Source of the DNA: Spirochaetaceae bacterium
Lineage (GTDB): Bacteria; Spirochaetota; Spirochaetia; CADAEX01
DNA length: 64,000 nt
Reading direction: 5' to 3'
NCBI GenBank assembly: GCA_009780675.1
Contig: WQZP01000005.1
Span: forward strand, 33,082-97,081
Made by a program: the position numbers and the translations under genes. Position 1 is the stretch's first letter. Each line of letters starts with the position of its first letter. A model generated the notes under the pieces. The model was not told the origin of the DNA. It saw only the letters and a program-made list of their open reading frames with translations, and ran no database searches. Of the stretch, positions 1-64,000 are shown piece after piece.

Positions 1-693
1 GTAAGAGACCTTTTTGCAAATCTTCCTGACTCAAAAGCAAGAGGGTATAAATCCGGAAGATTTTCATTTAATGTTAAAGGTGGAAGATGCGAAAATTGCG
101 AAGGAGATGGAACAATAAGAATAGAGATGCATTTTCTTCCCGATGTATATATTACATGCGATGTTTGTAATGGAAAAAGATTTAACAGAGACACACTTGA
201 GATCAGGTATAAAGGTAAAAATATCTATGAAGTACTTGAAATGACAGTAGCAGATGCTCTTGATTTTTTTACTTCCATTCCTGTAATAAAAAGAAAACTT
301 ACAGCGCTTTCAGAAGTGGGGCTGGGATATATAAAACTTGGGCAGTCTGCCCTTACATTATCCGGCGGAGAAGCCCAAAGAGTAAAACTTGCGCATGAAC
401 TTTCAAAGGTTAATACAGGAAATACCCTTTATTTACTTGATGAACCCACAACAGGACTCCATTTTGGAGATGTAAGACAGCTTTTAGGTGTTCTGAATAC
501 AATTTGCGACAAAGGCAATACCATTATAATAATTGAACATAATATGGATATTATTAAGTCATCTGACTATATAATTGACCTTGGACCGGAAGGTGGAAAC
601 GGGGGAGGAGAAGTTATCTTTTCTGGAATTCCCGAAGATATTATAAGATGTAAAAATTCTTATACCGGAAAATATTTAAAGGATTATTTATAG
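1..693 (+). CDS. uvrA: Excinuclease ABC subunit A, C-terminal part (5' truncated by window)
   Basis: Frame open from base 1 ([18 protein letters not shown] zinc finger), [15 protein letters not shown] signature, [12 protein letters not shown] Walker B. Confidence 0.97.
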
Positions 694-698
694 GCTCT

Positions 699-3600
699 AT
701 GGGAATATACACCAAAAATATTTCCATAAAAATAGTTTTTCTCATACTGTTTTTTATTTCTGCTATATGCGTTATGCCACAGGAAAATAATACTGGCGGA
801 CCAGGTCTTTTTGAAAGAACACTTGCTCTTGATATAGAGACAGCAAGTTACTTTGAACTTGTTGCGTGGTTAAGGCACCTGGGGCTTGAAACAACAGGAA
901 GCAGAAGAGACCTCCAGCAGCGCCTTTTAAGGCATTATCAACAGGAAGAAAGAGTAAGAACCGTACAGGCAAGCGGAAATGTTTTTATTATAGAATCAGC
1001 AGACAGAACTGAATATTTCACCATAGAAAAAATCGATGAAAATTACATTAGAATAAGCGGCAACGTAGTTATAAGAATAGAAAATAATGAAGACAGAACA
1101 TCACATACTATAAGAACAGACAGAATAATCTTTAACCAGAAAAATAACCTTATGACCGCAGAAGGAAACGTTGTTTATACAAGAAGAAGAAATAATGAAG
1201 ACGAAGTTTTTACCGGAAGAAAATTGTCATTTAATGTTGAAAGTTGGGAAGGAATTTTTATTGAAAGCAGATCCCAGACTACAACCACGCAGGATGATGG
1301 AACAGAGATAACATTTATATATTCAGGCGACAGGATGTACAAAGATAATGATGTAATTATTATTGATAATGCCAGAATTACATCAAGCAATCCGGATAAC
1401 CCAAATTATAGCATAAGAGCCCAAAGAGTATGGGTCCTTGCTCCAAACGAATGGGGACTAAAAAACGCAGTTCTCTATGTAGGCCATGTACCCATGTTTT
1501 ATTTCCCTTTTTTCTTTCATCCTGGAGATTCACTGGTATTTAATCCTGCTTTTGGAGTAAGGCAACCTCTTGGTTCTTTTATGCAAACAACTACATATTT
1601 ATTTGGTTCTCCTCCAAGAGACAGCGATGCTTTTTTTTCATTCGGCAATGATAATTTGGAGTATGAAACAGAACTTAGCGGAATATTCCTGAGAAAATTA
1701 AGGCAAAGAGACTCTGCAAGACAAAGTGATCAATATATAAAAGTCATGTTTGATATTTATTCAAGACTGGGCGTATTTTTAGGAGCAGAAGGAAAAACCG
1801 ACTTCATTGATTTTTATCTTGGAATTGCAAGAAGCAGAAATATTTATTTTGGTACAACCACTATGTATTCTACTTTTTATGAAAATCAGGATGGAGAATT
1901 CCTGACAACATGGAATAATGCAAATTTTCTCCATTTTACAGTCCCTTTTAGATTTGGAATAGAATTGGATATGAATAACACATTTAGAAATTTCAGATAT
2001 AGTTTATCGATTGATCTTTATTCAGATCCTTTTTTTCTTCGTGATTTTAATGATAGAGCAGAACTTACAGACTGGAGTATGTTACTGGGACTTGAAGATG
2101 AAAGAGTAGATACAAATATAAATATAGGTGTAATGGACAGACTTTGGTGGTATTTTCATGGATCATATAGATATACAGGAAATATACTTGGCGGAGTTAT
2201 TTCAGAAGTAAGTATAACAAAATTTGATTTTTCAATGAACTGGAGAAACAGGGAACAGTCTGATATGGGCGCAGATATTCCCCATTTTGTAAGAACAGAG
2301 TATTTTTTCCCTGAGCAACATTTTTATTTTCCTGAATATTACAGATTCCCTGATGTTTCCATGACAATAAGAGGAAATATATTTTCCCGATCTGTCAGAA
2401 GACCTTCAAGAAGGACAGAACTCCAACCAGCAGGCGACCAAAGACCTTCCTCCAATCTTATACCGCCCTGGGGAGATGAACGGGAAGAAATTGAAAGCGA
2501 AGAGAGAGATGCAGCCCATTTGTCAATTATCAGCTCTGAAAGAATGCCGGATGAAAACATCAGAGCGTTCAGAAGCAGGGACTTTTTTTACCACTCCATG
2601 AGATATACCATATCTCCTAACGTATCTATTACAGAAACAATGGACCACGCCCCAGGAATTGCCCATGATGGTTGGCAAACACCCGGAGATATAAATTTTC
2701 AACAAGCATATACAGAAACAAGAACTTATGGAAGAGCAGATATTTTTTATAGAGCTAGCTTATATGAAGACTTTATTTCTTTTGACAATAATATTATTTT
2801 TACAGGTGATTACAGAACTCATTCAAACAGATCCGATAATATACCTGACTCTACATGGGATAATTTTCTCATGCGTAATTACAGAGCTTCATATTTAAAA
2901 GTTGAAAACCGAACAGCTTTAACAACATTTCCCCTTTTTAGATATGAAATATACAGCCAGTCCTTTATCAGATATCATATAGATATAGTTGGTTACAAAA
3001 AAGAATTTGACCAGCTTTATAATAACAATATCAACAGCCCTGTATTTGCAAGTACTTTTTTTACTATTGATGAAGAATATTTTTCAAGACATGAAACAGA
3101 AGTACACCTGAAATATTTTTCACAATGGAATCAACTGCAACAATTCAGGGTAAGAATTATACATCCACCCTTTCTTCAAAGAATTGAAAATGAAAATATA
3201 ATAAGAACAGGTCCACTAACGACAACCACTATTTTTCAAATGAATGAAGAGAGTCATGGTGTGTGGGTACCTGGCAATTTTATATGGAGAGAAAGACTTG
3301 CTTATGATACCAGAACTTTTATTGAGCATACTTTAACTTATGATGGCTATCACGATGAACTTGACACCTCGCAAACAACAGGCCGTATAAGTTTTCTGGC
3401 AGATGAAATATTTTTTCTGACTTATTTTAGATATGGTTTTAAAGTAGATTCTCCTCTTGAATTCACCTCAACTCTTAATCTCTGGTTTTTTCAGACACAA
3501 TATAGAGCAAGAAGACAATTTCCAGTAAATTACGAACCTGGTTTTGGTTGGATGCGTGAACCAGAAGAAAGATTTGTTCCATCTCAATTTTTGGCAAGAG

Positions 3601-4118
3601 TCAATTTTAGCAGATATTTTATGCCAGTATGGAGAAACCGCATAAGGTATAAAACAAATTTAGTTACAACATGGAGAATGGATCTTCAGGAATTTACAGA
3701 GAATGCGCTTGTAGTTGATTTAGGATTTGATTTCAGGATCCATAGATTTCTGAATATACATTTTAATTCAAGGTCTGAAAACAATAATACTTATCGTTAC
3801 ATACCATCTCTTGCAAGACAATTGGACGAAGAATGGATAAACCCTTTAACAGATATGTTAAAATCATTTAATATTTTCAATACAGATGACAGATATGAGT
3901 CCTTTTTCAAATTAAAACAAATTGATTTTAAAATTGTCCACCAACTTGGGGACTGGGATCTTTCTTTGCAATACACCGGAACCCCGGATCTTTTTCAGGG
4001 TGGTGTTATGCCAGAATGGAGATGGAAATCAGAAGCAACTATATTGCTCCAATGGAATCCTATCAGGCAAATCAGAACAGAAGTCAGAAGAACAAGCGAT
4101 GATGGATTCATTATGTAA
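699..4118 (+). CDS. lptD: LptD-like outer-membrane assembly protein (spirochaete type)
   Basis: Signal peptide, OstA-like N-terminal region (ISGNV..AEGNV), VGHVPMFYFPFFFHPGD motif, long beta-rich C-terminus; follows uvrA as in Treponema/Borrelia. Confidence 0.8.
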   Translation: MGIYTKNISIKIVFLILFFISAICVMPQENNTGGPGLFERTLALDIETASYFELVAWLRHLGLETTGSRRDLQQRLLRHYQQEERVRTVQASGNVFIIESADRTEYFTIEKIDENYIRISGNVVIRIENNEDRTSHTIRTDRIIFNQKNNLMTAEGNVVYTRRRNNEDEVFTGRKLSFNVESWEGIFIESRSQTTTTQDDGTEITFIYSGDRMYKDNDVIIIDNARITSSNPDNPNYSIRAQRVWVLAPNEWGLKNAVLYVGHVPMFYFPFFFHPGDSLVFNPAFGVRQPLGSFMQTTTYLFGSPPRDSDAFFSFGNDNLEYETELSGIFLRKLRQRDSARQSDQYIKVMFDIYSRLGVFLGAEGKTDFIDFYLGIARSRNIYFGTTTMYSTFYENQDGEFLTTWNNANFLHFTVPFRFGIELDMNNTFRNFRYSLSIDLYSDPFFLRDFNDRAELTDWSMLLGLEDERVDTNINIGVMDRLWWYFHGSYRYTGNILGGVISEVSITKFDFSMNWRNREQSDMGADIPHFVRTEYFFPEQHFYFPEYYRFPDVSMTIRGNIFSRSVRRPSRRTELQPAGDQRPSSNLIPPWGDEREEIESEERDAAHLSIISSERMPDENIRAFRSRDFFYHSMRYTISPNVSITETMDHAPGIAHDGWQTPGDINFQQAYTETRTYGRADIFYRASLYEDFISFDNNIIFTGDYRTHSNRSDNIPDSTWDNFLMRNYRASYLKVENRTALTTFPLFRYEIYSQSFIRYHIDIVGYKKEFDQLYNNNINSPVFASTFFTIDEEYFSRHETEVHLKYFSQWNQLQQFRVRIIHPPFLQRIENENIIRTGPLTTTTIFQMNEESHGVWVPGNFIWRERLAYDTRTFIEHTLTYDGYHDELDTSQTTGRISFLADEIFFLTYFRYGFKVDSPLEFTSTLNLWFFQTQYRARRQFPVNYEPGFGWMREPEERFVPSQFLARVNFSRYFMPVWRNRIRYKTNLVTTWRMDLQEFTENALVVDLGFDFRIHRFLNIHFNSRSENNNTYRYIPSLARQLDEEWINPLTDMLKSFNIFNTDDRYESFFKLKQIDFKIVHQLGDWDLSLQYTGTPDLFQGGVMPEWRWKSEATILLQWNPIRQIRTEVRRTSDDGFIM

Positions 4119-4136
4119 AACTTATAATGACGATGC

Positions 4137-4166
4137 TTGTAACTTATAATCTTTTTGTTCTATACT
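4137..4166 (+). promoter_or_regulatory. Putative sigma70 promoter of phoH operon
   Basis: TTGTAA-18 nt-TATACT upstream of phoH. Confidence 0.4.
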
Positions 4167-4201
4167 CAGAGTATAAAATCGTTATTAGGGTATAAAAAAG
4201 C

Positions 4202-5161
4202 TTGCAGGAAAAATGTTCCATAATATTGGATGATCATCAAAAACTCGCAGATTTATGCGGATTTAATGACTCAAATTTAAAGACCATAGAGGCTCTTCTT
4301 GGCTCAAATGTATATACAACAGGAAATGAGCTCCATTTTTCCTCAAATGACATAAAAAAACAAACTCAGTTTAAAAAAATAATTACAAAACTGGAAGAAT
4401 ATAGCGCTAAAGGGTGCACACTTTCTCCAGACCTGATAAATGGAATATATTCAGGCATTACTTTTCAGGAAGCTTCATCTGGAAGCGGTTCGCAGATAGA
4501 TGATCTTGAACTTGTAATACCAGGAAGCAGTAAACGGGTCTATCCAAAAAGTGATAATCAGGTATCTCTTATAAAAAAATTCTCTGCTTTTGATATAATC
4601 TTTGCTGTTGGTCCTGCAGGAACAGGAAAAACATACCTTGCTGTTGCAAAAGCCCTAAGTGAAGTTTTGCAGAAAAAAAAGAGAAAACTTATCCTCACCC
4701 GGCCTGTTGTGGAAGCAGGAGAAAGCCTTGGTTTTCTCCCCGGAGATCTTACTCAAAAAATAAACCCATACCTCCGACCCCTATATGATGCTATGGAGTC
4801 TCTTATCCCATTTGAAACAATATCAAAACTTGAAGAATCAAGAATAATTGAGATCGCACCTCTTGCTTATATGAGAGGAAGAAGCCTTTCTGATTCTTTT
4901 ATAATTCTTGATGAAGCGCAGAATACCACAAAAGAACAGATGAAAATGTTCCTTACAAGGATTGCAGAAGGGTCAAAAGCAGTAATAACTGGTGATATAA
5001 CCCAAATAGATATTCCAAACAAAAAACATTCAGGTCTTATCCATGCAATAAATATACTTAGAGATGTAAAAGAGATAGGTTTTTCCTTTCTTTCATCAGA
5101 AGATGTTATGAGAAATAAGTTAATAAAAAAGATTATTGAAGCTTATGATAAAGAAAAATAA
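4202..5161 (+). CDS. phoH: PhoH family ATPase
   Basis: GPAGTGKTYLA P-loop, RPVVEAGESLGFLPGD, APLAYMRGRS, LDEAQN. Confidence 0.95.
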   Translation: MQEKCSIILDDHQKLADLCGFNDSNLKTIEALLGSNVYTTGNELHFSSNDIKKQTQFKKIITKLEEYSAKGCTLSPDLINGIYSGITFQEASSGSGSQIDDLELVIPGSSKRVYPKSDNQVSLIKKFSAFDIIFAVGPAGTGKTYLAVAKALSEVLQKKKRKLILTRPVVEAGESLGFLPGDLTQKINPYLRPLYDAMESLIPFETISKLEESRIIEIAPLAYMRGRSLSDSFIILDEAQNTTKEQMKMFLTRIAEGSKAVITGDITQIDIPNKKHSGLIHAINILRDVKEIGFSFLSSEDVMRNKLIKKIIEAYDKEK

Positions 5162-5196
5162 GAAATTTGGTTATTTTTTGGAATTAGGTTAAAATA

Positions 5197-5658
5197 ATGG
5201 GCAACAAAATTGAAATAAGTTATGAAAATATACCATCTTTAGCAAAAAAAGAAAGAAAAATAGAGTTGCTATGCAATGAAATTTTTGATATTCTTGACAT
5301 TAAAAACTGGGAGTTATCAATAGTACTTTGCGACGATACATTTATAAAATTCCTCAATAAAGAGTATAGAAATATTGATGAGCCAACAGATGTCCTTTCC
5401 TTTTCTCAAGTGGAAGATGATTTCCCTCTTTATTGCGATAAGACTATATATGTAGGTGATATAGTGATTTCGGTAGATACTCTAAAGAGAAATTCAAGTG
5501 ATTTCAATGTAGATATAAATGAGGAATTTATACGCCTTCTTCTACATGGAATACTGCATATAAGTGGGCACACACATTCAGATAATAGTCCTGAACAAGA
5601 GATGATTGTTTATCAAGAAGAAATAATAAATAAGTTAACAGGGGTTGAAATATTTTAA
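5197..5658 (+). CDS. ybeY: rRNA maturation endoribonuclease YbeY
   Basis: LNKEYRNIDEPTDVLSF and HGILHISGHTH (H3xH5xH) motif. Confidence 0.95.
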   Translation: MGNKIEISYENIPSLAKKERKIELLCNEIFDILDIKNWELSIVLCDDTFIKFLNKEYRNIDEPTDVLSFSQVEDDFPLYCDKTIYVGDIVISVDTLKRNSSDFNVDINEEFIRLLLHGILHISGHTHSDNSPEQEMIVYQEEIINKLTGVEIF

Positions 5659-5659
5659 G

Positions 5660-6421
5660 ATGAAGGGTTTTTTTAAAAAAATCTTTAATAGTGACAAAGA
5701 AGAAAGTTTTAGCGACCTTAATCATGAAGAAAAAAATATGATAAAGGGGATCGTTGAGCTATCTGAAACAACAGTAAAAGAGGTTATGATCCCCAGAATC
5801 GATGTTGTATTTGTCTCAATGGATATGCCTCTTGAAGAAATGTTAAAAGTAGTAATAGAGAGTTCTCACTCCCGGTTTCCTGCTTATAAAGACACAATAG
5901 ATAATGTAGTTGGAATTCTTTATGCAAAAGACCTCTTAAGAATTATTGTCACAAAACAAAATATTGATATGATAAAAATAATAAAACCTCCTTATTTTAT
6001 CCCTGAAAGCAAAAAAATAAATGCTCTTCTTCATGAATTCAAAAGAAGAAAAATGCATATTGCGATTGCAGTAGATGAATATGGCGGAGTATCCGGAATC
6101 GTAAGCCTTGAAGATATTATTGAGGAGATTGTTGGCGACATACAAGATGAATTTGATGAGGAAGAAGAAGATATTATCAAAGTAGATGAAAACACATATT
6201 TTTGCGATACAAGAGCTTATATTGAAGATATAAACGAACAGCTTGGACTTGAACTTTCCAATGAAGATTATGACACTCTTGGCGGTTTTGTATTTGACTT
6301 GTTTGGCAAAATACCTGTAGAATATGAAAAAGTCACATATAATGGAATTAATTTTATTGTTCAAAGTATGGAAGGAAATAAAATTAAAACTATAAAAATA
6401 GAGAAAAATAGTAGTTCATGA
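5660..6421 (+). CDS. tlyC: CBS/CorC_HlyC domain protein (TlyC/CorC-like)
   Basis: VKEVMIPR, HSRFP, VDEYGGVSGIVSLEDIIEEIVGDIQDEFD, YDTLGG; ATG at 5660 just after ybeY stop. Confidence 0.88.
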   Translation: MKGFFKKIFNSDKEESFSDLNHEEKNMIKGIVELSETTVKEVMIPRIDVVFVSMDMPLEEMLKVVIESSHSRFPAYKDTIDNVVGILYAKDLLRIIVTKQNIDMIKIIKPPYFIPESKKINALLHEFKRRKMHIAIAVDEYGGVSGIVSLEDIIEEIVGDIQDEFDEEEEDIIKVDENTYFCDTRAYIEDINEQLGLELSNEDYDTLGGFVFDLFGKIPVEYEKVTYNGINFIVQSMEGNKIKTIKIEKNSSS

Positions 6422-8397
6422 AGAAAATATTTTTTTCATTATTATTTATTTTAATTATAAATCATTTTTCTTTTACACAACAAAATAATATATTTCAAAT
6501 GAATAACGACGCAGATATGATGGTTCTGGATGGGAACTACTTTGCTGCAATAGAAAAATATAAAACAGTACTTTCAATTAATCCTAATTTTGTAAACGCG
6601 ATCAGAGGATTGGCGCAAGCATATTTTTATCTTGGCGAATATGCAGAAGCGCATAATCAAATAACAAGTGCTTTAAGATTTGACAGAAATAGTATAGATT
6701 TAATGAGTCTTCAGGCTCATATTTTGCTTGCATTGGGAAATGTCTCTGAAGCAGAAAGAATATTCAGACATATTAATTCAAGAGAACCAAATAACATAAA
6801 TGCTTATTTTGGGTTTGCTGAAATAGCGCTTCTTTCCGGAAGATATACGCAAGCTGCAGGAAACTACCTTAATGTTCTCGCAATAGCTCCTGCAAACAGA
6901 AAAGCGCTTCTCTCTCTTGTCCTTATTTCGGGGCATCAGGGAAGGTTTCAGGAAGCAGAAAGGTATCTGACGCAAGCGCTAAGGCTTTATCCGGACGATC
7001 ATTTTACGTTATATATTGCAGCAAGACACTATCTGACATCCGGTGATTTGGTATTGGCAGAAAGATGGGTTAGAGAATCTCTCAGGATAAGGCCTGATTT
7101 TTTTGATTCAGCTCTTCTTTTTACAAGGCTTTTGCTTTTTTCCGGAAGATATGATCAAATCCACTCAGTTATGGAACCTTTCCGCAGGAATAGGCATAAC
7201 ATAGTTCCCTATTCCCTTGGCATAGCTTCCGAAAGGCTGGGAGATTATAATAGCGCAATAAGATATTATACAGAAGCATTCAGAATAAATCCAGGCGATG
7301 AGATTTCGCGTTATGCGCTTGAAAATCTCATAAGACGAACCAGGAGTTTTACAGATCCAATAAGGCGCAGGCACGCGGAATTCCATTTTGAAAGGGGCAG
7401 GGGTTTTGATGAGAGACATCTTACCAGTAAAGCGCTTGAAAGTTACAGAAGGGGCCTTCTTATTGATCCATTCTCCACAACAGGACGATTTCAATTTGCA
7501 AATATTTTTCTTAGAAATGGGTACAGGGCAAAATTTCTTGCGCAACTTAAGGCTCTTCCATCCGAAGAACGGCAAAGACAGAATGTAAGCGATCTTATCG
7601 AAGTTTATGAAAGTATGATAAGAAATAACCTGGCATCACAATGGGGTATTGATCAGTTTTTAATCGATAAAAACCATTATACTTTTGATTTATACTATAT
7701 TGAATCATTGAATATGCTTCATCCTGCAGGAGAGGAAATTGTTACAAGTGTATTATCAAATATCCTTACTCACTCTGAAATTATAAGAATAAACAGAAGC
7801 TCCAGAGTAACAGGTTATGCCGAAGCATTCTCAACATCAAGAAACTCTCCAAACCCATCGAACTATTTTATTATACTAAGATTTGCCGAGACCCCAAGGC
7901 TATTTTCAGCAACTGCATCTCTTTACTCAACACATACCGGAACACTCATAAGGGAATACAATATAAATACAACCGGGAATAACAAAATTTGGGAAAATCT
8001 TAATAGACTTGCAAGGCAAATCATAGATGATTCAGCCAGAGAAGGGACAATCATAAGAATCAATTTTGATAGAGGGATAATAAACCTCGGAAGGCTGGAT
8101 GGTATTAGCGAAAATGAAACCTTTTTGATCGTAAAAAGGGATAGAATAACACCTGACAGAAATCGAATAGGAAATAACTTTCCTTCATCTGAAATTATTG
8201 GAAGATTCCATGTGACCAGGGTTGATGAAAATATTTCAGAAGGACGAATAGAAAGCAGAGATGTGTTTAATTTGATAAATTTTGGTGATTTTGTTTTCCC
8301 AGAAACCCAGGATGCCCGTATAGAAGATAGAAGAGAAGATATATTTGCAAGAGAATATGGGCTTTTTAATATAATCCAGAATATAAAAAACAGGTAA
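6418..8397 (+). CDS. Exported TPR protein with C-terminal FlgT-C-like beta domain
   Basis: Signal peptide, many TPR helices, C-terminal GTIIRINFDRGIINLGRLDG...GRFHVTRVDENISEG; position between tlyC and gap as in Borrelia. Confidence 0.8.
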   Translation: MKKIFFSLLFILIINHFSFTQQNNIFQMNNDADMMVLDGNYFAAIEKYKTVLSINPNFVNAIRGLAQAYFYLGEYAEAHNQITSALRFDRNSIDLMSLQAHILLALGNVSEAERIFRHINSREPNNINAYFGFAEIALLSGRYTQAAGNYLNVLAIAPANRKALLSLVLISGHQGRFQEAERYLTQALRLYPDDHFTLYIAARHYLTSGDLVLAERWVRESLRIRPDFFDSALLFTRLLLFSGRYDQIHSVMEPFRRNRHNIVPYSLGIASERLGDYNSAIRYYTEAFRINPGDEISRYALENLIRRTRSFTDPIRRRHAEFHFERGRGFDERHLTSKALESYRRGLLIDPFSTTGRFQFANIFLRNGYRAKFLAQLKALPSEERQRQNVSDLIEVYESMIRNNLASQWGIDQFLIDKNHYTFDLYYIESLNMLHPAGEEIVTSVLSNILTHSEIIRINRSSRVTGYAEAFSTSRNSPNPSNYFIILRFAETPRLFSATASLYSTHTGTLIREYNINTTGNNKIWENLNRLARQIIDDSAREGTIIRINFDRGIINLGRLDGISENETFLIVKRDRITPDRNRIGNNFPSSEIIGRFHVTRVDENISEGRIESRDVFNLINFGDFVFPETQDARIEDRREDIFAREYGLFNIIQNIKNR

Positions 8398-8438
8398 TTT
8401 TGGAAGATAATTATTAATTTTAATGCAATTAACTTTAA

Positions 8439-8467
8439 TTGACAACAATATTATTTTAAAATATTAT
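8439..8467 (+). promoter_or_regulatory. sigma70 promoter of gap-pgk-tpiA
   Basis: TTGACA-17 nt-TATTAT; GGAGG RBS before gap. Confidence 0.7.
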
Positions 8468-8510
8468 TATAAGAATAAACTAAATTATATAAAAAACGCG
8501 GAGGAATATT

Positions 8511-9509
8511 ATGAAAATAGCTATTAATGGTTTTGGTAGAATTGGAAGAAATGTTTTTAAAGTTGCTTTTGATAAAAAGGATGTAGAAATTGTTGCCATA
8601 AACGACCTTACTAATCCAAAAACTCTTGCTTATTTACTTAAATATGACTCAACATATGGTGTATATAACAAAACAGTAGAGGCAAAAGAGAACGCAATAA
8701 TTGTAGATGGCAAAGAAATAAAAGTATTTGCAGAAAAAGACCCTAAAAACCTTCCATGGAAAGATTTTAATGTTGATGTTGCAATTGAATCAACAGGTGT
8801 TTTTAGAGGCGCTACAGGTTCTAAAGGCGGTTACATGGATCACATTACTGCAGGCGCGAAAAAAGTTATCCTTACTGTACCAGCTAAAGATGAAATAAAA
8901 ACAATAGTTCTTGGTGTAAATGAAGAAGATCTTAAGAGCACAGATGTTGCTGTTTCTAATGCTTCATGTACAACAAATTGTCTTGCTCCGGTTGCAAAAG
9001 TACTAAACGATTCATTTGGTTTTGAAGAAGGGCTTATGACAACTATCCATGCATACACAAATGATCAGGTTCTTCTTGATCAGCCTCATGATGACCTTAG
9101 AAGAGCAAGAGCTGCTGCAATGTCTATTATCCCTACCTCAACAGGCGCTGCAAAAGCTATTGGGCTTGTAATTCCTGCGCTTAATGGAAAAATGAATGGA
9201 ACTGCTATGAGAGTTCCTGTTCCAACAGGATCAATCGTGGATCTTACATTTAGATTAGCAAAAGATGCTTCTGTTGACGAGATAAATGCAGCAATGAAAA
9301 AAGCAGCAGATGGTCCTATGAAAGGGGTATTACAATATACAACAGATCAAATAGTATCAACAGATGTTATAGGCAATACTTATTCTTCTATTTTTGATGC
9401 TTCCAGCACAATGAAATTAGGAAAAAATTTCTATAAAATCTTCGCATGGTATGACAATGAATGGGGTTATTCATGCAGAGTCGTAGATTTAGCTCTTAAA
9501 TTAGTTTAA
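8511..9509 (+). CDS. gap: Glyceraldehyde-3-phosphate dehydrogenase type I
   Basis: [28 protein letters not shown]. Confidence 0.99.
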
Positions 9510-9525
9510 TCAGGAGAGGCGCTAT

Positions 9526-10707
9526 ATGGCTGTAAAATCGATCAAAGATATTGATCTGACAAATAAAAAAGTACTCGTCCGTGTGGATTTTAATGTTCCA
9601 ATAAAAGAAGGTAAAATTAAAGATGTTACCAGAATCACTGCTTCTTTACCAACTATTGAACATATAATCAATCAAAAAGGGACAGCTATACTAATGAGCC
9701 ATCTTGGGAGACCAAAGGGTGGCGAGAAAAAACCGGAATTTTCCCTTGCTCCAGTTGCTGAAAAGCTTTCAGAAATAATGGGCAAAAAAGTTATAATGGC
9801 TTCTGATTGTATTGGAGATGCAGTAGAAAAACTTGTAAAAGATAGCAAACCAGGGGATATAATCCTTCTTGAAAATGTAAGATATTATCCAGAAGAGGAA
9901 GAAAATAACGCTGAATTCGCAAAAAAACTTGCAAAACTTGGCGAAGTTTATATCAACGATGCTTTTGGAACAGCTCACAGAGCTCATGCTTCAACAGAAG
10001 GGCTTGCAAAGTACCTCCCTGCTGCTGCAGGATTTTTAATTGAAAAAGAGGTGAAATTTCTGGAGCCTATTTTAAAAAGCCCAAAACAGCCTTTTGTTGC
10101 AATTATAGGGGGCGCTAAAGTCTCTTCAAAAATCGAAGTTCTTGAATCGCTTCTTAAAACATGCAGCGCAATGGTAATAGGCGGGGGAATGGCTTATACA
10201 TTTCTTAAAGCCATGGGTGGAAAAATAGGTAAATCTCTTCTTGAAGAAGATTATCTGGAAACAGCGAAAAAATTTATCAAAGCTGCTGCGGATAAAAAAG
10301 TTGAAGTTATTTTTCCTCTTGATAATGTTTGCGCAAAAGAGTTTGACGAAAATGCAGAGCCAGTGTATATCGATAGCAAAGAAATCCCGGATGATTTAGT
10401 AGGGATGGATATTGGTCCTAAAACAATAGAAGCCATAAAAAAGTGTCTTGCTAGCGCAGAGACAATTGTATGGAATGGGCCAGTTGGTGTTTTTGAATTT
10501 AAGAATTTCCAAAAAGGGACTCTTGGAGTTGCGGAAATGGTAGCGAATTCAAAAGCTATTACAGTTATTGGCGGGGGAGACTCTGTTGCAGCTATAAATA
10601 AATTTGGATATGCAGATAAAGTTAGCCATGTATCTACAGGCGGCGGAGCTTCTCTTGAATATCTCGAAGGAAAACCATTGCCAGGTATAGTGGCGCTGGA
10701 AAAATAA
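9526..10707 (+). CDS. pgk: Phosphoglycerate kinase
   Basis: [34 protein letters not shown]. Confidence 0.99.
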
Positions 10708-10720
10708 TTTGGAGAAAAAA

Positions 10721-11479
10721 ATGCCAGTCAGAAAAAAATATATTGCAGGTAACTGGAAAATGAATAAATTAACGAGCGAGGCTGTTACTCTTGCAAGTGA
10801 AATTGTGGAAGGCGCTCAAAAAGTTAATTGTAAAATAATGATAGCGCCGCCATTTACTGTACTTTCCGAAGTTAAAAAAGTTGTAAAAGGGACAAATGTA
10901 ATACTTGGTGCGCAAAATATGTCACATGAGAAATCAGGTGCTCATACAGGTGAAATATCGATAGATATGCTTAAAGATGTAGGAGTTGGTGTAGTAATCA
11001 TAGGCCATTCAGAAAGAAGAATGACATACGGAGAAACAGATGCTCTTATAAATTCAAAAATTCTTCTTGCGATAAAAGAAAAAATGGATGTGATTTTTTG
11101 TGTTGGAGAAACTCTTCAGGAAAGAGAAGCTGGAAAAGCATTTGAAATTGTAACAAATCAGGTTAAAAATGGTTTAAAAGATGTTACAGAAAAAGAGCTT
11201 TCGTTCATTACTATTGCGTATGAACCAGTATGGGCAATAGGAACAGGAAAAACAGCAACAGATAAAGATGCTGATGATGTGCATAAAGTTATAAGGGAAA
11301 CACTTGAAAAACTTTATTCAAAAGAACTTGCTCAGAAAATGATAATTCAGTATGGTGGCTCTGTAAAGCCTGAAAATGCAGGTTCTCTTTTATCAATGGA
11401 AAACATTGATGGAGCGCTTGTTGGAGGAGCTTCTTTGAAAGCTGAGCAGTTTTTGGCTATAATAAATAGCATAAAATAA
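10721..11479 (+). CDS. tpiA: Triosephosphate isomerase
   Basis: AGNWKMN, GHSERR, AYEPVWAIGTG, LVGGASL; ATG 10721 with GGAG RBS. Confidence 0.98.
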   Translation: MPVRKKYIAGNWKMNKLTSEAVTLASEIVEGAQKVNCKIMIAPPFTVLSEVKKVVKGTNVILGAQNMSHEKSGAHTGEISIDMLKDVGVGVVIIGHSERRMTYGETDALINSKILLAIKEKMDVIFCVGETLQEREAGKAFEIVTNQVKNGLKDVTEKELSFITIAYEPVWAIGTGKTATDKDADDVHKVIRETLEKLYSKELAQKMIIQYGGSVKPENAGSLLSMENIDGALVGGASLKAEQFLAIINSIK

Positions 11480-11495
11480 AATTTGAGGTGGTTTA

Positions 11496-11864
11496 ATGGC
11501 AATACTTTCTGTTTTGCTTCTTGTAATGTTTATAATTGCATGTATTTTTTTAGTTCTTATGGTACTTATCCAAAATGATCAGGGAGAAGGAATAGGTGGT
11601 CTTTTTGGAGGAGGCGGTGGCGCTTCTTTTGGTTCAAGGTCAGGTAATGTTCTTACTAAGTTTACATCTATTCTGGCAGCTGTTTTCTTTATTACTTCTT
11701 TTGGGCTTGCATGGGTCAATAGAACAATAGACAGAGGTGATATTTTGGGAGCAGCGCATAGACAAGGTGCGGGACAGACTGAAGCAGTTCAGTGGTGGAA
11801 CCCTGTAACGCCAACTGCAGACGCAGCTATAGATTTTGAAACAGAGGAAAATGATAGAGAATAA
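11496..11864 (+). CDS. secG: Preprotein translocase subunit SecG
   Basis: Two TM segments flanking Gly-rich GGLFGGGGGASFG loop; follows tpiA. Confidence 0.93.
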   Translation: MAILSVLLLVMFIIACIFLVLMVLIQNDQGEGIGGLFGGGGGASFGSRSGNVLTKFTSILAAVFFITSFGLAWVNRTIDRGDILGAAHRQGAGQTEAVQWWNPVTPTADAAIDFETEENDRE

Positions 11865-11868
11865 AGGT

Positions 11869-12882
11869 ATGAAAAAATATCTATTTTTGATTGTTATTTT
11901 TATGATTCCCGCTTTTGTTTTTTCTCAGGAAATTATTGATCAGCGGGCAGCTTCTGTAAATTTGATCAGACCAGAAATTATATCACAAAGGCAACTTGAT
12001 CAAACTGTGGAAATACTCAGGCAAAACGGTATTGTTAGAACAAGAATGGAAGTGCTTGAGACCATGGTAGGAGATGTGCTTCTTAAACAAGGAGCTGAAA
12101 GAGCAAGAATTACAGTTGCAGATTCTGAAATAATGAATTCAGCTAGAAGACAACTTGGAGATGCAGGGGCTCGCATGACAGACCAACAGGTTAGAGAGAT
12201 TGTAAGCAGAGAAACTGGCGTGCCATGGGAAAGGTATCTTGAAAGAACCAGAGAAACAATACAACTTCAAAGGTATGTTCAGAGAGTTAAAGGCGCAAAC
12301 TTTGCAAATGTACCAGCTCCAACAAATGCCGAGATAAGAAGATTTTATGATGAAAACACAAGGCAATTTCTGTTACCAAGAACAGTAAGATTTGATCATA
12401 TTTTTATTGATATGAGAGCGCTTCCTACAAGAGCAGATCATGATATGGCAAGAGAAAGAGCTACGTCATATGAGAGAGATCTTAGAAACGGATCCAGAAC
12501 TTTTGACGAACTTGTGATAAATTCAGATGATACAAGTTCAAAATATAATAGGGGAAACTTCGGATTTTTAAGGGTAGATGATGCGCAGCGAAGGAGAATT
12601 CTTGGTGATGATTTTTTTGATGCTGTTTTTGCAATGCAGACAGCCCAAATCAGTGGGATAATAAGATCAAATTTAGGTTTTCACATTATAAGAATGAATG
12701 AAGTAATAGAACCAAGAATACTTGGTCTTGATGACATAATTAGTCCTGAGGTTGAAATAACTGTAAGAGATAGAATTATAGATTTTTTATCAGCAAGAAG
12801 ACAGGAAGAAATATTCAGACAATCTGTTGAAGAACTTGTAGCTGAATTAACAGAAGAAGCAGAAATAAGGTATTTTATATAA
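11869..12882 (+). CDS. SurA/PrsA-like periplasmic peptidyl-prolyl isomerase
   Basis: Signal peptide, SurA N-terminal-like helices, parvulin features (HIFI, SDD..SK..RGNFGF, SNLGFHII). Confidence 0.85.
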   Translation: MKKYLFLIVIFMIPAFVFSQEIIDQRAASVNLIRPEIISQRQLDQTVEILRQNGIVRTRMEVLETMVGDVLLKQGAERARITVADSEIMNSARRQLGDAGARMTDQQVREIVSRETGVPWERYLERTRETIQLQRYVQRVKGANFANVPAPTNAEIRRFYDENTRQFLLPRTVRFDHIFIDMRALPTRADHDMARERATSYERDLRNGSRTFDELVINSDDTSSKYNRGNFGFLRVDDAQRRRILGDDFFDAVFAMQTAQISGIIRSNLGFHIIRMNEVIEPRILGLDDIISPEVEITVRDRIIDFLSARRQEEIFRQSVEELVAELTEEAEIRYFI

Positions 12883-12891
12883 AATAGAGAA

Positions 12892-12919
12892 GTCTGTCCA
12901 ATAGAAGTGTTGGGCAGAC
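12892..12919. terminator. Hairpin between PPIase and nusB (possible terminator or processing stem)
   Basis: GTCTGTCCAATA-gaag-TGTTGGGCAGAC 12-bp stem with G-U pairs, no clear U-tract. Confidence 0.4.
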
Positions 12920-12970
12920 AACCTTCAGATATATATTTATTAGAGTAGATTTTTACTTATACAGGAATTT

Positions 12971-13393
12971 ATGGGATCGCGTCGTAAAGGGCGAATAATT
13001 GCTTTTAAGGTTATATTCAGCTGGGATTTTAATAATAATAACATAGATGATCTCATAAATTTTAGTTTGACTAATGAAGCAAATAAAAAAATAAAAGAAG
13101 ATTCAATAGTTTTTGCAAGATTAATTGTAAAAGGCACTATTGATAATATTGGTGAAATTGACAAAAAAATCAAACAACATATATCTAACTGGGATTTTAA
13201 AAGAATAGCAAAAGTTGACCTTGCTATTTTAAGATTAAGTGCATATTCTTTAATGTTTCAAAAAGATATTGCAGGAAATATTATAATTGATGAGGCAATA
13301 GATATTTCAAAAGAGTTTAGCTCCGAGGAGTCATACCGTTTTATCAATGGCGTTCTTGACAGTATCTATAAAGAAATAATAAATGGAAAGTGA
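12971..13393 (+). CDS. nusB: Transcription antitermination factor NusB
   Basis: SRRKGR N-terminus, WDFKRIAKVDLAILRL, IDEAIDISKEF, FINGVLD. Confidence 0.96.
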   Translation: MGSRRKGRIIAFKVIFSWDFNNNNIDDLINFSLTNEANKKIKEDSIVFARLIVKGTIDNIGEIDKKIKQHISNWDFKRIAKVDLAILRLSAYSLMFQKDIAGNIIIDEAIDISKEFSSEESYRFINGVLDSIYKEIINGK

Positions 13394-15056
13394 AAAAGAA
13401 ACCACACCAGACAATTCAATCGATGAGGAGAGTGTCCTCTGCTTGCTTCGACGAAAGTGTAGCCAGCTTTGGCAAAAGTGGGTAAAAAAAACCAATATCT
13501 GGTCTAAAAGAAATATCATAATATTGGCAGTACTTAATCTAATTGTTTTATCACTAATAATTGTGGCGCTTTTTCACAATACTGCTCAAAGAAGACAATT
13601 TAATGATTTATTAAGACAATGTGACCTCAATATATCAAGAAATGCCTATGATACAGCAGAAACTATATTGCAAAATATACTCCCTTATGCAGTCTCAAAA
13701 AGAGATTATATGAGGATATTAAAAAGAGCAAATATAATTGCAGACAGGACAGATAATTATCAAAATTTAATGCTATTTTCAGAAAGAGCACATAATAGAT
13801 TTAGAAGAGATAGAGATATTTTGACCATATATGTTTATTCTTTGATCAAGAATAGAAATTTTGCAAGAATAATCAATCTGATCGATAGTAATAGAACATT
13901 GGCTATACCAGAAAGTTTTATTTATGTCATGCATGCGATCAAGTATAAACAGGATAGTGACCAGGATTCCCTGCGTGCAATCAAAAATGATGATATAAGA
14001 AATATAATTAAAGGGAGTACTGATTTAACGCTATATGAACAAATGTATAATAGATCCGGAAAACCTGTAGTTCTTACAAACTATCTTTTAACAATTCTGC
14101 TAACTGGTGATTATAAAAAAGCTGCGTCTGTTTTAGATAATAGTATATATAGGAATCAAATAAATACCGAGCTTTCAGGATTGATCTATTATGATAATCA
14201 AGAGTTCCGCAAAGCAAAAGATCTGTTCGATAGATTATTTATAAGAGAAGAAACAGAGATAACTGATCCAGGATTAATAATGCTTTTGGCAGATACTCTT
14301 ATCCATACAGGCAATTATCAGGACGCTTATGATCTTTATAATATTGTAATATCTAGTCATGAAAGATTTTCGTGGGTCCCTTATGTTAATAAAGATTGGA
14401 TCAATATGGTTTCTGGAAAAAGAACTTTTTATACAGAGGAAGCGATTAATATTTTTCAAAATGAAAGAAAACTCCCATTTTTAGCTATATTAAAAAATCA
14501 GCCTTATGAGACCATTGGCGAAACAACAAGAAACCAGGATAGATATATTGCGGAATTTTGGGAATATTTTGCTGAAGATAATATGACAGAAGAGTTCAAA
14601 ATCTTTTTTCTAAGAGAACTATTCCGAATGGGCAGATTTAATGACGTATTTATATTTACAGGAAAAAGAAATAATATAGACAGGGAGTGGGCAATCTTTT
14701 TTAATGCCCTTACATCTTTTTCTACAAAAGATCATGACAATGCTTTACAGCTATTTCATAGATATTACAGCCTTGCTGGTGATTGGCGTGGTTTATATAA
14801 TATGGGAATAATAGAACTTTTAAGTCAAAATCACCAATATGCTGCGAACTATTTTGAAATAATTGTTAATAGATATGTTAGAAATGGCGCTGATATAAGC
14901 AGCGAAGACCTTGGAGATATATTTTTAATGCTTTCATTTTCACTGACCATGACCGGAGATCGCAGAAGAGGCCAATTTTTCCTTAATAGAACCATGGAAA
15001 CAGGACACAGTTCTATATTATCCCAATTTCTTCAAAATTATTACAGAACAAGATAG
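13383..15056 (+). CDS. Membrane-anchored TPR-like protein
   Basis: Single N-terminal TM helix, helical repeats; between nusB and map as in spirochaetes. Confidence 0.7.
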   Translation: MESEKETTPDNSIDEESVLCLLRRKCSQLWQKWVKKTNIWSKRNIIILAVLNLIVLSLIIVALFHNTAQRRQFNDLLRQCDLNISRNAYDTAETILQNILPYAVSKRDYMRILKRANIIADRTDNYQNLMLFSERAHNRFRRDRDILTIYVYSLIKNRNFARIINLIDSNRTLAIPESFIYVMHAIKYKQDSDQDSLRAIKNDDIRNIIKGSTDLTLYEQMYNRSGKPVVLTNYLLTILLTGDYKKAASVLDNSIYRNQINTELSGLIYYDNQEFRKAKDLFDRLFIREETEITDPGLIMLLADTLIHTGNYQDAYDLYNIVISSHERFSWVPYVNKDWINMVSGKRTFYTEEAINIFQNERKLPFLAILKNQPYETIGETTRNQDRYIAEFWEYFAEDNMTEEFKIFFLRELFRMGRFNDVFIFTGKRNNIDREWAIFFNALTSFSTKDHDNALQLFHRYYSLAGDWRGLYNMGIIELLSQNHQYAANYFEIIVNRYVRNGADISSEDLGDIFLMLSFSLTMTGDRRRGQFFLNRTMETGHSSILSQFLQNYYRTR

Positions 15057-15085
15057 TTGAATAGCGCCTTTATAAGTGGTATATT
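15057..15085 (+). promoter_or_regulatory. sigma70 promoter of map-htrA-PRTase
   Basis: TTGAAT-17 nt-TATATT with extended -10 TGn. Confidence 0.5.
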
Positions 15086-15143
15086 AATAAAAGAAGGTAT
15101 CTTCAAATAACAAAAAGGTTGATGCGGAAATAAATATAATTAG

Positions 15144-15890
15144 ATGCTAAAACTAAAAAATAAAAAAGATATTGAAAAAATCCGTTCATCAGGAAAAATT
15201 CTCGCTGAAACATTTGAAATAATAAGAGAACAACTAAAACCAGGAATAACTACAAAAGATATTGATTGTATCTCATATAATTATATAAATAAGTGCAAAG
15301 CTAAGCCTGCTTTTAAAGGATATATGGGATATCCTGCAAGTATATGTATTTCTGTGAATGATGAAGTAATACATGGCATACCGTCTTCCCGTATACTTAA
15401 AGAGGGGGATATAGTAAGTCTTGATCTCGGAGTAGATCTTGATGGCTATATAAGCGATGCAGCAATTACACTTCCTGTAGGCAAAATTTCCGAAAAAAAC
15501 AAACTTCTTATAAAAGTAACAGAAGAGTGTCTTTATAAAGGCATTGAAATGGTCGTTATTGGTAATAGAGTTTCGGATATTTCTAAAGCTATATTTAATC
15601 ATGCAAAAAAACATAACTTCGGGGTTGTAAGAGATTTTTGCGGGCATGGGGTAGGGTTTAATCTTCATGAAGAGCCCCAGATACCAAATTATATTAAAAA
15701 TGGCCCAAATCCAAGATTAAAAACAGGAATGGTTATAGCAATTGAACCTATGATAAATATTGGTGGAGATGAAATATATATTCTTGATGACCAGTGGACT
15801 GTAAAAACAACTGATCGTTCTTATTCTGCCCATTTTGAACATACAGTTGCTGTGCTTGAAAACAAAGCCGAAATATTAACTTGTTTATAA
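15144..15890 (+). CDS. map: Methionine aminopeptidase type I
   Basis: CISVNDEVIHGIP, DIVSLD, GHGVG..LHEEP, IAIEPM, SAHFEHT. Confidence 0.98.
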   Translation: MLKLKNKKDIEKIRSSGKILAETFEIIREQLKPGITTKDIDCISYNYINKCKAKPAFKGYMGYPASICISVNDEVIHGIPSSRILKEGDIVSLDLGVDLDGYISDAAITLPVGKISEKNKLLIKVTEECLYKGIEMVVIGNRVSDISKAIFNHAKKHNFGVVRDFCGHGVGFNLHEEPQIPNYIKNGPNPRLKTGMVIAIEPMINIGGDEIYILDDQWTVKTTDRSYSAHFEHTVAVLENKAEILTCL

Positions 15891-15901
15891 GGAGATATGT
15901 T

Positions 15902-17296
15902 TTGAAAAAAAATATTTTTTATCTTCTTGCTGCTTTTTTGGTTTTATCTTTCTCTTGTACAACCATGACCAGAACTATAACTGTTGCTGAAAATAAATCT
16001 TTGCCATTATCTTTTGCAGATGCAGCAGAAAAAGCGCTCCCTTCTACTATACATATACGCATAGTAAATAAAAAGACACATATAACCCCTGAAGGGTGGG
16101 ATTATCTCTTCAACCCTTTTTCACCATCTCCAGGAAATGTTTTTGAAGAAAGAAGAGATTTTTTTAGTGAAGGGCTTGGTGCAGGTGTAATTGTAAAACA
16201 ATCAGAAAATAAATTTTATGCAGTTACAAACAGGCATGTTGTGTCAGATGCTAACTCAATATTAATAAAGCTGCATGATGGAGAAACTGCAGAAGCAATT
16301 CTGCTTGGTTTTGACGAGAGAAAAGATATAGCAATTATCTATTTTTACTCAGATAACCAGTCATTGCAAGTAATTGAAAAAGGGAATTCTGATTTACTAA
16401 GAGTAGGTGACTGGGTTCTTGCTGTGGGAAGCCCTTTTGGCTTTTATTCAAGTGTTACAGCAGGTATTGTAAGCGCTCTTGGCAGGCGTAATAATACAGG
16501 TGGCAATATTAGTGATTTTATACAAACAGATGCCTCTATAAATACAGGTAATTCTGGAGGAGCTCTTGTTAATATTAGAGGGGAGCTTGTGGGAATAAAC
16601 AGCTGGATCACAACTACAACAGGTGGCAGCATGGGACTTGGGTTTGCAATACCTGTAAATAATATTAAAAAAAGTATTGATGATATAATAAATTATGGTG
16701 AAGTAAGGTATGGCTGGATAGGCGTTATTGCCGGCGAGCTTCCTGAATTCGAACAAAGAATTTTTCAGACAAATAACGTTAGAGGAGTAATGATTTTTCA
16801 GACTATTCCCAATGGGCCTGCTGATCGTAATGGACTTTTACCCGGAGATTTTTTACTGAATATAAGCGGAGTAGAAGTTCCTACTGTTGATTCTTTATTA
16901 TTTACTGTAGGAGAATCAACAGTAGGAAGCCAGGGTAATTTTGTGCTTATAAGAGATGGAAAAATCATAAATAAAGAAGTTACTTTTGGACTTAGAGAAA
17001 GAAATAATGATCTTATGCTTCAAAACAATCTTTATTGGCCAGGTATAAATGTTATTACTATCGATAGAGAACATATCCGTTTAAATAATTTTGATTCTGG
17101 AGTTATTATAACATTTATTGAAAGAGGGGCTGTTTTAAATAATTTCATGCCAGGCGATATAATAACAGAAGTTAATGGTATTCCTATTTTAAATTCCAGG
17201 GATTTTTTTAGAGAAATCAACAAGAACAGGGATTTAAATATAATAAAATATTATAGAGACGGCACAAGTCGTATAAATGAAGTTAGGCATAACTAA
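15902..17296 (+). CDS. htrA: HtrA/DegP serine protease with two PDZ domains, probable lipoprotein
   Basis: TNRHVV, DIA, INTGNSGG catalytic triad, PDZ domains; LSFSC lipobox; TTG start after AAGGAG. Confidence 0.92.
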   Translation: MKKNIFYLLAAFLVLSFSCTTMTRTITVAENKSLPLSFADAAEKALPSTIHIRIVNKKTHITPEGWDYLFNPFSPSPGNVFEERRDFFSEGLGAGVIVKQSENKFYAVTNRHVVSDANSILIKLHDGETAEAILLGFDERKDIAIIYFYSDNQSLQVIEKGNSDLLRVGDWVLAVGSPFGFYSSVTAGIVSALGRRNNTGGNISDFIQTDASINTGNSGGALVNIRGELVGINSWITTTTGGSMGLGFAIPVNNIKKSIDDIINYGEVRYGWIGVIAGELPEFEQRIFQTNNVRGVMIFQTIPNGPADRNGLLPGDFLLNISGVEVPTVDSLLFTVGESTVGSQGNFVLIRDGKIINKEVTFGLRERNNDLMLQNNLYWPGINVITIDREHIRLNNFDSGVIITFIERGAVLNNFMPGDIITEVNGIPILNSRDFFREINKNRDLNIIKYYRDGTSRINEVRHN

Positions 17297-17911
17297 GTGG
17301 AAAAGCTATTTTTGTCATATACAGTAGTAAGAAATAACTCCATAAAACTTGCTCACAAAATACATAAAGATGGATTTATACCTGATATAATTTATGTATC
17401 TTTGCGTGGTGGCGCTTATGTTGGGAATGTTATAAGTGAATATTTTAAAATAGCTCTTGCGGGCAAAAAGCCTGTTTTATATGCTGCTGTATGCTCTCAT
17501 TCCTATAAAAATATAATGACTAAGTCAAAAAACATAAAAGTAGATGGATGGACATATTCTCCTGAACATCTTAGAAGTGGGGATAAAATACTTTTTGTTG
17601 ATGAAATATTTGACTCAGGAAAAACCATTAATTATCTCGGTAATATAATATTGGCAGCAGGAATACCTCGTGAGGATTTAAAAATAGTAGTTCATGATTA
17701 TAAGTATTTTCCGGATAATCCAAGCAACTTGACAATATTTCCTGACTATTACTGCGAAAAGCATATTGTTAAAAATAAAGAAGATGACTTATGGATCCAT
17801 TATATGAGTCATGAATTGCAAGGGCTTACTCCGGAAGAACTTGAGCAGCACTATTACAGCGAAGACCCGGAACTAAAAGATATATTCACTACTCTTGGGG
17901 AACTCCGTTAG
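17297..17911 (+). CDS. Phosphoribosyltransferase (purine salvage type)
   Basis: LRGG and ILFVDEIFDSGKT PRPP-binding loop. Confidence 0.88.
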   Translation: MEKLFLSYTVVRNNSIKLAHKIHKDGFIPDIIYVSLRGGAYVGNVISEYFKIALAGKKPVLYAAVCSHSYKNIMTKSKNIKVDGWTYSPEHLRSGDKILFVDEIFDSGKTINYLGNIILAAGIPREDLKIVVHDYKYFPDNPSNLTIFPDYYCEKHIVKNKEDDLWIHYMSHELQGLTPEELEQHYYSEDPELKDIFTTLGELR

Positions 17912-18027
17912 TGTCCCGGCGCTGTTATGCTGGGATACTGCTCTTAGGTAATCCCGCTAGTATCCCGACCTGATGTCGGGGCACTACTCTTGGGGAACTC
18001 CGCTAGTATCCCGACCTGATGTCGGGG
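17887..18027. repeat. Three tandem 46-49 bp units, each forming a GC-rich hairpin, between convergent genes
   Basis: Units 17887-17935, 17936-17981, 17982-18027; consensus CACTACTCTTGGGGAACTCCGCTAGTATCCCGACCTGATGTCGGGG. Confidence 0.9.
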
Positions 18028-18029
18028 TA

Positions 18030-19223
18030 TTATTCTCTGCTCCATCTTCTTTCTCCGAAATTGCCGGAACTTTTCCATAATCCTCTGTTTGTAAGAGCAT
18101 ATAGATCTCCTCCAAAGAGAACAGAAGGATCAATAAAAAAATCAAGAACTAAAGCTCTATGTAAATCTACAGCAGAGTTATAATTTGTAACTAAAGGGAG
18201 ACCTTGTCCGCGTGGTCGATCTAATAGATGTATATTATCTGGAGTTGGGTTTGGTAACTGAAAATAACCAATAACTGCTTCTGTACCAACAAGAAGAACC
18301 CAATTGTCATTTGATACTTGAAAAAAGGCCAGGTTAGTTAAAAAAGTATTACTTGGCGTGATTGGATGTTCACTCCGGAAACCACTACCATCAGAAGAAC
18401 TGATAACACCTAAACGTCCTCCTCTCCTGTCTCTTCCATTAAATGTAAAATATATATGGCCATCATGGTACGCAAGTCCTTCAATTTTTCTGTTGCGGTC
18501 TATTGGTTCAACGAGTGTAAATTGCTCATCTAGATCATCACTATAAAATATGCTGTGAGCATTGGATATCCAATACTTTCCATCTGCTGCGAAAATAACA
18601 TCAAATGATGAACCTATCAAGGAGGTGTAAGTTCTGCCGAATAACACGCGTTCTGGTAAGTCGATTAGTGTAAATGTTCCTCCAGTATAATGATATAGCC
18701 GACCATCATTGTCAGTGGTATAAGGAGAGGTATTTCTTGTTGAAACAAATATTTTGCCATCTGCTGTACTTTTTACACTTTGTATAGACCAGGCGTCCGG
18801 ACGAGGAAGTTGTGTCCATTCCAATCCATTAAGAGAAAAAAATCCTGTATTTGCATTATCTTTGTTGTAATATATTGCAAATATATTTCCATCATTATCA
18901 GACGCCAAACTTGTAGAAAGATGAAAACCACCCGGAGTAGGGAGCATATGCCAATTTTCATCACCAAATGGCTTTCTCCAAACACTACCTGCTGCAATGT
19001 AAAGATCGTTTCCTGCTTTAGCCATACTGCCTACAGTTATATTAGTTGGCAGTGATCCAATTCCTATTCTTTCCTCACTTTTTAAACCGTAAAAAATACC
19101 TAACTCACTGTCATTACATGAAAACATCAGTAGAAAAGAGAACAAAAATAATAAAATTGGTATACATAGCAAACCAATTTTGTTGCTCTTCTCCTTTCGG
19201 TCAAATGTATATCTTAACTTCAT
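18030..19223 (-). CDS. Lipoprotein with probable beta-propeller fold (BamB/BB0028-like position)
   Basis: AGGGG RBS, LLMFSC lipobox, repeated short beta-strand blades; downstream of OM barrel gene. Confidence 0.6.
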   Translation of the reverse strand: MKLRYTFDRKEKSNKIGLLCIPILLFLFSFLLMFSCNDSELGIFYGLKSEERIGIGSLPTNITVGSMAKAGNDLYIAAGSVWRKPFGDENWHMLPTPGGFHLSTSLASDNDGNIFAIYYNKDNANTGFFSLNGLEWTQLPRPDAWSIQSVKSTADGKIFVSTRNTSPYTTDNDGRLYHYTGGTFTLIDLPERVLFGRTYTSLIGSSFDVIFAADGKYWISNAHSIFYSDDLDEQFTLVEPIDRNRKIEGLAYHDGHIYFTFNGRDRRGGRLGVISSSDGSGFRSEHPITPSNTFLTNLAFFQVSNDNWVLLVGTEAVIGYFQLPNPTPDNIHLLDRPRGQGLPLVTNYNSAVDLHRALVLDFFIDPSVLFGGDLYALTNRGLWKSSGNFGERRWSRE

Positions 19224-19248
19224 AACTTCCCCTAACATAAATAAACAA

Positions 19249-19851
19249 TTAAAATCTGAACATAGCTGAAAGTGTTGTTTCAAGAAAGTTCCCAAACATT
19301 GCATGGTTTCTTGGAGGATGCCCTTCCCGTCTGCCTGTATATAACTGCGGTACCCACCAATATATGAGATTAAACCCAAAAGCCCACTCATGACTAAAAT
19401 TCCATATAGCAGATGCCCCTGGTTTTAAAATAAAATCCATGCTGAATGCATCACCATAAGTGGTAAAATTTATCCCTGCTCCGCAAAAAATAGGAAATTC
19501 AAAAGGGTATCTTCTGAAATAATAAGCTATTTTTGCTGTCAATGGTATCATGTATAATACTCTGTCATTAGGGCCAAATGCAAACATACCACTAAGCTCG
19601 CCGCCAATGGTTATTCTGTTGTTTATATATGTACTCCACTCAAGAGCCCCAATTCCGCCTAATGAAAGATTTGTTGAGCCAAAATCTAAACTTGGCGACA
19701 TAAAGAAAAGAGGTATAAAAAGCCCTGCTCTTATTGTAAATATCTGGTCCCCGCGATCATACGAAAAATCATAAAAATCATCTTGTGCATTTATATTAAT
19801 TATCAAAACACAAAGTATTAAGCAAAAAAAAACTAACTTTTTAAGATTCAA
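19249..19851 (-). CDS. TP0733-family (OmpW/OprG-like) outer-membrane beta-barrel
   Basis: Signal peptide, RGDQIF motif, amphipathic strands, WWVPQ, GNFL, terminal Phe. Confidence 0.8.
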   Translation of the reverse strand: MNLKKLVFFCLILCVLIININAQDDFYDFSYDRGDQIFTIRAGLFIPLFFMSPSLDFGSTNLSLGGIGALEWSTYINNRITIGGELSGMFAFGPNDRVLYMIPLTAKIAYYFRRYPFEFPIFCGAGINFTTYGDAFSMDFILKPGASAIWNFSHEWAFGFNLIYWWVPQLYTGRREGHPPRNHAMFGNFLETTLSAMFRF

Positions 19852-20043
19852 TTAAATGTCCTCATTACTATCATTATTATTTTTAATACTATCACCTGAG
19901 ATATCTTTTATCAATATGCAATAAATATATAATACAAACATAATATATATTGAAAGGTTACATATAGTATCGTAAAAGCTTGATTTCACAGTTTTAATAT
20001 GTTTTAATATATTGTAATCTTTTGAAAAAGAAAAAGGAATAAT

Positions 20044-20724
20044 ATGTCTCTTAATATTGTCTCTAAAATAGATAAAAAGGTCAAAATAAGCAATGTTATA
20101 ATAAGTGTTTTTGACAAAACAAATCTTGATCATTTTATTAAAAAACTAATCCAAATCAATCCGGATATTACGATATACTCTACTGGAGGCACATATAAAT
20201 ACCTCACAGGCATTGAAGGTATAAAAGAGGGTAAAAACCTTGTCTCGATTTCAGATTATACTAAACAGCCTGAGATGCAGGGTGGGCTTGTAAAAACCCT
20301 TGATTTTCGTATTTATATGGGTATTTTAAGCGAAAAATATAATGCTGAACATAAAAAAGACCTTGAAAGAACTTCCAGCATTGAATTTGATATGCTGGTT
20401 GTTAATCTTTACCCTTTTAGCAGTGTAATCAAAAAACAGGGTTTAACACCAGAAGAAGCAAGAACCAATATAGATATTGGCGGACCATGTATGCTGAGAG
20501 CTTCTGCAAAAAATTTTCATAGAGTTGCTTCTGTATGCAGCCCTGCAGAATACGACACTATAATAAAAGAAATGGAAGAAAATAAAGGTCAGTTATCTCT
20601 TGAAACCCGTTTTAAACTTGCATGTACCACTTTTGAGCATACAGCTTCTTACGATACTACTATCGCAAAATATCTAGCTTCCATAAATATAGCGGATTTT
20701 GAAAAATTATATAATATTGATTAG
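20044..20724 (+). CDS. purH: IMP cyclohydrolase (stand-alone PurH N-terminal MGS-like domain)
   Basis: ISVFDKT, STGGT, GGLVKTL, VVNLYPF, NIDIGGPCMLRASAKN. Confidence 0.9.
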   Translation: MSLNIVSKIDKKVKISNVIISVFDKTNLDHFIKKLIQINPDITIYSTGGTYKYLTGIEGIKEGKNLVSISDYTKQPEMQGGLVKTLDFRIYMGILSEKYNAEHKKDLERTSSIEFDMLVVNLYPFSSVIKKQGLTPEEARTNIDIGGPCMLRASAKNFHRVASVCSPAEYDTIIKEMEENKGQLSLETRFKLACTTFEHTASYDTTIAKYLASINIADFEKLYNID

Positions 20725-20737
20725 AGGGGCATTATAA

Positions 20738-21994
20738 ATGAGCAGCAATGATATAAAAAAAATATATCATAATATTCTTAAAGAGCAATTTCCTCAGAAA
20801 ATGGAAATATCATTTTATAATGATAGTAACGATAAACAGACTCTTTTTTATGAAAAAGTTGAATGGATTATAGATAATGAAAAAAAAGGGTTACGTTATG
20901 GGGAAAACCCATGTCAGGAAGCTTCTTTTTATAAATTAATAAATGGCAATCTTGCAATAGGGGATGTTAAAACAATAACACCTGGAAAATATATTGCATC
21001 AGATATCGAGCTTCTCCAGTCCGGCAAGCACCCAGGGAAAATCAATATAACAGATATAGATAACGGACTTAATATTTTACGTTATTTTCATAACACTCCA
21101 TGCTGTGCAGTTATAAAACACAACAATCCATCCGGCGTTGCAAAGGGAAGTACGATTTCAGAAGCTTTTGAAAAAGCATTTATGGCAGACAGGATAGCGG
21201 CTTTTGGCGGGGCTGTGGTTTTTAACAGGCCTATGGATATGAATTGCGCTGCTTTTCTTTCTGATAACTATGTTGAAGTAATTGCAGCTCCTGATTTTGA
21301 AGAAGGGGTTATGGGAATTCTGGAGAAGAAAAAAAATATAAGAGTAATGGCAATTAAAAATATAGAGAAACTTAACACATTTACAGGAGAAAGAGTTGTT
21401 GATCTTAAATCTTTGATTGACGGCGGAATAATTGCGCAAATATCATATTCTCCAACAACATTAAAAAAAGAAGATTTACTCCTTGCCGAGACTACCTATA
21501 AAGATAAAAACTACAAAATAAACAGAATGCCAACAGAAAAAGAGTATGAGGATATTATTTTTGGCTGGCTTGTTGAAAGCGGGATAACGAGTAATTCTGT
21601 TATATATGTTAAAAATGGGGTTACAGTAGGAATTGGCACAGGAGAGCAGGATAGAGTGGGCGTTGCTGAAATTGCAAGAGATAAAGCATACAAAAAATTG
21701 TGGGACAGAATAGCATGGGAAAAGTATAAAACCCCATGGCATCTTCTTGCTGATAAAGATAAAAAAGAAGAGATAATATCTTTTGTCAATGCTGAAAATG
21801 GTGGGCTTAAAGGGAGCGTTATGGTCTCTGATGCGTTTTTCCCTTTTCGCGATGGCGTTGATGTAGGACTTAGTGAAGGGGTTACTGCTGTTGTGCAGCC
21901 TGGCGGCTCTCTCCGTGATTTTGAAGTTATTGAAGCTTGTAACGAAAAAGGGGCAACAATGGTTTATACAGGACAAAGGAGTTTCAAACATTAA
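20738..21994 (+). CDS. purH: AICAR transformylase (stand-alone PurH C-terminal domain)
   Basis: LRYGENP, KHNNPSG, AFGG, SDAFFPFRDG, QPGGS, RSFKH terminus. Confidence 0.9.
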   Translation: MSSNDIKKIYHNILKEQFPQKMEISFYNDSNDKQTLFYEKVEWIIDNEKKGLRYGENPCQEASFYKLINGNLAIGDVKTITPGKYIASDIELLQSGKHPGKINITDIDNGLNILRYFHNTPCCAVIKHNNPSGVAKGSTISEAFEKAFMADRIAAFGGAVVFNRPMDMNCAAFLSDNYVEVIAAPDFEEGVMGILEKKKNIRVMAIKNIEKLNTFTGERVVDLKSLIDGGIIAQISYSPTTLKKEDLLLAETTYKDKNYKINRMPTEKEYEDIIFGWLVESGITSNSVIYVKNGVTVGIGTGEQDRVGVAEIARDKAYKKLWDRIAWEKYKTPWHLLADKDKKEEIISFVNAENGGLKGSVMVSDAFFPFRDGVDVGLSEGVTAVVQPGGSLRDFEVIEACNEKGATMVYTGQRSFKH

Positions 21995-24025
21995 ATGTTT
22001 TTTCTCAATAGATATTTTCTTATAACTATTATTGCCATTGCTGTTGTACTCAATTTTTCTTTGCTTTTTATTCTACTATCAAAAACACAAAGACTTGAAA
22101 ACCGTGTGTCAATGAGTTCAAGTGAAGAGGCTTTATTTAATGAAACAGTAAGAGCTAATGTTATAAGGATGCAGCATGAAGTAAATATACTGCGCGATCT
22201 GGCTAATCTTCCTCCAACAAGTTTTCCTTCTTTTAATGAACATAATGAAAGACGCGGAACAAATCCCAATGCGGTGCAAGGATTTGAAATATTTTATCAT
22301 GCTTTTGAAAGACTTTACTCACAGCATAGAAGAAATCAGGAGATAGCAAGAATAAATAGCTTTTCCGCAGAAATAGCCCCTCTATTGACTAGAAATAATT
22401 TAACAAGAGATCAACGAGGTTCTGTTTTATATTTGCTATCAGGAAATAATGTATATTATTCTATTGAATATGATGCAGAAAGAGACAGGATTATTGCAAG
22501 TGCCTTTCCTTTTGAAAATAAAACAAATATTATATCGTTAACAGATTTTCAGGCTTTTATAGACAGCACATTGCCCAGAGTAAGATCTATATATCAAACA
22601 GCAGCATCTGAAATACAGGCTGTCACAAATCATATCAATAACCCGGAAGTAAGAAGATCTTTTTCTGAGAAAAGAATACGGGCTGTTCCAATAACAGAAA
22701 ATAATGATTTTTTTAATACAAGACTTTTTAGAATAGACAGAATAAATAATCAGTTTATTGCAAATCTTTCATATTCATATGAACAAAGAGGATTTTTAAT
22801 AAACGGAAATTTCTATGGTAATTCTGAAAGGATCAAAGATATAATTTTAAATATTGAAGATCATATTGATATAAGATCAAATGAAGAAAGAATGGTCGGA
22901 CAAGCTATTAGAGATATTAATAGGATCGCAGAAGACCCTGCATTCAAAATGTTTCTGGAAGGGCGGGGATATTTTCTTTCATTAAATCCAAGAGAAGATT
23001 CTTTGCACATTTTTTTTGATTTTCTTCCCAAAGCAGGTGGCAGTCGTATAGGTTCTTTTGCGATCAATAAATATACAGGAGATACCTCTATTAAAGATTT
23101 TGAAGAGATACACATTTCTTCGATCAGAACTTTAAATATGTTTAATCCTACTGATCAGGATCAAAAAAAAAAATTAGATAGCCCTGCTGCAATAACAATA
23201 GATAGGAGCAGATTTCATAATTTTCTTATTGCTGGTAATCATGAAAAAAATTCAGATACTGTAATGGTTGCAAGCCTTGATCGCAGCACTCAAACTTTAA
23301 ACATCATAAGCTTACCAAGAGATATATTTTTTCGGGGCAGAAGACTAAATACTTATTACAGAATTTTCGGCCCTCAAAGACTTAGAGAAATAGTGGAATC
23401 AATAACCGGTCTCCATATTTCACGTTACTTTATTATAGATATGTATGCATTTGTTGATGTTGTTAATATTCTTGGAGGGATCGAAATAACTCTTGAACAA
23501 GATCTTGTTGACCCCACATACAGAGTAAGAAATAATGGTGTATGGTCTACCTTATATTATAGAAGAGGGACACATCACCTCAATGGAATAGAAACATTAA
23601 GAGTTGCAAGGGCAAGAAATTTTATGCCTGCATTTTCCCGTGATGACAGACAGCAAAAAATACTTATTGCATTGCTCAACAGAATATCTGAACTTTCAAT
23701 TACAGATTTTGATAGAATTTTTAATATTATCAGAACTGTAATAACATATCTTGATACAGACATATCTATTCCTGAATCATTAGGGCTTCTGAATGATTTA
23801 AGAAATATAAGAGAATTTAACAGAATAATATTGTCAACAGATAATGTTCTTGTACAAACATATACAAACCTCATGTATCTTGGAATGGATGAAGATGAAG
23901 TAAGTGATGATTTTGATAAAGGGGCATGGATATTAATGCCAATAAATAATGATTGGGATTCTATTCCTTATTTTCTTCAAAATGTAATACAAGGTAATAG
24001 CAATAAAAATGAAATATTGGATTGA
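21995..24025 (+). CDS. LCP (LytR-CpsA-Psr) family protein with large N-terminal extension
   Basis: N-terminal TM; SDTVMV, ISLPRD, RLNTYY, VNILGGI, RARN...RDDRQQ motifs. Confidence 0.88.
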   Translation: MFFLNRYFLITIIAIAVVLNFSLLFILLSKTQRLENRVSMSSSEEALFNETVRANVIRMQHEVNILRDLANLPPTSFPSFNEHNERRGTNPNAVQGFEIFYHAFERLYSQHRRNQEIARINSFSAEIAPLLTRNNLTRDQRGSVLYLLSGNNVYYSIEYDAERDRIIASAFPFENKTNIISLTDFQAFIDSTLPRVRSIYQTAASEIQAVTNHINNPEVRRSFSEKRIRAVPITENNDFFNTRLFRIDRINNQFIANLSYSYEQRGFLINGNFYGNSERIKDIILNIEDHIDIRSNEERMVGQAIRDINRIAEDPAFKMFLEGRGYFLSLNPREDSLHIFFDFLPKAGGSRIGSFAINKYTGDTSIKDFEEIHISSIRTLNMFNPTDQDQKKKLDSPAAITIDRSRFHNFLIAGNHEKNSDTVMVASLDRSTQTLNIISLPRDIFFRGRRLNTYYRIFGPQRLREIVESITGLHISRYFIIDMYAFVDVVNILGGIEITLEQDLVDPTYRVRNNGVWSTLYYRRGTHHLNGIETLRVARARNFMPAFSRDDRQQKILIALLNRISELSITDFDRIFNIIRTVITYLDTDISIPESLGLLNDLRNIREFNRIILSTDNVLVQTYTNLMYLGMDEDEVSDDFDKGAWILMPINNDWDSIPYFLQNVIQGNSNKNEILD

Positions 24026-25310
24026 AACATACGGCTGCCAGATGAATAAGGCAGAATCAGAAGCTTTTGAACTTGAACTAAACCATAACATGTGGGAGAG
24101 CGCGGAAAACCCTTTGGAGGCTAATCTTGCAGTTATTAATACCTGTTCTGTGCGGGAAACTGCGGAAGAAAGAATATGGGGGAGAATAGGGTATTATAAA
24201 AGAGTAAAAAAAGATAATCCTTCATTGATACTAATAATAACCGGGTGTATGGCAGAAAGACTTGGCAGTAAGTTTTTGGGTAATGGCTCACCTGTTGATA
24301 AAGTTTTTGGCACATTCTCAAAACATAAAATTATTGATTTTGTTTTGAATAAGTCAGATTTTGATCCTTCCAGTAATTTATATAAATTTAGCAAAGTACA
24401 CACAACAGAAGGGAAATTTAAGTCATTTGTTCCTATTATGAATGGTTGCAATAATTTTTGCAGCTATTGCATTGTTCCGTATGTCAGGGGCAGGGAATTA
24501 TCAAGAAATCCCGATGAAATTTTTTCTGAGATCGAAGAACTTGAAAAAAGAGGGATAAAAGAAATAACTCTTCTGGGGCAGAATGTAAATTCATATTATT
24601 ATAATAATGGCGAAACAGGAGAAAGTTTAGACTTTCCTGAGCTACTTAAAAAAATATCTGAAAAGGTTAACAGCATAGAATGGATAAGGTTTTTAACTTC
24701 ACATCCAAAAGATCTTGGCGATAAACTTATAAATGTAATGGCAAAATCCAATAACATTTGCCGGCACATCCACCTTCCTCTTCAAAGCGGTTCAGATGTT
24801 ATATTAAAAAAAATGAACCGCAAATATAACTCGGATTTTTATAATAATCTTGTAAAAAAAATTAAATATGATATACCTGATGCATCAATTACCACCGATA
24901 TAATAGTAGGCTTTCCTGGAGAAAGCAAAGAAGATTATGATATGACATATAATTTGATGAATAGTATAAAATTTAATGAAGCATTTACATATTATTACAA
25001 TCCAAGGGAAGGAACCAAAGCTTTTGATTTTGAGGATAATATACCAAAAGAAGAGAAATTAAGAAGACTCTCAGAAATTATAGAATTGCAAAAAAAAATA
25101 ACAGTTTTGAAAAAAAAGGAAAAAATCGGGGCCACCCTAAAAGTTCTTGCAGAAGGGTTTTCTAAAAATAATTCCAATGAATTAATTGGGAGAACAGAAT
25201 TTGACGAAATGATTGTTTTTAATGGTAAACATGATAAAATTGGTTTATACAGTATGGTAAAAATTCTTTTTGTAAAAGGTAATACGTTTATAGGAGAAAT
25301 AGTGACATGA
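24009..25310 (+). CDS. miaB: tRNA-2-methylthio-N6-dimethylallyladenosine synthase
   Basis: TYGCQMN, NTCSVRE, CNNFCSYCIVP radical SAM motif, TRAM domain. Confidence 0.96.
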   Translation: MKYWIETYGCQMNKAESEAFELELNHNMWESAENPLEANLAVINTCSVRETAEERIWGRIGYYKRVKKDNPSLILIITGCMAERLGSKFLGNGSPVDKVFGTFSKHKIIDFVLNKSDFDPSSNLYKFSKVHTTEGKFKSFVPIMNGCNNFCSYCIVPYVRGRELSRNPDEIFSEIEELEKRGIKEITLLGQNVNSYYYNNGETGESLDFPELLKKISEKVNSIEWIRFLTSHPKDLGDKLINVMAKSNNICRHIHLPLQSGSDVILKKMNRKYNSDFYNNLVKKIKYDIPDASITTDIIVGFPGESKEDYDMTYNLMNSIKFNEAFTYYYNPREGTKAFDFEDNIPKEEKLRRLSEIIELQKKITVLKKKEKIGATLKVLAEGFSKNNSNELIGRTEFDEMIVFNGKHDKIGLYSMVKILFVKGNTFIGEIVT

Positions 25311-25600
25311 GCAAAAATTTAATTATAATTATTCTCATAATTGTTATACAGGCTATCTTTGCTGCTCTTAATATAAAAAATGTTTCAGATGTTTCAATAG
25401 GGATAAGAACTTTTACAGATGTTCCTGTTTTTATTACGATTACAATATCATTTATTATAGGGGTATTGATATTTTTCCCAGTAGCTTTTATTGCAGGTAA
25501 AAACCATGCAAAATCAGCAGAGTTAAAAAAAGAAGCTAAAATTCAGAAAAAACTGTTAAAAGAAAAGAATATACATGAAATTAAACCAATGGAATTATAA
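25307..25600 (+). CDS. LapA (DUF1049)-like small membrane protein
   Basis: Two TM segments, basic C-terminal tail; follows miaB as in spirochaetes. Confidence 0.7.
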   Translation: MSKNLIIIILIIVIQAIFAALNIKNVSDVSIGIRTFTDVPVFITITISFIIGVLIFFPVAFIAGKNHAKSAELKKEAKIQKKLLKEKNIHEIKPMEL

Positions 25601-26615
25601 AATCAATTTGCGTAGCATACTAATTCTATTATTGTTTTTTTTAATGCAACCAATGCTTTATGCCCAAACATTTGCCGATGCTGAGGCATTTGAAAGAAGA
25701 GGCGAAACCCAAAGAGCGCTTGAGATATTATATAGGCTTGCTGAAACAACAAGACCGGAAAACAACCAATATTTTTTGATTATTGATAAAATTATTTCAC
25801 TGGAAACAGATATTCCAAAATTATTGACAAGTGTAGAAGATAAAATACTAAGAATTGTAAATGTAGACCAAAGAATTCAGTTATTAAAAAAAATGGCTGT
25901 TTTAATGGAACTTTCCGGCAATATTGAAAAAGCAGGACACTACTATGAGATGATATATAGATTGAACAGCAGCGATGAAAACTTTATTTATTTGATTAAA
26001 GCCGCAGCTATTAATCTTGAAACAGGCAATATAGATAAAGCTCTTTCACTTGCCAGTTTTGTGGAAAGTAGAGCAAGAAGATTGGTTGATTTACAAAAAG
26101 CAAAATTATTGGCAATTTATATAGATATTCTCCAAGACAATAGAGATAGCGCTTTAAGAAAAATGTCACAAATACTTGATAATAAATATACAGAAGAGAC
26201 CCTTTTTATTATTTATAAATTATCAAATTGGCATGATATTAGAGATACTAGAGAAAAAGCAAGAAGCATAATAATAAGAACTCATAATCAGAGAGTTCTT
26301 GATGAACTTAATATTTATCAAAAACCACTTTCTCCTCTTTTTCTTTTTGCCCTATCAGAAACAAGTGTTGTTGATAGCCGACCAATAACCTATCATGCAT
26401 ATATTCAAACAGGATTGTTTAGTTCTCTAAGAAATGCTGAAAATATGCGGGAAAGAATAATTCAGGTAGGCCTCCCTTGCAAAATTATGGAAACCCCAAG
26501 AAGTGGGGAAATTTTTTTTAGAGTAGTTGTTCCTGTTGAAACTGAAAGAGAGATTGAAAATTATAATCTTATTCTTAGAAATAATAATATCGAAAGCTTC
26601 ATAATTTTTAATTAG
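25575..26615 (+). CDS. Exported TPR + SPOR domain protein
   Basis: Signal peptide, TPR helices, C-terminal IQTGLFSSLRNAE...FRVVV SPOR motif. Confidence 0.8.
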   Translation: MKLNQWNYKINLRSILILLLFFLMQPMLYAQTFADAEAFERRGETQRALEILYRLAETTRPENNQYFLIIDKIISLETDIPKLLTSVEDKILRIVNVDQRIQLLKKMAVLMELSGNIEKAGHYYEMIYRLNSSDENFIYLIKAAAINLETGNIDKALSLASFVESRARRLVDLQKAKLLAIYIDILQDNRDSALRKMSQILDNKYTEETLFIIYKLSNWHDIRDTREKARSIIIRTHNQRVLDELNIYQKPLSPLFLFALSETSVVDSRPITYHAYIQTGLFSSLRNAENMRERIIQVGLPCKIMETPRSGEIFFRVVVPVETEREIENYNLILRNNNIESFIIFN

Positions 26616-26630
26616 GTCGGATTTAACTGA

Positions 26631-28148
26631 TTAACTTTCGCTTTTTTCTGTTGTTTGTATATAAAAAATAGGGTCTTCACCAGAGGGGAAAAAAGAATTT
26701 ATTCTTAAGGTGCCTCTTATTAAAGTAATTCTATTGATTATAGAATTTTCCACTATCTGTTGTGCCATGCTTATATTATAAGTAATTGTTTCTCTAACTA
26801 AATGATTTTCATCAATAAACCTGAGTTCCAGTATATCCTCACCATGGTAATTATATATTGAAAAAACACCTCTTCTGATGTTATTACTTGATCTAAGAGA
26901 AAAATTGTGATTTTCAAATACTATGGAATCATTTTCCCCAAGAAATTCACCACCCAATGTAATATTTGGTAAATTATTTTGTACTATAGGGTTGATTGAT
27001 GGCAACATATTGTTGGATAACCTGATATAGTAACCATCCATTTGATGATTTATATTTTTAGGATTATCTCTGTCTACAATAGTAACCCTTATTCGGTTCA
27101 TATTTTCAATTCTTACTATTATCCTGTTTCTCATAAAATGTATTTGGTCATTTCTGGCAATGAAATCTATAGTTCTATGCTGCCTTGAATGTGTAGCATT
27201 CGTCCACCTATGCACTTCCATAAGATTTGATGTAAAAAATGCTACTTCATTAGTTCTGCCATTAAAACGGATTATAGAATTATTCGATTCAACATTATAC
27301 CATTGCCCTTCAAGAAAAGTTTTAAATGACTCAATATCATCAAAAACCATTTCACGCATTCTCTGTTCTTCAATAATTCTTGTAGGGATAATTTCTCTAA
27401 AAGCCATTACATATCTATTTGTCTGAAAACTCCACATATATGATGTTCTGATCACACCGGGTTGTTGTTCATTTTCTATTATTGTATCTTCAAGTAATAC
27501 GATTGGGAAACTTACCCCGTTTCTCTGACCAAGAATATATGCCTGGCTTCTCTCTTGTCTCTGTATTTCGATTTTTCCATTAATTTCAGAATTAAATATA
27601 GATTCAAAATATAAACTAATGCCGCCAAAAGGGGAGTGTGTTTTTCTAAAAACATCCATAACCTGTTTACCATCTAAAGATTGAGCATTAAAAATGATCT
27701 CAAATCCATGATCTCCCACAACATCTATATATGAAATCGATACAGTCCGGTAGTTTATATTTGTTTTTTCAGTCTCCCATGTTAATATATACTTATTCCT
27801 TACAGAATCAAAATCCAAAACCATGATTTTAAGGATTTGTGTATTTCTGTCAACTGCGACAATTACCTGTTCCAGTTCTGGATCAAAATCCAGATTGATA
27901 TTATTGATATAAATTATTGAATAATTATTCCCTATATTGATTTTGGGTCTTATGCTAGGAGTCCGATTTCTGGCAATTTGTGTTGAACCTTCATAATTAT
28001 CATTTGAAAAAATTCTTGAGATAATTACAGGATAATCATTTTCAATAGTGTCTGTATTTTTGTCACAGGAAATAAGCAGAAAGACAGATATGCAAAAAAA
28101 TATAATTACAAATATTTTTATAAAATAACTCACTTCTTTTTTTACCAT
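26631..28148 (-). CDS. Pallilysin-related adhesin-like lipoprotein
   Basis: LLISC lipobox, NLDFDPELEQV, DVVGDH, FLEGQWY; next to miaB cluster as in Treponema. Confidence 0.65.
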   Translation of the reverse strand: MVKKEVSYFIKIFVIIFFCISVFLLISCDKNTDTIENDYPVIISRIFSNDNYEGSTQIARNRTPSIRPKINIGNNYSIIYINNINLDFDPELEQVIVAVDRNTQILKIMVLDFDSVRNKYILTWETEKTNINYRTVSISYIDVVGDHGFEIIFNAQSLDGKQVMDVFRKTHSPFGGISLYFESIFNSEINGKIEIQRQERSQAYILGQRNGVSFPIVLLEDTIIENEQQPGVIRTSYMWSFQTNRYVMAFREIIPTRIIEEQRMREMVFDDIESFKTFLEGQWYNVESNNSIIRFNGRTNEVAFFTSNLMEVHRWTNATHSRQHRTIDFIARNDQIHFMRNRIIVRIENMNRIRVTIVDRDNPKNINHQMDGYYIRLSNNMLPSINPIVQNNLPNITLGGEFLGENDSIVFENHNFSLRSSNNIRRGVFSIYNYHGEDILELRFIDENHLVRETITYNISMAQQIVENSIINRITLIRGTLRINSFFPSGEDPIFYIQTTEKSES

Positions 28149-28379
28149 GCCTCCAATAAAAATTCAAGTATACAAGTTACTTATAGTATTATTTTTGCAC
28201 ACCATTATACATCTCGACCTGGGAGCCTGTTAGGCTTAGATAAAAATATCAATAACTTGCGAAAATTTTACCTTAAAATGAGGGAAATTCCCTTATGAAA
28301 CTTTACCCCCATTTCAATGGTTAAACAATCTGAATACTCCTTGAGGTATGACATATTCTCTCTGTTTTATAACATCCCC

Positions 28380-29603
28380 TTACTTCTGGTATTTGAGCAT
28401 ACGTTGTTCCATTTCAAATATCTGTGATCCAGCTTTACTTCTCTCATAATGAAATTGCCGTTTCGACTTATAAGGATCAGCCTCTCCAGCTGCAAAAGGC
28501 GTACCAAAAAACACTGCTGTCAAGGTCTGGTTATGGTGGGTAAACAACTCCTCACCGTAGGTATTAAAGCCAATTAGGCTGCATTTGTTAAACACATTGT
28601 TAAAGACATCAAGCTTATTTAGCTCCTTGAGTTCCAAATAGCGCAGGACACAATTAAACAGAATTGTTCCCTGAATTCCAGGGAGAAACTTTTTGGCATC
28701 AACAAGACTTTGTTGTGCATTGGCAATTATGTCACCTTGTTTTAATAATTGTACATTGGTTCCAGCTTCAATAGAACAATAAAATTGAATGCCACTACCC
28801 TCGAAAACTGCCATAGGACTTCGTACATAAATATTACCCATATTGGCGACTCCAAGAGGATGTTTGGCAAATACTCCTGCATCCAGCTTGCTTACATCCA
28901 TCCCGATCTGTTTGGCATAAAACTGCGCCGCAGGTTCCCCATTGATTTCCCATACTACCCGTTTCTGGTTATCTGACTTTGTTACTGCAAAAGTTGTGCC
29001 AGTAGAGACGTAATGTACATAATGATTAAAAAAGAAAGGGATATTCATCTTCATGATTATGACAGCAAGCCCGTCTCCAGAAAGCTGGTTGTCAATCCCC
29101 ACCAAAGTCTTGGCAAATTTGAGCTCATCTGCAGCAGCTCCGCCTACAAAAGCCATATTCAGGCTTTTATCCATGGTAAACTCTTTCATGATCTGCTCAC
29201 CAAGGCATAAACCATCAAAGAATATCAATCCCAGATATTCATCAGGGATGATAGTTTTACCAGAAGTTTTTTGTTTTAGTTCCGAAATAGCGGTTCGGGC
29301 GGTTTTTATAGGATCACTTTTAACCCCTTCCTGAAAGGTTGTATAAACTTCCGAAACCTCATCTGACGATAGAGACATAACTGTAATGCCTGTTTCCAAT
29401 GCTTTTTGAGTAGACCAGCCACCGATCATAGAAGTGCCTATACAAGCTGCCTCTGGGAAAGCTTTTTTGAGAGATATTTGTGGCTTGTGCTGCTCAAAAG
29501 CAGGGGAAAAAAAGTAAATTATCACCTTAATATTAGGCTGTTTTACTTCATTGATAATACCATCGATATCCCAATTTTCTCTTGATGCAACTTTTATTGC
29601 CAT
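28380..29603 (-). CDS. FIST N/FIST C sensory domain protein
   Basis: FFDGL, VGGAAADEL, EINGEPAAQFY, NCVLR, GFNTYGE..HHNQT. Confidence 0.88.
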   Translation of the reverse strand: MAIKVASRENWDIDGIINEVKQPNIKVIIYFFSPAFEQHKPQISLKKAFPEAACIGTSMIGGWSTQKALETGITVMSLSSDEVSEVYTTFQEGVKSDPIKTARTAISELKQKTSGKTIIPDEYLGLIFFDGLCLGEQIMKEFTMDKSLNMAFVGGAAADELKFAKTLVGIDNQLSGDGLAVIIMKMNIPFFFNHYVHYVSTGTTFAVTKSDNQKRVVWEINGEPAAQFYAKQIGMDVSKLDAGVFAKHPLGVANMGNIYVRSPMAVFEGSGIQFYCSIEAGTNVQLLKQGDIIANAQQSLVDAKKFLPGIQGTILFNCVLRYLELKELNKLDVFNNVFNKCSLIGFNTYGEELFTHHNQTLTAVFFGTPFAAGEADPYKSKRQFHYERSKAGSQIFEMEQRMLKYQK

Positions 29604-29686
29604 TTATTCCTCCTTGCTTTTTCAGCAAACATATAGAAAATATTCAGAAACTTAATAGTTCTTTAGTTTTTTAAGCTCATAAACCT

Positions 29687-29714
29687 ATTTTATGCTAAAA
29701 AATCCAATTGTCAA
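29687..29714 (-). promoter_or_regulatory. Putative sigma70 promoter of FIST gene
   Basis: Minus strand TTGACA-16 nt-TAAAAT. Confidence 0.45.
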
Positions 29715-29775
29715 TAGAGAGTTTATCTAAATAATTGAAAAAATGATATAAACTAACTTAGCATATCTCATCATA

Positions 29776-31122
29776 TTACATATCAATACTCGATAGCATT
29801 AACGCTAAAACCGCCTGCTCAGAATCAAAAGTACCAAGACTTCGGATGACGGATAATGACATCAGAAAACTATATCGAGCTCTGATAAGATGATTTTTAT
29901 TTGAGCTTACCAATGCTATAGCATCTGAAAGCTCGGATGTTGATGCTGACGCAAGCCTGTATAACTCCATGGTATTCTCAAGTTGCTTTTTTGCGTATTC
30001 CCAGGCTTTGCGGGATGATATAACAGAACTTGCCTGTGCTATGCAGTTTAGAATTCCTGATTGTATTTCAATATCCAAAGCAAGTTCTGTTTCCATGTGG
30101 TCAAGAATTGCCTGTCTATGCGCTATTTGCGTGTTATTAACGTTATTTCTTATTACCCAGAAATCTAAAGGTATACTGCCAGATATAGTGAGCCTTCCCG
30201 GAGAATTCTCTCTTCCGTGAATGTTGTTATAAGTTAAGCCTGTTGATATGCCAAGGTTGATATTCGGAAGATAATTTCTTGTTGCCAAACTAACTGCTCT
30301 GTCTGCTCTTCTTGATGCAAGGGCAGACCTTGCAAGTAAGGGACTATTCATATATATTGTCTCCAAAAAAACTGAAATCATATTATCAATTTCATTATAT
30401 GAAAGTTCTGAAAGCTTTTGAATTATGTGCTCATAATAGTCAAAGTTAATGGGTTGCAATACAGGATTTCCTCTTAATCCGGTAATGGATCTAAGCCTTG
30501 CAATACTGAGTAAAAGATCTCTTCTGGCAAGATTTTGATTTGTTTTTCTTGATTCATTTTCTGCTACTGCCCGTAAATAATCCCCAATACTTATAACGCC
30601 ACTTTCATGCCTGATTTTTGCAATTGTAAGAGTAAGTTGTGAAACATCAAGCAAAGAGTTTGCTGCCTCAAGAGCTGCGTGTGCTTCCAGCACCCCATAA
30701 TATGCTGCATCTGCAGAATCAAGCACCATAAAATATCTCTGTAAAGCTTCTTTTCGCGCAATATCTGTTGAAAGCCTGTTTATGGAACTCATGACAGAAT
30801 TTCTCCCGCCATCCCATATTTTTTGGGAAAGACTTATATTGACTCCTGCATTATAATCATCTGTAATATTTACATCTCCTCCCCAAAGGTTTCCCCCTGC
30901 TGAACCCCCAAGAGAAAAAGAGGGTAAGTTTCTATAAGTCTGCGCTCTCTCATTAAGAATAGAACTTTCTACAGATAAATTATATTTTGAAAGTATTCTG
31001 GAATTTAATAAAGCAAAGGCGCGTATTTGATTCAGGGTAAAGGTCTCTTCGGGTTCTTCTGCAATGCAATAAAATCCAATGCTGATAAATAAAATAATTA
31101 CCATAAATATTTTTAATTTCAT
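29776..31122 (-). CDS. TolC family outer-membrane efflux protein
   Basis: Signal peptide, duplicated OEP repeats (LPSFSL..QKIWDGG; YLPNINL..IPLD), last gene of ABC exporter operon. Confidence 0.88.
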   Translation of the reverse strand: MKLKIFMVIILFISIGFYCIAEEPEETFTLNQIRAFALLNSRILSKYNLSVESSILNERAQTYRNLPSFSLGGSAGGNLWGGDVNITDDYNAGVNISLSQKIWDGGRNSVMSSINRLSTDIARKEALQRYFMVLDSADAAYYGVLEAHAALEAANSLLDVSQLTLTIAKIRHESGVISIGDYLRAVAENESRKTNQNLARRDLLLSIARLRSITGLRGNPVLQPINFDYYEHIIQKLSELSYNEIDNMISVFLETIYMNSPLLARSALASRRADRAVSLATRNYLPNINLGISTGLTYNNIHGRENSPGRLTISGSIPLDFWVIRNNVNNTQIAHRQAILDHMETELALDIEIQSGILNCIAQASSVISSRKAWEYAKKQLENTMELYRLASASTSELSDAIALVSSNKNHLIRARYSFLMSLSVIRSLGTFDSEQAVLALMLSSIDM

Positions 31123-31134
31123 AACTGGCTCCTT

Positions 31135-32328
31135 CTATTCATAACGCAACGCATCAATGGGGTATAGCCCTGCTGCTTTTCTTGCAGGATAATAGCCGAA
31201 AAATATTCCAACTACTGCTGCAAATAGTGCAGAGATAATAATCACCAAAGGATTTATATGTGTAGGGGTAGCCATAAAAGTTGTTAAAAAATTGCATACA
31301 AGTATGGCAAAGAGAATTCCTATAATGCCGCCAATAAGGCTTAGGATGATTGATTCCAGCAGAAATTGAAAAAGTATATCTTTTCTTCTTGCGCCCACAG
31401 CCATTCTTATACCTATTTCTCTTGTGCGTTCCGTTACTGAAACAAGCATTATGTTCATAATACCTATTCCTCCTACCATAAGAGAAACTCCTGCTATTGC
31501 AGCAAGCAGGTTTGTAAGCATCCGCGATGTTTTGGCTGCTGTCGCAATAATATCTGCCATATTCATAATATCAAAACTGGGAGTAGTAGTGGGGCCGATG
31601 TTATGAGATTCGCGCAATATGATTTCAACTTCTCTTTGCGCCTGACTCATAAGATCTTCACGAATGACGCTTAATGCAATCGAATTAAGTATCCGTGTCT
31701 GGCTTAAACGGGTTAGGGCAGTGTCAAGTGGCACCATAACAACATCATCCTGGTCATTTCCCATAGCACCCACCCCTTTTCTTTCAAGAACTCCTATAAC
31801 TCTAAAATGATGTGTCCCTATACGGACAGAATAGCCTATTGGATCTCTTTCTCCAAAAAGTTGAGATGCTACAGTAGCGCCTAAAACTGCTACTTTACTG
31901 CGCGCTGCAAGATGTTCTTCTTCAAAAAAATCACCTTCCAGCATATTCCAGTTTCTTATTATAAGGTAATCTGGCTCAACTCCCATTACAAGCGCAGACC
32001 AGTTGCCATCTCCACCAATAATATTAAAATTTCTTTGCCTTATGCCTGAAACTGCCATTATATAACTTGCTTCATCCCTTAATTTTTCAGAGTCAGCTTT
32101 TGAAAGCCGGTTTGCCATTCCAGCCCCTCTTCTTGGCATAACAGTAATTAAATTTGTACCCATGGATGCTATTTGCGATTCTATCTGAATTCTTGAACCA
32201 TCGCCGATAGCTACCATTACAATTACAGAACCAACTCCAATAATAATGCCAAGAGATGTAAGGAGGCTCCGCATCCTGTTTCTAAAAATATTTTTAAAAG
32301 AAGATTTTAGTAGTTTTAAAGGTCCCAT
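31135..32328 (-). CDS. MacB-like ABC transporter permease (FtsX domain)
   Basis: RSLLTSLGIIIGV, GIMNIMLVSVTERTREIGIRMAVGA, PIDALRYE. Confidence 0.95.
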   Translation of the reverse strand: MGPLKLLKSSFKNIFRNRMRSLLTSLGIIIGVGSVIVMVAIGDGSRIQIESQIASMGTNLITVMPRRGAGMANRLSKADSEKLRDEASYIMAVSGIRQRNFNIIGGDGNWSALVMGVEPDYLIIRNWNMLEGDFFEEEHLAARSKVAVLGATVASQLFGERDPIGYSVRIGTHHFRVIGVLERKGVGAMGNDQDDVVMVPLDTALTRLSQTRILNSIALSVIREDLMSQAQREVEIILRESHNIGPTTTPSFDIMNMADIIATAAKTSRMLTNLLAAIAGVSLMVGGIGIMNIMLVSVTERTREIGIRMAVGARRKDILFQFLLESIILSLIGGIIGILFAILVCNFLTTFMATPTHINPLVIIISALFAAVVGIFFGYYPARKAAGLYPIDALRYE

Positions 32329-32337
32329 TTTGTTTTC

Positions 32338-33090
32338 CTAGCTTTTTTGAAGAATAGTATTTTCTTTTTTCCATTTTTTAAGATCATTTGCCGCGTTTCT
32401 TCTGTCTGTTACAGGAATATCGGAAACCAGCTTTCCATCCCGCATTGTAATGATCCTCCGCGTATATGCAGCAAGCTCAGGCTCATGCGTTACCATAATA
32501 ATTGTCTTCCCGTTGTTATTGAGGTTCTGAAAAAGGGTCATTATCTCAAGAGACATTTCTGTATCCAGATTACCGGTAGGTTCATCTGCAAGGATAAAAG
32601 CAGGGTTATTTACCATTGCTCTTGCAATGGCTACTCTCTGCTGCTGCCCGCCAGAAAGCTGGGAAGGCATATGATATAATCTTCCGCCAAGCCCAACTTC
32701 TTTTAATACAGAAATAGCTTTTTCTTTTATATTTATTTTGTGATCTTTTCTGCTGTAGAATAGGGGTAGCTCCACATTTTCAACAGCTGTAGTCCTTGCC
32801 AGCAGATTAAAACCCTGGAAAACAAATCCTATTTTTTCATTTCGAATCAAGGCAAATTTATCTGAATTAGCGTGTGATGTATTTATGCCATCAAGAAAAT
32901 AAAGCCCTTCTGTTGGCTTGTCAAGGCACCCCAGAATATTCATTAGAGTAGATTTACCTGAGCCTGATGGCCCCATTACAGCAATGAATTCCCCTTCATT
33001 TATGGAAAGATCAAGCCCTTGTATTGCTTTTACTGTAATCCCTTCAAGTTGGTATAATCTTTTTATCCCTACGAGTTCGATCATGGACAT
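32338..33090 (-). CDS. MacB/LolD-like ABC transporter ATP-binding protein
   Basis: [28 protein letters not shown]. Confidence 0.95.
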
Positions 33091-33094
33091 AGAT

Positions 33095-34393
33095 TTAAAT
33101 CCTTTCCCTGAGAATTATTCTTTTCCCTTCGATATCTCTGTCTGTTATTATCTCTGAATGAGAATTATTGTTGATCCCTATTCTTACTGCAATAACGCCA
33201 AGTTGACCGTCGTTATTTATATACCAGAGAGTTCTGATGCTTTGTCCTGCTGCAGATGCCCTGCTGCCTTGCTGACGAGGCTGTTGTACCGGCGCTCTTC
33301 TGACAGGCATTTGAGGCATTAACAGGGAGCTAAGCCCGCCCTGCTGACTGCCTGCGCTTCCTGAAGCTGTTGCCTGTCTGGCATTACGCGCTTCAATAGC
33401 TGCTCTTCTTTCGCTTTCTGACATGATATCTAATGTTGCGTGAAATACTTTTTCTTCTATTTCTTCTCTGTTAAGTGTTGATGGTACATAGCGGAGAGCA
33501 GCATTTGGAACAATTAAAATATTTTCTTTTTGTTCCTGAATAAACTCAACCTGGCATGTCATGCCAGGAAGAAAAATCCCGTCTGTATTGTCTGCTTTTA
33601 TAATCACTCTATATGCTACAACATTATCTACGACAGAAGGCATAAGATGAATTTTTTTAACAATTCCAAAATAAGTTCTTCCTGGTAAAGCTTCAAGAGT
33701 AAATCTTACATTTTGCCCCATGCGGATACCTGCAATATCAAGTTCATCTACATTTGCCTCAATTTGCATTTCTCTTAAATCTTCTGCAAGTGTAAAAAGG
33801 CTTGTTGAATTCATACTTGAACCCTCAACAACATTCTGCCCTTCATTTATATTCCGCTCCAGTACAATACCATCTATAGGAGATGTTATATATGCATATT
33901 GATTGATTTCTGTTTCTATTACATTAAATGAAGCTTCAGCAGCAGAAAGTTCTGCTGCATGGATATTAAGAGTTGTTCTTCCTGTTTTTAGTTCAAAATC
34001 AGATATAAGGTTTCTTTCTGCAAGTCTAAGCTGATTTTGGAAACTAATAGATTGAAGTTCGTAATTTGCTCTTGCTTTTACAACAGCAGCACGTTGTTGT
34101 TCTCTTCTTAACCTGAGCATATCTGTATTGAGTACTGCAAGAGTTTGTCCTCTTGTTATTTGATCATTAAAATCAACATATATTTTCTCAACTTTTCCGC
34201 TCATTTGGGCAAGAACACTTACTATTGATACAGGTGTAAGAGTACCGCTGCTTGTTACTGTTCTTTCCAATGTTCCTCTGAGAACTTCTGTAAAATCATA
34301 AGTGCTATTATTGTTTCTTGCATTGCAGCCAGCAAGAATTAAAATTGCTAATATTATCATAAGTATAAGAAAAACAGAATTCTTGATTTTCAC
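33095..34393 (-). CDS. MacA-like periplasmic adaptor (lipoprotein)
   Basis: LAGC lipobox, SGKVEKIYVDFN, ITSPIDGIV, NVDELDI, LPGMT. Confidence 0.92.
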   Translation of the reverse strand: MKIKNSVFLILMIILAILILAGCNARNNNSTYDFTEVLRGTLERTVTSSGTLTPVSIVSVLAQMSGKVEKIYVDFNDQITRGQTLAVLNTDMLRLRREQQRAAVVKARANYELQSISFQNQLRLAERNLISDFELKTGRTTLNIHAAELSAAEASFNVIETEINQYAYITSPIDGIVLERNINEGQNVVEGSSMNSTSLFTLAEDLREMQIEANVDELDIAGIRMGQNVRFTLEALPGRTYFGIVKKIHLMPSVVDNVVAYRVIIKADNTDGIFLPGMTCQVEFIQEQKENILIVPNAALRYVPSTLNREEIEEKVFHATLDIMSESERRAAIEARNARQATASGSAGSQQGGLSSLLMPQMPVRRAPVQQPRQQGSRASAAGQSIRTLWYINNDGQLGVIAVRIGINNNSHSEIITDRDIEGKRIILRERI

Positions 34394-34570
34394 ATTTTCT
34401 CTCCTGAAAATTTATCATCATAGTGACAAAACAATCTATTATATAATAAGTAATAATATTTGTAAAATATAGCTATTTTATGTGTATTTTGTGTGAATTT
34501 ACTTGTTTCTTATGCTTTCAACAGTAGCACTATTTATGTTTTGAAAAAAGTTGTGAGTTATACCCTCATC

Positions 34571-35002
34571 TTAAAAAAAGAACCAGAGTCCGCTTCTTCT
34601 TTCCCTCTGCTGTTGTCGATATTGTTGCCGGGCTATTGTCAGGTTAGTTCTTGCAATGGTATGAGTTGGTTCGATCCTCAGCGCAGCTTCATAGTCCGCG
34701 ATTGCCTTGTCAAATTCTCTTATATTAAAATGGGCATTGCCACGGTTATTAAACGCATCTGCGAAGTTTGGGTTAAGGCGGATAGCTTCGGTATAATCTG
34801 CAATTGCGTTCTCAAACTCTTGCCTGGCCGCAAACGCAAGGCCACGGTTGTAGAACGCAATTGCGTCATTTGGGTTCTGCCTGATAGCTTCGGTATAGGT
34901 TGCGATATCTTGTGGCCACGCAATTGCCGGGAAAAGAAGTGTTAGCACTAATACCGGCACACTCAAAAAAAGTATTTTGATCGAAAAAATGTTTTTCATC
35001 AT
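34571..35002 (-). CDS. Exported short TPR protein (2-3 TPRs)
   Basis: Signal peptide, AFYNRG...AIADYTEAIRLNP consensus TPR. Confidence 0.88.
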   Translation of the reverse strand: MMKNIFSIKILFLSVPVLVLTLLFPAIAWPQDIATYTEAIRQNPNDAIAFYNRGLAFAARQEFENAIADYTEAIRLNPNFADAFNNRGNAHFNIREFDKAIADYEAALRIEPTHTIARTNLTIARQQYRQQQRERRSGLWFFF

Positions 35003-35025
35003 TATTCTCCGTAAAATAGTGACTG

Positions 35026-36024
35026 TTACCAGCCTCGTAGTTGTTTGGCTTTTTCCAGATTAGCTTTTGCATTGGCATGATTCTGGTTGATTCTCAGCGA
35101 AGCTTCAAAATCTTCAATTGCCTTGTCAAAATTTTGTAAATTAAAATAAGCATTGCCTCGATTATTATACACATCATAACTTGGGTTCAAGCGGATAGTC
35201 TGAGTGTAATCTGCGATTGCCATGTTATAGTTGGATTGCTTAAAATGTATATTGCCGCGATTAAAATACGCGTCTGCATAATTTGGGTCTAAACGGATAG
35301 CTTGAGAGAAATCCTCGATTGCTTTGTCATAGTTTTGCCTGTTGGCATGTACATTACCACGATTAAAATACGCGTTTGCATGGTTTGGGTTAAAGCGGAT
35401 AACTTCTGTAAAATCTGCAATTGCTCTGTTAAAATCATTATTTTTGCTGTATGCATTACCGCGGTTGAAATATGCTTCTATAAAATTAGGATTGAATTCG
35501 ATAGCCTGAGTGAAATCTGCGATTGCTTTGTTATTCTCTCCAATGTTAGCATACATAATGCCCCTGCTATAATATACAACTGCAGCATAGGGGTTAATGT
35601 AGATAGACTGGGAAAAATCCTCAATTGCTTTGTTATTTTCTCCCATGTTAGCATAAATAATGCCCCGGCTGTAAAATGCGTTTGCATCAACAGGGTTCAA
35701 ATGGATTACCTGAGTGAAATCTGCGATTGCTTTGTTATAATCATTTTTGTGAACAAACAGAAGGCCACGGTTGAAGTGAGCCTCTACAAAATCAGGATTA
35801 AGACGAATAGCCTGAGTGAAATCTGCGATTGCTTTGTCATGCTCTCCTTTCATTGCATATGCATTACCTCGGTTAAAATAGACTCCAGCGTCATTTGGAT
35901 TCCAGCGGATAGCTTCGGTATATGCTTCGATATCTTGCGACCACACAACTGAAGGGGAGAAAAGCACTGATGCCAATACCAACATTCCCATAAAAAGTAT
36001 TCTTATTGTAAAAATGTTTTTCAT
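35026..36024 (-). CDS. Exported TPR protein (about 8-9 consensus TPRs)
   Basis: Signal peptide, 34-aa repeats YFNRG...KAIADFTQAIRLNP. Confidence 0.92.
   Translation of the reverse strand: MKNIFTIRILFMGMLVLASVLFSPSVVWSQDIEAYTEAIRWNPNDAGVYFNRGNAYAMKGEHDKAIADFTQAIRLNPDFVEAHFNRGLLFVHKNDYNKAIADFTQVIHLNPVDANAFYSRGIIYANMGENNKAIEDFSQSIYINPYAAVVYYSRGIMYANIGENNKAIADFTQAIEFNPNFIEAYFNRGNAYSKNNDFNRAIADFTEVIRFNPNHANAYFNRGNVHANRQNYDKAIEDFSQAIRLDPNYADAYFNRGNIHFKQSNYNMAIADYTQTIRLNPSYDVYNNRGNAYFNLQNFDKAIEDFEASLRINQNHANAKANLEKAKQLRGW
35100..35920 (-). repeat. Internal 102-bp tandem repeats encoding TPR units
   Basis: CCTGAGTGAAATCTGCGATTGCTTTGT recurs near 35505, 35709 and 35811 (multiples of 102 bp). Confidence 0.8.
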
Positions 36025-36150
36025 TATTATTCCTAAGTATAGTTATAATATATTGGAGAGGTCAATAAAACAAGGGAATTTTTCAGGTATATCAAACAAC
36101 CAGATACGAATAATATAGCAATATATTAAAAAATATAGTATTATAAATGT

Positions 36151-36363
36151 ATGGTTGAATGGGAAGATATGACTCCGGAAGAAAGGGATCGCTTGATTTA
36201 TCTGGTGCTTACAGAAGATGCTTTAAAAGCAATAACCATGATAATGCATAAAAAGCACGGCCCTGATGTAAGTGCAGAAACAATAATGCGTTTTGCGTTT
36301 AAGGTTGCAAGAAACAGGATGATACCTGCTCACTTAAAGAAGAAAAACAAAAAGAAAAACTAG
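36151..36363 (+). CDS. Small hypothetical protein (70 aa, basic C-terminus)
   Basis: ATG ORF filling the intergenic gap, protein-like composition, promoter-like element just upstream. Confidence 0.65.
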   Translation: MVEWEDMTPEERDRLIYLVLTEDALKAITMIMHKKHGPDVSAETIMRFAFKVARNRMIPAHLKKKNKKKN

Positions 36364-36412
36364 TATATGCTGCTTCGCAGCTTGCCCCTCGCAATAGTTG
36401 TACCAGAAAAAC

Positions 36413-39400
36413 TTAATTTACACTATCAACAAGCTCCAGTTCTTTGCTTTTATCACGCCTTAACAAATCAATACCTTCGTTATTATCAGCCTCTATAAGA
36501 GTTGCCATGCTTGGATTATTCCTGAATCTTAAAACATTAAGCATAAAAATATTTAACTTATTTACTATATTTGGAGGCAGCATATTTCCATCAACTTCTA
36601 CAGACATTGTAGGGTAGTTACGCTTTCTTGCCCATGGTGTATAAATACCTTCAATAACGCGGCCTATAAGGCATGCAAAAGGAGATATATTTATAACCCC
36701 ACTGTAAGATTCTTCCATTGCAGTTGCAGCAGCTCCGGAAGATACTGCAATTTCTGAATTCAATTCAAGATTTAAAAAGTGGTCTGTTGTTTTTTTCATT
36801 ATTTTGTTCATATCATCCGGATGTGGCGGCACAAGTTTTGTCTTTTTAAGAGCTTTTTTTGCTTTTTTCTCAACACTGTGTTTCCACATCTCTTCAAGAG
36901 TAAAAGTAATAAGTTTTTCGAATTCTTCACTAAAAAGCCTTTTCCACCATGGCAGTAACTTAAACCGTTTTTTCATATCATAATATTTTACAAAATCAGT
37001 ATAGTGTATCCATTCTGCAATTCCAGATACTTTTGCGATTATTCCCTTGGCAGAGAGGTGTTTGACTATTTCATCTACAGCAAAATCATCCCGCCGCACA
37101 TATATTTCTCCAACAATCAAAACACGCGGAACTTCATCGATCGTTTTTTTGAGGGGAATTTTAGCAAACTCATTTGCCATAATTTTTAGAAAAGGGATAA
37201 GTTTTTTTGTATCTGTGCTTATTTCCTCAAGCATTTTATTTTGAAGATCATCATATATTGCCAAAGCTTTTCCTGGATCTTCTGCGCATGTTCTTAATGA
37301 AGTTTGAACATCTTTAAGATAATCACCCACAACAAGCGCGTACCAGAAATTTTTTGTAAAAGCAGCTCCCAGCCCCCCATAAGAGTTATCCGCACTTAAA
37401 GTAAATACAACTATATTATCGATCCTTAAATCTTTAAAAAGATTTTCGTAAAATACAAAATATTGACCTGTTCTGCAAGGCCCTGTTGTTATTGGAACAA
37501 ACAAAAGATATGTTTCATCTTTTCTGTATTGTGGTGAAGCCATAAACTGGAGCGCGCTTCCAAGTACCAGCTGGGAAGGGACACATTCTTTACCGGACGC
37601 ATAATTTCTTGCATAGTGAAGAGTCATTGTTGTTGCAACAGGCATTGGCATAGCGTTTATCCCTTTTGCCTGAAGAGCTGCGCTTAGAATCCTGGTTGAC
37701 ACATCTCCCATATTTGAAATCATAACTTTTACTTTTGGGTTGTTTAATATAGGTGTTTTTTGCCCGTTTTTAACATTTAACAAATGAAGCGGTTCTGCGC
37801 TGGTATTCCCAACAAAGCGGAGCCCATTATCATATCTTTCTTCATTTTGTTCTGTAAGTTTTGCCTTATACCCTGTAATAATATCGAGAAAAGCTTCAAC
37901 TCTTGTGTCTATACCTGCATCTGCAGAGTGAGAATCAAGTTCAAGTACAAGAAAAGGCTTTGTTCCCTGAATCCACCTTAAATAATGCAGCATAAAAGAA
38001 TCAGGGGCGCATGCGAAATTGGTAACAAAAGTTATATAAAGATTTTTCTCGTTACGCACCAGTTGGGCAGTCTTCATGTCCTGCTGGCCATAATACCAAT
38101 ACATATTCGGGAAAATCTCTTCGTTTTCAAAGGGGAGTATATCAAAAGGGATTACTGTATAGTTACGGCTTGTAAATTTCTTTGGTATCCCCATATTTGC
38201 TTCTCTTGTTAAAGCATTATACGGCCTTCCCAAAAGAGCTATTACAGGACGTTTGCTTTCTCTTGCTTCAGCAAGCGCTTCCAGCCCAAGTTCCTTGGCT
38301 TTTTTTAAATATCCTTCCTGTCTGATTATAGCTTCTTCGAATGCTTCCTGAATTTCATTATCAGATATATTAAGCTTCTTACCAAGTTCAAAAAAAAGCT
38401 CAAGGGCTTTCTTTGTCCCAAATTTAAAACTTACAACAAGCTCCAGTATTTTATCCTCAGCCTCTGGAAAAGCTTTTTTAATGTAATAGGGCAGGGCCTG
38501 TGTCAGCGGGCAAAAATTTGCATGAACAGAAGTTTCATAACTTGGCATATCCCTAAAATGGGGAACAAAAATATAATCACAGCCTTTATCTATTATATCC
38601 TGAACAGCTCCGTGCGCAATTTCAGCAGGAAAACAATAATCGCTTTCTGTACGTGAAATACCTGCAAGAGCAACCTTATCTGATAAAACAGTTTTTATTC
38701 CAAGTGTATGAAAAAACCATGAATAAAACGGGTAGAGAGTATGAACAGAAAAAGCTCGTGGAATACCAACAGTATAATTTCTTTTTGCTATAAACTCTTC
38801 TTCGGACGGAGCGCAAATTTTAAAAAGCAATTCCGCCCGCTTTTGCACATAGTCAACTACACTTGAGTCAGCCTCGATCTTCTTTCTGCTGTTTGTATAC
38901 TTTGAACACCGTCCACCAAACATATACTTGTGGTTATTTACATTCAAAATCTGGATCGGGCAAAAATTTTCACAAGCCTTACATACAAAATTACTATCAT
39001 AAATAATTTCTGTTTCAAGGATCCTGTCTATATCAAAGTTGGTTTTTTCAAGAAGCCCGTCATTAAATTTTTCTTTAGCAAGAATACCTACGCCAAAGCA
39101 GCCCATTAGTTCCGGGCTTGGCGGAACCATAATATCTTTATTCAAAAGCATTGCAAAAGCAAGAGGAACAGCTTTGTTTTTTGCAACTCCTCCCTGCAGA
39201 AATATTCTTTGTCCTACTGTCCTGTTTCCAACAACTCTGTTAAGGTAATTGCTGACAATTGAAGTAACTATTCCTGCTGTTATATCTTCTCTTGTTGCAC
39301 CCTGTTGGATAGCTTTTCTGATATCGGAATTTATAAAAGCTGAACAATGTTCTCCGAACTTTAGCGGGTTTTCAGCTTTTAATGCTATTTCTCCAATTTC

Positions 39401-40750
39401 CCATGCAGCACTTATATTCAAGTCTCCCTGGGCAGATTCTTCAAGAAAAGAACCTGTTCCTGCTGAGCACGCTTCATTCATTGCATAATCAATTGGAACT
39501 TTATTTTTAAGGAGAACATATTTTGCATCTTGTCCGCCAATTTCAAAAATTGTATCAACATCACTTGCAAAATAGGTTGTTCCATAAGCATGTGCTATTA
39601 TTTCGTTATATACTCCACGTGTTTCAAGAAAAACTCCAAGGATTTCTCTTGACGAACCTGTTGTCGCGGCAAGTGAAATTTTTATATCCATTGAACCTAT
39701 ATCATCAATAATTTTTTTCTTTATTTCCCATAGACAAAGTTTTAAAGCTTTTACAGGGTCTCCGTGAGTTCTGCCGTAATGTGACGCAACAACTTCATTG
39801 GTCTTCATGTCAATAAGGCATGCTTTTGTTGTAGTTGAACCACCATCTATTCCAAGAATATATTCATGCTCTCTTTCAACTTTTTTTTCCGTATGTTCAA
39901 AATATTTTACTCTGTCAAGCTGGGTTTTTAAAGATTTATAACGTGCAAATTTTACATCATTATGTTTAAAAAAATCCCCTTCCAGCGGGAGTGAGCTCCC
40001 GTTTTCTTTTGCAAGATACGCAGCTCCAAGCGCTTCATAGAATGAAGCTGTTTCCGGAACTAAAAATTCGATATTTGGAGCAGCTTGTTTTATAAAAGCA
40101 ATAATATGTTTATTTAAAGTAACGCCACCTGTTATAAGTACCCGTCCGGAAGTAATGTGCGCCCGGTTTAAAAAGTCAATAACTTTTGTTGCCATAACAT
40201 TACTTAATGAAAGTACGATATCATCTTTTGTAGCTTCCCGTTTATTTAACTTATGGGTGCAATCGGACTTCATGAATACAGAACATCTTGTAGAAAGAGA
40301 AAGAGCTTTGGCATCGCTGGATATAGCGTTAACATTGTCCAGCTTCATATCCATGCGCCCAAGTTGCTGCTTAAAGAATTCGCCTGTCCCTGACGCGCAT
40401 TTGCTTCCGGAAAAGTTATTCTGTATTTTGCCATTTTTGTTTACAGTATAAACAACCAGGTCTTCTCCGCCCATGGTTACAACTGCATCTACCTGTTCTC
40501 CGGATTCTTTTAATGCTTCTTCTAGACATAATGTTTCAACAGTGCTATTAATATTGAAGAGATAGCGCCCTTCTGTCCCTGTTACCAGAGAGATTATCCC
40601 TTCTTCAATATTGCCTTCTTTTATAGCGGTTTTAAAAGTTCCAGGAAGATCGCCATCATGAGGAAGTACTATACTCCATATAAGTTTATTATTTTCAAGT
40701 AAAGCCAATTTTATGCTGGAAGAGCCTACATTTATTCCAAGACTTCGCAT
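36413..40750 (-). CDS. Fused CoA-substrate-specific enzyme activase (2 x BcrAD/BadFG ASKHA ATPase + DUF2229/dehydratase-like domains)
   Basis: GINVGSSSIK, KCASGTG, RCSVF, GIDGGSTTTK, EIGGQDAK, MNEACSAGTGSFLE, ECVP, GPCRTGQY. Confidence 0.9.
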   Translation of the reverse strand: MRSLGINVGSSSIKLALLENNKLIWSIVLPHDGDLPGTFKTAIKEGNIEEGIISLVTGTEGRYLFNINSTVETLCLEEALKESGEQVDAVVTMGGEDLVVYTVNKNGKIQNNFSGSKCASGTGEFFKQQLGRMDMKLDNVNAISSDAKALSLSTRCSVFMKSDCTHKLNKREATKDDIVLSLSNVMATKVIDFLNRAHITSGRVLITGGVTLNKHIIAFIKQAAPNIEFLVPETASFYEALGAAYLAKENGSSLPLEGDFFKHNDVKFARYKSLKTQLDRVKYFEHTEKKVEREHEYILGIDGGSTTTKACLIDMKTNEVVASHYGRTHGDPVKALKLCLWEIKKKIIDDIGSMDIKISLAATTGSSREILGVFLETRGVYNEIIAHAYGTTYFASDVDTIFEIGGQDAKYVLLKNKVPIDYAMNEACSAGTGSFLEESAQGDLNISAAWEIGEIALKAENPLKFGEHCSAFINSDIRKAIQQGATREDITAGIVTSIVSNYLNRVVGNRTVGQRIFLQGGVAKNKAVPLAFAMLLNKDIMVPPSPELMGCFGVGILAKEKFNDGLLEKTNFDIDRILETEIIYDSNFVCKACENFCPIQILNVNNHKYMFGGRCSKYTNSRKKIEADSSVVDYVQKRAELLFKICAPSEEEFIAKRNYTVGIPRAFSVHTLYPFYSWFFHTLGIKTVLSDKVALAGISRTESDYCFPAEIAHGAVQDIIDKGCDYIFVPHFRDMPSYETSVHANFCPLTQALPYYIKKAFPEAEDKILELVVSFKFGTKKALELFFELGKKLNISDNEIQEAFEEAIIRQEGYLKKAKELGLEALAEARESKRPVIALLGRPYNALTREANMGIPKKFTSRNYTVIPFDILPFENEEIFPNMYWYYGQQDMKTAQLVRNEKNLYITFVTNFACAPDSFMLHYLRWIQGTKPFLVLELDSHSADAGIDTRVEAFLDIITGYKAKLTEQNEERYDNGLRFVGNTSAEPLHLLNVKNGQKTPILNNPKVKVMISNMGDVSTRILSAALQAKGINAMPMPVATTMTLHYARNYASGKECVPSQLVLGSALQFMASPQYRKDETYLLFVPITTGPCRTGQYFVFYENLFKDLRIDNIVVFTLSADNSYGGLGAAFTKNFWYALVVGDYLKDVQTSLRTCAEDPGKALAIYDDLQNKMLEEISTDTKKLIPFLKIMANEFAKIPLKKTIDEVPRVLIVGEIYVRRDDFAVDEIVKHLSAKGIIAKVSGIAEWIHYTDFVKYYDMKKRFKLLPWWKRLFSEEFEKLITFTLEEMWKHSVEKKAKKALKKTKLVPPHPDDMNKIMKKTTDHFLNLELNSEIAVSSGAAATAMEESYSGVINISPFACLIGRVIEGIYTPWARKRNYPTMSVEVDGNMLPPNIVNKLNIFMLNVLRFRNNPSMATLIEADNNEGIDLLRRDKSKELELVDSVN

Positions 40751-40865
40751 TTATATCCCTCAAGTTGTAAAATTTATACTGATATTTATGAATAATATAA
40801 TCAAATTATTAAAAAAACTTCTATCAATTATTAAAAATATTTTTGATTTTTATTTTGCGTGACAA

Positions 40866-43202
40866 TTACTGAAACTTCCCTGCAGTATATTTGTTGCGTC
40901 CGTTCTGTTTTGATTCATAAAGCATTTTGTCAGCCTGTATTATGTAGTCATCTGCTTTTTGCTTATGACATGTATCACCGCTTATGATTCCAATGGAAAT
41001 AGTTACACAATCTGCCGCATCATTTTTTTCATGCATTATATTGAGCTTTCGTATGGATTCGAGCAGCTTTTCAGCTACCATTTGCGCTCCATTTTCATCG
41101 GTATTAGACAAGACAACAACAAATTCTTCACCACCATATCGAGCAGTAAAATCACCCACTCTTGGTAAATTCCTTGAAAGTGTTTCTGCAATCATTTTTA
41201 AGCAAATATCACCTGCTTTGTGGCCGTATGTATCATTGAAATTTTTGAAAAAATCAATATCTATCATCATCAAGCTAAGAGTAGCTTCGGCACGTGACAA
41301 AGACTTTATGATCCGGCCAATGTTTTCGTCAAAATATCGTCTGTTATAAATCCCTGTCAGAGAATCAATAAAAATTTTTTCAACTTCAATTTCAAGTTGA
41401 GTTATCTTTTTTTCCATACTTCTGACACGGCGGAGATCATATACATAACTTAACCCAATGAATTTCCCTTTATGCTTTACCCGTTCTGTTGTTACTTCGC
41501 AGGGAATGAGTTCACCCTTGGCAGATTTATGTGTCCATTCAAATATTTGTTTTTCGCCGTTAATCACGCGCTTGAAAATCTCAAGTGCTTTTTCTGTAGA
41601 TTTAGTGCCATCTGGCTGGTACTCAGGAGAAAATTCATTAATATAATCACTCAAGTTTTTCTCTGAAATTGCCAGCATATTAAGTATATGCTCGTTGCAG
41701 TCAATGAATTTAAAATCCTCATCAAAAGTAGTTACTCCAATGGGTGAGTTGCTATATAAAATATGATTAAATTCGTTTGATTCAGCTATTGCTCTTTCCA
41801 TTTCATAGCGTATGACGGCGTTCGCAAACAAAAATGCCGCTGACCGCATAAACCTGGCATGGTCTTTTTTAAAATAACGTTCGTTTCGATGATCCTCAAA
41901 AAGTACAAACCCCCAAAAAACATTGTCGATAAATATCGGCGCTACAAATGCTGACACTATACCAAGCGCTTTCAATATAGAGGCCTCATGTTCCGGCATC
42001 AATCGGACAGGTTTGTTTATTACTTCATTTACTGCAAATGCTTTTTCCCAATTTGGGGCATACCGGGAATATGTTACATCAGCAAATTCCGAGAGTGGCT
42101 CGGTAGTGCCGCCAGAAGCTTTTTCCCAACGGTAAATCTGCGAAAAATGCAAACCATCAGGCTTTATGGAGTTGCGCCAAACAGATAGTCTGTCTATATC
42201 TGCAATATCAGCTAAAAATCCAATTTCCTCTGTCATAAGGTCGTTAAATGGTCTATTACTTTGCGCAAGGAACTTAACTGCCATTCTATTAAGAGTTCCT
42301 GTCAGATTCTGCAGATCATATTTTACTGCTTTCAATGTAATATTATTTTGTACGAGAAATGCGACCAGGATACTGATGGCTAATCCTGCAAAAATCAAAA
42401 GCCATGCTTCAGGATGTTCGTACCATGCACGTATGGGGAAAATACGAAAATACCATTCAGCATTGAGAATCTGCACAGATTTTTCTACATAATGAGTAGT
42501 GGGCCAAAGATTTCTATTCCCGCTCGCTATTATTTGTTTTGCGTTAGTGTCTGGATTTATCCGCCAAAGTTGATATGAAAAACCTTTGTGCTCCAGCATT
42601 GAAAGTCCTGTGCCATCTAAAGCTTCAGGAAATTTAAGTGATACAGAAACTAACCCCCAAAATATGTTTTCTTCTGCTTCGGAATGGATATATACAGGAT
42701 ACCTGCCAACTAAACCCAGAATTCCCTGTCGCAAAATAAAAGGTCCAGCCATTACAAGCTCTCCGGTATCTCTGGCGAGTATTGCTTCTATATTACCGTA
42801 ATAATAATGTTCATCAAAAAAATCCAAACCTATAACAGCTTTGGCTTCTTCAATAGGGTAAGCATCCAAAACAATTCCATCAGGAGCTAAAATGAAATTT
42901 GCAAGGGCAGGTTCATTTGCCGCAATTACATCTGCTACTTTTTGAAAATTGCTTACAACACCATCTCCCTGTATTACTAAAGCAGCTAATGCTTTTGTCT
43001 GAAAAAGCTGTTTGGAAATAACTTCGTATATTCTATAGGAGTTTTCAAGTATGAGCCCTTCCATTTGTAGCATTTCAACACTCATTTTATTCTTGACAGC
43101 TATAGTGCCAACAAATGCACAAAGCAAAAATGTTAATAAAAAGTATAATATTGTTTTTTTATATATTTTTTTGTCCCCAGTCATCCCTTCTTCCCCCCCC
43201 AT
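40866..43202 (-). CDS. Membrane sensor diguanylate cyclase (CHASE-GAF-PAS-GGDEF)
   Basis: Two TMs around CHASE-like region (AGPFILRQG), GAF, PAS, DIDFFKNFNDTYGH, RVGD I-site, RYGGEEF; start uncertain (43202 follows AAGGAG). Confidence 0.9.
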   Translation of the reverse strand: MGGEEGMTGDKKIYKKTILYFLLTFLLCAFVGTIAVKNKMSVEMLQMEGLILENSYRIYEVISKQLFQTKALAALVIQGDGVVSNFQKVADVIAANEPALANFILAPDGIVLDAYPIEEAKAVIGLDFFDEHYYYGNIEAILARDTGELVMAGPFILRQGILGLVGRYPVYIHSEAEENIFWGLVSVSLKFPEALDGTGLSMLEHKGFSYQLWRINPDTNAKQIIASGNRNLWPTTHYVEKSVQILNAEWYFRIFPIRAWYEHPEAWLLIFAGLAISILVAFLVQNNITLKAVKYDLQNLTGTLNRMAVKFLAQSNRPFNDLMTEEIGFLADIADIDRLSVWRNSIKPDGLHFSQIYRWEKASGGTTEPLSEFADVTYSRYAPNWEKAFAVNEVINKPVRLMPEHEASILKALGIVSAFVAPIFIDNVFWGFVLFEDHRNERYFKKDHARFMRSAAFLFANAVIRYEMERAIAESNEFNHILYSNSPIGVTTFDEDFKFIDCNEHILNMLAISEKNLSDYINEFSPEYQPDGTKSTEKALEIFKRVINGEKQIFEWTHKSAKGELIPCEVTTERVKHKGKFIGLSYVYDLRRVRSMEKKITQLEIEVEKIFIDSLTGIYNRRYFDENIGRIIKSLSRAEATLSLMMIDIDFFKNFNDTYGHKAGDICLKMIAETLSRNLPRVGDFTARYGGEEFVVVLSNTDENGAQMVAEKLLESIRKLNIMHEKNDAADCVTISIGIISGDTCHKQKADDYIIQADKMLYESKQNGRNKYTAGKFQ

Positions 43203-43245
43203 TATCATCTCCTTTGGAATCGGAGTCAAGAACAGAGATATAGCT

Positions 43246-43653
43246 TTAATCTCTATAATATGTGGAAAATAACTCTAAGCCATCACTGGAAACAAATCTC
43301 GATTCCATTACATTGGTAGAAATCCTGAAGAACCTTTCCCTTCCCCAATCTCCAGTATAAAACCTTATATACATATCGTAATATTCTTCTGTTATTTCCT
43401 GAGTATAACCAGTAATAAACCCTGAAACTATATCTTCTACTATACTATGTCCGTCAAAAATAAAATCGGTTTTAGTAAATTCTACCATAAATGGATCATC
43501 CAGGTCATCGGTAATTACCCATGTGCCAAGTATCCACTCTGGCGGAGATACTCTATTGATCTCATCTGTTGTGTAGTCAAAATCCATGCTATAAGCAGGA
43601 AACAAAATTGCAAAAAAGAGAAAAATATTTAAAATTAGTATTTGTTTTTTCAT
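43246..43653 (-). CDS. Exported hypothetical protein (acidic, beta-rich)
   Basis: Signal peptide, PPEWILGTW lipocalin-like start. Confidence 0.65.
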   Translation of the reverse strand: MKKQILILNIFLFFAILFPAYSMDFDYTTDEINRVSPPEWILGTWVITDDLDDPFMVEFTKTDFIFDGHSIVEDIVSGFITGYTQEITEEYYDMYIRFYTGDWGRERFFRISTNVMESRFVSSDGLELFSTYYRD

Positions 43654-43806
43654 TATAAATCTTCCTTGATATAAAACTAAATTTTGATCATCAATAATAC
43701 TTAAGCTGATACATTTAATTATAATATTAATTTTTTATTTATAAAAGAGAGATATCTGTAATAGAGTAATTATCACTTGTTATTCACAAATTATAACCTT
43801 ACGCTA

Positions 43807-43835
43807 TTGACAGATATTCTATTCTTATATAGTAT
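43807..43835 (+). promoter_or_regulatory. sigma70 promoter of rib operon
   Basis: TTGACA-17 nt-TAGTAT upstream of FMN riboswitch. Confidence 0.65.
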
Positions 43836-43856
43836 TTTAGTAGATAATTAACAATA

Positions 43857-43967
43857 TAATTCTTCAGGGCAGGGTGAAAATCCCTACCGGTGGTAAAGCC
43901 CACGAGCCGAAAGGCAGATTCGGTGTAACTCCGAAGCCGACAGTTAGAGTCTGGATGAAAGAAGATG
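43857..43967 (+). ncRNA. FMN riboswitch (RFN element)
   Basis: TCTTCAGGGCAGGGTGAAAATCCCTACCGGTGGTAAAGCCCACGAG...CCGACAGTTAGAGTCTGGATGAAAGAAGA upstream of ribD. Confidence 0.97.
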
Positions 43968-43985
43968 GTACTTTTATAATATCAG

Positions 43986-44022
43986 AAGCTCTGAGATATA
44001 CCTATATTTCAGAGCTTTTTTT
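43986..44022 (+). terminator. Riboswitch intrinsic terminator
   Basis: AAGCTCTGAGATATA-cc-TATATTTCAGAGCTT inverted repeat followed by T-run. Confidence 0.88.
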
Positions 44023-44039
44023 GTTGGCCGAGGTTTTTT

Positions 44040-45164
44040 ATGAATTTAACAGCAATGCATGAAAAATTTATGCGAATTGCTTTAGACCTTGCATCAAAAG
44101 GGGCGGGGAATGTTAATCCTAACCCTTTAGTTGGCGCAGTGATTGTAAAAGATAATAAAATAATAGGCCAGGGTTTTCATTCAGTTTATGGTGGCCCACA
44201 TGCCGAGATAGAAGCATTTAAAAGCTGCGCCAATGCTGCAGGAGCAACATTATATGTAACACTTGAGCCTTGCTGTCATCATGGGAAAACCCCGCCATGT
44301 ACAGATGCAATAATCAAGAATAAAATTTCAAAAGTTGTAATAGGGTGTAAAGATAACAATTCCCTTGTTTCAGGAAAAGGGATTGAAATTCTTAAAAAAC
44401 ATGGAATTGAAGTTGAGACAGGTGTGCTTGAAAAAGAGTGCCAGGATATAAATGAAATATTTTTTTATTATATAAAAAATAAAAAACCTTATGTAGTTAT
44501 GAAATACGCAATGACTGCTGATGGCAAAATCGCGACAAGCTCCGGAGAATCCCAATGGATTACAGGAAATTTGGCGCGCGAACACACCCACAAAACAAGA
44601 CATGTTTTGTCTGGTATAATGGTGGGAATAGGAACTGTTCTTGCTGATGATCCTCTTCTTACATGCAGGATCCCGGAGGGGGGTGGAAAAAATCCTGTGA
44701 GGATTATTTGCGACACTGCTCTCAAAATACCATTAGATTCAAAAGTTGTACAAACAGCGAAAACAGTTCCTACTATTGTGGCTGCAGCAACTTTTGATAT
44801 TTCCAAAAAAGAGCAACTTGAGGCTATGGGAGTTTCCGTAGTAGAGACAAAATCAAAAAATTCAAAACTGGATTTAGAAGATTTAATGCAGGAACTTGGA
44901 AAAATGGAAATAGACAGCATTCTTTTGGAAGGGGGCGGAACCCTGAATTACAGCGCCCTTGAGCAAGGCATTGTTCGTAAGCTGCAAATATATGTAGGTT
45001 CCAAAATATTTGGCGGCAAAGAGAGCCTTTCCCCGGTAGAAGGAAAAGGTATAAAAAATATTTCAGAAGCAGTTGCTTTAAAATTATATAACGTTACTAT
45101 GATAGGCGAGGATGTCCTGCTTGAATATAAAGTGGAGGATAGAATGCCATGTTTACAGGAATAG
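44040..45164 (+). CDS. ribD: Riboflavin biosynthesis deaminase/reductase
   Basis: PNPLVGAV, HAE, TLEPCCHHGKTPPC, DDPLLTCR, LEGGG. Confidence 0.97.
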   Translation: MNLTAMHEKFMRIALDLASKGAGNVNPNPLVGAVIVKDNKIIGQGFHSVYGGPHAEIEAFKSCANAAGATLYVTLEPCCHHGKTPPCTDAIIKNKISKVVIGCKDNNSLVSGKGIEILKKHGIEVETGVLEKECQDINEIFFYYIKNKKPYVVMKYAMTADGKIATSSGESQWITGNLAREHTHKTRHVLSGIMVGIGTVLADDPLLTCRIPEGGGKNPVRIICDTALKIPLDSKVVQTAKTVPTIVAAATFDISKKEQLEAMGVSVVETKSKNSKLDLEDLMQELGKMEIDSILLEGGGTLNYSALEQGIVRKLQIYVGSKIFGGKESLSPVEGKGIKNISEAVALKLYNVTMIGEDVLLEYKVEDRMPCLQE

Positions 45165-45790
45165 TGGAAGAGAAAGGAACGATAAAATCCATACAGCCAG
45201 GAGTAAAATCAATAAGGCTTGCAATAGAAGCAGAGATTGTTCTGGGAGGCTTAAAAATAGGGGATAGTGTTGCTGTAAGCGGAGTTTGCCTTACTGTGAC
45301 AGATATTTCTTCAAATAGCTTTGCAGCAGATGTTATGCCCGAGACATTAAGGAAAAGCGCTTTTTCAAATCTTAAACCAGGAGATGTTGTTAATCTTGAA
45401 AGAGCTATGGCTGCAAACGGGCGGTTTGGCGGCCACATGGTATCAGGTCATATTGATGGTACAGGTACTATTGCGGATATCAAAAGGGAAGATAATGCTG
45501 TTTGGGTAAAAATAAAAGCATCTCCGGATATTCTTAAATATGTTATAGATAAAGGGTCGATTGCTATAGATGGTATAAGCCTGACTATTGCAAAAATAGA
45601 AAAAGATTATTTTTCTGTATCTCTTATTCCTCATACTATAAAAGAGACTACGTTACTTAAAAAAAATATTGGAGATACTGTTAACCTTGAGTCTGATCTT
45701 GTGGGAAAATACATTTATAAATTTCTTAATTTTGGTAAGGAAGAAAATAAAACAATAGATATGGAATTTTTACAAAAACATGGATTTTAA
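45149..45790 (+). CDS. ribE: Riboflavin synthase (alpha chain)
   Basis: [27 protein letters not shown]. Confidence 0.97.
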
Positions 45791-45800
45791 GGAGAATAAA

Positions 45801-46412
45801 ATGTCTTTTAGCACTATTGAAGAAGCAATTAACGATATACGGGATGGTAAAATGATCATTGTTACTGATGACCCTGAAAGAGAGAATGAAGGCGACCTTG
45901 TGTGCGCTGCAAAGTATTCTACTCCCAGGATCATTAATTTTATGGCGAGCCATGCAAAAGGGCTTATCTGTATGCCAATGAGTACCAAATTTATCAAAAA
46001 ACTTAATCTTCCGCAAATGGTTGAAAATAATACAGATCCTCATGCAACAGCTTTTACAGTTTCCATTGATCACATTGAAGTAACTACAGGCATATCTGCT
46101 TTTGAGCGGTCGCTAACAGCACAAAAATGTACTGAGCTTAATGCAAAACCAGAAGATTTTCGCAGACCAGGCCATATGTTTCCCCTTGAAGCGCGGGAAG
46201 GGGGTGTGCTTGCAAGGTGCGGCCACACAGAAGCCTCAATTGATTTTATAAGGCTTGCAGGTCTCCCCGAAGTAGGACTTTGCTGTGAGATCATGGATGA
46301 TGATGGCACAATGATGAGAGGGGCAAAACTTTTTGAATTTGCCAAAAAACATGGGCTTAAACTGGTAACAATTAAAGATCTTATTGATTATAGAAAGAAA
46401 CATAATCAATAA
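45801..46412 (+). CDS. ribB: 3,4-dihydroxy-2-butanone 4-phosphate synthase
   Basis: [35 protein letters not shown]. Confidence 0.95.
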
Positions 46413-46425
46413 AAAAGGATTCAGG

Positions 46426-47031
46426 ATGTACGTATGTAAGTTAATGGAGCGTGTAGTAAGCGCCAAATTCCCTACACGATATGGCAATTTTACTATACAC
46501 GGATATATAAATAAAAAGAATAAAGAACATCATATTGCGCTGGTGCTTGGAGATATTAGCGACAGCGCTTCTGTTCTGGTAAGAGTCCACTCTGAATGTC
46601 TTACAGGAGATGCGCTTGGTTCTTCCAAATGTGACTGCGGCGATCAGTATGATAAAGCTATGCGCGCAATCCAAAAAGAAGGGCGTGGGGTTTTAGTTTA
46701 TTTGCGACAGGAAGGGAGAGGAATTGGACTTATCAACAAACTAAAAGCTTATGCGCTACAGGATAAAGGGATGGATACAGTAGAAGCTAACCTTGCATTA
46801 GGATTTCCTCCTGACCATAGAGACTATACCGAAGGAGCAGAAATTCTGGTAGACTTGGGGGTAAAGAAGATCAGGCTTATGACAAACAACCCGGAGAAAA
46901 TAGCAGGGCTTGAGAAATTTGGTCTTGAAATTACCGAAAGAGTAGTAATTGAGACAGATGATAAAGAACATTGCAAACACTATATGCAGACAAAAAAAGA
47001 TAAACTGGGGCACATACTTGCCTCTTACTGA
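46426..47031 (+). CDS. ribA: GTP cyclohydrolase II
   Basis: RVHSECLTGD..CDCG, QEGRGIGL, MTNNP; AAGGA RBS before ATG 46426. Confidence 0.95.
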   Translation: MYVCKLMERVVSAKFPTRYGNFTIHGYINKKNKEHHIALVLGDISDSASVLVRVHSECLTGDALGSSKCDCGDQYDKAMRAIQKEGRGVLVYLRQEGRGIGLINKLKAYALQDKGMDTVEANLALGFPPDHRDYTEGAEILVDLGVKKIRLMTNNPEKIAGLEKFGLEITERVVIETDDKEHCKHYMQTKKDKLGHILASY

Positions 47032-47052
47032 TTTCTTTGAGGAGTAATTTTT

Positions 47053-47520
47053 ATGAAAGTATATGAAGGAAAATTTATTGCAAAAGATGTTAAAATAGGT
47101 ATTGTAGCAGCAAGATTTAATGAACCTATTGTATCAAAACTTCTGGATGGAGCGCTTGATGCTCTGCGACGGCACGATGTAAAAGAAGATGATATTTCTG
47201 TTGCATGGGTACCTGGAGCATTTGAAATTCCTGTAATAGCTTCAAAAATGGTAAAATCAGGAAAATATGATGCTGTAATTTGCCTTGGCGCTGTTATCCG
47301 CGGTTCAACATCTCACTATGATTATGTTTGCAGCGAAGTATCAAAAGGTGTTGCGCATATTTCACTGAATGCAGGGATCCCTGTAATTTTTGGAGTTCTT
47401 ACTACTGAAAATATTGAGCAAGCAATTGAAAGAGCAGGGACAAAATCAGGCAACAAGGGCTTTGATTCCGCGCTTTCTGCTTTGGAGATGGTTAATCTTT
47501 TAAAATCATTGGATGTGTGA
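47053..47520 (+). CDS. ribH: 6,7-dimethyl-8-ribityllumazine synthase
   Basis: [27 protein letters not shown]. Confidence 0.97.
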
Positions 47521-47555
47521 GGTAGTTTTTCATTATTCTGTGTTAGGGAGAGATT

Positions 47556-50500
47556 ATGAAAAGGTGGATAGTGTTTTCTTTACTGCTATTTTTAGTAGGA
47601 CTTTGTATTAGTTGCGGGAGAAGAGAAGCTCTGCCGCCGATTGTTTCAGTAGAAGGATTTATTGAAAATCCCTCATCCGGCAATACCGGAACTATGGTAA
47701 CGCTTTTTGCGAATGACGCAGCTATTGAAGCAGCCTTTACATTGGATTACCGTCCCCAAAGAGCAGAACCAGAAAGTGTAGCGGAATTTTTAGAGCTTTC
47801 AGGTCCAGCTGTGCAGGATTCCGGACGGGGAACTGTTCATGGTGGAGGACTGCGAAGGCTATCGGACTATAGAACAGTTTATTTTAACCCGGAACAAGAA
47901 AGAAGCAGAATCGCAGCGATTCGGGCAACCCAGGAAGCTGCTCGCGAGGGGCATTTGCCCAGCGATAACGCAGGCCCGCTTACAGTAATCGACTGGGGAC
48001 CCAGAGGAGAATTTTCTTCTGCTGTGCAGCGACCTTCTATCCATGTCATCTTTTCCCAGCCCATGGTTCCGCTTGCAAGCCTTGGCGAACAGAGCAGCAC
48101 TTCTCCGATAATAAGCATCAGCCCACCTATCAGGGGATCTTTCCGTTGGTATGGAACAAGCTTTTTGAGTTTTGAGGGAGATGAACCTTGTCAGGCACAG
48201 CAAATCTATACTATTACTGTGGCGCAAAATGCCACATCTATACACGGTACAAGAATTTCAGGAGAGCGTGTTTTTACATTTCGTACCGAGCCTCTGAGCA
48301 TAAGAAGCGTATCACCTGGCGAGGAATTCAGAAGAACAACCGGTTTCCGTTTTGACAACCGAAACGTGCCTCCATCTGCTGCGCGACAAATAACCATTGA
48401 ATTCAATTATCCTGTTGAGGCTAGTCACATAAGACAACATCTGGAAATTACTGCCGGGAATGCTCAATTGAGGTTTAATCTTCAGCAAGAGACTGAACGC
48501 AGGGTTATTGCCAATGTGCTCGACCAGATTGGTTTTGAGACTCAGGTAAATGTTATCCTCAAGAGAGGAGCCATGTCCAGAGGCGGGACTCGCGGAACTG
48601 AATCAGACAGGACTTTTAGCTTTAGTACCCCATCAGCTTTCAGGGTGGAGGGTCACCACCGAATATCTGCTCACGGCAGATACCGCAATTTACTCAGGCT
48701 GGATTTTAGTCATGCGCTGAATGAAAGCACTGTATTGCAGGCAATCAGTACAGTGCCCCCAATGCCTATAGGGCCTGAGAATATTGAGGTATGGGGAAAC
48801 AGGGTGAATGTTTTCAATTTACCTATTGAGTTTGGCTCACGTTTCAGAATTTTGGTTGCTGCTAACGTAGAAGATGTGTTTGGCAGGAGACTTGGCGAAC
48901 CCTTTGCTGCTGATATTGTAATACCTGATGAACCGCCGCCTGTTGGCAGCGCTGAATTTCTCCATCCGCATTCCAGGCATGCGATGCTGGAAGCTCAGTT
49001 TCCGCCACGCTTTCTTTTTGAATACAGAAACATTGCCCAAAATTCATTTTACAGACTGGCCTCGGTCCTTAACCCCTTTATAAGTCACCCCTCTTTTACC
49101 GAATTTGAGCTGACTCCTGGCCGGGTTAATGCCAGATATTTTGAGGAGATTGACCTTTCGCCATTTCTCAATGAGCAAAGGAGGGGCTTTGTTGCTTTCA
49201 GGGCGAACTTGCAACTCCTCACCAATGAGAGACAGAGAGATGGAACATTTCTTCCAGGGGTTAGAAGCAGGAATAATGAACTTAACATACAGGTTACAGA
49301 TTTGGGGCTAACAGTACGTTATGGCTTTAACAGAGCAACAGTGCTGGTTACAAGTCTTTCCACTGGTCTTCCGGTAGAGGGAGCCAGAGTCAGGCTTTTG
49401 CCTCCTTCTGTAAGGGGCGCTGAGGACCTTGCCTACATTGCTGCTATCGGAGAAGCTCTGACCAATAGAGATGGTCTTGCGGTGATCTCTTTGGGCGCAT
49501 CGGTGTTGCGCAATAATTCCGGGCGCACCAGTTGGGGAGGGTTTGAGCCCCCTTTTGTTATGGCGGAAAAAGATGGGGATAAAGCAATTTTTTTCCCAAA
49601 TTCCCATAATAATTGGCGTTTTGGAATTAACTCAATGCAACCTCAGCGCGCCGAAGAAATAACAGCGCTTGCCTTTATATTTTCCGACCGGGGGCTCTAC
49701 AGACCTGGCGAAACTTTAAGTTTTAGGGGTGTTGACCGCTCCAGAGTGCTTGGTATGTACACGGTTCATCGGGGAGATTTTACAATTACTCTTGAAGGGG
49801 ACGGGCATAGACCTCAGCAAGTCGCCAGTTTTCAGGGTACAACTACTGAATCCGGCAGTTTTTACGGAACCATTACTGTTCCGGATGATCTCGTGCCAGG
49901 TTCTTACCGGCTGGTGTACCGGCGGAACATTAGCTTGAACAGAGAAAACGATATTGTCGCCAGTGTGCCTGTAACAGTTGCCTTTTTTGAACGCCTTAGA
50001 TTTCAGGCATCTCTTTCCGCGCCAGCAGCAGCGGTCATACGCGGCGATGATATCAATCTGAATTTAAGAGCCTCTTACCTTGCAGGTGGCAGCTTGTCTG
50101 GCGCTTCCTGGGAGGGTGCATGGTTCAGGGAGCTGTCTGTGTTTGCGCCCAGACGCGCAGAAACCAGAGGTTTTGTATTTGGACCGCGTCGAGGCTGGGA
50201 TGCAAGACGGCATATTGCCTCTGAAAGCGGAAGCTTAAGCGGCCAGGGAGCTGCAAGCCTTACCCAGAAAACTGGTGGCGGCACAGTAATCGGCGCGCCA
50301 TACCAATATCATGTTGAGGCAAGAGTTACTGATATTGGCAATCAAATGGTGACAGCTTTTCGCTCTGTGCAGGTACACCCTGCAAGTTTCTACATTGGCC
50401 TTAATCGCGGCGCTGGAGGCGGGTTCGCGAGAGCAGGACAGGAAATTTCTTATGATTTTATCACTGTCAATACCCAGGGCGAGAGAACTACTGGTAATGC

Positions 50501-53500
50501 CCTTTTTCTCCAAAGCGGAGAAAACGCGGGAATGCTTACTGTAGAACTTATTCGTGAAGAATGGCGGCGCGTTCAGCAGAGGGGAGTAGGCGGCTACATT
50601 CATGACGAGTTCTCCTCTCAGTTGATTGTTGAAAGCACTCAAAGAATTCCTATTGGAAATGGCAGCGGTTCCATAAGAATAAGACCCAGAGTTGCTGGTT
50701 TTCATATCCTGCGGGTTACTGCGCAGGACAGGGAAGGGAGAACAGCTCTGACAGAACTCAACTTCCATGCTACAGGCGCTGGAGCTGGCTTTTGGAATAT
50801 GAGTAACCCCAACGAGCTAAGGCTAACGCCGGATCAGGAGATGTATGAACCAGGCGATACAGCACAGATTTTGTTGCAGAGTCCGCTTCCGGAAGGCCGT
50901 TATCTTATAACTGTGGAGCGTGAGGGCATTTTCACCCAGGAAGTACGCCATTTTACCGAACCTGTTACAGTGTTCGAAGTTCCAATTGCGCGTAATTTTG
51001 TGCCTGTGGTATATGTATCGGTTTCGTCCTATTCTGTGCGTCCCGGCCCTCCTACTCATGAGTATGGCAGCCCTGACCTTGACAAACCCAAGGGGTACTT
51101 TGGCGTAACGCGGCTAAGGGTGAATCCACGTTCCAGAGCTTTTTCTATCAATATAGAAAGCGACAGACAAATCTACCGGCCAGGAGAAGAAGTAACCATG
51201 ACTCTGACTGCTACCAGAGGCGGCAGACCATTGCCTGGCGCGGAACTTAGCCTGATGGCAGTAGACCGGGGTGTTTTGGATCTTATCAATTATCGCGTAC
51301 CAGACCCAATAAGCCATTTTTACGCTGAACACCGCTTTCCTCTTGCAGTGATGGGTGGTGATTCCCGCGCATGGCTTATGGACCCAGTAACTTACAGTGT
51401 AAAAAATCTTGCAGGCGGAGACGCTGAAGATGAAAGCAAACTTGAGGAACGCAGGGACTTTAACCCCACTGCTGTTTTTGAACCCATGCTTATTACTGAT
51501 GCTAACGGCAGGGTGACTGTCAGATTCCGGCTTCCCGACAATCTTACGACATATCGCGTAACAGCCTTTGGGGTGCGCGGAGACCTTTTTGCGCTTCGGG
51601 AAAGTGAGATTGCTGCCCAGAACCAGATAAATGTGCGGGAGCTTTTGCCACGCCGCGTTCGGGAGCGGGATACTGCTGAAGTTGGAGTGCTTATCACAAA
51701 TCTTGATACATCGTCCCATACCTTGACGGTCAGGCTAAATATAGGTCCACCAGGACCAAATGATTATGCAAGCGGTTTAGCGAAGACACCTGGAGAGGCT
51801 TTTGTTGATGGAATACACGAGCGCCGTGTAACAGTTAGAAGCGGTGAGAATGCTGTTGTTAATTTCGATGTTGGCGCAGTAAGAGCAGGGACTGTAAGTC
51901 TCAATTTTACCATCAATTCAAATATCCTTAATGAAAGGCTTGTCAGGGAACTGCAGATTGAGCGTCCGTTTGTTTTTGAAACAATTACCACCATTGGCAC
52001 AGTGACAACAAACAGAAGCACTGAGGGGCTTGTTATCCCTTCGTTTGCAGATGGTGGGATGGGCAATCTTTCGCTGGTTCTTGATGCAACGCGGCTAGGG
52101 TTATTGGATTCAGCTGTCACTTACCTTTTCCATTATCCTTTTGCGTGTCTGGGGCAGCGCGCCGCAGCTATTCTGCCGCTGGTGATTTTCGGTGAACATA
52201 TTGAAGCTTTAAACCTTAGAAGCGATGTTGCTAATCCTCGCCGTGTGGTGGAAAATGAGCTCAGATCCTGGGGGCAAATACAGCTCGCCAGCGGAGGCTT
52301 TCCTTTCTGGCCCTCTGGTACTCGCGGCAACTTTTTCGTCAGCCTGCGCATAGCGCATATTATTGCCATTGCTCAATCAAAAGAGATTGCCATCCCCTCG
52401 TCTCTGAATGTCCCTGCTCTTACAGCTTTTCTTGAGCGGGAACTCCAGGAGTCGCAGAGGCGGCGAGGAAGTCAGGCATGGTGTGAGTGCCAACTGTATT
52501 TGCAAAGTTATATGCTCTATGTCTTATCCCTGCTTGGCGAAAGGATAGATCCGGCACGGCTCAATGAAATCTTGAGCCGAAGTAATCTTGACCCGTCAGT
52601 GCTTGCCTTGACCGGCATGACTTACCGTGTTCTGGGCAGGAACGCTGAAGCTGCGCGTACTGCCCAACGCCTGCGCGATCTTGTTCGCATGACTGCCAGG
52701 GGTGTGGAGATTACCGACCCTCTGGAAAGACACCGCTGGAATATTTTTGGCGGCAGGGTTGAACAGCTTGCGCTTACTTTGCAATTCTTTGTGGATCAAT
52801 ATCCAGGAGATGAGATCAATACCCGGCTCCTCTTTACCATGCTGGAAAACAAGCGTTCCGGAGGCTTCTGGCAAAGCACGCTGGTAACTGCGCGGGTTCT
52901 TTCCGCAGTTGATGCATTGATTCGCGCGGAAGATCTTGCCAATATTAACGTGAATGCGGCTGCCATGTTGGCAGGAACAGAGCTTTTGAGCGGCACATTC
53001 CAGGGGCTGGGAGCAAAACCAGTTACCGGAACCTTCAATTTTAACGAAGCAATGTTAGCGGGACTGGACCGGGATCGCATACATGCCTTAGAGTTTACTC
53101 GTCAGGGAACAGGTAATATTTACTACACAGCTTCCCTCCGTTATGCCATACCCGCAGAACTTCAGTCATTCCGTGACGAGGGGTTGGGTGTTTTCTTGAG
53201 TATTTACGATATAGAGACTGGCGAGGCAATACAGGGAACTGCCCTGATAAGTGGAAAAGTTTACCGGGGCAGGGTGAGGCTGTCATCCAGTCATGACCGC
53301 ACTTTTGTTGCTTTGCGTGTTCCTGTCCCTTCGGGCGCAGAGATACTTGATGCAACTTTTGTTACTACTGCTACTTTTGACGATAGAGGCGGAGCAGCCG
53401 GCACTGATGAAAGCGAACGCCGCGGGTCATGGTTAAGTCACCGGGCTATTTTTGACAATGAGATTCAATTTTTTTGGGATCAGTTTAACAAAGGAGAAGA

Positions 53501-53627
53501 AACAGTGAATTTCCTTTTCCGTGCTGTAAGAAGGGGTGTCTATCCAACACCACCAGCTCAGGCTGAGTGTATGTATGAGCCGGAGATTTTCGGGCGCAGC
53601 CGGGGGGTGATTTACACAATTGAATAA
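47556..53627 (+). CDS. Bacterial alpha-2-macroglobulin family lipoprotein
   Basis: LCISC lipobox, Ig-like domains, SDRGLYRPGE, LPDNLTTYR, thioester-site YPFACLGQ, MYEPEIFGRS; paired with pbpC. Confidence 0.93.
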   Translation: MKRWIVFSLLLFLVGLCISCGRREALPPIVSVEGFIENPSSGNTGTMVTLFANDAAIEAAFTLDYRPQRAEPESVAEFLELSGPAVQDSGRGTVHGGGLRRLSDYRTVYFNPEQERSRIAAIRATQEAAREGHLPSDNAGPLTVIDWGPRGEFSSAVQRPSIHVIFSQPMVPLASLGEQSSTSPIISISPPIRGSFRWYGTSFLSFEGDEPCQAQQIYTITVAQNATSIHGTRISGERVFTFRTEPLSIRSVSPGEEFRRTTGFRFDNRNVPPSAARQITIEFNYPVEASHIRQHLEITAGNAQLRFNLQQETERRVIANVLDQIGFETQVNVILKRGAMSRGGTRGTESDRTFSFSTPSAFRVEGHHRISAHGRYRNLLRLDFSHALNESTVLQAISTVPPMPIGPENIEVWGNRVNVFNLPIEFGSRFRILVAANVEDVFGRRLGEPFAADIVIPDEPPPVGSAEFLHPHSRHAMLEAQFPPRFLFEYRNIAQNSFYRLASVLNPFISHPSFTEFELTPGRVNARYFEEIDLSPFLNEQRRGFVAFRANLQLLTNERQRDGTFLPGVRSRNNELNIQVTDLGLTVRYGFNRATVLVTSLSTGLPVEGARVRLLPPSVRGAEDLAYIAAIGEALTNRDGLAVISLGASVLRNNSGRTSWGGFEPPFVMAEKDGDKAIFFPNSHNNWRFGINSMQPQRAEEITALAFIFSDRGLYRPGETLSFRGVDRSRVLGMYTVHRGDFTITLEGDGHRPQQVASFQGTTTESGSFYGTITVPDDLVPGSYRLVYRRNISLNRENDIVASVPVTVAFFERLRFQASLSAPAAAVIRGDDINLNLRASYLAGGSLSGASWEGAWFRELSVFAPRRAETRGFVFGPRRGWDARRHIASESGSLSGQGAASLTQKTGGGTVIGAPYQYHVEARVTDIGNQMVTAFRSVQVHPASFYIGLNRGAGGGFARAGQEISYDFITVNTQGERTTGNALFLQSGENAGMLTVELIREEWRRVQQRGVGGYIHDEFSSQLIVESTQRIPIGNGSGSIRIRPRVAGFHILRVTAQDREGRTALTELNFHATGAGAGFWNMSNPNELRLTPDQEMYEPGDTAQILLQSPLPEGRYLITVEREGIFTQEVRHFTEPVTVFEVPIARNFVPVVYVSVSSYSVRPGPPTHEYGSPDLDKPKGYFGVTRLRVNPRSRAFSINIESDRQIYRPGEEVTMTLTATRGGRPLPGAELSLMAVDRGVLDLINYRVPDPISHFYAEHRFPLAVMGGDSRAWLMDPVTYSVKNLAGGDAEDESKLEERRDFNPTAVFEPMLITDANGRVTVRFRLPDNLTTYRVTAFGVRGDLFALRESEIAAQNQINVRELLPRRVRERDTAEVGVLITNLDTSSHTLTVRLNIGPPGPNDYASGLAKTPGEAFVDGIHERRVTVRSGENAVVNFDVGAVRAGTVSLNFTINSNILNERLVRELQIERPFVFETITTIGTVTTNRSTEGLVIPSFADGGMGNLSLVLDATRLGLLDSAVTYLFHYPFACLGQRAAAILPLVIFGEHIEALNLRSDVANPRRVVENELRSWGQIQLASGGFPFWPSGTRGNFFVSLRIAHIIAIAQSKEIAIPSSLNVPALTAFLERELQESQRRRGSQAWCECQLYLQSYMLYVLSLLGERIDPARLNEILSRSNLDPSVLALTGMTYRVLGRNAEAARTAQRLRDLVRMTARGVEITDPLERHRWNIFGGRVEQLALTLQFFVDQYPGDEINTRLLFTMLENKRSGGFWQSTLVTARVLSAVDALIRAEDLANINVNAAAMLAGTELLSGTFQGLGAKPVTGTFNFNEAMLAGLDRDRIHALEFTRQGTGNIYYTASLRYAIPAELQSFRDEGLGVFLSIYDIETGEAIQGTALISGKVYRGRVRLSSSHDRTFVALRVPVPSGAEILDATFVTTATFDDRGGAAGTDESERRGSWLSHRAIFDNEIQFFWDQFNKGEETVNFLFRAVRRGVYPTPPAQAECMYEPEIFGRSRGVIYTIE

Positions 53628-55929
53628 TATTTCAATTTTAAAGATAAATAAAAAAGTGTTAAAAATTACTCTCCGAATTGCTGTTGTGGTGATGGGGGTG
53701 TTTGCGCTGGCCTGGCTTATCCTGCGGTTTTCCCCCTATCCGGAGTTGGAGGCTTTTATGGCCAGACCCAACAGTGTCCGTTACCTGGACCGCAACGGCA
53801 TTTTGCTGCAGGTAACTCCTCTGGCTGATGGACTGCGCCGGGAAATACCGGAACACATTCCCGGCCAAGTGAAGGAAGTTTTTATCTTTGCCGAAGACCG
53901 CCGTTTTTACCGCCATTTTGGTGTTGATGCTCTTGCTTTTTCTCGCGCTCTTTTCCAGAATCTCACACAGAGAATGGTGGTAAGCGGGGCATCTACCATA
54001 ACCATGCAGCTTGCCAGGCTTATTTCCATAGAGGCAACTCCTGCAAATACCAGCCGCAGAGGAGGGGAATTGCGGAGAAAGATAGGCGAGGCAGTAAACG
54101 CCATGCGCCTTGAAACAAGACTTTCAAAAGATGAAATACTTGAGTTATACCTTAATTCAGTCCCTTTTGGTTTTAACACAGAAGGGGTTGCTTCTGCTAG
54201 CCGGACTTTTTTTGCCTCTGAACTTTCCATGCTTTCTCCTGCCCAGATTTTTTGTCTGGCAGTTATTCCCAGGCGCCCAAGTCTCTACAATCCGCTGGAA
54301 AATCCCGGAGCGTGCGTATCTGCTGCTGCGGAACTGCATGCCAATTTTAGCAGAAGCAAGAGACGCTCTTCAGCCTGGCCGCTTTTGGCTGACATAACCA
54401 TATATGACTGGAAGTTTGCTGCTTCTTCTGCCCGCAGGTTTGCGTACCCATTTGAGCTGCCCCATCTTATCCGGCATATCAACGCTGGCCAGAGTGAACC
54501 GCGCAGCGAAATATACCTTTCCATTGATCTTGGCCTGCAGCATTTTCTTGAAGGCGCAGTTGCCGGAAGTGTGATCCGCCATCAAACAGCCAGGCTCACT
54601 AACGGCGCTGCTATTGTTATTGATAATGAAACAGGAGAAATTCTTGCCTGGGTAGGTAGTTATGATTTCAATAACGAAGAAGCTGCGGGGCAGGTTGACG
54701 GAGTGTTGGCGCTAAACCAGCCTGGCAGCAGTATGAAGCCACTTCTCTATGCTATGGCTCTTGAAAAAGGCTTTAAACCTAATGATGTTATTGCAGACAT
54801 TCAAATGAGTTTTGGCGTAAGTGAAGTTTACCTTCCTCGTAATTTCAACAACCGTTTTAATGGTCCAATGCTTTTTCGCACAAGCCTGGCTTCAAGCCTG
54901 AATATTCCGGCAGTGTATCTGCTCTACCGGCTTGGGGTAAGGAATTTTACCTATCAGCTTTTTTCCCTGGGTTTTGATTCTCTTGAACGTTCCGCAGATG
55001 AGGTGGGTTTGGGTCTTGCGCTTGGTAACGCTCCGGTAAGTCTCAAGGAGCTTGTCAGGTCTTTTAGTGTTTTTCCAAGGGACGGTGTTTACATACCACT
55101 GACGTGGGAATTGAATGGCAGAACGCAGCAGAATAGCATAATAGAGCAGCGGATTTTTTCTGCAGACACCTCCAGGCTCATCTGCTCAATTTTGTCTGAT
55201 CCAGATGCCAGAGTGCTGGCTTTTGGTCCAGCTACGAGTTTCAGAACACCGTTTCCGTCAATATTTAAAACCGGCACTGCTAATCAGTTTCAAAGTATTG
55301 TTGCGCTTGGGGCTACTACAAAATACAGCGTCGGAGTGTGGATGGGTAACTTTACCGGCGAAACAGTTATAGGCAGGACAGGCAGTTCTGTCCCGGCTGC
55401 CACTGTTCGGGATACTCTGGTTTTTTTGCATGGCAGGGGGAGTGCGCAGGAGTTCCCGACTCCTGAAAACTGGCAACCGCAAAGGATATGCGCTCTTTCG
55501 GGGATGATGCCCACGCATGTCTGCCCTGCGACCATCAATGAATACATTCAAACAGGAGAGGAAAATAGGCCTTGCACCTGGCATCAGATGGTAGATGGCC
55601 GCTTTGAAGTAGTATTCCCTGCTGAATATCAGGCATGGTTTAATACTGCAGTGAGACAGGGTTCTATTGACTTCAGTTCCCGGCCACTGGAAATTACGAA
55701 TCCTCGTGATGGTTTTGTCTATTTGAGCAGCTCAGGCATAGGCAGGAACGAAATCCCGGTAGAGGTTATAGGCGGCACTGAAGATGAATTACATGTAACT
55801 TTTAATGGCCGGAGTTTCAGCATCACTCGACCCTTTGTTTTTTTTCTTGAGCGCAGCCCTGGCTTTCATACTCTGCACGTTCAAAGTGGATATGAGGAAA
55901 GAGTGGTTACATTTACAGTTCAACCCTGA
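53620..55929 (+). CDS. pbpC: Penicillin-binding protein 1C
   Basis: EDRRFYRHFGVD, GASTITMQLAR, GSSMKP (SxxK), SLN, KTGT; downstream of alpha-2-macroglobulin. Confidence 0.92.
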   Translation: MNNISILKINKKVLKITLRIAVVVMGVFALAWLILRFSPYPELEAFMARPNSVRYLDRNGILLQVTPLADGLRREIPEHIPGQVKEVFIFAEDRRFYRHFGVDALAFSRALFQNLTQRMVVSGASTITMQLARLISIEATPANTSRRGGELRRKIGEAVNAMRLETRLSKDEILELYLNSVPFGFNTEGVASASRTFFASELSMLSPAQIFCLAVIPRRPSLYNPLENPGACVSAAAELHANFSRSKRRSSAWPLLADITIYDWKFAASSARRFAYPFELPHLIRHINAGQSEPRSEIYLSIDLGLQHFLEGAVAGSVIRHQTARLTNGAAIVIDNETGEILAWVGSYDFNNEEAAGQVDGVLALNQPGSSMKPLLYAMALEKGFKPNDVIADIQMSFGVSEVYLPRNFNNRFNGPMLFRTSLASSLNIPAVYLLYRLGVRNFTYQLFSLGFDSLERSADEVGLGLALGNAPVSLKELVRSFSVFPRDGVYIPLTWELNGRTQQNSIIEQRIFSADTSRLICSILSDPDARVLAFGPATSFRTPFPSIFKTGTANQFQSIVALGATTKYSVGVWMGNFTGETVIGRTGSSVPAATVRDTLVFLHGRGSAQEFPTPENWQPQRICALSGMMPTHVCPATINEYIQTGEENRPCTWHQMVDGRFEVVFPAEYQAWFNTAVRQGSIDFSSRPLEITNPRDGFVYLSSSGIGRNEIPVEVIGGTEDELHVTFNGRSFSITRPFVFFLERSPGFHTLHVQSGYEERVVTFTVQP

Positions 55930-56032
55930 ACATTCTTAGCCATAAGCCGTACTCTATTGAAGATGATTATTTGAGGAGAGGCTTGAGTATCTTGACGTTT
56001 TTGCATTAATTTAATATCTATATAATTAACAA

Positions 56033-56962
56033 ATGAATCGTGTAGGAAGCTTATTAATTAGTACTTGTGTAAAAGCGCTTGCTCAATCAATGCCTACAAA
56101 TGTTATGCTTGATTTAGTAAGAAAACTAATTCCAAACTATGATCTGCATGGCCGACTTGGTTTTCCAAGAAGTATGGCTATACCAAATAAAGATGCAGCT
56201 CGTCAAATTATAAAAGATACAGTAAAAAATGACTGTTTTATTGATTTTGTTTTACTCATGGTAGATGCCGGAAATAATGGTGTTATGGGACGAAGATACT
56301 CTATCCCATATATGAACCAAATTATTTTAGGTGTCTTTGATTTAGGTTATATTTATGATGGAGTAAACAATATATTTGTTGAAAATCCTAAAAATAGACT
56401 AAGTAGAAATTGGGGAACTTTAAAAACAGGAAAAGACTATGGTTTTGCTTTTATGCGGCTTGATATAGCAGGCAATTCTAAAATGGTAAGGGAAAATTCT
56501 GAAAAAGATGTTCATAAGGCTTATAAATATCTTAGGGAAGTTACAACCAGAGCTGTTCTAAAAAGAAATGGTCGTTTATGGAGTTGGGATGGTGATGGAG
56601 GACTTGCTTCATTCTTTTTTGGTAATAAACAGCAGAGCGCAGTAATAGCTGGAAAAGAGATTTTGCATGAACTATTTTTTTATAATTACCTGAATTGCCC
56701 TTTAAAAACACATTTAAAAGTAAGAATTGCTGTTCATTCCGGCACATTTGAATATTCCCCTTATGAAGAAGATTTAAAGGCTTGTGATGCTGTAAAAAAA
56801 GTAATGGAAATAGAGTCTTATTTTACGAAGCCAGGAACAATGACAATCAGCCAGCCTGTTAAATTTATGCTCGATAATATTGCAAGAACCGGTATAAAGC
56901 TATTGCAGGGGAAAGGGGCTACTGAATATCATAACTATGAACTTATACTGGAAAGCAAGTGA
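56033..56962 (+). CDS. Class III nucleotide cyclase-like protein (metal-binding half) with N-terminal helical domain
   Basis: RLDIAGNS, WDGDGG, RIAVHSG motifs. Confidence 0.75.
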   Translation: MNRVGSLLISTCVKALAQSMPTNVMLDLVRKLIPNYDLHGRLGFPRSMAIPNKDAARQIIKDTVKNDCFIDFVLLMVDAGNNGVMGRRYSIPYMNQIILGVFDLGYIYDGVNNIFVENPKNRLSRNWGTLKTGKDYGFAFMRLDIAGNSKMVRENSEKDVHKAYKYLREVTTRAVLKRNGRLWSWDGDGGLASFFFGNKQQSAVIAGKEILHELFFYNYLNCPLKTHLKVRIAVHSGTFEYSPYEEDLKACDAVKKVMEIESYFTKPGTMTISQPVKFMLDNIARTGIKLLQGKGATEYHNYELILESK

Positions 56963-57984
56963 AAATATTAATTATCAGTAATCAAAAGAAAGTAGAAGAA
57001 AGTTTTTATCCTCTTAAAAAGTCTGGTTATGAGATTGAAAAATCCTGCAAAGAAAATTATAAAAAATATGTGAAAAATTTATCAGGACCTGTTATTGTAT
57101 ATTTTGATATTTATCAAAATAGTGAAAAAGAATATTGGGAACATATTAAATCACTTTTAAAACAACAAATTATTTTTCTTGGAATTATTGACTCAAAATC
57201 TGTTGCTCCAGATCCAGCAGCTTTTTTTCATGCAGGAATTTCTGATTACATAGGAAACAAACAACTTCTGGAAGGAATTACTAAAAAACGGATAAAAGAT
57301 ATTTTTGCTTTAAAAGAAAAAGTAAATTTTTTGCCCCACAATATGACAGAGACTGAAAATAAAAATGAAAAATCTCAAAAATTATTGCCTGTTTTAGCTA
57401 AAAAAGAATTTTCTGCAAAATTAGTTCCAAATGGAGAATGGAAAAAAATTAAAAATGGTGAAGAATATGTTTTTTATTTTCTTTATGCAGAAATAGATTT
57501 GGCTGCTGATTGGAAAAGAAAAACAGGCCAATCTATTTTACAAAAAGTTAAAGAAGTTTTTCATAATTATATAGAACAGCATATAAAACCAATAAATGGT
57601 AAAATATGGATGTGGAATGAATTTGGCGGTCTTATTTTATTTCCATATACAAAAAATGACCATGATGTGGCAATAACAGCATCTAAACTTATAGTGAATG
57701 CGCCTATAGCCAGTTGTGAAGATTTTCCTTTTAAAATGGAGATATCCTACAGACTTGCTCTTCATGTAGGAGAAACAGTATATAAAGAACGTGGCAATAC
57801 CGGAACCATTGTTTCCGACACAATAAATTTTACTTTTCATTTGGGACAGAAATTCGCGAAACCTGATAATTTTTATATAACCGAAGAAGTATATAACAGG
57901 ATACATCCTGGTCTAAAAGAACTATTTTTGTCAGAAGGGGTGTTTGAAAACAGGAACATCCTAAGATTAAGAAAATTTGTTTAA
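56959..57984 (+). CDS. Receiver-like domain + degenerate class III nucleotide cyclase domain
   Basis: MKILII..VYFD..AGISDYIGNK REC pattern; RLALHVG, SDTINFTFHL, FYITEEVY. Confidence 0.7.
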   Translation: MKILIISNQKKVEESFYPLKKSGYEIEKSCKENYKKYVKNLSGPVIVYFDIYQNSEKEYWEHIKSLLKQQIIFLGIIDSKSVAPDPAAFFHAGISDYIGNKQLLEGITKKRIKDIFALKEKVNFLPHNMTETENKNEKSQKLLPVLAKKEFSAKLVPNGEWKKIKNGEEYVFYFLYAEIDLAADWKRKTGQSILQKVKEVFHNYIEQHIKPINGKIWMWNEFGGLILFPYTKNDHDVAITASKLIVNAPIASCEDFPFKMEISYRLALHVGETVYKERGNTGTIVSDTINFTFHLGQKFAKPDNFYITEEVYNRIHPGLKELFLSEGVFENRNILRLRKFV

Positions 57985-58059
57985 CCACTAATTCAAAGTA
58001 ATAAATATTAAAAAAATATTATTTTCTACTTCTCATTATTTAAATAATATGATAGCTTT

Positions 58060-58097
58060 TGTGTATTAAAATACAGTTTTGTGCATAAAAATACACG
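58060..58097. promoter_or_regulatory. Tandem ARG boxes (ArgR operator) upstream of carB
   Basis: TGTGTATTAAAATACAGT and TGTGCATAAAAATACACG, 2 bp apart, fit WNTGNATWWWWATNCANW. Confidence 0.75.
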
Positions 58098-58122
58098 GGA
58101 TTATCTTAAACGAGGGGAAAAG

Positions 58123-61100
58123 ATGAAGCAAGAAGATATAAAAAAAATATTAATAATAGGTTCAGGGCCAATAGTAATTGGACAAGCATGCGAATTCGAT
58201 TATTCAGGGACTCAGGCATGTAAAGCTCTAAGGGAACATGGGTATCAGATTGTTCTTGTTAATTCAAATCCTGCAACGATTATGACAGATCCTGTAATGG
58301 CAGATGCAACATATATTGAACCACTAAACCTTGAAAGGTTAACACAAATCATAGAAAAAGAGAGACCAGATGCACTATTGCCAAACCTTGGAGGCCAAAC
58401 AGGGCTTAATCTTGCTTCTCAGCTTAGTAATGCAAAAGTACTTGAAAAATATAATGTAAAAGTAATTGGAGTAAATCTTGAGGCAATTAAAAAAGGGGAA
58501 GACAGAGAAATATTTAAGCAACTAATGCAGGAACTGGGCATAGAGACAGCTAATTCTGATATTGCATATTCAGTTGCAGAAGCTGAAAATATAGCAGAAA
58601 AGCTTTCATATCCAGTAGTTGTAAGACCTGCATATACAATGGGCGGCGCTGGCGGAGGTCTTGTTTATAATGTCGAAGAACTGCGCGCAATTGTTAGCAG
58701 GGGACTTGAACTTTCTTTAACTAACCAATGTCTCATTGAAGAATCAATCCTTGGTTGGGAAGAGCTTGAAGTTGAGGTTGTACGTGACAGCAAAAATATG
58801 ATATCTGTATGTTTTATTGAAAATATTGATGCAGTTGGTGTGCACACCGGAGATTCTTGCTGTATAGTTCCAATGTTAACAATTGATAAAAAAACAGAAG
58901 AAAGGCTTAAACAACTTGCATTTCAAGTTGTTGAAACTATTGGAGTTATAGGCGGAACAAATGTCCAGTTTGCCCATGACCCAAAGACAGGACGTATTGT
59001 AATTATTGAAATCAACCCGAGAACTTCCCGCTCTTCTGCATTAGCATCAAAAGCTACAGGATTTCCAATAGCTTTGATTTCTGCAAAACTTGCAACCGGA
59101 ATGACAATGGATGAGATCCCATATTGGCGGGATGGAACTCTTGAGAAATATACACCTTCCGGAGATTATGTTGTTATAAAATTTCCGCGCTGGGCTTTTG
59201 AAAAATTTCGAGGGGTTCAGGATTCGCTTGGAACACAAATGAAAGCAGTTGGCGAAGTTATGGCAATTGGCAAGACTTTTAAAGAAACTTTTCAAAAAGC
59301 AATTCGGGGTCTTGAAAATGGCAGACATGGTCTTGGCTTTGCAAAAGATTTTAACAGAAAATCTCTAAGTGAATTAATGGAAATGCTTATGCGCCCTACA
59401 AGCGAGCGCTTCTTTATTTTATATGAAGCTATCAGAAAAGGGGCAAATATTAAAAAGCTTTTTGAACTTACATATATTAAAGAATATTATCTTAATTTAA
59501 TAAAAGAGCTTGTAGAGCTTGAAGAAGAGATGTTAAAAAAACCAGGCCAACTACCATCTAATGAACTTTTGACAAAAGCAAAAAAAGATGGATTTTCCGA
59601 TAAATATATTGCAAAGATACTTGGCATAAGAGAAAAAGATGTTAGAAAACGCCGCACAGAACTTGGTTTGGTTGAAGGGTGGCACACTGTCCCTGTTTCC
59701 GGCAAGACAGGTGCATATTATTATTACTCTACATATAATGCGCCAGATATATCCAAGGCAACTTCAAATAACAAAAAAATAATGATCCTTGGCGGAGGCC
59801 CCAACAGAATAGGGCAGGGAATAGAATTTGATTATTGCTGTGTGCATGCTGCTTTTGCGCTCCGCGAACTGGGCTATGAAACAATAATGGTCAACTGTAA
59901 TCCTTCTACAGTTTCAACAGATTACGATACAAGCGATAAGCTTTATTTTGAGCCAGTAACGCTCGAAGATGTTTTGCAGATTTATGAAAAAGAAAAACCT
60001 TTAGGCGTTATTGTACAGTTTGGAGGTCAAACTCCGCTTAATATTGCACGAGAGCTTGCAGATGAAGGGGTAAAAATTCTTGGAACAAGCATTAATAGTA
60101 TTGATGTTGCCGAAGACCGCGATCTTTTTAGAAAAATGATGGAGCAACTTGAAATACCAATGCCCGAAGCAGGGATGGCATCTGATATTGATGAAGCAAT
60201 TAAGGTTACAAATAATATAGGATATCCAATAATGATACGCCCTTCTTTTGTTCTTGGTGGTCGTGGGATGGAAGTTATATATGATGAAAATATGTTAAAG
60301 GAATATGTTGCAAAAGCAGTAGGGGTTACTCCGGATCGCCCGCTTTTGCTCGACCGTTTTCTTCGCAATGCTTTTGAATGTGAAGCAGATGCATTGGCAG
60401 ATGGAAATGAAGTATATATCCCATCTGTTATGGAACATATTGAACTTGCAGGTGTCCACTCAGGAGATTCCGCATGTGTGATCCCTCCTGTTTCAATAAC
60501 GCAGGAAAATCTTAAAAAAATCAAGGAATATACTACAAAAATCGCAAAAGCTCTTAATGTATGCGGACTTATGAATATGCAATATGCAATTGAAAATGAT
60601 AAAGTCTATGTTCTTGAAGCAAATCCAAGAGCAAGCCGCACAGTTCCTATTGTCTCTAAAGTGTGCGATATCCAAATGGCAAAATATGCTACACGACTTA
60701 TGCTTGGAGAAAAACTTTCAGATTTAAAATTATGTGAAAAGAAATTTTCCCATTATGGAGCAAAAGAATCAGTTTTCCCATTTGATAAATTTCCGGAAGT
60801 TGATCCTATACTTGGTCCAGAAATGCGCTCTACAGGAGAGGTTCTTGGACTTTCAGACAGCTTTGCTCTTGCTTTCTATAAATCTCAGGAAGCTGCAGGG
60901 ACCTTTTTGCCCTCCAAGTTGGATCCATCCGAAGGCGCTGGAAAAGTGCTTATAAGTCTTTCTGATAAAGACTCTTTCCATGCTGAATCAATAATAAATA
61001 TTGGAAAATTGTTTATTGAACTTGGATTTACAATATTGGCAACAGAAGGGACAGCCGGATTTTTCAGAAACGGAGGAGTTCAATGCGAAGTAATTGCAAA

Positions 61101-61362
61101 AGTGCGTGAAGGAAAAAGGCCTAATGTTGTAGATGTAATTGTCAATCGCCAGGTAGCTTTGGTCATTAACACCCCAAGTTCTAAAATTGGTTCTATAGAA
61201 GATGAAGCTGTTGTTCGTAAGGCTGCCATAAAGTATAAAATACCATATGTTACTACGCTGGCTGCTGCAACAGCCGCTGCCCAGGGAATAGCTGCTGCAA
61301 GAAGCAATAAAGGTAATGAAAAATCTTTGCAAGAATACCATAAAGAAATAAGAGATGTTTAA
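58123..61362 (+). CDS. carB: Carbamoyl-phosphate synthase large subunit
   Basis: GSGPIVIGQACEFDYSG, EINPRTSRSS, GGGPNRIGQGIEFDYC, MGS domain; GAGGGG RBS. Confidence 0.98.
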   Translation: MKQEDIKKILIIGSGPIVIGQACEFDYSGTQACKALREHGYQIVLVNSNPATIMTDPVMADATYIEPLNLERLTQIIEKERPDALLPNLGGQTGLNLASQLSNAKVLEKYNVKVIGVNLEAIKKGEDREIFKQLMQELGIETANSDIAYSVAEAENIAEKLSYPVVVRPAYTMGGAGGGLVYNVEELRAIVSRGLELSLTNQCLIEESILGWEELEVEVVRDSKNMISVCFIENIDAVGVHTGDSCCIVPMLTIDKKTEERLKQLAFQVVETIGVIGGTNVQFAHDPKTGRIVIIEINPRTSRSSALASKATGFPIALISAKLATGMTMDEIPYWRDGTLEKYTPSGDYVVIKFPRWAFEKFRGVQDSLGTQMKAVGEVMAIGKTFKETFQKAIRGLENGRHGLGFAKDFNRKSLSELMEMLMRPTSERFFILYEAIRKGANIKKLFELTYIKEYYLNLIKELVELEEEMLKKPGQLPSNELLTKAKKDGFSDKYIAKILGIREKDVRKRRTELGLVEGWHTVPVSGKTGAYYYYSTYNAPDISKATSNNKKIMILGGGPNRIGQGIEFDYCCVHAAFALRELGYETIMVNCNPSTVSTDYDTSDKLYFEPVTLEDVLQIYEKEKPLGVIVQFGGQTPLNIARELADEGVKILGTSINSIDVAEDRDLFRKMMEQLEIPMPEAGMASDIDEAIKVTNNIGYPIMIRPSFVLGGRGMEVIYDENMLKEYVAKAVGVTPDRPLLLDRFLRNAFECEADALADGNEVYIPSVMEHIELAGVHSGDSACVIPPVSITQENLKKIKEYTTKIAKALNVCGLMNMQYAIENDKVYVLEANPRASRTVPIVSKVCDIQMAKYATRLMLGEKLSDLKLCEKKFSHYGAKESVFPFDKFPEVDPILGPEMRSTGEVLGLSDSFALAFYKSQEAAGTFLPSKLDPSEGAGKVLISLSDKDSFHAESIINIGKLFIELGFTILATEGTAGFFRNGGVQCEVIAKVREGKRPNVVDVIVNRQVALVINTPSSKIGSIEDEAVVRKAAIKYKIPYVTTLAAATAAAQGIAAARSNKGNEKSLQEYHKEIRDV

Positions 61363-61455
61363 ATTATCATTATATGACTTTTGATTTTTTACTATAAATG
61401 CGCATTGTTTTTTGCTGAAAATTTATTGAAACCATAAATTAGATTGCCTATGCGC

Positions 61456-61483
61456 TATAGTTTCATACATTTTTTTCCGATTT
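61456..61483 (+). promoter_or_regulatory. Putative sigma28 (FliA) promoter
   Basis: TATA-16 nt-TCCGATTT, resembles spirochaete TAAA-N16-(G/T)CCGAT. Confidence 0.4.
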
Positions 61484-61617
61484 ATATATATAGCCAGATT
61501 TCGCGTTTTTTGCTGCATAGATATATAGCAGCAAAGATATATCTATGTAAATCAATGGAAAACCAGAAATCCGGTCTTAAAACTAAAAATATATATTAAA
61601 TTTATAAGGGTACATAA

Positions 61618-62358
61618 TTGCAAAAAATTATTTTTGCTTTTGCTTTTATTTTAATTTTGAATAATGTGATTATTGCACGAGAGCAGACTCATTTGGTGCA
61701 AAGAGGTGAGACTCTTTATAGCATATCAAGAATGTATAATATTTCACTGGATAAAATACTTGTTGCCAACAGAATCGAAGACCCCACAAGAATAAGAGCA
61801 GGTCTTAACCTCATAATACCCTCTAATGTAACACGGAAAGAGTATACAGTTCAAAGAGGAGATACCTTATATGCTATTGCCAGAAATCATAGTATAAGTG
61901 TTAATTCTCTGCTTGAAGAAAATAATTTTAACAGAGAAACAGTTATAAGGATTGGCCAAGTAATAAGAATCCCAATGCAGGGAAGCCAGAATATACAAGT
62001 TCCAAATCGACATCATTGGCCTGTAGTAGGAGAAATGCAAAGGTTATCCGGCAAGCTTCAAGGCTCCAGAATTTTAGCTAATTATGGAGATACTGTTTAC
62101 TCTGTTTCATCTGGCAGAGTTGTATGGGAAGGGCCATATAGAGGGTTTGGAAGAGTAATTTTTATTGAATCAGTTGCTGGTTATATTTATGTTTATGGCG
62201 GTAATGATACAACAAATGTCAGGGTAGGGGATTTAGTACGACCAGGAACAGTGCTGGGCAGAATAGGCTTAAGTGTGTTTGAGAACAGGCCAACTATGTT
62301 TTTTGCAGTATATAAAGATGGTAAGCCTGTTGATGTTGAAAAGGCGCCTAGGTTATAG
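61618..62358 (+). CDS. 2x LysM + degenerate M23 domain protein (NlpD/EnvC-like)
   Basis: Signal peptide, VQRGETLYSISR and VQRGDTLYAIAR LysMs, WPVVG, GFGRVIFI; Zn ligands absent. Confidence 0.85.
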   Translation: MQKIIFAFAFILILNNVIIAREQTHLVQRGETLYSISRMYNISLDKILVANRIEDPTRIRAGLNLIIPSNVTRKEYTVQRGDTLYAIARNHSISVNSLLEENNFNRETVIRIGQVIRIPMQGSQNIQVPNRHHWPVVGEMQRLSGKLQGSRILANYGDTVYSVSSGRVVWEGPYRGFGRVIFIESVAGYIYVYGGNDTTNVRVGDLVRPGTVLGRIGLSVFENRPTMFFAVYKDGKPVDVEKAPRL

Positions 62359-62369
62359 TTTGCAATTAT

Positions 62370-62400
62370 TTAGGGTAATTTGCTTTAGAAATTACCCTAA
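62370..62400. terminator. Bidirectional terminator hairpin
   Basis: Perfect 12-bp inverted repeat TTAGGGTAATTT/AAATTACCCTAA between convergent stops. Confidence 0.8.
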
Positions 62401-62402
62401 TT

Positions 62403-62801
62403 TTACTTATCAGATTTTCCGAACAATTTTTTAAATATCCCTATTATAAATTCAAAAAATCTCTGAAAAATATTTTTCCTTTTTAATTTCGCAAGCTTTT
62501 TATATGCTTCAATAATATCATCTTCTGTAAAATCTTTTCTTTGTATATTTTCTTCAATTTCAATTTCCAGAAGATCAACTTTGCTTTTAACATCTAAAAT
62601 AGTTGCATCTATAGTTTGCCAACCAAGACTTTTTGCAGCTTCAAGCCGCCTATATCCAGCTATAAGCTGCAGCTTTGAAGTTAAAACTATGGGATGTAAT
62701 TGCCCAAATTTAGTCATGCTTTCTGCCAGAGATTCAAGGTCTCCAACATCTTTTCTAATACGGTTTTTTATAACAATAACATCTTCAATTTTTATTTTCA
62801 T
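62403..62801 (-). CDS. Minimal ParB N-terminal (CTPase-like) domain protein
   Basis: LAESM..FGQLHPI, LIAGYRRLEA, EENIQRKD; no HTH. Confidence 0.88.
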   Translation of the reverse strand: MKIKIEDVIVIKNRIRKDVGDLESLAESMTKFGQLHPIVLTSKLQLIAGYRRLEAAKSLGWQTIDATILDVKSKVDLLEIEIEENIQRKDFTEDDIIEAYKKLAKLKRKNIFQRFFEFIIGIFKKLFGKSDK

Positions 62802-62816
62802 AAATAATCCTCCCGG

Positions 62817-64000
62817 TTAATCCAACAGACTTCTGTCAATAGCTTCATTTGCTGTATGCCTTGATCTTTCGTTAATCGATCTTAAAGTTTGTATGCTTGG
62901 GGTATCGCTACTTGTACCAGGAGCGATACTTGTATTAGGAGCGCTCCTTACTCCTGGATTAAGTAAATAGTTATCCTGAAGCCTTCTTATAAGTTCTGCG
63001 TCTCTTGCAGATCTGAATTCATGGATAGTGCAGAAACTTTTTGCTTCTGTTCCCGCAACAAAAAGCTCTGTTCTGAATCCTTGATTACAAAATTGAGAAG
63101 GCAGCATACCAGAAACAGAACAAACAGTTCGCTCTACAAGTCCGCTAGGCCGCCTAAAATCTATTGGAGGAAGATCTGGATTATTTATATGTATATCTCT
63201 CATAAATTGTGCCCAGACAGGACCTGCTGCCATTGCGCCAGTTTGATTAAGTCCTAATGAGTTTCCAGGCATATCAAATCCAAACCAGACTGCTGTTGTA
63301 ATATATGGAGAAAACCCTATTGTCCATGCATCTGACCAGTTTTGTGTTGTTCCGGTTTTCCCTGCAAAAGGCATTGGAAATCCCCCCACATGTCTGCGTC
63401 TGCCTGCAAGAGAACCAAAATCAACAGTACTTTTCAGCATATCAACCATAAGATAAGCTGCCTGGGGAGTCATGATTTGAAGCCTTTCTCCCTCTCTTCT
63501 TTGTCTTGCTATTAAATCCCTTTCAGGGTCAAGAATTATTTTTCCATTTCTATCTTCAATAAATCTTATTGCAATAGGGGTAACTTCTTTACCCTGATTG
63601 GGAAAAACCGCATACGCCTGCGCCATTCTCATTGGGTCAGTAGAAACAGTTCCAAGCGCCAGAGGATAATTGCGCGGAAACATTCTTGTTATTTCTTCGG
63701 GTGATCTTATTCCAAGAAGTCTTGCAGACCTGTTTATCGCAGCATCAAAACCTGCCATATCAAGTACATGTATAGACGGAATATTCAGGGAATGAGCCAT
63801 TGCATACCTTGCTGAAACAACGCCTCTCCATCTTCCCAAAAAGTTATTTGGAATATACTCGGTCCCATCTTCATTAATAAACACAACAGGTTTATCATGA
63901 AGCATTGTTGAAAGAGTTATTGTATTTGAAGAAAGAGCAGCAGAATAATATAATGGCTTAAAAGCCGACCCGGTCATAACTCTTGCCTGAGTAGCTCTGT
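62817..64000 (-). CDS. mrcA: Class A penicillin-binding protein 1A, transpeptidase part (5' truncated by window)
   Basis: Frame open to window edge; GSAFKP (SxxK), SLN, GKTGTT, CSVSG..C C-terminal motif. Confidence 0.9.
   Translation of the reverse strand, partial: RATQARVMTGSAFKPLYYSAALSSNTITLSTMLHDKPVVFINEDGTEYIPNNFLGRWRGVVSARYAMAHSLNIPSIHVLDMAGFDAAINRSARLLGIRSPEEITRMFPRNYPLALGTVSTDPMRMAQAYAVFPNQGKEVTPIAIRFIEDRNGKIILDPERDLIARQRREGERLQIMTPQAAYLMVDMLKSTVDFGSLAGRRRHVGGFPMPFAGKTGTTQNWSDAWTIGFSPYITTAVWFGFDMPGNSLGLNQTGAMAAGPVWAQFMRDIHINNPDLPPIDFRRPSGLVERTVCSVSGMLPSQFCNQGFRTELFVAGTEAKSFCTIHEFRSARDAELIRRLQDNYLLNPGVRSAPNTSIAPGTSSDTPSIQTLRSINERSRHTANEAIDRSLLD

What the first reader, a model, noticed from the sequence alone, without database searches (positions are those of the whole stretch)
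56033..57984. Coupled pair of complementary half-site class III cyclases: candidate receiver-controlled heterodimeric nucleotide cyclase
Seen: the two ORFs overlap by GTGA. ORF1 keeps both metal-binding Asp (RLDIAG, WDGDGG) but lacks the transition-state N-x3-R (DAVKKVME). ORF2 has lost the Asp pair (YAEIDL, WNEFGG) but keeps GTIVSDTINFTFH (Thr, Asn, Arg->His) and has an N-terminal receiver-like domain with a candidate acceptor Asp (VYFD). Known: mammalian C1/C2 adenylate cyclases and soluble guanylate cyclase build one active site from such halves, while bacterial class III enzymes are mostly homodimers. Inference: an obligate heterodimer, possibly phospho-regulated; the base-selecting Lys is replaced (Ser/Met), so the product may not be cAMP (class III Pycsar enzymes make cCMP/cUMP).
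Basis: partly seen in the sequence, partly recalled or inferred. Interest (0 to 1): 0.8.

Follow-up and report, generated by a model that had tools for sequence, protein, structure and literature searches.

The report
Split two-gene cyclase pair in spirochaetes
Two overlapping spirochaete genes encode diverged copies of the cAMP/cGMP-synthase fold, one keeping only the metal-binding half of the active site and the other only the opposite half, so they most likely work only together, as animal cyclases do.

Summary
ORF1 (56033-56962) and ORF2 (56959-57984) overlap by GTGA. Both end in a class III cyclase-fold domain that Pfam does not detect; the two domains are paralogues (hhalign E 4.8e-21). 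In 230 unique pairs, ORF1 keeps both metal-binding Asp (229 and 230 of 230) but not the Asn/Arg. ORF2 keeps Asn (222) and a His at the Arg position (221) but not the Asp pair. ORF2 starts with a receiver-fold domain that has an Asp at the acceptor position but lacks the usual Thr and Lys.

The pair is a conserved unit in Spirochaetota. Every ORF1 locus with room downstream has ORF2, mostly at -4, -1 or 0 nt. This genome holds a second pair.

New here: single-gene relatives carry both halves in one protein. On a tree rooted with ordinary cyclases they branch below one ORF1 clade and one ORF2 clade, which indicates duplication followed by complementary loss.

A complex prediction supports binding (0.85, best control 0.00). 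However, its interface is on the back of the domains, not the catalytic head-to-tail interface.

Activity, product and phosphorylation are untested. The scan noted the same kind of pair before in another genome (e1-980964). I found no paper describing it.

The parts
56033..56962 (+). ORF1, 309 aa: N-terminal helical domain of unknown family plus a cyclase-homology domain (CHD) that keeps the metal-binding half-site
   Evidence: ORF. 89 homologues. The N-terminal 19 residues align with the conserved consensus of homologues, which supports the ATG at 56033. AF2 model: pLDDT 92.9, pTM 0.84.
56033..56398 (+). ORF1 residues 1-122: conserved, mostly helical domain, no known family
   Evidence: No Pfam or NCBIfam hit, no PDB profile hit, no Atlas hit. 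Invariant Y36, D62, G83, G86, E117. The single-gene relatives have the same domain (A1 profile matched from position 4-16 onward).
56399..56959 (+). ORF1 residues 123-309: class III CHD. Metal Asp D144 (56462-56464) and D188 (56594-56596). K255 and E259 stand at the Asn and Arg positions.
   Evidence: Profile hit to 3mr7_A, E 3.1e-6. Foldseek 5oyh_M, E 3.8e-10. VIA 7r65_A, Z 21.3, rmsd 2.5, 179 aligned. Census in 230 pairs: D144 229, D188 230, Asn position K152/R43/N9.
56959..56962 (+). GTGA overlap of the ORF1 stop and the ORF2 start (translational coupling)
   Evidence: In 114 unique pairs the stop-to-start spacing is -4 nt in 39, 0 in 37, -1 in 11 and -8 in 6.
56959..57984 (+). ORF2, 341 aa: receiver-fold domain, disordered linker, and a CHD that keeps the Asn/His half-site
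   Evidence: ORF. 54 homologues. AF2 model: pLDDT 89.0, pTM 0.60, residues 124-145 below pLDDT 50.
56959..57324 (+). ORF2 residues 1-122: atypical receiver (REC)-fold domain, with Asp D50 (57106-57108) at the acceptor position
   Evidence: Profile hit to response regulator 8svz_A, E 0.002. VIA 2qxy_B, Z 14.9, rmsd 2.0, 111 aligned; 1zy2_B, Z 14.2. Census in 230 pairs: D50 216, D78 224, D96 229, R111 229, Lys position K in only 89.
57427..57981 (+). ORF2 residues 157-341: class III CHD without the metal Asp (E178, F222). It keeps T283, N290 (57826-57828) and H294 (57838-57840).
   Evidence: Profile hit to 3mr7_A, E 1.1e-4. Foldseek 6sir_A, E 5.4e-8. VIA 2w01_A, Z 18.2, rmsd 2.6, 173 aligned. 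Census in 230 pairs: N290 222 (8 gaps), H294 221, Asp1 position E153/S34/A17/D3.

Best explanation
ORF1 and ORF2 are the two subunits of a hetero-oligomeric class III nucleotidyl cyclase. It arose in Spirochaetota when a complete, single-gene (presumably homodimeric) enzyme was duplicated and each copy lost the opposite half of the active site.

ORF1 supplies the two metal-binding Asp (D144, D188). ORF2 supplies the ribose/transition-state Asn (N290), a His at the Arg position (H294) and the base pocket (M218, T283). Only an ORF1-ORF2 head-to-tail contact can give one complete catalytic site. The other, degenerate site would be formed by ORF2 E178 and E221 with ORF1 K255 and E259, and may be regulatory.

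The 4-nt overlap gives coupled, near-equimolar synthesis. Output is probably controlled through ORF2's receiver-fold domain and ORF1's conserved N-terminal domain.

Shown here: the fold, the paralogy, the conserved complementary residues, the conserved gene pairing and coupling, single-gene relatives with a complete site, and a passing binding prediction.

Inferred: that the catalytic head-to-tail interface forms, that the enzyme is active, what it makes, and how it is switched.
For: 1. Fold and homology. Family profiles hit solved class III cyclases: 3mr7_A with E 3.1e-6 and 1.1e-4. AF2 models (pLDDT 92.9 and 89.0) match class III cyclases at Z 15-21 against about 11-13 for GGDEF domains.

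2. Paralogy. hhalign of the ORF1 and ORF2 CHDs gives probability 99.4 and E 4.8e-21.

3. Complementarity in 230 unique pairs. ORF1: D144 229, G187 230, D188 230; Asn position N in only 9; Arg position R in only 13. ORF2: N290 222 and H294 221 (8 gapped rows); Asp1 position D in 3; Asp2 position mostly F/Y/W.

4. Obligate pairing.
- Of 80+80+80 loci found through ORF1, 78, 79 and 72 have ORF2 directly downstream. The other 11 have ORF1 within 411 nt of a contig end.
- In a sample of 401 genomes of the phylum, 92 of 92 genomes with ORF2 also have ORF1.
- Stop-to-start spacing is -8 to +7 nt in 105 of 114 unique pairs.
- No third gene is conserved beside the pair (best neighbour cluster in 21 of 114 loci).
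- This genome has a second pair with the same 4-nt overlap.

5. Ancestral state. 12 of 12 single-gene relatives carry Asp1, GDG and the Asn, plus H (9), K (2) or R (1) at the Arg position, in one protein. On a tree of 94 CHDs rooted with 6 ordinary CHDs of this genome, they form a basal grade below a paired group (SH-aLRT 92). That group splits into one ORF1 clade (99) and one ORF2 clade (99). The two pairs of this genome fall in matching subclades.

6. Binding. The complex prediction for ORF1 118-309 with ORF2 150-341 scored 0.85 (three runs: 0.85, 0.85, 0.86), against 0.00 for the best of 3 controls. That mark was reached by 58 of 80 solved complexes and 2 of 110 mismatched pairs. The runs agree in at least 98% of contacts, and the partner's pLDDT is at least 90. 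Dimers of this fold have been solved, so a pass could be memory. However, the pose is not the solved one.
Against: 1. The predicted interface does not bring D144/D188 near N290/H294. It comprises ORF1 201-220, 281-287 and 304-309 with ORF2 239-261, 316-324 and 338-341, which are alpha3, alpha5 and beta8. It contains none of the beta2-beta3 loops or the arm that form the catalytic interface in known enzymes (passages of PMC4174876, and PMC6005667). ORF1's N-terminal domain was cut off for that job.

2. Those interface residues are not more conserved than the rest of the CHD (mean entropy 2.02 vs 1.80 for ORF1, 2.17 vs 1.95 for ORF2).

3. Covariation (223 pairs, Meff 159) gave only weak signals. 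The predicted interface scored 3 of the top 20 inter-protein couplings (0.22 expected). My guessed canonical sets scored 2 of 20 (0.8 expected, p 0.19).

4. The Arg is replaced by His and the base-selecting Lys/Asp pair is absent, so activity is not assured.

5. Pfam's cyclase model is not matched.

6. There is no expression data and no enzymology.
Confidence: 0.6

Rival explanations
1. The pair is a non-catalytic complex. Both CHDs would be pseudo-enzymes that bind a nucleotide or each other and act as a signalling scaffold or sensor. Degenerate cyclase-like proteins of this kind are known.
For: Arg is replaced by His and the Lys/Asp base pair is missing. The predicted interface is not the catalytic one. 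Solved cyclase-like proteins of uncertain or non-cyclase function appear among the fold matches: 6yii_A, 'class III adenylyl cyclase-like ATP-binding protein', Z 15.6; 7sua_A, an Acinetobacter hypothetical protein, Z 14.5.
Against: The residues that are strictly kept are exactly the catalytic ones: both Asp in ORF1, and Asn plus His in ORF2. Single-gene relatives keep all four together (12 of 12). At the Arg position those relatives have H, K or R, which looks like functional constraint on a basic or polar catalytic residue.
Confidence: 0.2
2. ORF1 is the enzyme, as a homodimer with a relaxed requirement for Asn/Arg. ORF2 is a regulatory partner that titrates or modulates it, acting as a dominant-negative or activating paralogue rather than a catalytic half.
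For: ORF1 has both metal Asp and a conserved basic residue at the Asn position (K or R in 195 of 230). The predicted contact is on the back of the domains, which would leave ORF1's front free. One recent lone duplicate of ORF1 exists in one genome.
Against: ORF2's Asn, His, T281-G282 and S286-D287 are almost invariant, which is hard to explain for a mere binder. No ORF1 of the paired type was found without ORF2 where the contig allowed a view, apart from that one duplicate.
Confidence: 0.12
3. The pair is a Pycsar-like antiphage cyclase system.
For: ORF1 has weak PADLOC PycC hits (E 1.7e-8, residues 138-232). The top VIA match is a Pycsar cUMP synthase, 7r65_A, Z 21.3, within about 1.3 Z of five ordinary cyclases.
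Against: There is no effector gene: no neighbour is conserved (best cluster in 21 of 114 loci). ORF2 has no PADLOC hit. The pair is inherited along spirochaete families (f19 12 of 14, f23 11 of 11) and co-diverges as a unit. It lies among housekeeping genes, with carB downstream.
Confidence: 0.03

Closest known systems
Mammalian membrane adenylyl cyclase C1/C2 pseudo-heterodimer
   Same: Two paralogous class III CHDs. One gives the two metal Asp and the other the Asn/Arg-type and base-selecting residues, so there is one catalytic and one degenerate site (description in passages of PMC4174876). The same split is seen here in 230 pairs.
   Different: Here there are two separate, translationally coupled bacterial genes rather than one polypeptide. 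There are no membrane domains. His replaces Arg and there is no Lys/Asp pair. The N-terminal domains are different. The head-to-tail interface was not recovered in the prediction.
Soluble guanylyl cyclase alpha/beta heterodimer
   Same: Two genes and two subunits. Alpha gives the Asp pair; beta gives Asn, Arg and the base pair. Each subunit has N-terminal sensor domains (passages of PMC6005667). 3uvj_A matches at Z 18.4 (ORF1) and 16.1 (ORF2).
   Different: sGC is eukaryotic, uses HNOX/PAS/coiled-coil domains and makes cGMP with a Glu/Cys pair. Here a receiver-fold domain sits on the Asn/His subunit and an unknown helical domain on the Asp subunit.
Homodimeric bacterial class III cyclases (CyaC, Cya2, Rv1625c, Ma1120) and Pycsar pyrimidine cyclases (7r65, 8jsf, 8jsz)
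   Same: Same fold at Z 15-21. The single-gene relatives of this family look like such complete enzymes.
   Different: In those enzymes each chain carries all catalytic residues and gives two equal sites. The window's proteins each carry only half. Pfam's Guanylate_cyc model matched 2 of 43 ORF1-family members and 0 of 43 ORF2-family members.
Receiver-regulated nucleotide cyclases (REC-GGDEF such as PleD and WspR)
   Same: A receiver-fold domain is joined by a linker to a palm-fold cyclase domain. 3bre_A and 6zxc_A align over both domains, though with rmsd 19-25.
   Different: The catalytic domain here is class III, not GGDEF (Z about 18 vs 12). The receiver lacks the conserved Thr/Ser and Lys.

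Membership tests
Class III nucleotidyl cyclase catalytic domain (CHD; Pfam PF00211) | [quoted passage not shown] | tested here: met
   ORF1: Foldseek 5oyh_M E 3.8e-10, TMt 0.77; VIA 7r65_A Z 21.3, rmsd 2.5, 179 aligned. ORF2: Foldseek 6sir_A E 5.4e-8; VIA 2w01_A Z 18.2, rmsd 2.6, 173 aligned.
Class III nucleotidyl cyclase catalytic domain (CHD; Pfam PF00211) | Match to the Pfam Guanylate_cyc model above its cut-off | tested here: not met
   No hit at E<=1 for either window protein. 2 of 43 ORF1-family members hit weakly (best E 0.0053) and 0 of 43 ORF2-family members. Family profiles do reach solved cyclases (E 3.1e-6 and 1.1e-4).
Class III nucleotidyl cyclase catalytic domain (CHD; Pfam PF00211) | Two metal-binding Asp (end of beta1, beta2-beta3 hairpin) | tested here: met
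   Met in ORF1 only: D144 in 229 of 230 and D188 in 230 of 230. ORF2 has E178 and F222 (D in 3 of 230 at the first position).
Class III nucleotidyl cyclase catalytic domain (CHD; Pfam PF00211) | Transition-state Asn and Arg on helix alpha4 | tested here: inconclusive
   ORF2 has Asn (222 of 230) but His instead of Arg (221 of 230). ORF1 has K/R and E/D/Q there. Single-gene relatives have H (9), K (2) or R (1) of 12.
Class III nucleotidyl cyclase catalytic domain (CHD; Pfam PF00211) | Head-to-tail dimer with active sites at the interface | tested here: inconclusive
   The predicted complex passes (0.85 vs 0.00), but its contacts are alpha3, alpha5 and beta8, not the beta2-beta3 loops or arm. 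Full-length and 2:2 models could not be run.
Class III nucleotidyl cyclase catalytic domain (CHD; Pfam PF00211) | Cyclisation of an NTP | not testable with these tools
   Needs enzymology.
C1/C2- or sGC-type heteromeric cyclase | Catalytic residues split in a complementary way between two paralogous CHDs | tested here: met
C1/C2- or sGC-type heteromeric cyclase | The two CHDs associate physically | tested here: inconclusive
   The prediction supports binding. Gene pairing and coupling are conserved. There is no physical measurement.
Response-regulator receiver domain (REC) | (Beta-alpha)5 fold | tested here: met
   VIA 2qxy_B Z 14.9, rmsd 2.0, 111 aligned; 1zy2_B Z 14.2, rmsd 2.3, 120 aligned. 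Profile hit to 8svz_A, E 0.002. No Pfam Response_reg hit.
Response-regulator receiver domain (REC) | Asp at the phospho-acceptor position (end of beta3) | tested here: met
   D50 aligns with the acceptor Asp of 8svz_A. D in 216 of 230.
Response-regulator receiver domain (REC) | Acidic residues at the end of beta1, Thr/Ser at the end of beta4, Lys at the end of beta5 | tested here: not met
   Beta1: one position, D in 87 of 191 ungapped rows, N in the window protein. Beta4: Asp in 224 of 230. Beta5: K in 89 of 230, N in the window protein. The canonical residue set is recalled from knowledge of CheY-type receivers.
Pycsar antiphage system | PycC cyclase with an adjacent effector gene | tested here: not met
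   ORF1 has only a weak, partial PycC hit (E 1.7e-8) and ORF2 has none. No neighbour is conserved.

The most novel reading that the evidence does not exclude
The pair is a bacterial two-gene counterpart of the animal C1/C2 cyclase in which the two halves are held together permanently by a back-side alpha3/alpha5/beta8 interface. The catalytic head-to-tail contact would then form only between such heterodimers. Switching of the receiver-like domain would turn the enzyme on by higher-order assembly (a tetramer or filament). With no Lys/Asp or Glu/Cys pair, the product would be a non-canonical cyclic nucleotide, for example a pyrimidine one.
Probability: 0.12. Interest if true: 0.85.

Novelty: new variant of a known kind. 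Interest (0 to 1): 0.62.

Why it matters
Heteromeric cyclases with one catalytic and one degenerate site are a hallmark of animal cAMP and cGMP signalling, and are thought to have arisen by duplication of a homodimeric bacterial-type enzyme. Here both stages appear side by side in one bacterial phylum: complete single-gene enzymes and their split two-gene descendants.

The family is large, with 261 and 138 confirmed loci in two scans of genome collections. It occurs in cultured, non-pathogenic species: Sediminispirochaeta smaragdinae, Breznakiella homolactica RmG30 and Gracilinema caldarium.

This makes the subfunctionalisation route directly testable by biochemistry. It also adds a divergent cyclase clade that standard annotation misses, with an Arg-to-His change and an unknown product.

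Tried and rejected
- Standard annotation. Pfam and NCBIfam on the two proteins gave no cyclase or receiver hit.
- ORF1 N-terminal domain. Nothing usable from the ESM Atlas for residues 1-122. The PDB profile search found only CHD matches. The VIA lists are filled by the CHD. Its fold is therefore untested, not 'new'.
- Fused forms. No fused ORF1-ORF2 form was found among proteins of 542-2000 aa; the tool itself calls this weak evidence.
- Promoter and terminator scan of 55700-58300. 12 promoter-like sites against 12.2 in shuffles, and 1 terminator-like site against 1.2. No information.
- Expression. No RNA holder is listed among the sequencing runs.
- Canonical interface. The one complex job did not return the head-to-tail pose, and I could not run homodimers, full-length chains or 2:2 assemblies.
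- Covariation between ORF1's N-domain and its CHD (308 rows, Meff 199). The top 40 pairs are scattered over all elements (alpha3 8, alpha4 6, beta7-beta8 5, and so on). Inconclusive.
- Inter-protein covariation is underpowered (Meff 159 for 382 columns), and my residue sets were chosen.
- The 'orphan ORF2' (L107). Rejected as an orphan: a C-terminal ORF1 fragment lies just upstream, behind a run of masked bases.
- GC break at about 55950 as an assembly chimera. Rejected: contigs of two runs from two studies bridge it, though both may be source samples.
- Literature. Four full-text searches listed no paper on a natural two-gene complementary class III cyclase in bacteria. For these I saw only listings and abstracts. 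Subscription journals are not covered and supplements were not seen.
Full report
**What is there.** ORF1 (56033-56962, 309 aa) and ORF2 (56959-57984, 341 aa, GTG start) lie on the + strand and overlap by the four bases GTGA. Upstream lie a bacterial alpha-2-macroglobulin and a PBP1C-type gene. Downstream lie carB and a LysM-M23 peptidase. The sharp GC change at about 55950 belongs to the upstream two-gene island (GC 0.45-0.53). The pair itself (GC about 0.30) sits in a 0.37-GC genome.

**Are they cyclase domains?** Standard libraries say nothing. Pfam and NCBIfam give no cyclase or receiver hit at E<=1. When 43 members of each family were scanned one by one, 2 of 43 ORF1-type proteins touched Guanylate_cyc (best E 0.0053). 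No ORF2-type protein did, though 2 of 43 touched GGDEF.

Profiles reach further. I built them from 42 of the 89 ORF1 homologues and 42 of the 54 ORF2 homologues, plus the window proteins.
- The ORF1 profile hits the solved cyclase 3mr7_A at E 3.1e-6, the Pycsar cUMP synthase 7r65_A at 0.0033, and Ma1120 at 0.006.
- The ORF2 profile hits 3mr7_A at 1.1e-4 with its C-terminal half, and a response regulator (8svz_A) at 0.002 with its N-terminal 102 positions.
- The two C-terminal domains are paralogues: hhalign probability 99.4, E 4.8e-21, ORF1 123-293 against ORF2 157-328.

AF2 models are confident: pLDDT 92.9 with pTM 0.84 for ORF1, and 89.0 with 0.60 for ORF2, whose linker 124-145 is disordered.
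- Foldseek puts class III cyclases on top for both, at E 3.8e-10 and 5.4e-8.
- For ORF1, VIA-align gives 7r65_A at Z 21.3 (rmsd 2.5, 179 aligned). Five ordinary adenylyl or guanylyl cyclases follow within about 1.3 Z, and GGDEF domains score only Z 11-13.
- For ORF2, VIA-align gives 2w01_A at Z 18.2 (rmsd 2.6, 173 aligned).
- For ORF2 residues 1-117, it gives receiver domains such as 2qxy_B at Z 14.9 (rmsd 2.0, 111 aligned).

ORF1 residues 1-122 form a conserved helical domain for which no tool gave a relative.

**Complementary half-sites.** The HMMER alignments to 3mr7_A fix the mapping. I collected pairs from public genome and metagenome loci plus the two pairs of this genome, which gave 230 unique pairs.

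| Position | ORF1 | ORF2 |
|---|---|---|
| Metal Asp 1 | D144: D in 229 | E178: E153, S34, A17, D3 |
| Metal Asp 2 | D188: D in 230 (G187 in 230) | F222: mostly F, Y or W |
| Asn | K255: K152, R43, N9 | N290: N in 222 (8 gapped rows) |
| Arg | E259: E92, D32, Q29, R13 | H294: H in 221 |
| Base-selecting Lys | S184: S or N | M218: M or I |
| Second base-selecting residue | not tabulated | T283: T136, N20, E17 |

**The pair is a unit.**
- Of the 80 best loci found through ORF1 in one-genome-per-species contigs (80 kept of 261 confirmed), 78 have ORF2 directly downstream. In the other two, ORF1 abuts a contig end.
- Of 80 loci found through ORF2 (of 105 confirmed), 73 have ORF1 upstream and 6 are cut by a contig end. 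The one apparent orphan turned out to have an ORF1 fragment behind masked bases.
- Two further sets gave 76 and 68 of 80 by my automatic rule: one seeded with the second-pair type, the other from metagenomes. Three and four more have an ORF2 that the rule missed. One and eight are cut within 345 nt of a contig end.
- The sets overlap in part.
- In 114 unique pairs the stop-to-start distance is -4 nt (39), 0 (37), -1 (11), -8 (6) or +1 to +7 (12). Nine are longer, up to 98 nt.
- No third gene is conserved: the commonest neighbour cluster occurs in 21 of 114 loci.
- In a sample of 401 genomes of the phylum, 96 have an ORF1-type match (E<=1e-30) and 92 an ORF2-type match (E<=1e-25). All 92 are among the 96. 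The distribution follows families (f19 12 of 14, f23 11 of 11, f20 0 of 76, f25 0 of 37, f2 1 of 51).
- This genome carries a second pair on another contig, again with a 4-nt overlap.

**Single-gene relatives with complete sites.** The genomes with an ORF1-type but no ORF2-type match led to a more distant group (E about 1e-44 to 1e-56 against the ORF1 profile). I fetched 14 such places.
- Twelve are stand-alone genes with the ORF1-like N-terminal domain; one of these has an added N-terminal extension (560 aa).
- Two are divergent pairs.
- All 12 stand-alone proteins carry Asp1 (S/L-D-I/V), the W-x-W-x-GDG hairpin and the ORF2-type 'TG-x-I-x-S-x-x-I-N' motif. At the Arg position they have H (9), K (2) or R (1).
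- The two divergent pairs are complementary again.

I built a maximum-likelihood tree of 94 CHDs (quick IQ-TREE search, SH-aLRT only). The rows were 36 pairs thinned to below 62% identity, the 12 singles, the 2 divergent pairs and 6 of the 8 ordinary CHDs of this genome as outgroup.
- The whole family forms one group (100).
- The singles are an unresolved basal grade.
- All paired genes form one group (92), which splits into an ORF1 clade (99) and an ORF2 clade (99).
- The two pairs of this genome sit in matching subclades of both clades.

The simplest reading is one duplication of a complete enzyme, followed by reciprocal loss and co-divergence of the partners. Two caveats apply: the branch to the root is long (1.92), and the search was the quick one.

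**Do they bind, and how?** I ran one complex prediction, with ORF1 118-309 and ORF2 150-341, each with its alignment.
- It scored 0.85, 0.85 and 0.86, against 0.00 for the best of three controls.
- This mark was reached by 58 of 80 solved complexes and 2 of 110 mismatched pairs.
- The runs agree in at least 98% of contacts, and the partner's pLDDT is at least 90.

The model supports binding but does not show it.

All 52-54 contacts lie on ORF1 201-220, 281-287 and 304-309 and on ORF2 239-261, 316-324 and 338-341. These are helix alpha3, the alpha5 region and the last strand of both domains, arranged in a pseudo-symmetric way.

Passages of PMC4174876 and PMC6005667 describe the catalytic head-to-tail dimer differently. 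There it is built from the beta2-beta3 loops meeting at the centre, the beta4-beta5 arm ('flap') and residues beside the metal Asp and the base-selecting position. None of these is in the contact list. The predicted pose is therefore not the one that would assemble D144/D188 with N290/H294.

Several explanations are possible:
- a real second interface, with a hetero-tetramer or polymer in which the catalytic contact forms elsewhere;
- an artefact of removing ORF1's N-terminal domain;
- a wrong pose.

Conservation does not single out the predicted interface (mean entropy 2.02 vs 1.80, and 2.17 vs 1.95). The beta2-beta3 hairpins and ORF2's arm are almost invariant.

A mean-field coupling analysis on 223 unique pairs (Meff 159) gave 3 of the top 20 inter-protein couplings inside the predicted interface sets (0.22 expected). 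It gave 2 of 20 in my guessed canonical sets (0.8 expected). These included 153-293 and 149-329, which would fit a head-to-tail contact. This analysis is underpowered, and I chose the sets after seeing the prediction.

**Regulation.** ORF2's N-terminal domain has the receiver fold and an Asp (D50, 216 of 230) at the acceptor position. However:
- the beta4 Thr/Ser is an invariant Asp (D78, 224 of 230);
- the beta5 Lys is K in only 89 of 230, and N in this protein;
- the beta1 acidic position is N in this protein.

Other residues are invariant instead (D85, D96, Y97, R111). I read it as an atypical receiver. Phosphorylation is possible but not indicated. Some other ligand, or partner-driven switching, is equally open. 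No kinase gene is conserved beside the pair.

**Product.** Unknown. The genome already has 8 ordinary class III cyclases and 10 cNMP-binding domains, so cyclic-nucleotide signalling is rich here. The base-selecting positions fit neither the ATP nor the GTP rule, and they vary. The weak PADLOC PycC hits for ORF1 (E 1.7e-8) and the 7r65_A match are leads toward pyrimidine cyclases, no more. A defence role is unlikely, because there is no effector, inheritance follows families, and the setting is housekeeping.

**Novelty.** The scan's notebook holds an earlier report of the same kind of pair in another genome (e1-980964). My tests agree with it. They add the complete single-gene relatives, the tree, the second pair in this genome, the atypical receiver and the non-canonical predicted interface.

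Four full-text searches listed no description of a natural two-gene complementary class III cyclase in bacteria. One abstract (PMC9552081) places the duplication that led to the animal enzymes in an early eukaryote. From recall, not from any call: complementing point mutants of Rv1625c were engineered to mimic C1/C2, and fungal rhodopsin-cyclases work as two-gene heterodimers (abstract of PMC8815786).

I class this as a new variant of a known kind.

Noticed in passing
window 47556-55929: A bacterial alpha-2-macroglobulin (2023 aa; bMG10, A2M_BRD, MG2, A2M and bMG3 domains) and a PBP1C-type penicillin-binding protein overlap by 8 nt. Their GC is 0.45-0.53, against 0.37 for the genome and 0.25-0.42 for the flanks, so this is a likely horizontally acquired two-gene island ending about 100 nt before ORF1. 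Contigs of two runs from two studies bridge the GC break.
   Followed up: partly
own genome contig C8:26604-28522 (locus L002 485-2418, minus strand), outside the window: A second, diverged ORF1/ORF2 pair (306 and 338 aa) with the same 4-nt overlap. Its relatives are mostly termite-gut Treponema MAGs, Breznakiella homolactica RmG30 and Gracilinema caldarium.
   Followed up: yes
loci L322, L323, L325-L334 (other Spirochaetota genomes): Stand-alone relatives with the ORF1-like N-terminal domain and a complete catalytic set in one protein. At the Arg position they have H (9), K (2) or R (1). One of them (L334) is 560 aa, with an extra N-terminal region of unknown nature.
   Followed up: partly
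loci L352 3861-4778 (-) and L353 3618-4973 (-), genome G078: An intact pair whose ORF1 is partly hidden by masked bases. A near-identical lone copy of that ORF1 lies about 64 kb away without an ORF2. It is the only paired-type ORF1 seen without a partner.
   Followed up: partly
own genome, 8 places (loci L336-L343) and 10 places (L344-L351 and two more): This 2.4-Mb genome has eight ordinary multidomain class III cyclases (open frames of 624-925 aa) and ten cNMP-binding domain matches. Two of the latter lie on the window's contig just beyond its end.
   Followed up: no
window 56033-56398 (ORF1 residues 1-122): A conserved helical domain (invariant Y36, D62, G83, G86, E117), shared with the single-gene relatives, with no match in Pfam, the PDB profile search or the Atlas.
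   Followed up: partly
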